The position numbers were made by a program, and so were the translations under genes. The notes below the pieces were generated by a model. It searched no databases. It was not told the origin of the DNA and saw nothing but the letters and a program-made list of their open reading frames with translations. Below are positions 1 through 64,000 of a DNA stretch of 64,000 nt, in pieces. Source of the DNA: Glaucostegus cemiculus (taxonomy: Eukaryota); assembly GCA_976551045.1 (NCBI GenBank), contig CDPCPM010000023.1:2666001-2730000 (forward strand), in the 5' to 3' direction. Positions within the stretch are counted from its first letter, which is position 1. The number at the start of each line of letters is the position of its first letter.

Positions 1-184
1 AGGGGTGCTGGTAGAGGCAGATACATTAGGGATATTTAAGAGGCTCTTAGATAGACACATGAATGATAGAGAAATGGAAGGGTATGTGGGAGGAAATGGT
101 TAGATTGATCTTAGAGTAGGTTAAAGGTCGGTACAACATTGTGGGCTGAAGGGCCTGTACTGTGTTGTAATGTTCTATGTTCTA
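1..184 (+). mobile_element. CR1-clade LINE 3' end
   Basis: ORF2 C-terminal remnant (GVLVEADTLGIFKRLLDRH), a gggctgaagggcctgt hairpin and a tgttcta-repeat tail. Same family as 40838-41250. Confidence 0.8.
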
Positions 185-1232
185 ATACTTTCTAGCTATA
201 CTATTACCAAACCAATAGTCCTTATCAATCCCAGTACCAGCATTATTAGTGATTTTCCTGAAGGTTGAAAAAATTGGATTAGTTTTATATCTCAGGAAAA
301 ATAAAATCTTTATCAGCATTATTTTTAAGCCTTATTGTCTGCATCAGTTCCTTCCCATTCCCACTGAGATCTGCAGAGATTCTTTCTAACCCCAAAAACT
401 ACTGTCATTATCAATTTCATCATTAACACTACAATTATTCATGAAACTCCTCAAACCCATCAAGCCTAACATCAGCAACTACTCCCAACATCCTGCCCAC
501 TCTACCACCAACATTAGTGACCAGCAGTTATTGGAGCCCATATGCTGTCATTACACACATCAGATGAACCCGAAGCCTGACAGTGACATCTCATCACTTT
601 TCTTATTTCATCATTTGCCACATCAGTGATCTCTCCCAGGCTGCCTCTATCACAGGTTGACAGAAAGATTAGTAACTGTTACTGACACAGACTCAGACAC
701 AGCCTGAATAAACTCTGAATGTTCTTTCAGTACCAGCTTTAATTATCAGTCCTGTCCTGGTATTTATTCCTGTAGGGAACTACTTTGGCACCTGGCACCC
801 CTCCTTGCCTTATTGCTACTAATATTTATGCGCTCTTACAGCTTAATGGCAGTCAGTTTTAATGTATCTCCCAGCATTCATCTGTAAAAGCATTGGCTGA
901 CCTCCCATCCCATTATCACTAATATTAGCATCTCTCAATCTCTGATAACCTCATCACTATCAGTACAAGATCTCATTACCATCCTCATGTGATTCTTCCC
1001 TATTCCACGTCACCATCAGTGTTCCTTCAAAGTCCTACTATAAATATCAGTGTTCTTTCCCAGTCACACCATAACAACTGCAACAATATCTTGCATTTAT
1101 TTAGCATCTCTAACATAAAATGTTATTAAACATAAAATTGTCAAAATTTGACACCTGGTGCTGAAAGCAATGCCAGGACCGATAATCAAAAACTCGGTCA
1201 GAGGTAGGTTGAATGAGCCTTTTAAGAAGTGT

Positions 1233-1330
1233 TGGGGGTGGGGGCAAGGGGAAATGGGGGGGGAGGGGGGAGAGATAGAGAGAGAGAGGGGGAGGGAGGG
1301 GGTGAGAGAGAGAGGGGGCGAGAGAGAGAA
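1233..1330 (+). repeat. G-rich / (GA)n polypurine tract
   Basis: Runs of G and GAGAGA. Confidence 0.85.
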
Positions 1331-2052
1331 ATAATTTTTACAGGGAGAATTTCCACTGGGGTAATTCATAAGTGCACACAAGGGAACAAGGGGAGAATTA
1401 GAGGAGCAAGGGGACTTAGCAGGTTTATAGAGCTGTAGAAAGGTGCATAGATGGTGCTGTTGGGGGAATCAAGTGTGTGGCTGGGGTGGGGAGGATGATG
1501 AGCCTTGTTGGAGTATTGCCCGTGTAGATCAGCAAGGTGTAGTGGACGAACAAAGGATGAATGGAGGGAGTCAGATATGGGCAGTACTACTTTGGATCAC
1601 TGCAGGCTTGTGAGAGTAGAAGATGGGAGGCTGACTAACGAAACCAATCCCAATTAAAAAGAGAGGGATGAGGAATTAAGGAGGAGATGAACTGTCAGGG
1701 GTGAAGTCAAATAATGCTTCACTGTTGGAAATAGGCAAGTTTAGTTATGGAGGAAAAATTCAGCTCTGTGTCAACTCAATATGAAGAATGAAGACAGTGT
1801 GGTTCAACTCCAGATGATCCTCTGGGGTAAGTATGGTGGACACGGAGTAGGTGCCCCTCGTCTACCCTGCCTTTCAATATGATCATAGTCGATTTGCCCT
1901 AGACCCCGTCATCTTTGTGTGCCAGTTCCCTCAATTCCCTGACCTTTCAAAACTTTATCTACCTCCTTTTAAATACCTCCAATAATCTAGCCTCCACAAT
2001 CCTCCAGAACAAAGAACTCCAGAAATTCACCACCCTCTGCAAGAAGAAATTT

Positions 2053-3305
2053 CGGAGAAACGAAGGACTGCAGACGCTGGAATTTAGATGAAAAACACGC
2101 AGATGCTGGAGGAACTCAACGGGCCAGGCAGCATCCGTGGAGAAAAGCAGGCGGTCAACATTTCAGGACCCTTCTTCAGAACTGAAGATAGGAAAAGGAG
2201 AAGCCCAATATATAAAAGGAAAAAGCAGAGCAGTGATAGGTGGACAAAAGAGGAGAGGCAGGGTGGGCACAAGGTGGCGATAGGTAGATGCAGGTAGTGA
2301 TAGGAAGGTGCTGGGGAGGAGGGGAGAGCAGATCCACCAGGGGATGGGTCAAAGGTAAGGAGAGAAATGAAATAAAAAGGGGAGAAGAAAGAGAGAGAGG
2401 CTAGGCAAGGGAAGAAGAGAAGAAGCATGGTTGGAGGGGTGGTTGTGGGGAAGGTGGGTGGGGATTACTTAAAGTGGGAGAATTCAATCTCCATGCCATT
2501 AGGCTGCAAGGTTCCAAGATGGAAAATGAGGTGCCGTTCCTCCAGTTTGCACTTGGAATTCTCCTGGCAGTGGAGAAGGCCGAGGACATCATACCAGTGA
2601 TAGTGTGGGAGGGGGAGTTGAAGTGACTGGCAATGGGGAGATGCAGATCGCGGTTACGGACAGAGCACAGCTGTTCTGCAAAATGGTCATCTAGTCTGCA
2701 TTTGGTCTCACCAATGTAGAGGAAGCATGCTTAGAGCACTGAATGCAGTAGGTGATATTAAGGGAGGTGCAGGTAAATTTCTGTCTCACCTGAAAGGACT
2801 GTTTGGGTCCCTGGATGGAGGTGGTGTAGGGGCAGGTGTTGCACTGACGACAGAGGCAGTGGAAAGTTCCTGGGGTGGGAGCAGGATGGGTGGGTGGGGG
2901 AGGGGAGGAGTGAACTAGGGAGTTGTGGAGAGCACAGCCCCTACGAAAGGCAGAAAGGGGTGAGAAGGGGAAGATATGCTTGGTGGTGGGGTCCCATTGG
3001 AAATGGTGGAAGTGACGGAGAATGATGTGTTGGATACGCAGGCTGGAGGGATGAAATGTGAGGACAAGGGGCACCCTATCCCTGTTGGGTCTGGAAGGGA
3101 TGGGGTGGGACCAGAGGTGCAGAAAATGGCAGAGATATGGGTGCACGCTCCCTCAACCATAGTCAGGGGGAAGCCCCAGTTAGAAAAGAAGTTGGACATC
3201 TCGGATGTCTTGGAGTGGAAAGCCTCATCATGAGAGTAGATGTGGCAGAGGAGGAGAAATTGAGGAAAAGGGATTACATCCTTGCCAGAGGCTGGGTGGG
3301 AGGAG
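2053..3305 (-). mobile_element. Penelope-like retroelement fragment (RT C-terminus plus GIY-YIG endonuclease, frameshifted)
   Basis: Minus-strand ORFs give DVIPFPQFL...FHSKTSEMSNFFSNWGFP, RVPLVLTFHP, the Cys-rich C-x-C-xx-CNTC linker and FTCTSLNITYCIQCSK, followed by YIGETK in another frame. The ctgcagacgctggaat...gctggaggaactca terminal segment recurs as short copies elsewhere (about 9780, 42000, 47385, 49770). Confidence 0.8.
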
Positions 3306-4520
3306 CTGAAGAAGTTCCTATGCACTACAGTTTTAAATCACTGCCCTGTTATTTTGTGACCATGTCCTCTCGTTTGAGTCTCTCCCACTTGAGGAAACAT
3401 CTCAATATCTACCCTTTCATGGTCCCTTATGATCTTACATGCTTCCAGGACCTTCCTTCATTTTACAAACCTTAAATCTGAAGTTAAATCTAACTTAGAA
3501 ACAATGGCTTTAGTCTCCTTAATTAGTTATAGGAAATTGTAGTTCATCCAACCAACATTGTATGTGAGGTAAACTGTGACAAACCTGAAGAATGTTTCAT
3601 AGAATTATTGAGCTCAGTGTTGTCAACATACAAGTGGAACCTTAAGCCAAATGTTATGCCAAAGAATACCCTGCAGATGAGAAATGGAAGTTGGGCCTAG
3701 GAGGCTCTGGGGGTTACTCCAGCATTTGGAAGAAAAATCATTGCAGGTGATATATTGATTATGGGTAGGATAAATAACAGAACCAAGCAGGAGTAGCTCC
3801 ACCCTTGGAGGAGGACAGTGTGGTATATTTTGTTGAAGGCTGCAGATAGTGAAGAAAGTTAGCCAATCACAGTTGAGGTTCCAAAGAACATCATTGCGAC
3901 TCTGATGAGGGCTATTTCACTCATGCGATGAGGCAGGAGACAAGACAGAAGGGACTCAGTTTTACAGTTGAGGATAAAATGGACATGGATTCAGAAAGCT
4001 TTAAGGATAGGAAAATAAGGTTGGAGGTGGTGAAGCAATTTGCAAGGGGGAGGGGGATTTCCACATGAGAGAGATGATAATGGATTTGAAAGGAAGGCGA
4101 ACTGTAAGCAAGAAGAGGGCGCCATTATCAAAATCAGTTAATAGTGAGGCCAGGAATAGAAGTAGGATGGTCAACCTCATGAGTGAAAAGAGGTAGATCT
4201 CATGGGGCAACATGAGCTTGTTACAGGGCAAAGCAAAAGATGGATGGGATCAAGGGAAGCATGTAATAACAGGACCAGGAGAGGATGAAAGATTTGGGAA
4301 AGCATGGTCCAGTGGACAGGAAAGAGAAAGGAAAACAGAAAGGCAGCTGTTTGGCTGGTCTTGATCTTTCAGTCACATGATACACTGAATGCAGTAGGTG
4401 ATATACGCATAAGCTCTTCATGTTGTAGGAAGTGACAATGTAGCTTCAGTGATGTAGAGAAACAAATAAAGTTTAATCCAGCCAAATCTGGCAATGTTTG
4501 GTTTAAAACAGTTTATCATG

Positions 4521-4665
4521 GGGTAGCACAGTGGAGCAGCCAGTAGTTGTTGCCTCATAATTCCAGTGATCAGAGTTTAGTCCTGACCTCCAGTGCTGTC
4601 TGTGTGGAGTTTGCATGTTCTCCCTGTGACTACATGGGTTTCTCTTCTGTGCTCCAGTTTCCCCC
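4521..4665 (+). mobile_element. tRNA-derived V-SINE (HE1-like) 5' fragment
   Basis: A-box-like start and core ctgtgtggagtttgcatgttctccctgtgact..tgggtttc. Confidence 0.7.
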
Positions 4666-4829
4666 CTGTTTTCTGGGTGCTATTTTGATGACTCACCATG
4701 TGCTGATCCCACCTGTAGCGTGATTTGGACATCACAGAAACTGTCCTTCAGCTGTTGGCTGGGAGTGTCAAATTCAGTGACAGTATTTCCTCCTCTTCAT
4801 TTTCTTGTAGTAAACTGAGATATACAGGT

Positions 4830-5120
4830 TGGTATAGATTTATGGTGAGAGGGAGGAAGTTTAAAGGAGATCTGAGGGGTAAATTTTAAATTTTCACACA
4901 AAGAGTAGGTGGTATCTGGAATGAGCTGCCAGAGATGTGGTGGAGGTAAAAACATTAACAGCATTTAAGAGGCATTGCGCTAGATACATAAATGAGTAGG
5001 ACATGGCGGAACGTGGAATTAATGTCAGCAAATGGGATTAGTATGGACAAGTGTGATTGTTGGCAATAGATGTGATGTGCAGATGGGCCTGTTTCTATGC
5101 TGTACAACTCTATGACTCTA
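4830..5120 (+). mobile_element. CR1 LINE 3' fragment
   Basis: tggaatgagctgccagag...gggcctgtttctatgctgta plus an (actctatg) tail. Confidence 0.7.
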
Positions 5121-5869
5121 TAACTGGAAATAGCAAAAATAGTCAAATGAATGAAAGTATTAGAGAGAGTGGCACACCCGCAACAAATAGTTAGTCAGAA
5201 ACTGAAGAGTTGAGAATTGGAAAGTGTGGTGGCGAAGGATTTGTGAGCGCGTTTTTCAAGAAGTAGAAATGAAAAGAAGTGAGGTTGGAGAAGGAAAGAG
5301 AAAATGGATGAAGAATGCAACAAGAAGTAATCTGAGATCACCTTATCAGTGACTGTTACAATGGGGTTTGAAAGATTTCTTGAACAGGCAAGATTGGGGA
5401 CAAGGCTGTGAGGAGAGGAGTGAATGAGTTTATAAGTATGAAGAGATTTAGGGAGGAAAGGAGGTGGATGAACTCAGAGGATAGAGAACAAGCGGAGTTG
5501 AGAAGAAGGATGAGCTCCTCAGTACAGAAGATGAAGGTTGGAAGCAGAAAAGAAATCTTACTGAGAAACCTGCTGTAATATTTAAACCAATGATAAAGAA
5601 CACAAGGTGTAAAATTCTGCTGCATAGTACCTGTTTCCTGAGTGTTATTTTGATGACTCACCATGTGCTGATCCCATCTCTAATGTGATTTGGACATCAC
5701 GTAAAGTGTCCTTCAGCTGTTGGCTGAGAGTGACGAATTTAGTTCTTCATCTTGACTTGCTTGTGGATGACCCACTGCCCGGCCAGACTGCCTTCTTGGA
5801 TTTCTGAAAGGAGTGTAGGAAGGAAATGGCAGTTATGTTAAATCAATTTTTTTTGCATCAGTCTTTACC

Positions 5870-7490
5870 ATAAAGGACACTACAAATCTTGTTAAGATAC
5901 AGATGGGCTAATTTCAAATAAGTTGTAAAAATCCCAATCACTACAGATAAAGTATTGGAGAAAGTCATAGGGCTAAGGGTAGGCAAATCTCTGGGACCCA
6001 ATAGGTCCAATAGACCCAATGCACTCAAGGGACTTAAAGGAGGTGGCTGTGGAGGTGATGGACCCATTGGTTGAATTTTTTCAAAACTCACTAAATTCCC
6101 AGAGGGTACCAGAAGATTGGAAAACAATCAATGTGATTCCTTTTTCAAAAAAGGAAGAAGACAGAAGGTGGGGAATTATAGCCCAGTTAGTTTAACATCT
6201 TTTATTGGTAAGATGCTAGAGATAATAATCAAAGAGGGGAAAACTAATCATTTAGGAAAGCTGAATATAAACCTAGTCAATGTGGTTTTATGAAAGTAAA
6301 TTAGGTTTTACAAATTTGCTCAAATACTTTGAGGATACAGCAGTGAGAGTTGATAGAGGGGAACCTGTAGATGTGGTTTATTTAGATTTCCAAAAGGCAT
6401 TTGACAAAGTGTCACGTAAGAGGCTGGTACATGAATAAAGAGCCCTAGGTATTGAAGGAAGTGTGTTAGCATGCATTGAAAACTGGCTGTCACATAAAAA
6501 CTGAGAGAATAAATGGGTCCTTTTCAGGCCAGAGGGAGGTAACTAGTGGAATATCTCAGAGGCTGATTCTTGGCACTCAATTGTTTACTATTTACACTAA
6601 TGATCTGGGGGAGGGAACAAAATGTAAGATTTCCAAATTTGCTGATGATTCGAAAGTAGCTGGAAGGGCATGTTGTGATCAGGACATTGTGATTCAGCAA
6701 TTGGATATAGATAAATTGAGTGATTAGGTGAAAACCTTGAAAATAGAGTTTAATGCGGGGAGGTGTGAGGTCATGCATTTGGTAAAAATCAAAAAGTGAA
6801 TTATTACCTAAAAGGGTAGAGACTGAAAATGAGCAAAGTTCAGAAGGATCTAAGTGTTTAGTGCATGAATCACCAACAGTCGGCAGCTGGTCCAATAAGT
6901 AATTAACAAGGCAAACAGCTTATTGGACTTTATAGTGACAGGGTTGGATTTAAGAACAGAGAGGTTTTGTTACCTTTGTACAGAGTGTGGTAAGGCCACA
7001 CCGGAAATACTGTTCGCAGTTTTGGTCTCCTTATCTAAAGAAAGATATAGTAGCACTGGGGACAGAGATTCACTGGACTAACTCCTGAAATAAGAGAGTT
7101 ATCTTATCAAGAGATTCTAGACAGTTTGTATTCCTTGGAATTTGGAAGAATGAGGGGGGATCTTCTTCAAATATATAAGATCTGTAAAGCCCCCTTTAAG
7201 GGGCTTTACAAGGTAGATGTTGAGATGTTTTTACTTGCGAGACAGTCATGAACAAGGGGACATACTACCATTTAGGGGTGGGTCACTTAAAACTCAGGTG
7301 TGTAGAAACTTCTTCTCTCAGAGGTCAGTAGATCTCTGGAATTCTTTGCCCCTGAGGGTGGTGGAAGCCAGAACATTAGAAATATTTTAGATGGGGAGAA
7401 CTAAATATTTGAAAGACGAAGGAATTGAGGTTTTTGGGGAACTGGCACAGAAGAGGAATTGAGGTCAGCATAGATCAGCCATGATCATTT
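5870..7490 (+). mobile_element. 5'-truncated, degenerate CR1 LINE ORF2 (reverse transcriptase)
   Basis: Motifs NYSPVSLTS, YLDFQKAFDKVS, SGISQRLILGTQLFTIYTNDL and KISKFADDSK, with many stops and frameshifts. Confidence 0.9.
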
Positions 7491-7759
7491 TCTTGTGTTC
7501 TTATGAATGCACATGGTAGGGTTACAGTGAGAGGAAGTGAGTGGGAAAATAAAAAGTCAGGCTTACACATTCCACAGGTTGCAGGATCAGGGGTAAGAGG
7601 GATGCAAGGAGGAGGATTCAGCATGAACATAAAAATAATTTTAGCCTCATTGCTGGCCTTGGGCAGGAAAGATCTTGAAATAACATTGAGGGTGCTATTA
7701 AGATTTATGTTCCAATCTAAGCCTTAATTATTATAAAATAGAATTATGTATGATTTGAT

Positions 7760-8330
7760 ATGACATTACCATTGACCAGAAACTCAGACTCAAATTATGT
7801 GACTACAAGAGGAGGTCAGAATCTGGGTATCCTGCATTGAGTGACTCGCCTCTTGATACCCCATAGTCTTTCCACCATCTACAAGAGACAACTCAGGAAT
7901 GTGATGGAATACTTTCCACTTCCAGGGATAATTGCAACTCCAACAACACTCTTGAAGCTCAACACCATCCAGGACAAAGCTGTCAACATTCATTACTCCA
8001 CAAGTTGTGCACAGTGGCTGAAGCATCTAGAAAATAGACTGCAGTTACTTGCCTAAGCTAGTGCAACAGCACCTCTGAAAATTCCCAACCTTTCTCACCT
8101 AATGGGACTGGTGCAGAAGGCACATGGGGGCAATGCCACTTGTAGGATCTTCTCCAAGTCACTCATTCTTCTGACTTTAAAATATATCATGTTCCATCAC
8201 TGCTGAAATGTCATACCCAAAAGTATTGAAGGTGTAACTTCACAAGATGACTGAACCAACTCAAGAAAATGATTCACTACCACCTTCTGTGAGGCAGTTA
8301 CAGATGCACAATAAATGCTGGCCTTTCCAA
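7760..8330 (+). mobile_element. Old CR1-like LINE 3' fragment (same family as 24430-26620 and 42490-43040)
   Basis: LSTIYKRQLRNVMEYFPL...TPTTLLKLNTIQDKA and a 3' aataaatgctggcc motif. Confidence 0.65.
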
Positions 8331-11300
8331 TATAATCATATTTGCACAATGAATAGGTTTAAAAAAAGATTTTACCCAATCCTTAGATGGCAGCATTAGG
8401 AGATCAGAATATCAATAACATAAATAATCTCACCCATGATTCTGTTTTACTACCATCACACTCACTATTAGCATCTATATCCTCTCGCAATAAATATTAC
8501 TGGAAGTAGCCCAATCTTTCCTGCAAATATTGCACAGTGGAGAGTACGAATAAATGGGACATTTTCAAAGACAGAGAGGTAGACTACAGTTATCCATGCT
8601 TGGGCTTCGATTGTTTGCAATCTATAGCAACAACATGGATGAGGGAACCAAATGCAATCTGTCTAAATTCACAGACAAAACTAAGATAGAATGGAAAGTA
8701 AACTATTTGGAGGAAAAGTAGAATATTTCTTAAAAGGTGAGACATTAGAAATATTAATATATTCAGAGGGGCTTGGGCGTCCTTGTACATGAATTGCAAA
8801 ATGTTAGCGCACATATGTGGCAAATGAATAGGAAAACAAAGCCTAAAATTGTCTTTACTAAAAAGGTGTTGGAGTATGAGTAAAGGGAATAAATTTAATC
8901 ATCTGTCATGTGCACTAATTGCATGATAAAGTAATGTATGTTTGTTGGGCTCTGCTTTTGAAATTCAGTTCCAATTCACTTGAAAGTTTCAGGACATTTT
9001 ACACAATGTGCATTTAGCATTTGTGGTCACAGGCATATTTACAGCCCTTTATCTTACTGCATTTATATAGGTCTTGGTGAGACTGTGCTTGGAGTAAAGT
9101 AGTACAGTTCACATAAGGGAGGAATATTTGAGTAAAATGAAGTGCAATGGAGATTCACTAGTTTTGGATGTAGGGGTGGTCACAAGAGAAATGATTGAAT
9201 AGATTAAATGTGCACTCCTTGACTGTGATATTGATCCTGGAATAGAATATTGAGGCTAGAAGGCTGTAACCTGCCCAGTCAGAAGATAAGGTGATGTTCC
9301 TCAAAACTTAATTGGGTCTCATAACAGTGCAGGAGACCACAGATGGATAGTTCAGAGTGGGAATGGAATGGAGGACTAAAGTGGCAGGCAACAGAAACTC
9401 AAGGTCACTTCTGTAGACTGATCATGGATGGTCTGTAAAGGGACTATCTCAGTATTGAACTATCTAATTCTAGACAACTTGCTCTTTCCTTTTGTCTGCT
9501 TCAGAACTGGCCATTTCTGCCTTTGCTTAGTTTTTCTCTCTCCATGAGTATAGCTTGGACCTACTGGGCATATTCCACAGCCCTGTTATTAGCAAGACAT
9601 GACACAGCAATGAAGCATAACCTGTTTCAAACAACTTTATTAAACCCTTTGGTTTCACCCTATCAGAGATATTCCCTTTGTTCTACCCATCCTTTCCCCA
9701 TCTGCTCTCCTACTGAAAACAAACATATTTTCTCTCTTTCCCAGTGCTGACAAAGGGCTTTAACCTGAAACATTAACTCTGATTCTCTCTCCACAGATGC
9801 TGCTTGACCAGCTGAGTATTTCCAGCAATTTTTGTTTTACATGCTCTCCAATGTCCTGAGACACATTCATACCCTGCAAAGCCATGTTCATTAATCTCAC
9901 AACCAGTTCTTTTCTCCCTCACAAAACTCAAAGCAGTCACATACAGGTTACTATTCAAGCAAAAAAAACAAAGAACATTGCCAGATCTGCCCCATAAAAA
10001 GTAGACAGGGCTCTAAAAAACCATTAGAAAACAATCAATGATCAGCCACATCATTTCCAGCTATAATGAAAAGAAATCCCACAACAAAATTTAAAACTAA
10101 ATGAAATCATTTACTCGTGTACAGTAAAACTCCATTAATCTGGCACCTATCTGTCCAAAACTCCTGATGGTCTGGAAATTGGTTTACTCATTAGTCTGGA
10201 ATGTGAACTGGGGATCCAAATTGCAAAAGTGGGGGTGTCCAACCAGTACTGAAGATGGACTGTAGCTTGGGCCATGGTTTGGATTATCAGCCGTGTGTGT
10301 GGCTGGAGCTGGGATTGGATCCAGAACACCATAGGTCCGGAACGTGGGTGGGTCTGCAGCCAGAGCCAGAGTCCAGTGTACTTGTGTATTTCCCACTCCT
10401 TTTAAACTTATTAGCTTCACTAGGAAATGTATTATACAACTTTTATCCTAGCTTTGCCTTCCGTCAAACACTGTCAGAAAAATTCCAGGGGCTGGACTTC
10501 TGCAACATGAGACCTGTTTGCTCTTTGGTTCTTACTACCCTCAATTCAGATAGTGAACTCCAGATGCTGATTAGATTTTACATTGTGTATTGGAAAGTTC
10601 ATATATGTGCAGGGGTTTGGAGACCCTGACTGATGGGTCCAGATGGCAGGCCTGATCCAACAACATCTGGCCCATTGTGTAATTTGGAAACAAGACATAG
10701 AGAACAAGTATACAATGTGCACGTAACAGATAAACCACCATGTACAACTGACAATACATAATGAACAAAATTGAATTAGAAAATGGAACATCTGTGTCAA
10801 TATAGAATACACATGCGGCCCACAAAATAGGTATATAAAATTCACCATACAGAATATGTCAATGCAATTACATTTTACTTACATTAGAACAAAATTATTT
10901 CATTGAGTGAAAGGACTACTAAATGTCCTGAAGGCTCAAACCATCTTTGTTGTAGTTTTATTTTCCACTATTTGATACAGTGGAGTGAGGTGCTGTCAAA
11001 GGACCATGGTGAATCTTTTAAGTTGTGGATGATGTAGCACAGTACACAGATAATTCATGAAAGGTGACGGGAATACCATTCAGACAGGTTGATCTGCCCT
11101 GGATGGCATTGTATTCTATGAGTGGTGGTACATCTCTGCATCCTCAGGCAATGAGAATGTTCCATCACATTCCTGAACTAAGTCTTGTAGATGCAAGGTG
11201 GCAGTCAAAGGTCAGAGTGTAAGTTATTGAGCAGTGATAACTCAGCCTCTGATGTCCCTTTGGAGCCTGGCTGCTATTACAGACAGATCATGAAATCATC

Positions 11301-12074
11301 AACATATAGGTCTTCTGTTGCCCTTAGAAGTGAGGAAAGACCATCAATGATATCATTTGGGAAAGGCGAACTGTGCTACTTCTGTGATCAACTATACTAA
11401 GGTACAACACCATGAGCGTAACAAGAAATGCACTTACCAACATATTCAGAGTCTGTATATAAAGAAAAGAAAAAAGCTCTGACCCCTTGCACTAATGTAA
11501 AAGGAGTCTACTATACTATCTTAATATCCTAGAGAAATTCAAAAGAGAATACTCTCACACCACAAAGCACGTACAAAACAAAATGTTCATTGAATTCCTT
11601 AAGCATGACATAATTCAGTGCACAAGGTACAAAACATGCAGCAAAGAGCAACAGCTCCTCAAAGAAAAAGCTATTCCTGCACTGTGTATGATACAAACTA
11701 ACACGTCCTTGCCAAGTGTTAATGATAGTAAAATCTATCTTGTATTTCTGATGACATTCAGAAACTAAAATGACTTTTCTTTTGCAGGATTACATATCAT
11801 CTGAATCCCTTGATACTACCCAGTAATCCATTCCCAGACAGTTATTAATACAGTTTGGTGTGACACTGAAATTGATATACTACAACAGTAACTGTAACGA
11901 CCTCTGAAATATAGAGTCTGTGTGATTGACACTGTGGTCAGTATAGCAGAAGTATCTGTTGGCGTGCTCAGGAGTCCCCTGGGAAACTGGCCCTCAGCTC
12001 TATTCAGCAGTAAAATTTAATCATCTCTGTCAAAAAGCATAAAGGCCGCGTGTGTGTTATTCGCCTGTTCTGTA

Positions 12075-12240
12075 AATGCACATACAAACATATGTCTATG
12101 CATGTGTATATGTGCATGCATTGGCATGTGTGTATGTGTCTATATTTTGTGTAAGTCTATGTATCTGTGTGAGGGAATGCATTTGTGAGGACCAATGTGA
12201 ACATTTGTATATATACCCGTATGCAAGTATGTTTTGTGTC
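12075..12240 (+). repeat. Degenerate (TG/TA)n low-complexity tract upstream of the promoter; (GT)n plus a poly-G run at 12498-12525
   Basis: Direct reading. Confidence 0.75.
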
Positions 12241-12818
12241 AATCGTTGGGTTGTCAAATCGCCAGTCTTTCCTTCAGCCTAAAATCCGCTACCTTTTTAC
12301 AATATTAAGCTTGGCCTCAAAAATGCCCTGGATTGGAACAGCAAAGCATCCCTATTTATGAGCAGTATTGTGTTTTTTTTAGTTGGGAGTGCACCTGGAT
12401 GTCGGTACGTTTCATGAAACAACCTTCTGACAGCTGTCACGGTTTCTAGGACGGCGCACGGTGCCTGAAGGAGGCGGTGATGGTGTTTGGGGTGGTAGTG
12501 TGTGTGTGTGGGGGGGGGGGGGGGGTGATGGTGGCGAGAACCTGAATTCACGGCTGCGCAGCGTTGCTGCCAGCGGAGAGCAGTGAGCTCCTCCTTCCAA
12601 TGCGTTGTCTTTTCTTCCTCTCGCTCGCCTCCTTCCAGCAGCGCCGGCCTCCACCGAGCCAAACAATGTAAATGCAACACCTGATCGATCAATACCGAAG
12701 CTGTGTGATCCGTTTGCGCTGGAGAGGTGGTGGTTAAACCTGAGCCCGGGGAGAAGAAGAAAGGTCGGCGTTGGGGGGAAGGAAAGAGGCGGGGAGAAGG
12801 CGGAGGGGCGGCGGACGG

Positions 12819-12845
12819 ATGCCTGGCCGCTGTCCGCGGTGCTGA
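12819..12845 (+). other. 8-codon uORF (MPGRCPRC*) whose TGA directly abuts the upstream KCNC1 ATG
   Basis: ATG CCT GGC CGC TGT CCG CGG TGC TGA|ATG. Translation is unproven. Confidence 0.55.
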
Positions 12846-12846
12846 A
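12826..12846 (-). promoter_or_regulatory. RE1/NRSE (REST binding site)
   Basis: The minus strand reads TTCAGCACCGCGGACAGCGGC, 19/21 to the consensus TTCAGCACCACGGACAGCGCC, with both half-sites and the 2-nt spacer intact. Confidence 0.9.
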
Positions 12847-13502
12847 TGATCAGCTCAGTGCACGTCTCCACCTCCCGCGGCAGCACACCAGGGAAGCGAC
12901 CTCCCTCCGCGACATGTCTGATCGAGGAGATGGGCAAGGGCGACGACAACGATCGCATCGTGATAAACGTGGGAGGGACTAGGCACGAAACGTACCGGAG
13001 CACCCTGAAGACCCTGCCCGGCACTCGGCTGGCATGGCTCACCGAGCCCGGCGCCTTCGCCAATTTCGACTACGACCCCAAGGCGGGTGAGTTCTTCTTC
13101 GACCGCCACCCGGGGGTCTTCGCTCACATCCTGAACTACTACCGCACGGGCAAACTGCACTGCCCGGCCGACGTGTGCGGACCCCTGTACGAGGAGGAGA
13201 TCGCCTTCTGGGGCATCGATGAGACTGACGTGGAGCCTTGCTGCTGGATGACTTACCGGCAGCACCGAGACGCCGAGGAGGCTCTGGACAGCTTCGAGTC
13301 TCCCGATCTCAACAGCGGCGATGGTGACGGCGGCGGCGGCGGGGGAGACGGGGTCGGGGACTCGGAGGACGAGCTGGACACCAAGCGCCTCGCCCTCGGA
13401 GACTGTTCCCCTGAAGCCGGAGCGAAAGCCGGCTGGTGGAGGAAATGGCAACGCCGCATCTGGGCTCTCTTTGAAGACCCCTATTCCTCTAAATATGCAC
13501 GG
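12846..13502 (+). CDS. KCNC1: KCNC1/Kv3.1 coding exon 1: 28-aa N-terminal extension, T1 (BTB) tetramerisation domain and T1-S1 linker. The canonical Kv3.1 Met is at 12930.
   Basis: [37 protein letters not shown]...FDYDP...[37 protein letters not shown]...[21 protein letters not shown]...KRLAL...[15 protein letters not shown] is Kv3.1-like, including the compact T1 without the Kv3.2/3.4 insert and the Zn-binding HX5CX20CC motif. Phase-0 donor CGG|GTAAGG at 13502/13503. Confidence 0.96.
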
Positions 13503-16500
13503 GTAAGGGAGAAATACTCAACATAGCTCTGCAGCATTTACATCTGAACTACATCTCAAGAACCTGTTGGTCAAATGAATGGGTAGGGGGAGTTCAATTT
13601 CTAGAAACACCTTAAATTAATGAATATAGGGGACAAGTTTCCATTGAATTAATATCGTTAGCAGCAAGAAACGATCGCGATTTGGGGAGGCGCGGGTGGT
13701 GGGGGAGGCTGGGAGATATGTGTGGCAGGGAGAACCAACGGTGCAAACTACATAGAGTGCTTGGGAATGCAGAATAATTGTATGAGGATTCTAGGAGAAC
13801 CAGACTGCCATCCTGTTCTCCCGCTTTGGTACAGCGAGATGAGAAGACTGCAGATTGCAGCAGGTTCATGAAGCCAGGTCGTGGTTATAGCAAAACTGCG
13901 TGGACTACCAATAGATGTACCCTCGCTCGGCACATACTGTGGGTTAGAGGTGTCAGATATGTGGTTCAGATGAGCGCAAAAGTCCATTTTTTTCAGCACC
14001 CGGTAGCCTTTGCCGAGGGACGGTCTTCCGGTGGGATTTTTGTTTTAAAAAGATACAAATATTGATAATTGTCAATTAAATTGGTATGTTTGTTGGACGG
14101 TTTCAAGCATCTGGGTATATTGGAAAGCGGGGTTATTTTTAATTCGGAGAACTAGTCCTTCTGATCGAAGCCACGGAGATTACGCACAGCAGGAGTGCGT
14201 TTTAAATTGGGGCTCATTGATATTCCACAGGCGCACACTGTGGGTGCAGACTGCAGAGGAATCCAAGGGTCGTCACTGTAACCTCACGTCCTGGTTTTAA
14301 ATACATTTGAAAAAAAATATGGATCATCTTACTGAAGGGAGATAATGAATCACGACATTGTGCTTCTGTTTTTTTTTAAAGAAACTCGGGCTAGGAATAG
14401 CAAGAACAACACCAACAATATTTGCTGCAAAGACCCAAGCACCATTACAGTAAAGACATCCACAAGTGCCAGTGTACATTCAGCAGTTCTACAGTTCGTG
14501 AGATTTAACGTAAAATTGCTGGTATTTATTTATCCAGTCTTAAAGCTCCTGAGAGCGACTGTGATGAGGCCCCAGCTTTAAAACCTGCTGTTTTTTGTTA
14601 TTGTTGTACAAGATGTTGTGATACATTAATATCGCCGGCCTCAGAAAATGAAGGCTATCGATTTTCAGATTATTTGGAGACTGATGGCAGTCTGTATGTT
14701 CCGGACAAGCACTCAAACAACTCAAACACCTTAGCGCCCAAAGAATAAAACCACTTATTTCAGATTTGCTAAGAATCAGATTTCTGGGAGACTGATATGC
14801 ACAATGCAAAATTAGAAACAGTATTAACTGACAATGCAACCGATATTGAAGTGCCGCATCTAATTCACGTTCTCCTGCTAATATGCTAGCACACAGAACG
14901 TTCATTGCGCTGGTTTCTGAACGAATTTAGGTACGGTTACAGGGATATGGGAGAAGGCAGAAATACATACAGTGAAACAGACAGCATGTAAACAAGCATG
15001 TATGCGTATATCTTATATATCTCTAGTCATTCGCAGTATTTTTGCATACTACTTGTTGGATTGCGTCCAACCCAGTGTCATTCCTTCTCCTTCCCGTGCA
15101 TAAAGGTCCATCCTGAACAAAGCTTATCAACCCTTGTATGTGTTTGTATGGAAGGTTCACCAGGGACACTGGGATGTTTTTTCCAAGATGTCTAACGTGA
15201 TTCCTTCCGCTGTTATTTCAAGGAACAGTTCTTCTCATGCATCTACCTCTCACTGCACCAGAAACATGTTTCTGGGTGTTATTTTACTGTACTGCCTCAC
15301 AGAAATCCTGGAGAAAGGCACTAAGGGGCAAGGTCGAGGCTGTCAGGAAGCAGTGAGTGTTTCCTCGATGCTCCAGCAGGTGGTACCTGGCACTACGTCC
15401 GATTTTCCTGAAATCTCTGCAGTGGGAAAGGCGAATAGCTGATTAAACCAGCCGCAGAACACAGACAGACAACGTCGTCGCCCAGAAGCGATTCTTTGAA
15501 GCTTGGAAGTTAACCCTTTGGTCTGATGCATTGCTCAGAAAACGATGTCATCATTTGACCTTGAATCTGAAATAATGCGCCTTCTTGAACATTGCATAGC
15601 TCAAGAACGAGACTAGCCCTATAGATTGTCCACAAAATGCTGCTGGAGCTGGTGTGGATTCTGTATCCCAAGAAATTAGAAACAAATGACCTTCCTGGGT
15701 AGAATGCCCCAACCAACATCGACCAGACAGAGTTCTTTTCAGCAGCAATGTAGCAGTTATCTGGGCTTAATTAACGCAGTGTTGTCGGTAGCATATACAG
15801 GGGAAAATGTCTATTCAGTGAGAGAAACAAAAAAAAATAAGGGAAGAGTTTGACGACGGAGGCATAAATGATAATATGCATGGACCTCCCGGAATCAATG
15901 TTTATAATTAATTCCACATTTAGTGAGCACCTAAGAGCGTTTACATTGAATTGTTTTGCTGTCTGTCGCGTTTTCATGAATTCACAATTTAGTGGGTACC
16001 AATACAGAGCAAGTAAGATAACTGCACATTAACAACGAGACCAGACGTACTGAATGGCATTCTGAAGGACTGGGTTAGGCATGGAGAGGGTAAAGGAGGG
16101 AGAGGAGGAGAGGGGAATATGCATGGACTGGTTTCCTTCCAAGGAGAATAAACATATGGAGGGCGATGTTTGGAAAGAGCTTTGAACAGGTTAGGTGGTT
16201 TTTCATTTGACCTTCCTCAATGTCGCTAAATCAATAACATGACAATATCTAGCCGGCTAATTCTTCACTACGGTCATGAGAAGCAATCTCTTAAGGAGAA
16301 AATATGTTAGCCACAACCTTTGATCTAGTTGATGGTGGAGGTGGGTTGCAGATAAGAGTGGGATTGTTGGGGGAGAAGAAGAACTACAAGGCACGTTAGT
16401 TCTAATGTCATGCATGTGACCAGCCTCCCAGCCTCTCATCGTTCTCAGGCCACTTAACCAAACAACTTCTTGCCACGGGTGCCTCTTTAAAGGAATATTA

Positions 16501-17109
16501 ACGTTGAAATTGGATCATGCAACAGGTCACTTGGTGTCCTTTCACCCCTGGAACCTTGAATCAAAACCAAGCAGAGTTTTGAGATAAAAGTCAACTCTCT
16601 CAGCTTTGACCCTGCATAGAATTTAACTGACAGTCCAGATCCTGTTGCTGTTGCTGCCCAAAGCACATGGCTGATAGTAATTCTGTTCTAAAACACCAAA
16701 TTACAGAACATTAGAGGGCAGAAACAATACCTTTTAATGCATTTTTATGCATCACCAGCAAGGCCAACATTTCTCAGGATCCTTAATTTCTTTTGAGATG
16801 GTAGTGACCCACTTCTTGAACCAGTGCAACAGTTACATGTCCTCACACAATATTGGGGGTTACGGTGTTCAAAGGCTTTGAAACTACTATCTTTCATAAT
16901 GGTATTGTCTTGAATCCATATTGCTTACTTCTACTGTGTTTCTATCCTCCATGCAATGAGCTGCCAAAAACACGCACAATATTACAAAATAATTAAACTT
17001 CCTGTATAAATTCAAATTAATGTTCTTTTTGTTGCACATTTAAGGAACAATTAATAAAGCTGCAGCTTCTGTTTTTATTTCTTTTGGTGTTTAACTCTTT
17101 ACACTGACC

Positions 17110-17420
17110 ATAAAGTCATAGATTTAGCAAGGAAACAGGTCCTTCAGCCCACAGAATCTGTGCCAACCATCAGCACTGATTTTCACCAGTCCTCCACTAA
17201 TTGAATTTTATTTTCCCCACATTCCCATCAACACTTCCCAGATTCTACCACTCATTGATAAACACTGAGCAACTGACAGTGGCCAACTAACCTACCACCT
17301 GCCATCTCTGGGATGTGGGAGAAAACTGGAACACCCAGAGGAACCCTGTGCTGTCACAGGAGGCACCTAGGGTCAGGTCTGAACCCGGATTACTGGAGTT
17401 GTGAGGCTGCAACTGGACCA
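17110..17420 (-). mobile_element. V-SINE (HE1-like), diverged
   Basis: ggatgtgggagaaaactggaacacccagaggaaccc core in antisense, with a CR1-derived tail. Confidence 0.7.
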
Positions 17421-18835
17421 GCTCTATCAACTCACTGCATGACTGTGCCTTTCTTAATGGATGTGCACTGTAAGCCAGTGTTCATTTATCTGCCCTGCTG
17501 CATTTTAAATTGTATCATTTATGATTCCTCTCTTTTATTTCCAAAATATACAACCTCACTTTTTTTTTAATATTAAACTGTATTTGCCATCTGATTGCCA
17601 TTCTTCAAGAATGTAATCCTTATTGCAATTTGGGATTCCCTCAAAGTTTGTTACCTCCACCTCCCCTATCCCACCCCAAGTTAAAGCAGTACATGAGTAA
17701 ATCTTTCACTTTGTTGAACCCAGGGAGTCAAGGCCAGCTATATTCTTGAGGTGATGTGAGATTTAAAGGGTAAGAAATTTCTGACCAAGGTATGCAAATG
17801 TAACTCAGTCACCATTTTAAAAGCATAAACACTATGTGTTATTGTTATGTTCACTCTTTGATTTCACTATTATTTATACAATATAGTGCCTCAGTTTTGC
17901 ATTTCCCAATTCCTTAGCTTGTACTGCAAAAATACTTTTACACTAACAAACTTAACTGAAATTACTCTGTGTTTTGCAGGAAAGTGCATTTATAGTGGAA
18001 GCAGTTTATGCAGGCAGTTTCCATTATAAACAGGAATTGATAATGAGAAAATTGATAGAAAGAGTACAATGAGGCTCAAAATATATTGACCACAAATACA
18101 GACAATCCCAGCATAACCCCTTGTAATTTACTGCTCATACTCTTCCAGTCTGAAAAGCTAACTTACTCCTTCATCTCCTTCTATCTACCTATTTGGCAAT
18201 ATTCTCTTAATTTTGCATGGATTTACCTTTGCCAATCACCTCCCATGCGACTCCATACCAATGCTTGTAGAACATCCATACAAAATTACTTCCACTAGAT
18301 TTCCTATATTTATTCCCTTGTGTTATTTCATCAAAGAGTTCAAATACACCAAGAATGACTTTACTTTCAGAAAAATGCAGTGATTGATCTCAAGTAGCTT
18401 GTTTAACCCACATTGTAGACTGAAGCCTAATGTACCAATACTCCATTTTTGAACAAAATTGGAATTCTGTCATCCCCAGTCTCCTACCAAAGTTCTACTT
18501 CCCCAAATATTTTGCAACATTTGATTATCCTGTTATTTGCTAGATCATTGTCTCCATTTCTCCTTCATGAGTTATTTCATCTTCTTCAGTTTTTTCTCTT
18601 TAGCCTTTCAATTTGATAATAGATTTATAACAAATTTAACAGATTTGTTTTACACTTTTCTGCGCTGATCATATTTTTCACCATTTCATTCTGAACCCAC
18701 AGATTTAACCATCTCACTCAAGTGGTTTGTCAGCCACAAATTTTAATAATTTCTTCATTACCATCTCTTGAGTTAAAATGACTTTACAATCTTAATATTC
18801 ACTTCCTTTCTTGAAACCAAGGTACATTGTTTCCA

Positions 18836-21420
18836 GAACACAAGAACAGAAGAAAATAGGAGTAGGCCACCTGGCCCCTCAAACCTGCCCCACCATTCAA
18901 TATGATCATGGCTGATCGGCATTGGCCTCAACTTTTCTTCCATGCCAGTTGCCCATAACCCTCAATTCCTCAATCTTTCATAAAATTATCAACCTCCATC
19001 TTAAATACTTCAAATACCACAACCTTCTGGAGTACAGAATTCCAGAGATTCACCACCCTCAGTGAAAAGAAATTTCTATGCATCACCATTTTAAATGATC
19101 ACCTCCTTATATTCTAACTATGTTCCTTTGTTTCTCACTCTCCAATGCCAGCTTGTCTCCATTTTTCAAATGACTATTACTTTTATATTTAATACCCTAT
19201 TACTATGACAATGATTTTAAATACCATTTTCCTTAGCTCACTTTCAGCTTGTCTAATGGGTCTACTGATAGATTTCTTGACAATTGCTATTTCAAACAAC
19301 CTCTTTCCCATGTCTACAATCATAGGTCACTTGACCTCTCATGCCCACTCCATTATTCAGTAAAATCATGGCTTATCTTTTACGTCAAGTGCCACTTTCC
19401 TACACTAACCCCACTTCTCTTGATTCCTTTAATATCCACAAATTGAATCAATCTACCCATGTACTGAATAAACTCTGCAGCTGAATGTTCGTTACACTCT
19501 TGGGTAGAAGATTCACCACCTTCTTGAAGAAATTTCTTTTCACCTCAGTCCTAAATGGCCAATTTCTTATCTAGAGACTGTAACCCCTGGTTCTAGACAC
19601 TTCAGTCATATGAAAAATCAACACAGAAGCTACTCGATCAAGCTGCATAAAAACTTTGCAGTCTTGAAGAGAATATAGGCTTAGTTTGAATAATCTCTCC
19701 TCACAGGACAAACACATCATCCCAGGGATCAACCAGCTAAACCATTATTTCATTTCCTCTATAGCAAATATATCCTCTGTTAGATCAGACATGTACAAAA
19801 TAATCCATATTTGGCCCTATCTACCTATTTGGCAATATTCTCTTAATTTTGCATGAATTTATCTTTGTAAGACACTGGAGCAAGACACCTTTCCTCCCAA
19901 CTCAAATCCTCATGCAATAAAAGCCAACATATTGGTTAACTTCCTAATTGTTTGCTATGCTTGCACATAAGTTTTCAGTGATGTGTGTACAAGGTCATGC
20001 AGGTCCTACTGAATACCAGTATTTTTCAAACTTTTATATTTAAAAACACACTTCTTTTTTCCTACCATAATGGATAACATGTTTCCACATTATATTTCAT
20101 CTCCCATGTCCTCGCTGGTTCACATTACTTGTCCATAACCCCTGAAGCCTCTCTACCTCATCCTCAAATCTGCTATCAGGAAACTTAAATATTATACCAA
20201 TCCAAATCACTAACATAAACTGCGAATAGCTGAGGCCCCAATACCAATTCTCATGGCATCTCACTGGTCACAGCCACCCATTCCAAAAAAAAGTACGCAT
20301 TTATTTCTATCATCAGTTTTTTGTCCACTGTCAAAATTTAGTCCAAGGCAATATATTATTGCACTCTAATGTGCTCTAACTTTGTTTAATAACCTCTTTC
20401 ATTGAAACTTATAGAAAGCCTTCTGAAAATCCATTGATTTCCTTCATCTATTCAGTTAGTCTAATAGAGTTGTCACACATTCTTCCATGTTGACTGCCCA
20501 AACTTATTTTCTAAGTGTTTGTTCCCATGAGCATTTAACCTACCACCGACAGTCCAATTGGTCTGTAGATATTAACTCTCTCTCTCTCCCTTTTTTCTTA
20601 AAAACAAGTTATATTTGCTGCCTTCAATTTGGGGGTTAGGTTTTTTAGTTTTAGTTTTCCATTTTTAAATTCTGCTGATTTCTTTCAGCTTCTCATTCAC
20701 TTTAGACCTGTTCTCTCCATTATCTGCAGGCGGCTCTCCGAGTCCTTTGTCGTGAAAATGGATACAAAAGATGTGTTTAATTTCTTTGGCATTTCCTCAT
20801 TTTCTAGTCTAATTTTTCCTGTCTCAGACTGTAAGGGATCCACATTAACTGGAATAATCTTTTCCCTCTTCGATACCTACAGCCACGTATACAGTCTGTT
20901 TTCTTGCCACTTTCTTATCAATTTCTCGGTCTTCCTTTGTTGAATTCTGAATATTTCCCCATCGTCAGGTTTACTGCACTTTTTGACAACAGTATATACG
21001 TTTTTCTTGCTCTAAAACCATCTCATTAGCTATAGTTAGACCACCTTTCCCAATGTTTTTTTTATCTTAAAGAGATGTAAATGTTCCTGGTAAGCTATAT
21101 ATAAATTTAATAATTGTTGGCCATTACTTGTTTACCGTTGAATATAGTTTCCCAATATACCATAGCCTATTGCTGCTTCATAGTTTGCTTTCTTTAGATT
21201 TAAGTCTCTGGGTTCAGATTGAACTAAATAAATTTTAATTTTCACATAAAATCCTATCATGTTATGATCACCTTTCTCTAAAGGTCTCTTAACTCAGATA
21301 ATTAATTAACCCTTTCTGATTGCACAAAATTATATCTAAGATAGCCTATTCCCTCATTGATTCAATAATGAACTGCTATATACAAAAAATCTTATACATT
21401 CCATGAATTTGTTTTCCATG
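18836..21420 (-). mobile_element. Fragmented antisense CR1 LINE(s)
   Basis: Antisense 3' end (agaacacaagaa...ggccacctggcccctc) and RT remnants (aaagccttctgaaaatc = DFQKAF; ggccccaataccaattctcatggcatc = GxPxxLVLGP). Confidence 0.75.
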
Positions 21421-24400
21421 TTATCGATGCAAACTTTTCTCTCCCTATTTTAAAGCTGAGATAATTTCACTTTCCTTCTGTGGAACCGTGATCTTTGAGA
21501 CATTTGCTTTTACCTTTATTGAGGTAGACATAATTTGTATCCTTTACATCTCCTGGTTAAATAGATACAATTGCTACATTTCCATTTGCTAAATTTCCTT
21601 TACATTTAGCCTGGGGAAGTTTCTTTTCTCCTGTTTTAACTTAAACATTTCCATTCAATAACTCACGTTTTTACTTTCCTATTACCATTCTTAATTTTTG
21701 TACAGGGCTTAATTATACTTCAGCTGCTGCTTTTCAGATATTCTCCATACCTTTATGACATTATGATTTACTACTTTACAATGACTCTGATCTAGAGAAT
21801 CCATGATAGGGAAGTGAAAAATGTCACCCAATTGTTCTCTAATACTTTCTTAGACTTTGGGGCAAATTGTTGGACCAGTGTAAAGGAAATTACTCTGCAT
21901 CTGATTGTTCTGTGTCTGAAGTGGAGATGTTTGGCAGTGATAACATGCCTAAGGTGGTTCCACTTTCCTTTCTTTGCCTTGATTAAATAACAAAAAATCA
22001 CATAAAAATTTCAAAATGTAAAATATAAGTGTATTAAAGTAGTTGCATTTTGTGTCCAAACTGGACACAAAATTTGTATTGCTGTATTTTTTGCCATTTT
22101 TAATTAAAATTCTTGAACGCTGGAATACAACCAGATTTTATGCATCATTGTCTTACACTATTGTAAGTTGAAGGATACCTGTATATTTATTTGTGGGGTA
22201 AGGTGCTGGGATCAGTGGATGGGGTTGCTGGCTTGTAGCTTACCAGCCCATGGTTTTCCATTCACACATTTACACAAGCAGAAGAATTGTGTCCTGGTGA
22301 TTACAGAAGCAGAAATCCCAGGATAGTTTCATAGGATCATAGAAATATAGAATGTTGTGGTACAAAAGGAGGATATTTGGCCCATCAGATCTATTACAGT
22401 TCTTTGTCATCTGTAACTTAGTCAGTAGGATTTTCCTGCTGCTTTCAATACAATTGCAAATTATTTCTCCTCATGTGCCAACTTGTTTCATTTTAGAAAG
22501 CATTAATTGATTGTTTCCACACTCTAGCAGGCAGTAAGTTTCAGATCATAATCCCTCCCTGCATTAAAAGTTTTTTTCACACTCCCACCCATATCTTTTA
22601 GCCATTACTTAAATTTGTATCGCTTGAGCCATCTGCTAATGAAGACAAATTCTCTCCATCTATCCTAGGTAATTTTGTCAAAAAATTCTTTCTTAAAGAG
22701 AGAAAAGAATTCAAGGAAAAACATGAAATAGCACAAAATTAACATGAATGTCAAACATACTTATATATTGCTTTTTCAGCAGAATTATGACCGTGAATTA
22801 TGTTAAGGTGTTGACTATCAGCTGTCTGATTCCATTCTGTTGCTGCAGCATGTTAAAATCAAATCTATTGTTTGCTAATGAGATTGCAGAGTGGTCAGGT
22901 GCTGTTTAAGTATTTGTAGAGATCCATAGTATTTCTACGATAGAAGTCACATTGAATTATTTATGTAATGCAAATTGCATGCTTCACAGAGCTCGCCCCC
23001 ACCACTCCCCCACCCCGTGTTCAAGCCTGCCATGAGGGGGAGTTCGTGTGTGAGGCGGGCGTGTAAGGAGGGATTACACCACACTATCCAGGGTATATTC
23101 AGCATTTGTTTCATGTCAATGAGGTTTCCTTTATTAATTTTCTGTTTCTAATTGGAAATGACACTTGCTAAATAAGTCACCTAGAGTTAGCACCAAGTAC
23201 TCTTGTTTCAGTTGGGTAGGAGATTTTTCAGTTCTTTTCCCTTGGCAATTTTTGATCTATGTTTGGAGCAGGCCAGCCCCTCCCCTTGGAAAAGCTGTCC
23301 CAGATACAGTAAAGCACTCTCTATGTTAACTGACAAAACAGAAAAATATTAAGCATAACTCATCCTATCTAACCCCTGCATGCAATTCCATGTAAATGGG
23401 GATTTAAAACTTCCTCTAAACTACGCCATCGAACACTGTCATCAGGAACGAAAGGATATACTGGAACAGTAAAATCCCACCGCAAGGTACATCAAGCTGA
23501 GCCTCAAAGTTCAGAAAAAATAATTACTTCTTGTAACCCCCATTTCCTGCCATCACTGAACATCCATTCTGAGCTGGTTGTGAACCTACTGTCCAAAGTG
23601 AAAGACTGACAGACTGTCCTATTGAAGCACTTAATCCAGTCCCTGAGGATCCCTATTATTTAATGATTCCTTAGTATATTTAATTCTGTTATCTTCCCCA
23701 ACAATATCAAAGAAGCTAAGACCTTATTTTATTTCCATTTTAACAGCTGCTGTAAGCACACTTGCTTGACCTTAGTTCAACTTTGGTGAAGAGATTGGAA
23801 CTAGACAATTATTTTTCAGTTTGGGACCCATGTTTAAATCTAATTTAGGTTTAAGAGATAGCAGCTTCAATCGTCTGTGGGCTGTGAAAGTCCTTTGTGG
23901 AATGAACCCAATTCTTTTAACTGAACAATAATTGGCTATCTCACTTAGCACCATCACGCAAAGTCTGATGTGTTAAACAGAAAAGTATTCAGGAAATAGA
24001 ACATGAGAATGAAAATTACATGGCTGTTGTAGTACATCACTTTCTAAATGCTAACGGCCAAAGCCATGCACATCTATCCAAAGCAACATTCACAAAACAA
24101 TTCAGACAAAATAGAGCAGTATTTTTTATTTTTGCAAAACTTTGGCAAGGTTCTTATAGAGTAAACCAATATCAATAAATGTGCCATAAAACTACCAGAT
24201 TGTAATAAAAACCTATCTGGTTCACCAATGTCCTGCCATCCTTATCCAGTCACATGGGACTCCAGACCCATGGCATTGTGGTTGACTCCTGACTGCCCTC
24301 TGAAAAAGCCCAGCAAGCCAGTCAGATGTATCAAATTGCTCCTATTAAATACTGTTAAGAATTTAACTGCATAGACCGCCCAGCATTAATGTTGGCACCG

Positions 24401-24429
24401 AAATCAGGTGTGGAAAAGATACTCTCCCA

Positions 24430-26620
24430 ACCTAGTTGACTTTGAAAAGGCCTCTCAAGGAACATCATGGATTAATACCTAAATTTGGTGAGGTGATGAC
24501 CAGACTAGCTAACCAACAGCCTGACATAGTTTTGCTCACCAAACCATACCTTTCAGCCAATATTTCAGACCTCTCCACCACAATCCCTAGCCCAATAGCA
24601 GGGCAGACCCATAATTTGTGAAGGGACAGTGACAGACACTCAGAGTAAAAGTGGTGCTAGGAGTCATCACATTGACTCTAGAGCCCAAGAAGTAAAAGGT
24701 ATCAAAGTGGACAAAGCAAGCAAACGTCCTGCTGATTACACCAAATGTTCAGATGATAGAATCAACACTCACTCGTGTTGAACAACATGGAAGAAGCATT
24801 AATGTTAGCAAGGGGAATGAGAAGGTTTTAGGAGAAGCAATTCAACAACCACTATTGACGGGAGCTTGGTAGTCCCACCATTGACTGAGATGGCAGACAG
24901 CTGAAGGACAAAATTGTCAGACACTGCAACAGGTAAAAATGAAACATAACCTTATCCTCACCAATCTTCCTGCTGAATTACATCTGTCCATGTTCACACC
25001 AAAGACACTGTGTTGTGTGGTACGGCCATAGTGCTGACTGAGATTGATTCAGAATACATCCAGCAGTTGAAAACTGGCAATCATGAGGCATGATGGACCA
25101 TCATCAGCAGTAGGATGTAATTCAATACAATTGGTAACTTCTGGTGTGGCATATTATTCATTGTACCATTACCAGTATGTTGGGCCTTGCAGAAAGATTT
25201 GCCAGAATTATAAGATAAGATATTTCTTTATTAGTCACATGTACATCGAAACACACAGTGAAATGCATCTTTGCATAGAATGTTCTGGGAGAAAATGAGG
25301 TACAGTGCAGGACTATATATTCAATAAGCAGAAGAACTAGAATTCAACAAACAGAGCTATGCAACCTCACAGTCATACAGGTCAAATCAAAGCCACATCC
25401 AGTCAGGCAGATGATTAAATAGTTAATGGAGGAACAGGCATCTAGCTGATAGTGTGGAAACTTGCCCAGGCACGGTCTGCCCGTAAAAAAAAGGACAATA
25501 CCCTGAGCAGCAAACTGATCAAAAAACATGGACAAAATAAATGCATTTCAGAGGCAGGATAAGAGATACTACCCTGGACATCAAGGCAGCCTTTAATGAG
25601 TGTGACATCAAGGATCCCTGACAAAATTGAAGTCATTAGAGGAAAACATCTGTTGGCAAGTGTCATACCCAGAACAAAAGAAGATGATGCCATTGTTAAG
25701 GGTTAACCTTAAAGCAGGAAATCATTGTAAGAGTTCCTCAGGACATGGAATTATGTCCAATCATTCATGAGTACTTCATTATAGACCTCCCTCCATGGCA
25801 GAAGTGATAATGTTTGTTGATAATTGTCCATTTCTATTCACAGTACTTCAGATAATGAAGCAGCTTGTGAATGTAAGTAGCAAGTACCAGACAAGCACAG
25901 GCTGGTAAATGCCTAGTGACACATGCCATGTAAGTTGCAGACAATGACCATCTCCAACAAGGGGAAGTAACTCAGTGCATTATCATTGCCAAGTTCCCTG
26001 CAATCAATATCCTAGGAGCCGCTATTGATCATAAATTTAAAAAGACTAGTCACATAGATACTATGGCTATAAGAGCAGTTCAAAAGTTCAGCACTGCACC
26101 TACCTCCAGACATCCCAATGCCTGTCAATCAACAACAATGCACAAATCAGAAGTATGATGGAATACTCCCCACCTGTCTCGTTGAGTGCAGCTCCAACAA
26201 CACTCAAGAAGGCTGACACCATCAAGAACAAAGCAACCACCATGACTGACACTCAATCCATCACTTGTTCACTCTACCCACTATTGGCTCACTGTGGCTG
26301 CAAAACCCTCTTAAAACTGCAAAGTACACCATAGAAACTTAGAAAAGCTTATTTGACAGCTCCTTCCAAAACTGCAACCTCCACTACCTGGATGAACATG
26401 GGCAGCTGGCACATGGGAACGCCACTACTTGTAAGTTTCTCTCTAAATCTCACGCTATCTTGACTCAGAAACATGCCACTACTTTCTTCTTCAGTTTAAG
26501 TCTATGAATTAATTATCAAATAACATTATGGTAGGGACTCTTGACCTCAGGAGTTCAAGGTGGCAGGTCACCCCCACCTCTTTGGGGGTAAGTAGAATTG
26601 GCAATAAATATCGACCTTGC
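24430..26620 (+). mobile_element. Long degenerate CR1-like LINE (APE through RT to 3' end) with a short younger insertion near 25210-25290
   Basis: QQPDIVLLTKPYL (APE motif), LDIKAAFNECD (RT) and the same 3' region as 7760-8330. Confidence 0.7.
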
Positions 26621-29600
26621 ATTTATTGGTTGAGAAGACAGTCTCAGTTAAAATACTGGCTCAGATTCGTTGGGAAAATGCCACTAGCTCCCTATGTTTC
26701 TGTCAAAGTTCCCCCACATCAGCTTTGGTTTTTGTTTGAAATGGAAGACTTGAAGTTGCCACGAGCTGTTCAAAGTTTTTTTTCCACAAATGTGCTTTGA
26801 CACTTGATTCCTCCAGTGGGAGCACAAAGTCATGGCAATTCTCCATTAGAAAAGGAGGAGGACCTGTTCCATCAATCTATACCAGGTTCAATTTTGTGCT
26901 GGGACAACTTCTATGTTGAATCTGCTGCAAGGGTTAAAAGGTAACAAGTAGTATTTTAGATTTTACTAAAATTGTTTATTTAATTTTTTTTAGTATTTTT
27001 ATGAGTTTCAGTTTTTATTTTAAAATATCAATAACTTAAAGAAGCGTATATTACACTTATATTACAAACCATTCAAAATTTGTGACAGATTTGGTGGTGG
27101 GTTGATCAGGAGACCTGATTTAGCTAGCTGTCAACACTCTTCTGCGGGTGATTGTTGTAAATCCACCCGTCTGGTTGCCTAATGTAATAGGCCATGTTAA
27201 CAGGAAGGGTATCCAAAACTGAAGGAGCATCTCCATTTAAACTCCCACTGAAAGGACCAAGCATGGGTTAGCAGTGAGTGTGGTCAACTCATCACTTACT
27301 GCAAAGTCTAGGCTCCAATGTTGAGGTTTTCTCCCTTTATATGGAAAATATTGATACCTAGAAACTCAACCCATCTATCCATTTTAGGTTGTGCAAGTAA
27401 TCATTTCTGGATTGATAATGACCAAAAGGAAATTGAAATGGACAGTTACTGGTGCATTTCAGCTTTCCATAGGTGATGTTTGCCTAATGTGAGTTTAGTA
27501 GCTAATAATGTCAGAGGCCGCTCAGCACATGTGTCCTCCACCACCGGCAGAAATTGGAGCTTTTGGGGGAAACCTATGACCTTCATTGTCAACTCTCAAA
27601 GGAAGTAGGAGCACATCGCCTAGGGTTTCAAAATGAGACGGCAGTTAAAGGGTCCCTTTGAAATCACATAGCATTCTCAAGTCTCATTTTTCAATGACCA
27701 GTTTATGTAGATAATTCATAGGCACTCCCTTTCCTAACTGTAACGTTTTTAAATAAAAATATATTGTAAACTTCATGCAGTGACCACTGGTATCTTGGCA
27801 AGCCTACACTTCACAGTGACATGGGACAACATGTAACATGTAACTCGTTCTCAAGACAGTCCCAGGCCCACTGGGAAGCACTATGCCACCTCCTCCCATA
27901 CTTTTCCTCTCACCTCCATGGCAGCCTTTTCCATCACTGTGCTGTGGTTGCCATGGGGAAAGTCCTTTAAGTGATGACTCACTTCCTAATGAGGCAGCAA
28001 CTGTGAGCTCCACATGGAGATCCTGACAGCAAGCACATGCACCTGAATCTCCGTGTGCTAAATACCTTAGCTCTACTTGTAAATTTTTTTTTGGTTTAAT
28101 TTTGCAAAATTTTTAGGGAGATCAAAATTGTCATCAGCACTATCTGTAATACATGTAATACATGTAATGGAAGGCGTTATCTACTTGCAAGGCTTTGGAA
28201 AAGAGAGAGAGATAGGCTTCAGCATGGTCTTCAACATCTCAACTCCTCATATAGGCTTAAAGAGCTGCTCGGAGAGTGGAATCAGAGATAATTTGATCAA
28301 GGTCCATTAAATAATGTGGGCACTAGAGTATGTTGATGTGGAATAAATATTTCCATTAGATATTTTAAGCGGGACCAAAAAAGTATACAATAGCACTAGG
28401 TCAGATGGTAAGTGATTCTTTCCCAGAGAACAGTAAACTATTGAGACAGGTTGATGGTTTGGGTAATGACGACTGACTTCCTGTATTCTTTTGAGTATCA
28501 CCAGAATCTGCTTCCCTTTGGGGCACAAACTACCACATACAAATGACTGAAATGTTATTGTGGTCTTCAGAATTAGGATTAGCTTTGATTGTTTAAAGGA
28601 TTGTTATGAAATTTCCTCTCTGAATTGGCTTGTTTTTACTACTCCAGGAGATTGCATGGCTACAGGTGAGTATGATCTGTGTGTACTTTGTTTTATGAGA
28701 TAAGTGTAAATGACCTGTTGGTCTTTTATTGTCCAGCATGGTCATATATTCTTAGATATGATAATAGTGAAGGAGGAGAGTGAAAATTTGTTGTTTGACA
28801 ATCCAGTTACCGATTCCTCTGTATCTAAGTATTCTATTCCTTTCCTGGGAGCACTGATAAGTACTGGATATTTGAAATGGAGTTATTTCATTCTCAAATA
28901 GTGACAGGCCTTCGTCTGATCTCTAAAATCCACACAAAATCACAAGGAAATTAAATATTATCTTTTTCCAGTGCATTTTTCACTCAATTCCTATTGACTA
29001 AACTGTCCAGACTGCAGCAAGAATTGACTGCTAATCAGGAGCACATTGTGCATTAATGCAGCTGAGGAATCATCCTTCTACTTATGTTAGTTTCCACCTT
29101 AAAGATTGCCAATGCTAAATCTGATTCAACTGTTCTAGAGGCTTCTACGATGACAATGCCTAATTACAGTACAGTAGTAAATCTTTTTGAAAATCACTGG
29201 GATTTCAAACAAAAACCAACACGTTTGATGTTTGTTCAACAAGAAATCATACAATTGCTGCTACCCACTGTAAGTAAATATTATCACCACCCTTTCAAAG
29301 CTGCTCTGTATCTCTGTGATACAATTGGGACAGAGTATTAGGTCAGGTTTCATAGTCTATTCTTGTATTCCCTGAGTATAGTAGATAAGGTACAATCTAA
29401 CTGAGGCGATTCTTATGATTAGATTACTTGATAGGAAGTAAAAACAAATGATTCTCTCTCGTGGAGTATTTTCTGAAAAGGAGCATTAATGGGTACTCCA
29501 GAAGGCCATTCAGGGTGATGAATAAAAGCACCTCTTCACAGTGCAAATTTCACCCCTAAAAGCTAATGTCAATTGAGCCGAAGTTAATTAAGTAGCAGAA

Positions 29601-29639
29601 CAGGCGTACTCCTCTTCCTGTGATGCTATGAAATGGGTA

Positions 29640-31800
29640 CTGACCCAGCCAAGCCTGAGTCATTCTACTCGATGCCATTCACTAATACCTAACACACATC
29701 AATGGCAATAAATTGACTCCAAACACTGACAATAATAACCTAGTACTTCACACAATGACAATAAATCACCTGTACCTCAAAAAGTGACAGTCATATATTT
29801 ATACTATATGCACTCATAGTAATCCCTTTACACTTAACATAATGACTAATGCATCAACATCACTAACAGTAATAAGTTGTTATCTCATTCATTGATTGTA
29901 ATACATTGATATTTTATAAACATAATAATAGATTAGCACTTTGTACCCTTAACAATAAGGGACAGATCATATAATCAGAGACATTTCAAAGAACTAAAAT
30001 AGATTTAAATAATTTATGAAATAGATTAAAAAAGTAAAATCTAATACACTTCTTTTAAAACACATGTAATTGAAAAATTAATTCACAAGATTTGTCATAA
30101 TTAAAATAAAAATCACCCTTTCTAGCTAGATCAGTGATTCCATTCAAATGAATGGGATCATGTTACATATGCTGTCCTTGGTTGACGTAATACTAAGGGG
30201 GTCAGATACAAAGTGTATCTGACCTGTCAACTCAGCATTATTGAACTGTGCTCCCAGACTCAAGTTCTGAATCCAGAGATCAGAACTGCTGCCATCTGAC
30301 CTTCTGTGTAATTACTTGCTGCAAAGTGCAGATACAGAGGTCAGGAGTGAACTGACCCATGCAGTCAGTGCTGTCAGCTGGCAGTTGTCTCTGGAACCTT
30401 TGGCTAAAGAGGACCTTGATCTGGACTGTCATATTGACACTGAAACAGTAACAATAGTAAAATGACATGAAATAGTATCGATAATACAATGACACCTCTT
30501 ATGCTGCTACAATTTGTTGACACTCCACAGGTTGGTAATGATATATTGATATCTCTCAAACTGCTCATAATGAAATAACCCATCAGATAATGAGACCTCA
30601 AATGCAGACAGAAGTATTTTGACATTAAATGCTTTCACAGAAATGTAATGACAGCTCATTTGCTGATAGTAATAAATCAGCATCAATGGTGATATATTTG
30701 ACCTTACCTACTGAATTTACTATATCATTTAATATATTTACAGTGATACATTCAAATGTCTCACAAATGGACAGTTTTAATATTAGACTCTTACACATTG
30801 ACATAAAATACACTCATTTAAAGCTTACACACCAAAAGCAATATATTGATTCCTCTGAGATTGACAGTAATCTATTGACATCTTATGTAATGACATGGTC
30901 TGACATGTTATGCAAAGGTAATAATAAATTGATATCTCAAACACTGGCAGTAGTATCATGACAGGAGATAATCAGACAGTAAAATGTGGATGCCTCACAG
31001 AATGTAAATAATATGTTGACGCCTTGCAAACTTATAGCAAGATACTAGAAATACTGACAGTAAAATATTGACCCAATGCCCATTCTCAATAATAATAGAA
31101 CAATTTTAAAATGCTACCCCAATTAAGAGCAGTATGCAAGCTGAGAGTAATATGCCGATACCTCACACGCTGATAGTGATATATTCACATAACTTACATA
31201 ACAACATGCACTGTATCCTGACACACCAAACCTAACATATTGATACCCCCAATACTGATACATTAGGATGAGAGTAGTACACTATCATCTGACAAACTCT
31301 TGGTAAAATAATGACATGTCATAATCATGCAGTAAGAATACTGAAAGCTCATACAATATTGGTAATATAGAGACAGCTCAAACAATTGACATTGAATAGA
31401 TGGACATTCATGTATTGACACCCTAAGTACAGTAATAAATAGAATCCTTACACAATGGGAATATTAAACTTGGACTGAACAATATGTTCGCCCCTCATGC
31501 AATGACAACTACAAGCTGACACGTCACATATTGATTGCAATAAACTAACACCCCACACAACAAAAGTGACATCTCACAATAGAAGAGCAACATCTGCCTG
31601 TAATATATTTATATAACTTACAAGACTACTCCTCACAGTGACTTCAGACACTGAGGCCTTGTCTACGGATTTATAGCATATTGATAGGTCCAACTTTGAC
31701 AGTAATGAAGTGACACCTCAAAGACTGATAGTAGTAAACTGACATTATATTTACTGATGGTAAAACACAGATGTTTCACACACGAAGAAAATATGACCCA
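29640..31800 (+). repeat. Highly decayed tandem array, unit about 28-30 bp (roughly acactgacagtaataaattgacacctcac)
   Basis: Recurrent ctgacagtaa / ctgatagtaa / ttgacacctca variants across about 2 kb. Unit length estimated by eye. Confidence 0.6.
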
Positions 31801-31849
31801 TCACTTAGTCAATGAGCGTATGTGTCTGAAGTAATCTACATGGTTTAAT

Positions 31850-32075
31850 TTTATTTACAGTGTGGTAACAGGCCCTTTCGGCCTCCGAGTCCACGCCGCC
31901 CATTTAAACCCCCAAGCTCATCTACCCGTACGTCTTTCAGAATGTGGGAGGAAACTGGAGCACCCGGAGGAAACCCACGCAGACACGGGAGAACGTACAA
32001 ACTCCTTACAGACAGCGACGGGAATCGAACCCTGATCGCTGGCGTTGTAACAGCGTCGCGCTAACTGCTACGCTT
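31850..32075 (-). mobile_element. Young tRNA-derived V-SINE copy
   Basis: Minus strand has A box (AGCGTAGCAGTTAGCGCG), B box (GGTTCGATTCC) and V core GTGGGTTTCCTCCGGGTGCTCCAGTTTCCTCCCACA. CpGs retained. Confidence 0.85.
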
Positions 32076-33029
32076 TGTTGGTAAAGCTTTTGGCAAGGTT
32101 TAACTTCACAATTAGATCTGTTCAAGTCATGGCCCAAAAGATGCAAGGCAAGTTGGACCCAAAACTGACTCAGTAGCAAGAAGCAAAAGGTAAAGGTTGG
32201 CAGATGTTTTAGTGGGTTGGAGCACAGATTCACCTAAATGGAGGGGGCATAGTTAAAAAGTTCACAGATGTTGCAAAAATTTGCTCTGTGGCTGTTATTG
32301 AGGAATAAAGTTACAAACTGAGGATGATATCAATGGGCTGGCCGGTTTCTCAGTAAAGTTACTAACAAAAATCAATGCAAAGAAATGTAATTGGAGACGG
32401 CCAGCAAGGCAAATTTTCTGAGATTGTGACAGGTCAGCCAGTGAACTGACCATAACTAGGCAATTCGTGAGTGGATGCTGTGGTGCAGCCTTACACTCAG
32501 CAAAACACCAGCAATGGGACTTCTGTGCTGCTCTTTTGATCTCCTCATAAAATCCAGTGGGATAGTGTGTGCTTCCAGACACTGCCAGCCCACTGAACCC
32601 CCACCTAATTAACCAGGGACAAGTATAATCGGCATATTGAAATAAATGAAAGGAATTGGCTGTCATGAGAAAGATAAGTAAAGATTTCTATTCTATTTAA
32701 TTAACAGCTTGAATATTTTATTTGTGTTTAAGTATGTGTGTGTATGAACTATTTTCATTTATATGTTTTAAAATACTTTAAATTTTTTAAAAACATTATT
32801 TTTAAATTTTGACAGTAAATTGAATATTTTGTGAACGACAAATGCAATCACAGAACATTCAATTTAACCAGTGGCTTTGACAACCAGTGAGGCAGGACCT
32901 CTGCTGTCATCACCTCTTGCACTGGGGAAGACCCAACCCCGCTGTGCGCCAGCCGGAGCCTCGCTGATGCGCTCGGAGCCAGGCCCATGACGAAAGACTT
33001 CACGCAGAACTACACTTGAAGAAACAGCA

Positions 33030-33400
33030 TGGCTTGACCTGAAGCACTCATTTCTGCATTAAAAGGTTGTGGGTTCAAATCTTTGACAAAGAAACAGATG
33101 GACATTCCAGTGTAGCACAGAGAGAGCTATAGTGTCAGAGGTGTTGTTCATGGCATTAGATGGAAAACCCAGGCCCTGTCTGCCCTCTTAGTGGCTGTAA
33201 GAGATCCCAAGGACTGTACAAAATGAAAGCTGGGAAGTTATGTCCAATACCTTAACAAATATCAATTCTTCAATCAATATCATTAAAACAGATTAGCTAC
33301 AAGTTATCACAGCGCTGTGTGATGCTGCACTTCCTATACTCCGACAGATGCTAGAGTTCAGGAAGTACATTATTGCCTATAATGTGCTTTGTGATGTGAA
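33030..33400 (+). mobile_element. Deu-domain SINE (SacSINE1-like), diverged
   Basis: ggttgtgggttcaaatc B-box and aggccctgtctgccctc...gagatccca...aaaacagatta Deu core. Confidence 0.65.
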
Positions 33401-34289
33401 AAATGGTAGCTAAATATCAGTCTTTTTTTTAGCTGAGACTTAGAATGTAATAGGAGGGATATCATGTTAGAAATGTACAAAATATCAGTTAGACCAAACA
33501 GAACTTTGCATATAGGCTGGTGAACATCCCGCACAGAAATACTGGATGGCACAGTGGAGGTTGAATGTAGATTACATGAAGATTATAAAGGGTCTAAATA
33601 GACTGAATAGAGAGGTCCCTTGACTGAGATGTTAATAACTAGAGGCTGTATATTTAAGGTAATTGGTATCAGGATTAATGGAGAGTTGATGAGATTTTTT
33701 TCATCCAGAAGGTAACAGAGGTCTGGAACTCATTACTAAGTGTTGGTTAAGGCAGGAACTCTCATCAGGTTTAGAAGGTACCTGATGAGCTGTAATTCTC
33801 AAATTTACAAATCAAGAGCTGGGATTAAGATGGGTAACTATCCTTTGGCCAGCAGAGACAAGGTGGACCAAATGACCTCCTCACATGCCAGAGATTTATA
33901 ATATTCTGATATAGTGGAGCTTCATCCTCTGATGGTAATGATACATTGACAATAATACTTTGGCACCTCAAACAAAACATCAACATCTCAGGCACAGGCG
34001 GTAGTACAGAGATTCTTAGTGCCATAGTAGTGACAACATGATACTACATACGACCCGGCAATAAATGTGTGTGAAAATTGTAGGAATTTACAGGTTTTAA
34101 AAATGTTAAACACAATCACAATTACAAGCAATGAATATGTGTTTTAAACAAATTTCAAAATGTGCCAGCAGTGCTGAACGCATGCATGGGGATTGCATTT
34201 CATGAAGCTGCATGTGATGACTGGATTATAACTGGCAGCCCTGGTGCCTAATCTGTTTGCAATTGTCCACTATTCAATAGCAACAACAT

Positions 34290-35230
34290 GCTCATGTCAC
34301 ACCTCTAATAAAGTAATTATATTCAAGTCACTTCACAAGTGCTTACTGGGCAAGATTTGACACTGAATCACATAAGGATAGATGGCTAAAGCTTGGTCAA
34401 AATAGTTGGTTATAAACTGTAAGGGAAGCGAGAGAGATGGAGACGTTTAGATTGGCAATTCCAAAGATTAGCTCTTTGTGAGTTCAAGGTGTGGCTTCCA
34501 GTGGTGATTGGTTTAAAATCGGGGCGCTCACGGGCCCAAATGGAAGAGTCCAAATATCCCAGAGGGCTGGAGCAGACAGTGAATAAGGATGAAACTTTTA
34601 AAATTACCCATTGCTTAACCAAGAGCCAGAATAAGTCAGCAAGCACATGGCTAGCATGAGCTTACAGAGGGCAGGGTACCCAAGAAGTATCCTTATTGTG
34701 ATGTGAAAAATGGTAGATTACTATGGTGATAAAGGATGGGAGAGTTATAGGAGCAGCAGACAGGGTCAGATTCAAGCAAGGTTACAGGGGTGGAAATTAG
34801 CGTTCTTAGAAATGATAAAGTATATTGATTAGAGCTCCTCTCAGGGTCAAGCTCTTCTCATGTTCAAAGTAGAAATCCATATGATTTAGTCTTAAGACAG
34901 TTGTAAAAGACAGGGCTCTCTTCAATAGCTCCAGGGCTTGAACACAGGGGATTCAGTCTTTCTGAGTCTTAATTGGAGGTAATTTCTGCCTCTCCATTAC
35001 TCAGTCAGACAAGCAGTCTGACAAACTGGAGATGATTGGTGGGGGGAAGCGTGGCCATGAGGGTGGGTGTCATTGATAGAAATGTGGAAACTGATGCTAT
35101 GTTTTCAGATAATGTCACAGAGAGAAGCCTGTAGGTGAGATTTAGGAAGGATCCTAGGTTAGATCCTTAGGAAGCAGCATTAACAGTGCAGCAATGGGAA
35201 AGTAGCAGTGATCTCTGATCATGACCGATT
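34290..35230 (-). mobile_element. Old L2-clade LINE RT/3' fragment
   Basis: Antisense remnants resembling the GVPQGSxLGP and SFHxYADDTQ motifs near 35060-35180. Confidence 0.55.
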
Positions 35231-36829
35231 GTGTTTTGAGAACAGGCCACAGTCAACTTTGAAGAAAGTTTCTGCTGGAGACAAATTACTGTGAAGCAGT
35301 GTTGACCTCCTGATGCTTATTTTGGGAGCAAAGTTCTTAAACTACTAAGAAGCAACAAATGGAAACATAGTGGTTTGCAAACAAAAAACTGAACAATTAT
35401 TTTAGTTACATTTTCATTGTTCCACAGGAAAATATTGGCCAGTGAACAGAATCAGAAAATCCTTGGTCCAAGTTTCCTTTTTTTAAAATTAAGATGAATA
35501 CATATTGCCAGAAATATATTTGTTGCTACAGACATGGGCAGGGATTTTCCTTCAGTTTATGTTGAAGAAACTATTTAAATAAGTGGGTTATTAATGAGTT
35601 TAAGTGCGAGTTTTCTTGAACCCATGCATGTTTCCTTGAACACATGTGCGTGGGTTCAAGAAAAAATAGGTGATGAGCAGATAATGTTTGGAATTTTTGA
35701 GCATATTATTCATTTGCCCCTTAAAGAAGACAGTTAAAAAGTTCTGTAATTCACTTGAAAGCTCTTGGGACAACTGAGAATGTGATAATCCAAGTAATGA
35801 ATTAGTTGGAGTCTGTAAAACAGCAAATGCTGATCAATAGGAATAATTTAATTGAACAGCTGTGACCCAGGGCCTGTTTCTGTAACGAACCCTGAACTTC
35901 TGTTATTTATGAGTATTCTTACAATGAAAAATATTTAGTGACAGGGAAGTACCATTAGGCTCAATGACATGGTTGTTTTTTGTAGCGATCAAGCCCACAT
36001 GCTTGACTTTTTGTTACTTTCATTAATCCTTTCTTTCTACAGCAATGAAATCAATTATCTCAAGACCACAAATTAGATCTACTTGTCAATCATCTGTTCC
36101 ACAAACTCACCGCATTATGTAGTGACCATATTTCATAAGTATTTTATTGGCCACAAGGCATTGGAAACAATTGCTTCTTTGGTGAAATAATTCATGGTTC
36201 AGAAGGCTCTTGCTTTAAACATTATTTAAATTATGTAGAAATTATTAATGGCTGATAATGCAATTACCATTGGTTTGAAAATACAGGAGTTTGATTCTTA
36301 AATTCTGAGTTATGAGTACTGTACCTTGGGAAGATCCGTATCTGCCAGAGCTCTTAAAGGGATAGAGGTTTTTCTTCCCTTGCTGATTTGATTTGCATTT
36401 TAATGGTACATTTTTATTGTTCATTTTTGCTACTTATACAAAAGAACTGTGCTTTAAAATCCAAACATTATCTGTTACTTGATTTTAAAAAATCCAGTAA
36501 AATATAAAAGTACTGTAGACAGGACAGGAATTTGTGGAAAAACAAAAGCACATGCAAACTGAGCTCTTCTGATGTAAACATTCATATGAAAATTGGGAGC
36601 AACAAACTTTCCAAGAGGAAGTTATAAAATTCTAAGAAGTTAAATTTACGTATGCAAAGTTACTAACCTATTAACCTTGCAGATAAAATAGTGGAGGTGA
36701 AACCCTGGAATTATTTAAGAATCAATTGTACCCTGGAATGGGATGACATTGGATTGTTCTTGATGGACAAACTAAATCGAGCTGAATGACTTTCCTCATC
36801 CATAGTGTTCCTGTGATCAAAAATTAATA

Positions 36830-39130
36830 TAACACGATCTCCTTAGGTAGTCCTTGGGGCTGGTGATGACTTGTGTCCACTCTGCATTTGTGGGTTCTGA
36901 GGAGGCTGATGGGGCCAATGTGTGAAACACAGGTCTCCCACCAAAGGGGAACAAATACCTGATGGAGTGGGTGGCTGGGTAGTTTGTGAGGTGGTGGGCT
37001 GTTTCTGCCACTTACACAGAATTGTGTTCTCAACACACGGACAAGTTTTCCAATACCAATCCAAATACTCCTTCTATGCTTTGAATGGACATGGGTCAGA
37101 GATTGTCAGGAGTCAGTGGGCATGTATTTCTTCAAGGAGGCTTTGAGCACATTCTTAAATCTTTCCCTCTGACTGCCTGGAAATCTCTTCCCATGCAGAG
37201 CATGGAACAGTGTCTGTTTCAGGAGTCGTGTGTCAGGCATGAGAATGATATCACCTGACTAATTGAGCCGACTGTGTGTAACTAGGGCTGCATTGCTGAT
37301 GTTAATTTGCTCATCGTTCCAATGAATTTGGAAGATGTTATGGAGGCAGTATTGCTGGTATTCACTGGTGCTTTAGGGTGCCCACTGTGGGTAATCCATG
37401 TCTCAGAAGCTTATAGGAGAGCAGGAATCACTGCTGCCTGGAAGACCATGATTTTCTTGCCAAGTCTGAGGTCTTGAACTTCAAACGCCCTTTTCATTGA
37501 AGGACCAAAGGTTTTGCTGGTGTATTGGAGGCAGTGTTGAATTTCATCATCAACGTTGAATTCACCAAGGGGTGGCTCCCGAGATATTGGAAGTGGTTCA
37601 TGTTTTCCAGAGTCTCGCTATAAACCTTTATTGTCAGAAGGCAGTGTGGTGCAGAGGATGCAGATTGGGAGAGGAACTCTGTCTTGGGAATGTTGAACAT
37701 ATGGGCCATTCTCTTTTAAGATTCAGTGAAAATATTGACAATGGCTTGGTGCTTGTCCTCTGAGCATGCGCTGTCTGTATACTGCAGTCTGAGTAGGAGG
37801 GCAGGTGACTTTGGTTCTGGAGTACAGTCACTGTAGGTTAAACAAATTACCACTATTTCTAAAAGTTAGCTATACTCCAATGGGATGTTTGTTGAGGTGG
37901 ACAACAACATTGTGGCGAGAAAATTGAGAAAATGTTAGGATGATGATGCAACCTCGTTTGACACCAATTCTTACTGAGACCAACATCATTGTCAACTCAT
38001 TGGTTAGTATTATAGCTTGCATATTGTCATGGAGCAAATGTAAAATGGAGATTAATTTCTGTGGACATCTGAATTTGAGGAGGGTGTTCCATGTTCTGTC
38101 CTGATTGACTGTGTCAACATCTTCAGTGAGGCTGTAAGAGGTCACGTATGGTGGTTCTTGCTGCTCCCTGCATTTTTCTTGGAGTTGTCATACAATGTCC
38201 ACTGTGTCTTTTGAAGGATAGATTCCACACTGTGATTTGGGTAGCAGCTCTTTGTTCACTGACCTTCCCTGTGGCAGACAGCAGGGGTCCCCTCTAGAGA
38301 TACCAAAGCCACACGTGTGTCCTTGAAGGTGGTAACAAATCTCCTAAGCCCCGTTGTATATCCTCTTCTTCCCAGATATTGATGATAAAAACATGGAGTC
38401 CTGACAAACCCTTCATCACTGATGTTTAGGATTTCAGCAAGAATGCTGTCTACTCCTATCATCTTGTTATTTTTTATTTGGCCTTGTTTTTAATTTTTAT
38501 TTTTAATTGGCCTAGTTTAGACCTTGTTACTTTCCAGTGAGTGTTACTTCCTCTCTGTCCCTGATGAATACACCCCAGCTTTCAGTGGGGTGCCTTTGTT
38601 GTTGGTTTTCACAGCCCTGCAGAACCTGCCCATGTCATGCTTGTTGGTGAGTTGCTGAAACTCCTGTATTCTCTACTTGTCACGGGTTTTCTGCTGGACC
38701 TCTGCCTTTAGGTGCCAGTATAGCCTGTTTGAGGGAGATGGAGCTTCCAACCCAGGAATGCCTTATGTTTGCAGATAATGAGATCCTCAAACTCCTTGTA
38801 TATCTCATCAAACCAGTTCTGCATCTTCTTGGTAGAAAAGCAACCCAACGGGTCTACAACAGAGCCAATCTAATATGCCAGTTGTGATGGATTTCAGGGC
38901 AGTTCATTGGTTGGGGACACTTTGTGGCTCCTGATGGCTGAGAGCTGACAGATTGTCGGTGATGTGTTGTCTGAGCTGTACTACCTTTGTGAGGTCCTTG
39001 AGAGCTTTGACACTGATCTTCTTGTGGTAACGCTTCTGTTGATAGTGATATTTTAAGCTACATCATCAATAATAGAGCTGATGAGGTGGTGGACAGTCTA
39101 GGAGTTATTGGTACCTGTTATGGCATGTGC
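36830..39130 (-). mobile_element. Degenerate RTE-clade LINE ORF
   Basis: GVDSILAEIL, LLKFRCPQKLISILHLLHDNMQA, GVKRGCII, NIPKTEFL and TLENMNHFQYLGS are typical RTE RT motifs. Confidence 0.8.
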
Positions 39131-40837
39131 ATCTTGGATTTCTATACTGGACTTCTAATTGTTCAATAATCAGCATAGTACCCAATACATACAGTGATCG
39201 CTAATTACTTCTGCTTACCTAGCACATTGCACTGATTATGGTAATGACCTGCTTGCTAAATGTATCAATGCAAAATAGTATAATGGACAATTCTTAACTC
39301 AGTACATTATGTTAGGTGGCCATTGATTACCATAATACACTGGACTAGATCCTTGATGATCACTGGAATCACTGGGTTCTGTATTATGCTGTAATAGTAA
39401 TTAATTAATTAGATTAATATTGTACCAGCTAAATTTAGAAATAATAATTCAGAATCCGGAAAATGCTCTTAGTTTGGCAGTTATTCCTCTGAGGTGATCA
39501 TTGATAACTGTAATATAGTGTGATAGGTAATCAATACTGCAACACACTAATAATGATTGTGTGCATTACAATGCAGTGCTTTCTTACTGATTGTTGAAAT
39601 GTTCACTGGTGACTGATAACTGGATATTCTTTAATTAGTGTGAGGTGTACTGGTGAATCACATTGCAGTAGTAACTTGCACTATATGATCCCGAACTATT
39701 GTAACGTAACTCTGCCCTGAATAAGCTTTTACTTGTGGATATAAATAACACTGGTGATTATAACAAGCTATGCATTCACTCACTTAATGTTGTAATATAC
39801 TTCTTAAGTTACAGAATGATACAACAACAAAGAAGGCAATTCAGCCTATGCCAGCTTTGAAAGAGCCTCCCAATTATCAATTATCTGCAAATTTTCTCTT
39901 TCATGCATTTATCCAAGTTACGTTTGGAAATGAGAACAGAATTGTTTCCACCACCTTTCCAAGCAATACAAAACAGCTCACTATGTTAAAATAAATTCTC
40001 ATCTCATCTCTGTTTTTACTGCCAATTAATTTGAATCTTTTCCCTCTGGCTACCTACCCTTTTGTCACCACAGCAGTTTTTCCTTATTTTCTCAATGCAC
40101 TTCAGATTTTGCACACCACTATTCACTCTCCCTTAATCTGCACTGCTCTTAAGAACAACCTCAGCTTCTCTTAATGAAGATTGAAGTTCAGTATTACAGT
40201 TATCAATGATCACCCCAGAGGAGTAACTGCCAAACTCACAAATGAAATTCTGTATTCCTACAGTTTTTTTGTGAATCTCCTCTGTAACCTCTCTATGGCC
40301 TTGAAATCTCTTCTAGAATATGATGTCAAAGAATTGGCTATAATCTTCAAAAGAGCACCGATCTTAATGCTGACTCGGAGGAGGCACCTTGATACAGTAT
40401 CAAAAACTGTTCATCGCTACGCTCTGCTTTCTGTCCTTTAGCCAATTTCATAACTCTAAGCTGACTAATATAGTGATAGCTTCCCCATTGAAACTCAACC
40501 CACATGTCCCATTTCATTTCCAGGCAATGATTAATGACTCACACTCTGGAACCAAAAGCACACATATTTAGTGACATCATCCTTCCACATATTTAGTAAA
40601 TTGTTAGAAAACTGCTGGATAGTTTAGTAAAAGAGCACATTTAGGAAGAGGCATAGGGCATATCCTGGGAATTAGAGACACTGGAAGGAAACATAAAAGA
40701 ACATCCGATTAGCATGGATTTCAAAATTGAAAATCTTGTCTGACCAACCTTATTGAACATAATAGGGAATAGCTGATATGGTTGTAGATGTAATTTATCT
40801 AGATTTTCAAAAAGGCTTCACAGCATTCTCTGGAGTG

Positions 40838-41250
40838 GTGGAGGCTGAAAGGAGGCCTCATAGAAGTTTATAAGATTGTGAGGGGCATGGATAGAGTGGA
40901 CAGCCAGTGTCTTCTTCCCAGGGTTGAAATGTCTCATACTGGAGGGCGTGCATTTAAGGTGAGATGGGGTAAGTTCAAAGGAAATGTGTGGCCAAAGTTT
41001 TTATTTACACTGGGAGTGGTAGTTGCCTGGAATACATTGCCAGGGGTGGTAGTGGAGGCAAATACAACAGAGGTGTTTAAGAGGCTCTTAGATAGGCACA
41101 TGGCTATGCAGAGAATGACAGGATATGAACTTTGTGTAGGTAGAATGGATTACATTAGTTAGGTGTTTAATTGTTAGTTTAATGAGTTTGGCACAATATT
41201 GTGGGCTAAAGGGCCTCTTCCTGTGCTGCGCTGTACTGTTCTATGTTTGT
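40838..41250 (+). mobile_element. CR1 LINE 3' end inserted into an older CR1 fragment (40700-41560)
   Basis: RGMDRVDSQCLLP...WNTLPGVVVEA...FKRLLDRHM and a gggctaaagggcct hairpin with tail. DFQK on the left and FAGDTK on the right belong to the host element. Confidence 0.8.
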
Positions 41251-44200
41251 TCCAAAAACATATACCCTTCATGAGTAATGACAAGTCAAAGAATGTAGAA
41301 TCGGGCAAAAAGAAGCAGACTGGGTTGCTAGTTAGCTTCAGGACAGAAAGCAGTGGCAGTAAAGGTTAATTGTTCATAATTCATCATGGTTCATAATTTA
41401 TATTAATGACTTAGAGACTGAAATGAAAAATTTAATTTCTAAATTTGCAGGTGATACCAAATTACAGGTTTGGAGGGGCATGGTCTTTCTTGAGGACGAC
41501 AGCAACAAATTGCAGGAGGGCATTAATAAATGAAGATTGGACAAATTATTTGCAAAGGAGGTTCAGCAGGGTTCCTGGAGGTTCAGCAGGGTTCCTTTGA
41601 TCTCAACCATCTCTAAGCTATTCCACTGAATGAAACATATTTGAATCATCCACATAAGTACTGTGAAGACAAGAACTAGTTTGAGGCTTTGTATTCTACA
41701 GTGAGTTGCTTACATTCTGACTCCCCAAAGCCTCAAGGGACATGTCAGGAGTGTGATGGGATGCTCCCCACATGCCTGGATGGGTGCAGCTCTAGATGTT
41801 TGAATGGCTTCAGAATCACTGTGGTATTATTTGATGACAGCTAGCAAGACCAACATTTATCTTTCCACTTCCATCAACCAATTATTTATATCATCTGTGG
41901 GCTGCGGGATCTTGCTTTGTGGAAAATTGGCTGACACACTTGCCTTTATAAAATTGGCTGGATTTCCCAATTAGTTAATGAAAAGCAAAAGAAAACTGTA
42001 GATGCTTGAATTCTGAAGTAAAAACGGAAAATGCTGCAAATACTCAGCAGGCAGATAGCACCTGGGGAAAGAGAAACAAGGTTGACATTTTAGGTTGAAA
42101 CCCCTTTGTCAGAAGGTTGAAGACCTGAAACATAAAGTCTTGTTACCACAGATGAGGTAACTGACCCACTAAGTGCTGCCATAGCTTTTTTTAAATTCCA
42201 AATTAGTTAATTGACAGTGAAATGTTTTTAAGACAACCAGAATACGTTAAAGGGACAATAAATATGCAAGATTTTTCTCTTTTTTATGACTGTGATTCAC
42301 TGTATTGGGAGACCACAGATTAGCAGAAGTTATCAGTGTAAAACATCACTCTTGATTATTCTAATAGATTTCACTGCTGATCTTCATACCTTTGAGTTGT
42401 TGGTTTGAATAGTTACTAATCACTGTAATAGATAATTAAAGTCCCTCTACAAGCTAAATATCAACAGTACCTTGCTATAGACAAAACCAAAACTTAATTG
42501 AAATAGCCACATAAAAGCTGCAGCTACAAGAACTGGCTGGAAGCTTAATATTTGTAATGTGACTTACCAGCTGAGACTTTCCAACACCTCCAAGGCCATC
42601 ATAACTGTGATGGAACACTCTCTACTTGAATGAGTGCACAACTAATAACATTCAAGAAATCAAATTCGCTCTCTTGATGGGCAACCCAGCACCAGCTTTA
42701 ACATTCACTCTCCCTATTTCAGTGGGACCGTGGTTGCTGTGTCCACCTTCTAGAAAATCCACTGCTGTAACTTTTTAAGAAATCTTTGGGTATACCTCTC
42801 AAACTCATAACCCCTATTTCAAAAGCCAAGTGCAGTAGGTGTGTGAGAACACCACCGCCCAAGAAATCCCTTCAAAATCACACACCACATGGAAATGTAT
42901 CACAGTCCTTCATTGTCACTGGTCAAATCCTTCAACCATAACAACACTTTGGGAATACCTTGACTGCACAAATTATAGCAGTTCATGAAGGTAACTCACT
43001 CCCAGTTTCCTGTCCAATTAGGGGTGGATATTAAATACTCGTTTCCTCACCGTCTTTCTTCCTCACCGTTAATCATTGCCAATTTTAGTACTTCTGAATT
43101 GTGGCATATAGAGATGCATGTACGACAACAACTAAGGAACATCACTGTCTACTGCCTTCAAGTCATTAAAATTCTTGGCAACAATTTTTAAGCCACCGAG
43201 TCAGTTTTGAATCTAACTTGCCACTTTACCCCGATCCCATGGACTTTAAATTTTTCTGAATAGATTACTGAGTGTATTTTGTCAAATCCATTCAACTGCA
43301 TTTAATGCCTTCAGTCGTTGATCAGATACAGCAGCCTAGAAATCGGTCTGCACCACCTTTTCAGCATGAAAAGTATATTAGCAATATCCCTAATGCTGAT
43401 TTGAAATGCTCCCCAAAATCGTAAAATATTTAAGCATAACTTCCTCTATTTCAGGACCAGGTGAGTGGAGAGTGTTGAAAGAGTAGGTGCACGCTAAAGC
43501 GATCTAACGGGAGTGGCAGAGAAACCTGTGCATGCTTCTGAGGAATGTCTGTCGTGTGCAAAGTGTATTCCTCACAGAAGTTCCCAGGAATGTATCTAGA
43601 AAGACAAGAGTGTCCTCTGTGAATGCTTGCACTTTTGGGTGCTCTGCACAGCAGCCAGATGCCCATCTGGTGTGAAAACAAAATTGGAAGATTCCCCCCA
43701 TTTTGCTGGTAGAGCTCCTCTTGACTTCTTTGGTGCAGCTGTGAGCAGCCAAGTGTCCTATGTAGCATATATTGGCAGAGGCAATCTGCAAGGACCCTGA
43801 GGTAAGATCTCTTCAAGTGAAGGTGACCCTGACTTTCAGGTCAGTGTGGGCAATTGTGTTCACCAGACACACTTCAAGTACCTAAACTGTCGACAGCATA
43901 CAGACTGTAAAAGTCAGTGGACTAATTGGTTGGGGGACAGGGAGCAGAAAAATAGCAAATGGAATTCAATCTAGAGTTGTTTTCTTTAGAACACTGGCAG
44001 TTGAGAAAAGATTTAATTGTGCTTAAAATTACTACAGGTCTCAAAAGGCTTTATAGAATAGAATTTGAATTACCACATCTGATGGAAATGATTGTCAGAG
44101 AAGTGCACAAAATGCTCACCAAGGAGAATAGGTAGGGAATTAAGGGTCTAGTCTTATATGTTAAATACACCCAGAAAATGAATGGGAGCATACAATCTGC

Positions 44201-47200
44201 AGAAAAGGAAAATACCCAAAGAAGTGAACTTGCTTGAAATTTACAGCATGCAGAGTGAAGCAAGGCCTTGATCTGAACTTTCGACAGTACCTGTCCTGAC
44301 CCACTATCCACACTGGCTCTGCAGCTGTATTAACCTCATGTGGCTACAGGGCTGCCAACAATCCAGATGCCTTGGTTCTGTAGCCGTCCTGCTGACGGAC
44401 CGGGCACCAAGTGGCCACCACACTTTAAGACAATACATCCTAGGCCCGCCCCACCTCTGCCCTTGGCCTAGCCCATTCCACTCTGCCCCTTCCCCAGCAC
44501 CCCAGCCTCCCCAGCCTTACCCCCTGCCCCTCCCACCCCATCTGCCCCATCCCACCCGACCAATCTTTGACAGCTCACCACTGCCCAAATCATTTTCTGT
44601 CGTTTAAGTCTCTGATAATCAGAGATATTTTAAAATAGTTGAATAATGAAAACTAAAACTAAATTAAAACTAAAATAACCTTATTTTATTTAAAATTCAT
44701 TCATTAATTAAAATATTGATATGTAGGAATAATAAAAACAAAATAAAGAAAATTAAACAAACCTCAACTGTGCTTATTTCTTCAATTAATCTTGGTGAGC
44801 ACATGGGGTTATGCTACATACAACAGCTATGAGTGGGGTAAAGCAAATAGACAGGGTGCTGTGTGCATCCAGCCCCACAGCCCAGTATTTGGATGCTCTG
44901 CCTCGATCTCAGTGCCGAGTCCAGCACCTGAGCAGAGGTCAATGTGCTGACACCTGATCTTTAGTTCATTCCTGATTTCCTCCTTGCAATACACAGGTGT
45001 GAGAATCAAGAATAAGCTGACCCAGCTACTGGGGGTTCTCTGCAGACCACTTCTGAGGGACAGAATGATCCCACCATTTGAACAGTGACTGGACTTCAAA
45101 AACATTTCCGTGAGCATGAAGAACTTTGGGCCATCCTGAGATTCTGTAATGTCTGATATAAGTGGAATTTTACTTGTTTTTATTTTCTTTCCCTGCACTC
45201 ACTGCCACACTTGCTTGAACTTCTTTCTGCAATTTCTTGGGTAATACTGAGCTAATATACTCACAAATTCCTTAATGAGCTCTTTCCCTCCAAACCTAAT
45301 TATGCATTTCTTAATTAATTCCTTCCAAATTTTCTCCTGTGCATTCTCTATCATTTCTCCTCTGCAGAATTCAGTATTGCCCTTTTACACGGGTCCTTTT
45401 CCATGCGACATTTGCATGCTCAACTTTCCACTTTCCTGGTCCTAAAGCGGGCACTTTCTATCAATCTTCCTGTCTCCTGCTTCCTCTTGCTTTTAAGATA
45501 TGAATCAGTTGATGACATCTCCTGCTCAGCTAATTACTGCCGGCCTTTATGAAAAGATGTTGCAGTCAGTCATGCTGTCTCTGAGCACTGTTTCTCTTCT
45601 TTAAATGCTTACATCTTCAGGCTACTCCATACCACTGTTGTGTTGGCTCTGGTAAAATGGAAATTGCTTTTGGGCAGCAGAAGCTCAGACACAACATTGG
45701 AAAAGTGTAGACAGAGCTTTACTCTGCACCTGATTTACACTGGAATTCCCGAATGAATGTCTGATGGGCCACTAGGAAGTGTTCTATTCTGCAGCACTAA
45801 CACTATTCACCTTTTGGAGCTAGTCCATGAAAAGACATAATACAAAAAAGACAAGCTGTATTACAAAATATTTAGTTTGGAAATAAAACTGAAATATCAA
45901 CATATGTATCAAGTGGTGCTCCTATAAAAAGGATTAGATGAAGAGTCAAGCTTGAATTTGCATTTCAGTAAATATTACCAATGACTTGTCAACCAATTTT
46001 CATTCTGGGAAAATTAAATCTTGGAATATTACTTAAGAGTGACAATCACTTGGGGAAGATCACAGTGCAAATCAGGCTCTTTGCAGCTGTGTCTGACAGT
46101 TTAGTGGTAAGATAAGCTATGCAAGTAAATTAGTTTTTACCATCATTAATGGCTGCTGCTCTCAGCAGGACCAGCCTGACTCTTTTAGTGACATAGAGCT
46201 GTGTTTATGATGCTGAATTCTTGATTACTTTACCTCAGGTTAAGATTTTTCAACCAGAAGTAAAATTTGTGCACTTCCTACCAAACCATTTGCTGTGCCC
46301 CTTCAAAATAGTTTCATTTTGACCAAGTGTAAGATTCCAAAGAGTGGCTTCAAGTTAAAATAAAATCAAAAAGTGAGAACTCAAAGAACAGGCAATCAGC
46401 AGCACCAATGACAACAACTTTGATAGACTGATGTTCCCACATAATATGTGGCTGAATATTCACTAGACATTAGCAAGAGAGCAAAAATGCTCTCTGATCA
46501 TGTGGTTGGGGGTGAGGCAGGGAGGGGAGAGGGTGAATATTCGCTTTCCCTTCATGCAATTCAGACAATGAATATTTTACTCTACAAATGGAAAATATTC
46601 TTTGAATTATATGCAAAGGAGAGAAGAATATTAATCAAAGCACATAGGAGAAGGGTAAATTCATTGAGGCTTGCAGTAGGGAAGGAAAAAATATTGCCTC
46701 AGTTACTGGATGCATATCATTCTCAGATTGTTACCATAGAGGGAGGAAATCTCATCTGGTCTGACAGACAGGGAAGGATATATTTCTAGAAGTGAATTAT
46801 GGAAAGCTTTATTTGGGATGGTTTCAATAACTAATCAGGAAATGCTTATAAAGCGGAGCAATGCCCTTGGACACACACATTTTACAGAATGCACTTCATT
46901 CCCATTGCAACTCTCTGTTCCACATCTTGTAAAAATGCAAAGCATACCACCAGTAGAAGCTTCATGAAAAAAACAGTAACACCAGTGTTGTATTTCAGTC
47001 TGGGTCAGCTGTTTCACCATATAGGATCCTCTTGTGTCACAAGCACATGCAATATTACATCAAGGCATGGAGCTTCAATTCTGCCTCCCCTGCTTTATTA
47101 CTACAAAGGTTCTTTTGACCTTGTGTATTTATCAGTATTCAAATGAAATATAACACTAATACATACCCTTGAGCACTCGGCCAAGGATGACAAGGACAGG

Positions 47201-48389
47201 TACAAATCAGATTTCCATTTGAATTAACCATCTTGATCAGTAGCTCTACTGGACTGATATAACAGTTTTTGAATAGAATAAATAGACAATTGAAGTTGAT
47301 GTATTAATTTAGTATTTACATTGGGATTTAGATTGACATTGCAAACATCCACCAGAATTAAATTTTAAGTGGAGACACCAAGAGACTGCAGATGGTGGAA
47401 TCTAGAGCAAAATATAACTGTTGGAAGAACTCAGCAGGTCAAGGAACATCTGTGAAGGCCAAGAGATAGTAGATGTTTTCGGTTTACAGTCCTGAAATTT
47501 TAACTGTTCAGAGAGTGATTCCTTACTGTGAGGGTGGGTGAGAGGCAAGTGGGTGACTATTCATAAAAAAACAATTTTAAGAGTTCTGGCAACTTTGCAG
47601 TCACAAAAAAAACCCACATGCTTTTTTCAAAACTAATTGATTAATTGAATGATTTCTAGCCTAGTATTTATTTCATGCTGTGACATATCAAATGAAACAA
47701 TTTGCACCTTCCACATGAATTTCCTCGTTTTGCTCATTTTTTACTTGAACTGGAGCACGCAGTTTCGATTAGCTACTTTCAAACCATTAAAAAGAAAGCT
47801 GAGAATGAACTGATCTGTGGGTGAGGAGGAGGGGTTGTGAGGTGGTAAAGGTGGGAACAAACAATCATTTTCTAATTCATCATTACTTATAACTATATTG
47901 TTTCATGCTTATATTAAATTATGATCATTTGAACCATCTGTCTGTGCTGGAGCTGATCAGGACTTTGACCACAGACAGACCTCCAAGCTCACTTCAGTAC
48001 ATCGAAGCATGTGAATCCCAACAAGTCCCCCAGAACTACCTGATAAAGGCTGCTCCAGCAATAACTGGAGAATTTCTCAACCCATGAGACAGGGGCACCA
48101 CATTCCCTGTGGTGTACGGAAGTGTGAATGTACTTTCAGAACTGATTGTACCATATGGTAGGACTGATGTGTTGCTTCACGGCTGTTCAATTTGAGAATG
48201 ATGCCTTCAATAAAGGATGTTCCCTTTTCATCCTACCTTAGCTCAAGTGGTAGTCATTGCAGCAACATCAAAGAAGCAACTTTGACAATAACAATGTTCC
48301 TGCAAACTGGATGAATTTTCATTAGGTTTCAGAGATGGAGGGAGAATATTCTCTCAGTCACCTCAGCCTTGATTGGGCACACTGAGATA

Positions 48390-48932
48390 ATACCTGGTAT
48401 GGTAATTGCTCTGCTCTGGACCATCAGAACCTGCAGAGAGTGGTAAATGCTGCCCAGTCCATCACAGGCGCATCACATCCTTCCATCCAGTGCATCTTCA
48501 TGGTGTGCTGCATCAGGAAGGCTGACATTATTGTCAAGAATGCCTGCCACGCTGGCCATTCCCTTTCCTCTCTTCTACTTTCTGGGAGAAGATACAGGAA
48601 GACCGGATGACCAGACTCACGAACAGCTTCTTCCCCACTGCTTTCAGGCTTCTGAACCAATCACTTCTTTCACATCCACTTCCCGGTGGTGCTGCTATGT
48701 TCTTGATCCCTTAGTTCTACCTCTTCTATTATTGTCACTTTAGCATTCCCTTTAGCACTATCTCAGTTTGCGCTCTTATACTTCACACCAGTTTGCTGTT
48801 TTTTGTGCTTGTCACTTCATTTATTGTTGTGCTTATAATTTCCATGTGTACTGTCTTACTTTGTAAGCTTCTCACAAGCAAGGAATTTCATTGCACCCTG
48901 GTGTATATGACAATAAGCTAATCTGAATCTGA
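48390..48932 (+). mobile_element. Rex1/Babar- or L2-like LINE 3' end
   Basis: WYGNCSALDHQNLQRVVNAAQSITG...HAGHSLSSLLLSGRRYR, ending tgacaataagct(aatctg)2. Confidence 0.7.
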
Positions 48933-51511
48933 ACCAATTTATTCATTGTTCTCACACAAACATGAACTCTTCTTTCCACACTCATAGCTAAATTATCCCA
49001 CATATTTACTAGACCTGGAACAATCCAGCACAGAGGGAGGCCATGTAACCAATCATGCACATTGGAAGAGTTATCCAAATAGTCCCTTTGCCCTAATTTT
49101 TCTCCACTGTCCTGCAAATTTTCCTTCTCAAGCATGCTGAAAGCTGTTATTAAATCTGCATCCCTCTCAGATAGCGTTTTGCAGATTTAAAAAATACTTC
49201 CTCCTTAGAAAAAAAGCATTTTCATCTTATTGAGTAACTCATGATTTTGTTTGCCAATTTTCTTAAATATCTGGCTTTAAATATCTGACATTCTTTCAAG
49301 AGGGAACAGTTTTCTTCCACCTACTCTATCAAATCATTTCATAATATTAAACATCTCCATTGAATCACCTCCTGACTGATAAGGTGAATAATCTTAGGTT
49401 TTCTTGTTCCTTTACAGGAATGAGGGATCTCACTTCTAGTTCCTTCCATCATATCTCATGTGCATCTTCCCAAGTTCTCTTCCTAAAGAGTGGTGTCAAG
49501 AATTAGACAGAATATGCCTGGTTAGGCATTGTCATTTAAAAAAAAATTAATCTCATTTGTACATCTTCTTGCAAGGTATAAACTGGACATTGAAGTGTGA
49601 GGGACAGGCTGGGGAGTGTTGGTAGTACAAATTGTTGGTCACTGAAGTGGTGGAGGAGGGTTGAACTCAATGTTTTGTCAGTAATGAGATGGGTAGGTTG
49701 TAAGTTGGCCCATTAGAAGATGATATACTGTTCCTTGAATTTATTTTAAGCCTCAAGATTAAAAAAAACTGCATGTGCTAGAAATCTAAAATAAAAACAG
49801 AAAATGCTGGAAAAAAATCAGCAGGTCAGGCAGTATCTATGAAAAATTAAACAGTTAGTGTTTCAGATCTCTGACCCTTGATTAGAGGTTTGAGCTTTGT
49901 TACAGCAGTATAGGAGGCCAATGGAAAATTAAAGTTGCCATCTATGGCATGAGAGAAAGCATGGACATTGGTAACTTTTAAATGCTTCATTATTTTAATG
50001 CATATTACTGTCTAATAACTGACTGGCAAATCCCACACCCCACTGTGAAATAAAATAGCTCATCGCTTTGTGCAATTCCTCTTCTCACTGTGTTTACCTT
50101 GTATCCTCCAAAGAAATTGAAGAATGCAACAGATACACATTCTACTGAAAAAGTTTCCTCCTTCCATTTCAGTATAGCTTTTAGGAATTTAAGAATCATG
50201 TAAAAATTGGGTCATTGCTGTTGATGATTTATTAAAGGGAGGAGCTTTCTGCACAGTATTTTGCTATTTGTAGCTATAACAGTTGCATTCCAATTAGGAT
50301 TTATGAGATACCCACAAGCAAAATACTACAGATGCTAAAATGCAGACAATTCAGTGAGAGGCTTGTGGTGCTGCCCCATGTGACCAAGGTCTGGTCCACT
50401 CTCATAACTTCACAGACAGAGTCACTTTGTTTGGAGTCCCAAGGTAGTATGTTTCTTCAGTGACACTATGTGCAAGGCCCCAGTTAAGTGGGAAAGGGCA
50501 TCTCCAATGCTGCTCTGATGTTGATGACCACCTTTGTGTATGGCTGCCTCAGGAAGTTTGTAAAGGCCTAAGATGCAAATGCTGAGTTCCATTTGTGAGA
50601 AGGCTGGGTCTGGCCACAATGGCAAAGCAAACTCAGCACATCCTAGCAAGACGGAGTCTTTCTCTTCTGCTTTCTTAGGTGGAGAGATTTCTGAAGAGAA
50701 ATACTCAAGTACAAAGCTATTGGGCAATGATCTGTTTAGAACATGTTTAATGTTCTAAGAGGATATGAAGGGGTTGAGCCAATTGGATAATTCCCTGATG
50801 ACACCATGTGGCAAAATCATCTCATCACCAGAACTTTCGACTAGGCTCCAGGTTATAGGCCAGATGATAGTGAATAACAGGTTTGGTTACTTCAAAACCA
50901 ATTACTACATTGCTAGAAATGATGATAACATTTGGACTGCATTGCTAGAAATGATGATAACATTTGGGCAAGATGTTTATGGTGTTGCTTTGGGATTACT
51001 TCTGATGTGCTCAGAACCTCAAATCTATTGCAAAATGTCCTCAAGGTGTGGTTGGGATGGAAAATATAAAGATGCATTGATACCAGTCCTGGTTCATCCC
51101 CAATAGCTTGATTACACAGGCTTCTGTGCTCTACTTGCTGTTCTCTGTCAGTGGTGACATCAACTGTGCTAGGAGATCATCAACTCGGTGAAAGAGGCCC
51201 TGTTGTCTGCTTCAAAGCTGCTGCTCTTCCCACTGAAGAAATTATCATGGACTGAGTGTAAGAACTGAGTATCAGGATTAAGTAGTACTTAGGGACTACT
51301 TAAACAGGGCTCAACCAATACAAAGGACCTACTGGCATAGGGAACTTTGTAAGACTACACTCTCCAAACATCCCTTGCACACAATACACAAGATTTAGCC
51401 TATGCGGTGTTCAATAAAAACAAGATGTATATGAAATGGAATGATTGATTGTAAAGTCATGATGTGTTGCCTTTCTTCGCTTGTGGAACATTTTTTAAAT
51501 TTAAAAAAAAA

Positions 51512-51737
51512 TTTATTTACAGCGTGGTAACAGGCCCTTTTGGCTCAACGAGTCCGCGCCGCCCATTTTAAACCCCCAAAATAACCTACCCGTACGTCTT
51601 TTAGAATGTGGGAGGAAACCGGAGCACCCGGAGGAAACCCACGCAGACATGGGAGAACGTACAAACTCCTTACAGTCAGCGATGGGAATTGAACCCCAAT
51701 CGCTGGCGCTGTAATAGCGTCGCGCTAACCGCTACGT
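51512..51737 (-). mobile_element. Young tRNA-derived V-SINE copy, same subfamily as 31850-32075
   Basis: Near-colinear with 31850-32075 and CpG-rich. Confidence 0.85.
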
Positions 51738-51997
51738 TATCATGTACAACGTTCTACAAAGTACGAAATTTAATTTTATGGTAAAATATCCATGGCAGGA
51801 GATTGCTAAATTTACTGGTGAGAAGATGAGTAAGTAGGTTTGAGAGCAATCAGGAATGAACAGGCTTTGTTGGGAATAATGAAACTTTTCTATGTGGTAA
51901 AATACTTTGTTTCTCACAGTTTTGAACTGCTGTGCATGCTCTTGTCCGATCTTTTGATTCTTGCCATTAATATTTTGTTTTCTGTTTTCCTTCACAG

Positions 51998-52931
51998 TAC
52001 TGTGCTTTTGCTTCACTTTTCTTCATCTTGGTGTCAATCAGCACCTTCTGCCTCGAGACCCATGAGGCATTTAACCCAATCGTTAACAGAACGGAGATTG
52101 TAAGGAATGGAAATGAAACCCGGATGGAAACTATTCAGGAAACAGAAACAGAAGCCTTCTTAATGTACATCGAAGGAGTCTGTGTGGTATGGTTTACCTT
52201 TGAATTTCTCATGAGGATCACTTTCTGTCCCAACAAAGTGGAGTTTATCAAGAATACTCTCAATATCATAGACTTTGTCGCCATTCTGCCCTTCTATCTG
52301 GAGGTAGGACTCAGTGCTTTGTCTTCCAAAGCTGCTAAGGATGTTCTGGGCTTCCTGAGAGTGGTTCGCTTTGTCCGAATCCTGCGAATCTTCAAGCTGA
52401 CCCGTCATTTTGTAGGACTGAGAGTTTTAGGACATACTTTGCGTGCAAGCACCAATGAATTCCTGCTGCTCATCATCTTCTTGGCACTTGGCGTCCTGAT
52501 ATTTGCCACCATGATCTACTATGCTGAGAGGATAGGTGCTAATCCCCATGATCTGAGAGCCGATAAACACACACACTTCAAAAATATTCCGATTGGATTT
52601 TGGTGGGCCGTAGTAACCATGACTACACTTGGCTATGGAGACATGTATCCTCAGACATGGTCGGGCATGTTGGTAGGAGCCCTCTGTGCTCTTTCGGGCG
52701 TGCTGACCATTGCTATGCCAGTCCCTGTCATTGTCAATAATTTTGGAATGTATTACTCCTTAGCGATGGCCAAACAAAAATTACCAAAGAAGAAAAAGAA
52801 GCATATACCGAGACCGCCCCAGCTGGGATCCCCCAATTATTGTAAATCTGGTGTAAACTCTCCACATCACAGTACACAGAGTGACACATGCCCACTCGCT
52901 CAGGAAGAGATTTTAGAAATAAACAGAGCAG
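51998..52931 (+). CDS. KCNC1: KCNC1 coding exon 2: S1-S6, pore and proximal C-terminus (spliced form)
   Basis: Acceptor ttttccttcacAG|TAC (51996-51997) restores [13 protein letters not shown]. Contains S4 [18 protein letters not shown], pore [13 protein letters not shown], the Kv3-specific S6 MPVP, two S1-S2 N-glycosylation sequons (NRT, NET) and [26 protein letters not shown]. Phase-1 donor GCAG|GTAGGA at 52931/52932. Confidence 0.97.
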
Positions 52932-52963
52932 GTAGGAAACCTCTTAGAGGAATGTCCATCTGA
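52931..52963 (+). CDS. KCNC1: Kv3.1a-specific C-terminus made by read-through of the exon 2 donor ([10 protein letters not shown]-stop)
   Basis: The ORF continues through the donor as [10 protein letters not shown], matching the mammalian Kv3.1a tail as I recall it. Product is 540 aa from 12846 or 512 aa from 12930. Confidence 0.93.
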
Positions 52964-54579
52964 CCCTCGAATGCCTCCTTTGCACCTACCCCTGGTAGTC
53001 ATTTTTATCTCAACCAGCTTTGGATTTCTGGAAAGGCAGCACATTTAAGCCATGCTAGTGTTTTGTATCAAACATTCTTTTAGTAAGCACGTTACCAAAT
53101 AGAGTGCAGCCAATCCGGTAAATTTCTTTATTGGAATGAAACCATGCATTATTGAGGTAACCTAATAACACCAGCTGCTCCTGGAATCATAGTATAATCT
53201 GTTAATTATGGCTTCTGACAGTTTCTTTTGTAGAGAAAGAAAAGCAAAAATGTAGAAGAATATATCTCAGAATGACTACCAAAATCTACTATATTTCCCT
53301 GAAGTATTCAGCACTATTCATAGTTTATTGGTTATTAACCTCTAGAATGAAGTATTGCCATCTATCAGGTGGATTTAGGACAGAGTGCGGTCTTATTTGA
53401 TCAACTGTAAGGATCAAGAACGGGGTAAAACTGTAGTTTATGTATATAAGAAAATTGTGATGAACAAAGACTATACCCCAGGCTAAACTGAGGGCTTTGG
53501 ATTCTAAGTAATTTGTCTATAGCCTAATTACTGGCTCTTCTACAGGAATCTTGCTGCATGAAAATATATACAAAGTTAGACTTTAAGCTCCTAGAAAAGT
53601 AGTACAGTTTTATTCCTAGAAAAGTACTAAAGTGTTTCACTTCAGATCTTAGTTGTTTCTCTGTAAATATACTTCATGTTGCTCTTAAAAATTTGCCATG
53701 TATTATAATTACAAAATAGCTTAGTATAATAGTACAAATAATACTATATCTTTGTAACCTAATGTGAGAAGCCACTTTCCCTGCTGTTTCTGAGTGAATT
53801 AGCATAAAATAATTGTGCATTTTAGTACAAAAATGTTTAACTCTTTCAATGAGAGAAATATACTCACATAATCACATCAGATTAAGATGTTTCTAACACC
53901 TATTTTAGTATTAAAGATTTTAGTCTAAAAATTGCTATTTGTATACTAATGGACGCATTTAAAATAAACAGGTTAACACCAGCATTAAAAGAGGAGTGTC
54001 AATCAAATGCTTTAAGTGTGCGTCTGCTAATATCACAAACAGTAATGTCCTATTTTGCTTTTTCAAATAGTCTCCTGAAGAAACATCAAAATATAAATAA
54101 AGAGAGATTAATTTCAGTATATTTAGCAGTGGACTGTGATTCCAAAACACAAAAGTTAAGATCACAGTTGGCAAGGTTAATGCAACCCGAACATGTTTCT
54201 TTCTCTGTTCTTTTCATAACAGGGAAGTTAACTAATTAATTTTAACCAATTAACATCAGCAACAAAAATAGCAGAGAGAAGACAAAATGAGTGCAGGGAA
54301 CAGTCATAGATTAATACTATCAACAGTAACTGTCCCTTTACTGATTAAAATCAATTGTCCTTCTTCAATGTCTTTAATATTTCTCTTTTAGTAGATCAAC
54401 ATTTTCATAGCAATTAGCATCCAGAGTCCCACCCTGTCCACCTTGCCTAGCCTGCTAGAGTTGTCTGGCAACAGAATACAAATGTGACTTCCTAGAAACA
54501 TGGGACAACTCCACGTCCAGTCCCATACTCAGCAGCAGGCATCCTCATTCCAGCTCTCTTGCATACCTCTACAATTTAG

Positions 54580-56690
54580 AACATAACACGAGAAACTAAG
54601 GCAGGAATAGGCCTTGCAGATTTTCAAACCCTCTGCAGCATGAAATCTGATCATAGCTAATCGTGAGCCTCAATTCACTTTGCTGTCTGATCCCAATATC
54701 CTCCATCTGCAAAACAACTACTGTTCATTTTTTCAATAAATTCAATAATTGAGCATCGACAGTCTTCTGAGCCAAAGATTTCCAAAGGTTTACAGTCCTC
54801 AGCATGAAAAATTATCTTCTCTTTTCAGTTCCAAATGCCTCGCCTTTCTCCTAACATTTTGCGTCCAGTTCTTCACTCTCCACTTGGTGGAAACAACCTC
54901 TCAGTATCTAACTTGCCAATCCCTCTCAGAATTGCGTATGTCTCAATGAGATTACTTCTATTCTCCCAAACTTCAGTGAATATATCTTCTTCATTCCCTC
55001 CTCATTGTATGGTCCCCTCAACTGCAGAATCAGCCAAGTGATTTATGCTGCACTGACCCAAAGACATTCTGTCTCTAGTCCTATTCCCACTCCCAGTTCT
55101 GCTATGACCACGCGTGTGCACCATGGCCAATTTCATTCCTGCCCTACTCGACCCCCAAGGAATTTTATCAGCATAGTTACAATGAGGAAGGAAGCCATTC
55201 AGCCCACTGAGTTCTGTACCAGCTGTACATATAATTAATATAACTCACTCTACTCTCTCTGCCTTCTCCATAGCCCTGTAAGTTCCTTCCCTTCAGATAT
55301 TAATCCAGCTTCTTTTGAAGACCACGGTTGAATTCATGGTTATCCATGGCAGTGGATTCCACACCCTAATCACTTGCTGCATAATGAAAAGAATCTCACG
55401 TCACTTTAGGTTCCTTTCCCAATCACCTTCAATTTATCTCCCTTAGTTCATAACCCCTTTGCCAGTGGGAGCGTTGAGAGAGTTTCTCTCTATCTGCGTC
55501 TCTAGTCTCTATCCTTCATGATGTTTTGTTTCTCTATCAGATCCCCTCACAGCCTGCACAGTTCCAAGAACACCAGCTTCTCCAGTCTATCCCTATCCCT
55601 GGAATCAATTTAGTAAATCTCTTTTGCACCCTCTCTAAAACCCTTACATCTTTCTTAAAGGGAACCACCCAGAACTGAACGTAATAATTAAGCTGTGGCT
55701 GAGCCAGTGTTTTAGAAAGGCTTTATAATGGTTCATCGCGACTTCCTGCTCTCTTATTCTATTAGATCCATGATCCCCTCTGCCTTCAAACAGCTTTCTC
55801 AACCTGCCCTACCACTGAAAGTTTGAATTTGAAATAATTAATCATCTGGATATAGAACTTAGTTTACTCGATGGAATCAGCTGATGAGAATGATCAGTTA
55901 CCATGATGTAAAACAAAGCAAATATTTTGAATATTGTGGAACATTGTGAGGTCAGTACTGTGTTAGAATAAAACAGAAAAACAGAGAACATTTTATATGG
56001 TGAGAGACTGGAAGTTGCTGGTGTATCCTTGAATGCTAATCACTGAATGATAACATAGAGAAAACAACTGGGAAGGCAAACAGTTTTTTGGGCTTTATTT
56101 CAAGAGGATTTGCACAGGCGTCAAGGCACCTTACTATAACTATATAGGGCCTTGGTAAGGGTGCACCTGGAATATTGAGTATAAGACTGTCTCGCTACCT
56201 AAGGAAGGATATGCTTATGATAGAGGGGGTGCAACAAAGGTCACTGGAATGTTTCCTGAAATGGGAAGCTTGTCCTATGAGGACAGATATAGCAGACTGG
56301 GCCAATACCCCTTTAGAGTTTAGAAAAATGAGAGGTGACCTCATTGAAAGATACAAAATGGGCAGGGGCTTGCCAAGGTAATTGCAGAGTTGTTATTTCC
56401 CCTGACTGGGGTGTTTAGAACTAGGGTATACTGTTTCAAAATAAGAGGAACTTTCCTATTCACTGAGTGTTGTGAATCTTTGGAATTCCCTGTACAAAAG
56501 GGTTGTGGAGTCTCAGTGGCTGAGCATATTCAAGACAGAGATTGATAGATATTTGGGGATTTAAGTAATCAAGGGAATAGGACTAAAGTGGAGCTGAGGT
56601 AAAAGAACAGCTATGATCTTATTGACTGCTGAATTCGACATGAGGGCAAATGGACTACTCCATTTTCCACTTCTTACATACTTCTGTTCA
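54580..56690. mobile_element. Cluster of CR1 fragments in intron 2 (antisense about 54580-55820; sense about 55990-56690)
   Basis: LYRALVRVHLEY, LRKDMLMIEGVQQR, RKMRGDLIE and vnlWNSL motifs on the + strand, with antisense 3' ends upstream. Confidence 0.75.
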
Positions 56691-59150
56691 TATATTTCTA
56701 AGAAAAATGCCTTGGCAGTGTAGGTACAGTTGCATTTAATTGAACAAAGCCAGAGTATGATGGATAATACACATTTTGTACTGCTTCTAAAGTTAGCTGT
56801 CTCCAGTTGGCATTGTTCCCTTTCCCATGTGGTGTCCCCTTGCACTGCACAAGTGGACGCTATGTACCGAAATATAAATGAAGACAAACTGAGAGCGAGA
56901 GAGAAGGTGAGAAGAAGCACATTTCTGACGTCTTGATCTATGGCAACAAGGCTACTTGCTGCTAAATTATATAAAAGGAATTAAACCTCATATGTTTAAT
57001 TAATGAGCTGGTATTTAAACTGTCCAATTATGATGTAACCAAAAGCATTTCAGTTACTGAAAACCATAGTATTTTAGTCTCCAATTCAGTGTGTTCTTCC
57101 AAGCATTTTGCAACTTTCTTTTTATATTTTTCACACCTTTGTCTTCTGTTTCCCATTTTATATCATGCTTACTAAAACTCAGCATTTCTTTCCCCATTCA
57201 CAATAGTCTTTGCCTTCTGTACACATTTACTCTATTTCACTCACGATATTTGATAGCTGTGGGAGGGAATAGAGATCCTTTCTTTGTAACAAATGAAAAC
57301 ATGAGGGCTTTAATATTGTATCCTATAGCACAGCATTTATGTGCGCTATAAGATACAATTTCATCAGAAAATAAAAATGAAGGATGTTCCAGGACTTGCT
57401 GAGTACTCTGCCAAGTCTGGGATCTTCCTTCCTTCTGGGTGCTCTGTGCATCCAATACACTAAGACACAGAAGTGTCTTGCATGCACAGCAGCATCCAAA
57501 GTCACGAGCTGCACATGTAAACACACTTGCTTGGTTTTCATACATATGTGCATGGCCTGTAACCTTGGCAGACTTGTGTCCTGCTTTGTTGAAGCTTAAA
57601 GGGGAAGAAACAGAGCAGGCTTCCTTCACTGTGGAGTATGGTGTTGAGAACTTACTTCAGGAGACCCACTAAATTAAAAAACTCACTGTGGTTCTCTCTA
57701 TGCCCCCTCCCCCAATTTCCCAAACTAATTGTAAAACCAACTCTCCTCCTCAATTTGAGTGTGCCGTTGACTAACCACACCCCCAACTCCCACATTCACT
57801 GATTACCACCGCCCCCCCAACCCTGATTTTGACTGCCCACTCCTTGAGATCCAATCCTGTCCAAGTTCTGTGACCTCCCTGTTTGGGGTTTTCTCCCATA
57901 TTTCCCACCCTCCTCCACCCCCAACAACCTGTGATTCATGAACCAGCCTCATGACCTGCCTGTTTCCCTCAGCAGTGGGGGACTTGTCAGAGAAATGACC
58001 TTTGATTACATTTATGGTGCAAGGCTCCCTCCAAGGTGCCTTGAGATTCCAAAATTTTGTAGCAGTGGGTCCTCGAGCAAAGCTTCTGTTGGCCTACTGT
58101 TCATGGCTTGTTTTGCTTGTCTTTCTACACAGTGTTTCCTCGGCTGATGTGCTTCAATGCATCTTGATGCATGGAGCTAAAAGATAGCTGCAAATGGGAA
58201 TTTAAAAAGGAAAGGATAACAGGGAGTCATCCTATGGGTAGAAAGTTAATGGGGAACAGGATGTTGCATTTCGAATCATATTTTGCATTTTTTATTAACT
58301 GCTTTTGCCTTTTTTTTGGTTTTATCTGCTAATTATTTTAACACTTCATTATAGAACTATGGGGAAAGGGACTAAGTGGATAGTTTTATCAATGATCTGG
58401 CAAAAAAAAACAATGTACCAAATGGCCTTCCCTGCTGTAATTCTGTAACTTCAACATTTTCCTATGAAGGGAATGACCCTGAATTCAGTTGACAATGGAC
58501 TTTGTTAAAGGATGCTTTTGGCTAATAGGTCAGACTATTGCTGCCCGATGCCACATGGTAATAGGCTGCACAGGTGATTAAAAGCTTGTTGTGCATAAAA
58601 CAAACTGAGCATAACAATGTGTTGGAATAAGTATTACTTACAACTTCAGCTTTTAACAAATAGAATGGTCTACAGGCATAACTTGATTTTCTCTCCCCAG
58701 TCATTTTTGTGCTAAGCTCAATGGCCACAGAATAGCCTTCATTTAAACTTCCTGATGGTGGTCTCATACTACAGACACTGCATTAAAGTATCAACTGTAG
58801 AAAACATGAATTGCAACAGCAGATATCTATGTCCCTCCATCAGCCTGTTGTTACAGAATGTCGTCTCCCTTTTACAAAGTCCTGCTCATTCTGCTCCATG
58901 CACACAGAGAGTAGTTACTTTTGCTTAGAATTGTTGAAATCTATCTCTCACAACCTTGGTGCCGTTGCTTACTATATTTATGTGATATTATTTGCCAATG
59001 CAAAATATTTTATTGGCTGAATGTGCTGCCTCTGGAGTAACTTTAGTTGATTGCATAGAGCGTTACAAACCATAGATTCTGCTAACCTTTAGTAAGAAAC
59101 ACAAACATAGTACTTAGCATTTCATTCAGCTTTTGCTTGTATATTTGAAG

Positions 59151-59348
59151 ATTTTAAACAGAACGGTGATGCAGCAAATGCAGCATTGGCAAACGAAGAT
59201 TGTCCTCATATTGACCAGGCACTGACGCCTGAAGATCACCTCCCCTTCACTCGTTCTAACACCAGGGAGAGGAATGCCAGAGACGGGCCCTGCTTCCTCT
59301 TATCAACCGGGGAATTTGCATGTCCACCCGATGGAGGAATAAGAAAGG
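59151..59348 (+). CDS. KCNC1: KCNC1 exon 3 (Kv3.1b-type distal C-terminus), not in the ORF track
   Basis: AG at 59149-59150, 198 nt, phase 1-1. Translates [66 protein letters not shown], versus mammalian [63 protein letters not shown]. Donor G|GTACGT at 59348/59349. Confidence 0.95.
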
Positions 59349-60629
59349 GTACGTAACACACAGGCAAGATACGTAACCTTATAGGTATATATATCAATCT
59401 GTTAATCTAGTATTGCTAGGATATACAGCTGCATTGGGGGAAGGTTTATCATGGATTAATAAGCAATGCTTAGCTGTGTAGAGTAATTGTCTATGAAATT
59501 CCATAGAGATTTTAGAAAGACGCTAAGCGCCATGAATTAAAGTGTAGAATTTCATTCAAGTCCTCTCACTGGTGTATTGTATATATATATATGTATATAT
59601 ATAGATCTATACATAGAGAGACAGTATTATCCAAACCATACCATTGGTGTGGTATATAGGAGCTTCATGTGCCATTTCTGATGGACAGTCTTCTATAGAG
59701 AACACTTAATATGTAAATATAATTTATAAAGTAAATTAAAAGCCAGACTAAAAAAAATTGATCACAACACTTTCATAAGAAAGTAGCTTGAAAACCTCAG
59801 CTAAAATTATCTTTGTAGCAAAGTGTTGAATTTGATTCCGTATTGGACAGATTGGCTAAAGAGTAATTCACTAGTGTGTTTCAATGTCAGCATATTGTTG
59901 GCCCGTGGAAGTGTGTTTCTACCAGCATGAACGATGGAAACCTTTCAGCTTAAATCCATCCTGTATGTGTTCTTGTAGATCTGTTCAATGTTAAGTTCTT
60001 GTGCATGTTTGAAATGGAATTGGTTGCATGTCTAGTCTTTAAATGCTTCAATGGACTTCAGAATAGTATCAAATTGGCATCAAAACGAGACCAATTCCAA
60101 CTGAGATGAAAGACTAAAGAGTTCCCAGGCTTTCCTTCAAGCCAATTCATACATTATATGGGGTGAGTTATCAGATCAAACACACATCAATCAAGTTTCC
60201 ACCATGGAAGTGACATAAAGGGTTTTCATGAAATTAAATTTGACAAAGTAAACTTGTTAATAAAAGAAATAGACAAATGGAATGACTTTGGCATGGCTTA
60301 TCTAACCAGAGCAAACTGAACATTGGATTTTCTGTTCGGCTGGTTTAATTAGACATCTTTTCAGTGTTTACTACAGTTGGCATTCATGTCTGGGTCTTAG
60401 AGAGCCGAATAACTAGATGGAATAAACTACTCAATATCTTGCTAATCAGTTTAATATATTAATAACAAATAGCCTCATATTTCTAATGTATTTACTATCT
60501 AGCAAAAGCAGTGATTTCTTCCACAGTCTGAACATATATGAAGCTGAGGCACTTCCTAATTTAAAAACAGAGAATTGTCAATTGTAGTGGGGAGTTGCCA
60601 GTGGGGAAAGGAGATGGGAGGGGGGCAAT

Positions 60630-60870
60630 TTGGTGAATTATGTACTGGTCTTTCACCTCTAGCACCTGAATTCAATCCAAAACTCTATCTATGGGATTAA
60701 ATTCTCCTTTAGTTGGCTGATACTCTGACCGGCCTTAAAGTACTTCCGCATAGGAATGGACATTATGCTCCAAGGTCCAAGTCTAATTTGGCAGTCTCAC
60801 ACTCTGAAGTGTATGGGAAATGGAAAGATTGCACTCTGTAGGTAGTGTTCACTAGAGCCTAGGAGTTACC
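60630..60870 (+). mobile_element. Ancient tRNA-derived SINE relic, LF-SINE-like
   Basis: Ordered short matches to my recollection of the LF-SINE consensus: ctttcacctctag, ttcaatcca (B-box-like), ttggcagtctca. Confidence 0.4.
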
Positions 60871-62090
60871 ATACTATCTGAATTAGTGATGCGAATGCAG
60901 GAAATGCTGATTGGAAATTACTGTTTCTTCAACACTGCTATCCCTTTCCTCCACTCTTCAAAATTCACGTAACAAGTCTGATTTGAAAGCAATGCATAAG
61001 AACCTCTGGAAAGAATTTTCCACCAATATCCCTACTGAGCCAGTGTGGTTGCTATAGTAATTGTTTGGATTAAAATCAATTTTCCCCGACTCCTAACATA
61101 TCGATTCTTAAAAAATGTACTTGTTCTCATTTTCTACAACGAAACCCCTACCATAGAAAAATTCCATGATGCAGACCAAGTGGGCTCCTATGCTGAACAA
61201 TTCCATGATTCTGTACAATGTGGCATCTGCTCAATTGATTTCTGTATTTTTATTTTCTAATAAAAACTTAGTTTCAAAGCAGTATTGCCCTGGTTGATCT
61301 CCCTCAGAGTATTTGCACATATCAGTTTAAATCTCAAAAGACTGTGTTTTCCATCTTGACCTGGCACACAGCTTCTGTTTTAGAGTCAGGATTGCCAGCT
61401 GTAACAGCATCACCAGTCACAAAGTAATTTTCATTTGGGCAAATATTCCCCCACCTCATGCAATAAAAGTCCAACTACTTCACACAATCAGCCTATGGTA
61501 AATATTCAATAAGGCAAACAAATGCAGATGCATAAGAAGTTGATGGATACCTGTAGACAGCAGAAGCTGGGTGGAATTGGACTTGGCAATTGATTGCAGG
61601 ATGGTTAGATTTAGGTTCCTTGCTTGGTTCAGTGTATTTGACTGAAATATTGCCACCTCAGGGATGACATGAGAATATGATAGTGTCAACAATTTTTTAA
61701 CCTATTAGTTGTGTGAAGTAGCAATTTGACCTAAAACTGACAGTCAGAACTCCAGAAATGGTAAATTAAAATACAAAAAAACCCCAAAATTAATAGCTCA
61801 GAGTAACAACACTATAGACTGCTTAGCAAAGTAACACCACATCCAACATAGTCTATCACATCACCTGAGTTCTTTTTTAGAAGTCAATGCCTGGTGAAAT
61901 AAGGGTAGTTAACTTAGGGATGTAGAAGCAATCCCTAGTAACCACTTCTCTTTGTCTTTCATTAACAGTGATACTACTCTGAGCATGCAAGTGCATGGAG
62001 ATGCTTTATCAGACTGGCAATGATGTAGACTCATCATTATCCATTCTATTGTTGATCCAATGCTGTACTTTGCATTTTTCCTACATAAAG

Positions 62091-62230
62091 GTTTTGAAAA
62101 CTCAAGGAGCCTAAGCAACAGAGCTGGCATGAGCAGAAATATACTAAAATTGCCTTCAGTGTCTTCTTCGCTCTACAGCTCTCCTTGTCCATTGAGGCTT
62201 TCTCCGTCTCCCATACCATCCATTTTATAG
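62091..62230 (+). CDS. KCNC1: Alternative last coding exon encoding a Kv3.2b-like tail [46 protein letters not shown]
   Basis: Pyrimidine tract plus AG (ctttgcatttttcctacataaAG, 62089-62090). Phase 1 fits the exon 3 donor, and the frame is open to TAG at 62228-62230. Colinear with Kv3.2b [45 protein letters not shown]. Confidence 0.85.
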
Positions 62231-62874
62231 CATGGATTAGTAGCTGAGAATGGTCCAAAGCTTTAGTCCTACAGCCTATACTGTCTTGCATAAAACCAGG
62301 TAATAAGTCTGAAGATTGCATGTCTCTAGGTAGCACCTTGCTGCTGGTGAATCTACTGTTGACATTAGGTGGGACAATCCTCGTTGATTTCTAAATGGGA
62401 TCGCACAGGCACATGATGGCACCAGTGGTCTATATGCTACATGTGTTTGGTGCATAAATGGAAATAATGCAGCTACATGCAGTTCCCAGTAATTGATGAT
62501 CCAGCCCACTGCTTTGGGTGTGCATTTGTCCATTTGTGAAAACACTGGCTCTTTGGAAATGGGTAACATTTATGTTTATTGGTGCACCTGGTCAACGTTT
62601 GAAGATTTCTTTCTCAGGATCTTTTGACCATATGACCCTGAGGGAGTTCACACAAACATGCAGTTTGAGGTGCCATTGCATGGAAGCCAAACTGATTGCG
62701 AGCAATACTCTTTAGAGGTCCCAGTTAACCTGGGTGCATGTGAAGGTCTTTAGAAGAAGGATACTGCCCCCTCTGCATGTAGCTATATTTTTTTTAAGCA
62801 GAAACAAAATGCCACATTTATATTGAAGGGCAGGGGAAAGAAGGTCAAGTATTCACTGTATTCTTTGCATGCAG

Positions 62875-62939
62875 ATTTCTGCAAAGGCAGCCCTGTCATT
62901 GCTAAATATATGCAAGCAGGGGCAGTCAGAGTAACTTAA
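62875..62939 (+). CDS. KCNC1: KCNC1 last coding exon of Kv3.1b ([21 protein letters not shown])
   Basis: Acceptor ttctttgcatgcAG (62873-62874), phase 1, TAA at 62937-62939. Matches mammalian [21 protein letters not shown]. Full b isoform is 617 aa, or 589 aa from 12930. Confidence 0.94.
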
Positions 62940-64000
62940 TGAGCTGGGACAGAATTGGACGCTCTGTGGGCAATTATCTGCCCACTGGGAACATTTCAAG
63001 AAAAGAAGACCCACCTCTTTAGGACAAGCAAAGCTACTTCAAGCCGAACAGGCTTCTAAGGACCATGTGTGTAACAGATTTGACCCAGAAATGCAGGCTT
63101 TCTAAAGCCCAATTTTCCAAAAAAAGGTAGAAGATTTGTATTTGTTTGCTAGCATGAACTGCATGTTATAGAAACTGTAATTCTATGATTAACCTTTAAA
63201 TCAGAAGTTCTATTTCCTTCCAAAATACTTTACTTTTACAAAACTTTGATGTGATCATAATGTAAGAGTTAACTATATTTATTTGCAATGGATAGCTTTT
63301 TTTGTATTATTCATGAAACAGTGCAAGATTAGAGAAAACTGTATGTAGATGGCGATTGGTCATATTGACCACTCATCCGTGCTTCAGATCTCCATCTGAA
63401 ACAAGCCGTTAAAACTATGTATTAAGAAAGCACTTCTGCCCCTGTATCTGATTAGGATGGCATGCTAGTAATCTTGTATTTTCTGGACATCATGTGTATC
63501 TATAAATATTAACTCTTCATCCAGATGGTCTTAGCCTCTGCATTTACAAGTGTATATTTCAGACTTGCAGACTCTAAATTAGGAAGCGTGCATTTCATTG
63601 AACAGTACCAATTTATCTGCGCCATTTTCCATGGCAGGACTACTGGTCCAAGTCAGCGAATGACTTCACTCGAATTTGGTCTCCTAAAGTTGGAATCAAT
63701 ACTTCAGCACTGTATGCAATTTAGTTCTGAATACATGCATGCACAATATAATATGCAAAAAAAAAGTTCGAGCATGAAATAAATTTTGTATTAAATCGGT
63801 CACTGCCTGCATGGTTTGATTTATTTTTGTTTTCAATAATGTGAGTCTTGCATTGATGAATCCCCCGTGGTCTCCAATGACAAATCAGGAGAGTCAGACT
63901 GGAAACATCAGGTGCTTGGCTCATTTTCAAACAATCGATGAGTGAGTATGGAGTGGTAGTGCTCTACCACAGGCTGGGAAAGCTGTTACTTATCACCAGA

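Follow-up and report, generated by a model that had tools for sequence, protein, structure and literature searches.

The closest described counterpart of the peptide considered here is the inactivation gate of Kv3.4, which is formed by the first 28 residues of that protein and in which C6, C24, S8, S9, S15 and S21 are regulatory (PMC12184066, PMC6088260). A basic face made up of R11, R13, K14, K18 and K26 around S8 affects the inactivation rate; the Kv3.4 ball behaves otherwise than a simple point charge would, and it is the local positive charge near S8 that sets the rate (PMC2229409). Kv3.4 inactivates with a time constant of 12-13 ms, and its C6S form still inactivates, with partial loss of hemin sensitivity (PMC7239824). 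In Shaker, the ball's non-polar end plugs the pore in an extended form (PMC12460158); whether a Kv3.4 ball requires a compact basic fold or an extended non-polar tip was left open in PMC12184066. As for Kv3.3, fast inactivation of the zebrafish protein is abolished without its N-terminal extension (PMC2933717), a finch Kv3.3 without a ball has been predicted (PMC10241522), and initiation at the second Met through leaky scanning, which removes the ball, has been described (PMC9110028, citing Fernandez 2003).

A ball on the Kv3.1 of cartilaginous fishes is also already known. A preprint (bioRxiv 10.1101/2025.09.21.677649, section 14 and the legend to Fig. 11C) describes it and argues for N-type inactivation in the ancestral vertebrate Kv3, with loss of the ball early in Kv3.2 and late in Kv3.1; mammalian Kv3.1, sustained and fast-spiking, represents, as the preprint already has it, likely a derived state reached through loss of an ancestral ball. 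An earlier note on the DNA described below had made the same observation and drawn the same inference, and could not confirm a previous description, which the preprint supplies. The text of that preprint section holds no recording of such a channel and takes up neither the start context nor the disappearance of Cys6 and basic residues, and its figure and supplements may show the divergence; the worn state of the ball and the arrangement of start sites, which we report here, are additions beyond that text. In the literature searched, most subscription papers being outside the search, no recording of a chondrichthyan Kv3.1 was found, nor any second paper that links Kv3.1, an inactivation ball and cartilaginous fishes.

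A homolog of the Kv3.3/Kv3.4 ball ahead of the canonical Met

The window, by which we mean the whole 64,000-nucleotide stretch of Glaucostegus cemiculus DNA that was analysed, contains the KCNC1 gene laid out in Table 1. The ATG at 12846 begins a frame of 226 codons, and a second in-frame ATG (Met29) follows at 12930, after 28 open codons. In a phmmer search of the PDB with residues 1-38, the Kv3.4 inactivation peptide (1B4G/1B4I/1ZTN) aligned without gaps over residues 1-29 (E 5.8e-6) and was the only significant match among the 4 matches listed. Identity between this KCNC1 peptide and the Kv3.4 ball was 18/28; since the next best of the 127,828 six-frame 28-mers in the window reached 10/28, chance resemblance can be rejected. 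These sequence comparisons show the 28-residue extension, which directly precedes the second Met as it does in Kv3.4, to be a homolog of the Kv3.3/Kv3.4 inactivation ball. R11, P19-P20-S21 and C24 of Kv3.4 are kept in it, and, as in fish Kv3.3 (zebrafish kcnc3a), it lies between the first and second in-frame Met. The earlier note's account of this region was borne out with respect to residues 1-28, the reading frame, the ungapped 18/28 alignment with a second Met at position 29, and the presence of two Kv3.1-type C-terminal tails.

Table 1. Positions of KCNC1 features, numbered from the first letter of the window
Feature	Position	Strand
N-terminal extension, 28 codons, Kv3.3/Kv3.4 ball homolog, tip kept, basic middle worn	12846..12929	+
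Met29, equivalent to the Met that starts Kv3.1 in bony vertebrates; context strong (G at -3, G at +4)	12930..12932	+
8-codon uORF in CDS frame, its stop (12843-12845) adjoining Met1	12819..12845	+
Four more upstream ATGs (12528, 12600, 12666, 12672), CDS frame, all stop-closed; candidate leader	12528..12738	+
Exon 1 coding part: ball, T1/BTB domain (residues 38-132), linker; GT donor at 13503	12846..13502	+
CpG island across 5' end; CpG o/e 0.71-0.96 vs 0.25 in window	12251..13750	.
Exon 2, encoding the S1-S6 transmembrane core and the proximal C terminus	51998..52931	+
Read-through tail giving Kv3.1a C terminus	52932..52963	+
Exon 3, long C-terminal forms	59151..59348	+
Alternative last coding exon, ends PSIL	62091..62230	+
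Alternative last coding exon, ends AVRVT	62875..62939	+

All KCNC1 exons have GT/AG borders. Exon 1 is identical to that of Narcine at 216/219 positions and to those of Hypanus and Mobula at 215/219, which marks the source as a ray-like elasmobranch. The AVRVT-ending last exon is, we assume, of the Kv3.1b type. The PSIL tail constitutes a third C-terminal form, and tails like it occur in Kv3.1 records from turtle, bird and teleost. Elsewhere in the window, long frames were noted at 2401-3337 and 40803-41162, and these we take to resemble decayed retrotransposon pieces.

Assignment of the gene to Kv3.1

Trees and tail, together with a partial agreement in synteny, identify the gene as KCNC1 (Kv3.1). 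In an exon 2 tree of 44 rows, from which the ball was excluded, the window sequence fell in a chondrichthyan clade (99/99) within Kv3.1 (90/91). The gene could in principle be KCNC4 or KCNC3, or recent gene conversion could have given it the ball of a paralog. On exon 2 alone, an AU test rejected a Kv3.4 grouping (p 0.036); it did not reject a Kv3.3 grouping (p 0.24), and this second result would fit such an origin. Over 540 columns from T1 onward, however, the Kv3.3 grouping was rejected (p 0.0095), as were groupings with chondrichthyan Kv3.4 (p 2.8e-8) and bony Kv3.4 (p 4.4e-7); this tree again left out the ball, used a near-identical Narcine protein as a stand-in for the window gene, and contained 19 of 20 rows, Polypterus Kv3.3 having dropped out. 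The read-through tail is identical to human Kv3.1a at 33/33 residues (PDB 7PHH chain residues 479-511).

Four first exons of Kv3 genes are present in the genome: that of the window gene, two with canonical balls on contigs C226 (Kv3.3-type) and C141 (Kv3.4-type), and one without a ball on C28, which occupies the Kv3.2 slot. Upstream of KCNC1, 57 kb away and on the same strand, is a TPH1-like gene (G000:C23:2610014-2621196) that is closer to TPH1 (135 bits) than to TPH2 (127 bits); a long SPOC frame of the RBM15 type is found 18 kb from the C141 gene, and the contig of the C28 gene also carries another hydroxylase gene and two myogenic factors. We take it that, in human, neighbours of these types mark KCNC1, KCNC4 and KCNC2, respectively, and that human KCNC1 is accompanied by TPH1, SERGEF and MYOD1. 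MyoD was absent from C23, the contig of the window, and was located on C60; among 72 matches, none was an RCC1-type (SERGEF) exon on C23; and when long ORFs were scanned by eye over 57 kb upstream and 140 kb downstream, the TPH exons were the only other recognisable gene. Synteny agrees with KCNC1 for the TPH1-like neighbour and does not for the other two, which, compared with the human order, suggests a local rearrangement.

The missing MyoD neighbour may be set beside the exon 2 result as a point in favour of a KCNC4 or KCNC3 origin or of gene conversion. Against these stand the 540-column tests and the separate canonical Kv3.3- and Kv3.4-type genes on C226 and C141, and at the third positions of its codons the ball agrees with the two paralogs in only 13/28 and 12/28 cases, which argues against recent conversion. 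Such an origin is already largely refuted, and we regard it as hardly credible. The gene identity put forward in the earlier note is therefore upheld by the trees built without the ball, the Kv3.1a tail, the TPH1-like neighbour and the existence of separate Kv3 paralogs; placement in KCNC4, which that note named as fatal to its reading, was rejected, and of the synteny that it wished to see confirmed the TPH1-like part was found and the remainder was not. The gene and its bony-vertebrate Kv3.1 orthologs resemble each other in exon 2 (~91% identical), in the Kv3.1a tail and in their alternative C termini, and differ in that the latter have no ball.

Further aromatic amino acid hydroxylase genes were observed at C218:124102-184858 (two, adjacent) and C23:5003543-5032184 (one). 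From their exon patterns, the C218 pair are likely PAH and a second TH, and the C23 gene is likely TH.

Distribution and wear of the ball

The same peptide starts database KCNC1 proteins of at least 9 elasmobranch genera (Narcine, Hypanus, Mobula, Amblyraja, Carcharodon, Scyliorhinus, Mustelus, Stegostoma and Chiloscyllium). In Callorhinchus, an older model carries a more diverged ball (13/28 identity with Kv3.4), and the current RefSeq models begin at the second Met. Among 104 retrieved proteins classed as Kv3.1, the ball was present on 20, all chondrichthyan, and on none of the other 84, which comprise 6 chondrichthyan records (no ball at the annotated start) and 78 others; the count of 0/78 outside the chondrichthyans applies to a set from which coelacanth and lungfish Kv3.1 are absent. 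The 6 records (of 26 chondrichthyan) without a ball at the annotated start include the RefSeq Callorhinchus models and one Rhincodon isoform, and our sample of elasmobranch balls is biased towards records annotated from Met1.

A canonical ball is also present on a hagfish Kv3 (P0281; 24/28 identity with Kv3.4). For this reason the ball is likely ancestral to vertebrate Kv3, in support of what was proposed both in the earlier note and in bioRxiv 10.1101/2025.09.21.677649.

Many RefSeq proteins with canonical balls bear the name "KCNC1-like", and these were considered as possible further Kv3.1 cases. Such records (from reptiles, amphibians and sturgeons as well as sharks) were rejected: the 7 placed in the tree were Kv3.3 or Kv3.4, and none was classed as Kv3.1 among the retrieved proteins. 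The tree assigns to Kv3.3 or Kv3.4 many proteins so named in sharks, amphibians, squamates and paddlefish, and record names alone mislead. Separately, a partial teleost kcnc1b model (P0244) has Cys-Leu before the canonical Met, at ball positions 24-25, with similar residues after it; this leader is possibly a decayed ball in a teleost Kv3.1, although a single record makes a weak case.

The elasmobranch ball has changed at residues that are invariant in all the other Kv3 balls retrieved, and for that reason it could help in dissecting how the Kv3.4 ball works. Cys6, Arg13, Lys14, Ser15, Lys22 and Lys26 were replaced in 10/10 elasmobranch balls. Position 6 was H in 7 of these and Q in 3, and C in 154/154 other ball-bearing Kv3 proteins, all of which also kept R13, K14 and C24; the Kv3.3 balls, with C6, R13 and K14 intact, differ from the window ball accordingly. 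Tyr10 of Kv3.4 is also replaced in the window. Net charge over residues 1-28 was +1 in 10/10 elasmobranch balls, compared with +3 to +5 in 154/154 others (+4 in Kv3.4 itself), and the basic cluster R11/R13/K14/K18/K22/K26 has given way to a total of 3 basic residues in the window ball. Thus C24 of the Cys6/Cys24 redox pair remains without its partner. The PKC positions S8, S9, S15 and S21 read S, T, P and S in the window, and S8 is A in two sharks. Pfam PF11601 matched neither the window nor the Callorhinchus ball, whereas the two paralog balls scored 43.5 and 36.6 bits. The peptide is carried by a different paralog from that of Kv3.4. Given its cysteine, charge and Pfam results, it should not be filed with the canonical Kv3.3/Kv3.4 balls; it may still work like one.

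Wear was uneven along the peptide. The tip (residues 1-7) matched Kv3.4 at 6/7 positions in both the window and Callorhinchus, and the middle (residues 8-18) at 4/11 and 1/11, respectively; by Fisher's test this contrast was significant in Callorhinchus (p 0.002) and not in the window (p 0.07). The His or Gln at position 6 makes for a less hydrophobic tip (mean 1.4 vs 2.2), which counts against the interpretation of a worn ball that we prefer. The ball diverged from Kv3.4 more than expected from T1 (10/28 vs 7/90, p 0.0008), and the Kv3.3 paralog ball did not (p 0.5). Within elasmobranchs, the p-distance of the ball was 0.086, compared with 0.008 for its own T1, ~10 times faster, and this too counts against our interpretation; the paralog balls had p-distances of 0.041 (Kv3.3) and 0.071 (Kv3.4), or 2.4 and 1.5 times those of their own T1. 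All 10 elasmobranch balls nevertheless had the length of 28 codons, and the stops and frameshifts that the earlier note would have counted against its reading were absent from 10/10 sequences, as were indels of any kind; 21/28 columns were invariant, and shark and ray balls differed on average by 2.6 residues of 28.

The new and stable elasmobranch consensus, reached after loss of residues invariant elsewhere, together with a composition that is still rich in Ser, Thr and Pro, could indicate that the extension is translated and selected for a role other than pore block, in trafficking, T1 contact or phosphorylation-dependent gating. The best-kept part is nevertheless the tip, the portion that in Shaker serves as plug, and we encountered no positive evidence for another role, so that a repurposed extension seems to us distinctly improbable. 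It is somewhat less remote, and still improbable, that the long form dominates and that the ball functions as in Kv3.4, giving a fast transient (A-type) Kv3.1. The 18/28 identity, equal length and retained R11, P19-P20-S21 and C24 would be consistent with such function, as would the net charge over residues 1-25, still +3 beside the +2 quoted for ShakerB, and balls of different families need little identity, that of Kv3.4 not being a simple point charge (PMC2229409). On the other side, R13, K14 and K26 of the basic face are gone, the net charge lies below that of every other ball retrieved, PF11601 failed to match, and the start context is poor. With Cys6, half of the basic residues and one PKC serine lost and Met1 in a poor context, an A-type Kv3.1 is doubtful, and the earlier note's suggestion of one, on the evidence of these residues, was probably overstated.

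Translation start and predicted behaviour of the channel

The context of Met1 is weak (T at -3, A at +4), in contrast to that of Met29, and the uORF stop, which the earlier note does not mention, touches Met1. Contexts of Met1 in the two paralogs are also weak (C at -3), and neither paralog, the Kv3.3-type gene included, has an abutting uORF. Indications that Met1 is in the mRNA and used consist of RefSeq models and the CpG island. A search of RNA and contigs over 12200-13040, in 4 of 24 listed runs, gave nothing covering Met1: in raw RNA run X23, 0/11,053,536 records (~18% of the run) matched that interval; X3 gave none; X1 gave one contig at 12217-12480, which is probably DNA; and X2 gave two contigs at 12585-12750, for which an RNA origin is a guess. 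The upstream non-coding DNA is ~90% alike in a relative (17 differences in 166 bases), and the alignment ends at 12750. As a separate observation, the 350 bases upstream of Met1 contain 5 ATGs, every one of them in the CDS frame and stop-closed, an arrangement expected about 1 time in 80 for any shared frame and noticed post hoc.

Several of these observations would be expected if the ball were a silent vestige, with nearly all protein initiated at Met29, an ordinary sustained Kv3.1 as the product, and the 84 bases serving as leader in a slowly evolving CpG island: the contrasting contexts of the two Met codons, the uORF stop touching Met1, the faster evolution of the ball than of T1, the database records that begin at Met29, and the similarity of the upstream non-coding DNA itself in the relative. 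Both canonical paralogs, however, also have weak Met1 contexts; sharks, rays and a chimaera retain Met1, the tip and the exact length (the chimaera with a diverged middle; ball 12/28, tip 5/7); and the point at which the upstream DNA of the relative ceases to align suggests indels there, whereas the ball has none in 10/10. We consider a silent vestige unlikely, though it deserves to be taken seriously.

The explanation that we prefer, and to which we give slightly better than even credence, is that this KCNC1 carries a worn and likely ancestral ball which, likely present on only part of the subunits, would confer N-type inactivation that is slow and partial and whose redox switch is weakened. 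Starting from the open 28-codon ball homolog and the Kv3.1 identity of the gene, the ball would have descended from the vertebrate ancestor, with loss early in Kv3.2 and later in bony-vertebrate Kv3.1. Scanning ribosomes would often pass the weak Met1, or be drawn off by the uORF that adjoins it, and initiate at Met29, so that tetramers would mix ball-bearing and ball-less subunits. The retained non-polar tip would plug the open pore, the lower positive charge would slow its on-rate, and mixing with Met29 subunits would make inactivation partial. Loss of Cys6 would remove much of the oxidation control; S8, T9 and S21 may preserve control by PKC. The likely outcome, predicted from the residues and start sites, would be that long subunits mix with Met29 subunits and that inactivation is slow and partial, and not a Kv3.4-like A-current.

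More tentatively, and as a possibility rather than an expectation, shark and ray Kv3.1 may be a living intermediate in the loss of a ball and chain, in which the plug was kept while the redox cysteine and half of the charge were shed, the uORF sets the subunit ratio, and start choice tunes the channel between transient and sustained behaviour. If this were so, the elasmobranch channel would offer a natural test of whether a compact basic fold is needed or an extended non-polar tip alone suffices, the question raised in PMC12184066.

Ball drift was noted a second time among sharks, in two Kv3.4-type proteins of carpet sharks (P0294 and P0295), whose balls are altered at residues 16-26; in one of them the acidic run ahead of the second Met is lengthened.

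Follow-up and report, generated by a model that had tools for sequence, protein, structure and literature searches.

The Kv3 channel gene carried by the window, the 64,000-nucleotide stretch of Glaucostegus cemiculus DNA analyzed here, is confirmed to have a real and spliced coding exon at 62091..62230 that gives the channel a C-terminal tail ending in PSIL. The exon lies upstream of a second acceptor used for a Kv3.1b-type tail. We hold it about 70% probable that a choice between these two acceptors yields the channel either with a PSIL tail or in its b form, the PSIL tail likely acting as a sorting signal of the PDZ type that affects the location of the channel and not its gating. A PSIL-tailed KCNC1 is already present in public gene models and has apparently gone unstudied.

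As read from the sequence, the gene occupies the forward strand of the window in four parts: exons 1, 2 and 3 and a terminal region. The coding part of exon 1 (12846..13502) encodes the T1 domain, starts at either an in-frame upstream ATG at 12846 or the conventional ATG at 12930, and ends at a donor at 13502. Exon 2 (51998..52931) encodes S1-S6, and reading through its donor to 52963 gives a Kv3.1a-type tail and a protein of 512 aa from ATG 12930. Exon 3 (59151..59348) ends at a phase-1 donor at 59348/59349. In the PSIL isoform it is followed by an intron of 2742 nt (59349..62090, GT..AG) and then by the proximal 3' splice site and the PSIL-tail coding part (62091..62230). The next segment, 62231..62874, is 3'UTR for the PSIL isoform and intron for the b isoform. 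It is followed by the distal 3' splice site and the Kv3.1b-type tail (62875..62939; 21 aa including the split codon, giving a 589-aa protein when ATG 12930 is the start) and by a shared 3'UTR (62940..63830). The candidate first poly(A) hexamers of the latter are at 63778 (AATAAA) and 63790 (ATTAAA), the cleavage sites being putative. One contig stops near 63830 and another near 66060, and the shared 3'UTR may therefore continue for about 2 kb more past the window end.

The PSIL-tail exon and the identity of the gene

A first-pass annotation made from the sequence had described an intact, phase-compatible exon of 46 aa that is homologous to the PSIL tails of the Kv3.2b/Kv3.3 type and ends in an S-x-L class I PDZ pattern, and all of these points were borne out. 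The acceptor (...TTTTTCCTACATAAAG|GT at 62090/62091) is in phase 1 and fits the donor of exon 3 (AAG G|GTACGT at 59348/59349). The frame from 62093 encodes 45 aa, or 46 with the split Gly, and its stop ends at 62230; frame, acceptor and the exact splice joint described below agree. Because 7 of the 232 AG dinucleotides of 59349-62874 are followed by an open frame of at least 45 codons in the same phase, the open frame alone is not significant, and the case for the exon is carried by homology and splicing. The tail shares 64% identity with the tail exon of KCNC2 in this genome (reverse genome-wide search, E 1.7e-7), and the KCNC3-class exon matches as well. It is the KCNC2-tail identity together with an exact GT..AG joint in four of four runs that places the exon above chance. 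The tail is rich in Ser and Pro (13 Ser/Thr, three SP sites) and ends in S-I-L. Class I PDZ ligands have a C-terminal S/T-x-hydrophobic pattern, to which this end conforms as a sequence pattern, and the PSIL end is found in 15 of 15 aligned tails. The length of 642 aa given earlier holds when counting starts at ATG 12846, which adds 28 aa and is also the start used by shark and ray RefSeq models; from ATG 12930 the PSIL isoform is 614 aa.

Membership in the Kv3 family is clear, with a near-identical relative (P0004, used as the query) scoring ~1000 bits against human Kv3.1 structures and at most 300 against other Kv families; the Pfam domains PF02214 and PF00520 are present. The genome has four Kv3 loci, on contigs C23 (the window gene), C28, C226 and C141. 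In trees built from exon 2, the window gene was placed with tetrapod KCNC1 on one side of a branch with support of 93/88 in the first tree and 80/86 in the second, which is moderate support for KCNC1 orthology, neither node being starred. The first of these trees had two long outgroups and was short of six intended rows, and the second had 22 rows and was run without outgroups. The C28 locus grouped with KCNC2 and the C226 locus with a clade labelled 'KCNC1-like', whose frog member is in the same 90% cluster as coelacanth kcnc3a. Avian KCNC3 is often misnamed KCNC1-like, according to passages of PMC10241522, and C226 and the 'KCNC1-like' clade probably belong to the KCNC3 class. The C141 locus appears to be KCNC4-like. 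Both KCNC1-type tails are encoded in the window, the a tail being that of the bird protein P0156 and the b tail resembling that of the cat protein P0137. The neighborhood on contig C23 gives a mixed picture. Amino-acid hydroxylase genes, probably TPH1 and TH, are located at 2.61 and 5.0 Mb, the first 58 kb upstream of the Kv3 gene and the second 2.3 Mb downstream of it. In human, the neighbors of KCNC1 are TPH1, SERGEF and, next to it, MYOD1. A search of the 10.3-Mb contig C23 detected no myogenic Basic-domain gene, and the hydroxylase gene 58 kb upstream in its stead hints at a local rearrangement.

Splicing at the 3' end of the gene

Evidence for the splice joints comes from 4 of 24 listed runs, which represent four studies and four related organisms and are all in the form of assembled contigs. 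The stretch was not present in any run recorded as RNA; the type of these four is only guessed to be RNA, with one run flagged 'probably DNA', and the contigs have no tissue label. The joint 59348>62091, with GT..AG ends, was present in contigs of all four runs (depth 32.1, 18.6, 57.2 and 32.2), and the b joint 59348>62875 was present in two of them, X1 and X3 (depth 29.5 and 145.2). This was the junction comparison proposed in the first-pass annotation, and at the level of contigs it upholds the spliced third isoform claimed there. In X1 and X3, the proximal (PSIL) joint accounted for 0.52 and 0.28 of the summed depth of both joints. Contig depth reflects expression poorly, and each joint has 27-30 letters on its short side. 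Depths on the donor side were roughly balanced (87.7 vs 90.1, 289.7 vs 305.3 and 52.1 vs 67.8). In the two other runs the PSIL joint was the sole exon-3 joint listed, and one contig extends from 62090 to beyond 63400, crossing the b acceptor without interruption.

A single exon-3 donor is thus found with two acceptors 784 nt apart, both joints occurring in runs X1 and X3, and contigs are continuous over 62231-62874. Neither AATAAA nor ATTAAA occurs in that interval; the absence of the former had been noted before. Because contigs cross the b acceptor and the two sites have no poly(A) hexamer between them, the simplest reading is that two competing 3' splice sites are used on one terminal exon with a common 3'UTR, as had been suggested. 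The accompanying label of an extra last exon was less apt: with contigs continuous into the b region, the 62091 exon is more aptly viewed as extending the terminal exon at its 5' side than as a last exon in its own right.

Other transcript forms around exon 3 are possible or appear in gene models. All four runs have contigs over intron 3 (59349-62090), with depths similar to those of the spliced joints, so part of the signal over the exon is unspliced RNA or DNA; the coverage could reflect a retained-intron form, pre-mRNA or DNA. Read-through into intron 3 would stop the protein two residues past the donor, and short read-through ends of a similar kind are modelled in a paralog (P0190) and in a turtle (P0170). 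For sharks, a ray and a bird, RefSeq also has models in which exon 3 is left out and exon 2 is joined straight to the PSIL exon (P0002, P0003, P0005, P0144). The bird KCNC1 models P0136, P0140, P0142, P0145 and P0148 have another C-terminal tail of ~60 aa, attached after exon 3 or directly after exon 2; one sequence with this tail was seen on 21 contigs.

Conservation of the tail and age of the two-acceptor layout

Across five sharks and rays the tail is identical at 43-46 of 46 positions, and the window tail is the same as that of Hypanus sabinus. It matches the KCNC1 tails of birds, turtles and a caecilian at 25-28 of 45 positions, and the KCNC2 and KCNC3-class tails at 29-30 of 45. Bird and lizard KCNC1 tails share 39/45 residues. 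Between shark and bird the KCNC1 tail retains 27/45 residues and the KCNC2 tail 42/45 (44/45 between shark and vole), indicating that the KCNC1 tail has drifted more. From shark to bird, KCNC1 nevertheless retains the reading frame, the position of the stop and the PSIL end; the caecilian tail is degenerate and amniote tails are one residue shorter.

Thirteen of the 18 listed shark and ray RefSeq proteins of the window gene carry the tail, the predicted PSIL forms being designated X1 with lengths of 639-642 aa. The shark and ray models (XP_038663493.1, Scyliorhinus canicula X1, 641 aa; XP_041053706.1; XP_069770179.1; XP_059829920.1) have the same exon, join and upstream start and tails 93-100% identical to that of the window, from which nothing material differs; they are unreviewed predictions that also include exon-2-to-tail skips. 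Among tetrapod KCNC1 RefSeq proteins, 18 of 45 listed end in the tail (birds, turtles, lizards and a caecilian), typically with a length of 609 aa. In these models (XP_009890317.1, 609 aa; XP_034626096.1; XP_028588589.1; XP_030056944.1) the homologous PSIL tail follows exon 3, as in the window. The exon is not a hidden one, since RefSeq already predicts the tail in all of these groups; a shark-specific novelty was likewise rejected because the tail is in bird, turtle, lizard and caecilian models too.

None of the six mammalian KCNC1 proteins listed has the tail, which is a weak sample. The main cluster is led by a bird and has 662 members, 15 of them listed, and clustering at 90% could conceal a 609-aa mammalian form within it. 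No mammalian KCNC1 representative was among the matches listed in a search with the shark tail (151 matches from 171 candidates, best 120 listed) or in one with the bird tail (13 matches from 20 candidates), and a search of the ESM Atlas with the tail gave no usable match. A human KCNC1 database isoform is probably ~609 aa long, the length expected of a PSIL form. Thirteen GENCODE v28 transcripts are given for human KCNC1 (PMC6889285 supplement 3).

The PSIL exon was found at three of the four Kv3 loci of the genome: KCNC1 in the window, KCNC2 on C28 and the KCNC3-class gene on C226, the latter two exons being 137 nt long. At all three loci it is in phase 1, runs for 137-140 nt to the stop, and has a b-type acceptor lying 751-1107 nt beyond its own. 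The PSIL forms of KCNC2 (638 aa in the vole, P0059) and of the KCNC3 class share this exon, phase and order; they differ in being products of paralogous genes, the KCNC2 tail being far more conserved than the KCNC1 tail of the window. The vole form is named Kv3.2b. Because the same two-acceptor order is seen in KCNC1, KCNC2 and the KCNC3 class, the layout likely predates the vertebrate duplications that gave rise to KCNC1-3, in keeping with the pre-duplication arrangement put forward earlier. The KCNC3-class paralog has one AATAAA in the matching interval, unlike the window gene. At the fourth locus, neither a PSIL nor a b-type exon was detected within 50 kb past exon 3 (C141:11026200-11076199), and its PSIL exon was not found genome-wide either; it may lie farther off or be too diverged. 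The exon-3 frame of C141 ends in a short read-through.

Comparison of the paralogous exons by a rough NG86 calculation over 44 codons gave dN 0.21/dS 1.04 and dN 0.23/dS 1.51 (dN/dS ~0.15-0.2), and was saturated for C28 versus C226. Most of the differences are third-position ones, numbering 18, 22 and 24 as against 8-11 at first positions, which points to selection on the peptide. The C-termini of Kv3.1, Kv3.2 and Kv3.3 may be drawn from one ancestral splice menu that was pruned differently in each gene.

Possible role of the tail, alternatives and precedents

Fast spiking is set by Kv3.1, whose two described tails determine whether the channel is placed in axons or in dendrites. Passages of PMC6218699 state that Kv3 gating is unaffected by C-terminal splicing and that Kv3.1a goes mainly to dendrites and Kv3.1b mainly to axons, and a passage of PMC13282929 (citing Deng 2005) has a C-terminal PDZ-binding motif directing Kv3.3 to dendrites. 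Most KCNC3-class proteins in this analysis have the PSIL tail at their end, and this tail may be the Kv3.3 dendritic PDZ motif. In the mechanism we propose, the exon-3 donor is joined to the proximal or the distal acceptor to give the PSIL-tailed or the b form. The PSIL form would keep exon 3 and have the b tail replaced by the Ser/Pro-rich tail with its class I PDZ pattern. As there is no junction after its stop, the PSIL mRNA should evade nonsense-mediated decay, and the PSIL-tailed protein would be made. The pattern at its end predicts that the tail binds a class I PDZ protein, by which it would serve as a sorting signal altering the location of the channel rather than its gating. By likeness to Kv3.3, the PSIL form would probably be sorted toward the soma and dendrites.

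Of the alternatives, one accepts splicing and translation of the exon but regards it as a weakly selected ancestral leftover decaying lineage by lineage, with Kv3.2 and Kv3.3 subunits supplying the same tail in heterotetramers. The faster divergence of the KCNC1 tail fits such relaxed selection, as do the degenerate caecilian tail, the failure to find the exon for the fourth paralog within 50 kb of its exon 3 or genome-wide, and the six listed mammalian proteins without the tail. We nevertheless judge this explanation unlikely given the near-complete retention of residues among sharks and rays and between bird and lizard, the frame, stop and PSIL end that persist from shark to bird, and the two runs in which the PSIL joint is the only one listed for exon 3. 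Acceptor choice could also operate mainly at the RNA level, the ~640 nt of conserved 3'UTR that it adds affecting where the mRNA is localized, how stable it is or how much b form is made, with the peptide in a secondary role. In line with this, 62090-63400 aligned unbroken in all relatives examined, with an identity of about 95% or higher; pieces of the intron were ~14-20% different or could not be aligned. The concentration of paralogous-exon substitutions at third codon positions speaks for the peptide, however, and makes a primarily RNA-level role improbable in our estimation. As for an artefact, in which the joint would stem from assembly of paralog reads or from a processed copy and the exon would go unused, the reliance on contigs, the guessed run type and the short joint sides are what could be said for it. 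Against this, contigs from four organisms and four studies place the joint precisely at the predicted GT..AG, the same join is carried by RefSeq models of many species, and 61900-63900 has a single genome match, itself, on which ground a processed copy was rejected. We give the artefact hardly any credence.

A broader version of the sorting-signal reading is put forward only tentatively, and we lean against it: the PSIL form would be a major, and in some tissues the dominant, long Kv3.1 isoform of non-mammalian vertebrates, with a Kv3.3-like dendritic address, and the mammalian a/b arrangement would be derived, the exon having been lost or having gone unrecognized. If this were true and the exon persisted unrecognized in mammals, Kv3.1b antibodies and exon 3-4 primers would miss a real isoform. 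Kv3.1 may also be undercounted in birds, reptiles and cartilaginous fishes wherever detection depends on the b tail alone. The value of the result is that of a comparative detail on a known kind of splicing.

The earlier statement that mammalian Kv3.1 is described with a and b tails only agrees with passages of PMC10241522, PMC11320344 and bioRxiv 2024.11.12.623225, where two variants are given; the window, carrying the same gene, encodes a PSIL tail in addition to a-type and b-type tails. Five predicted finch Kv3.1 transcripts of differing C-terminal length are mentioned, uncharacterized, in the passages of PMC10241522. No description of a PSIL tail on KCNC1 was found in a literature search with thin coverage of subscription journals, including most older Kv3 splicing papers; a match to 'Kv3.1c' was discarded as a typo for 'Kv3.1channels'. 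The cloned Xenopus laevis 'Kv3.1' (kcnc1.S; AAD52813.1, P0197, 592 aa) has both the name and a homologous PSIL tail, but falls within the KCNC3-class clade (99/98) and not with frog KCNC1 models. It is therefore likely a misnamed paralog and no precedent for the KCNC1 isoform.

Variation was also noted at the start of exon 3 and at the N-terminus. Exon 3 has three in-frame acceptor choices, at 59130, 59151 and about 59184, of which contigs, beginning at 59149 in all four runs, favor 59151 as the main one. The choice adding 7 aa corresponds to a 7-aa insert seen in KCNC1 models of 592 aa from mouse, guinea pig and deer, and the one removing 11 aa to 598-aa bird models and some shark and ray models. 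The second ATG is the start of the bird model P0034. The upstream ATG (12846-12929) adds a basic N-terminal peptide of 28 aa that is retained in shark and ray KCNC1 models. This peptide shows homology to the N-termini of shark and frog proteins of the KCNC3 class, but has His instead of Cys at position 6. It resembles the Kv3.4 inactivation peptide, and shark Kv3.1 may have retained an ancestral inactivation ball.
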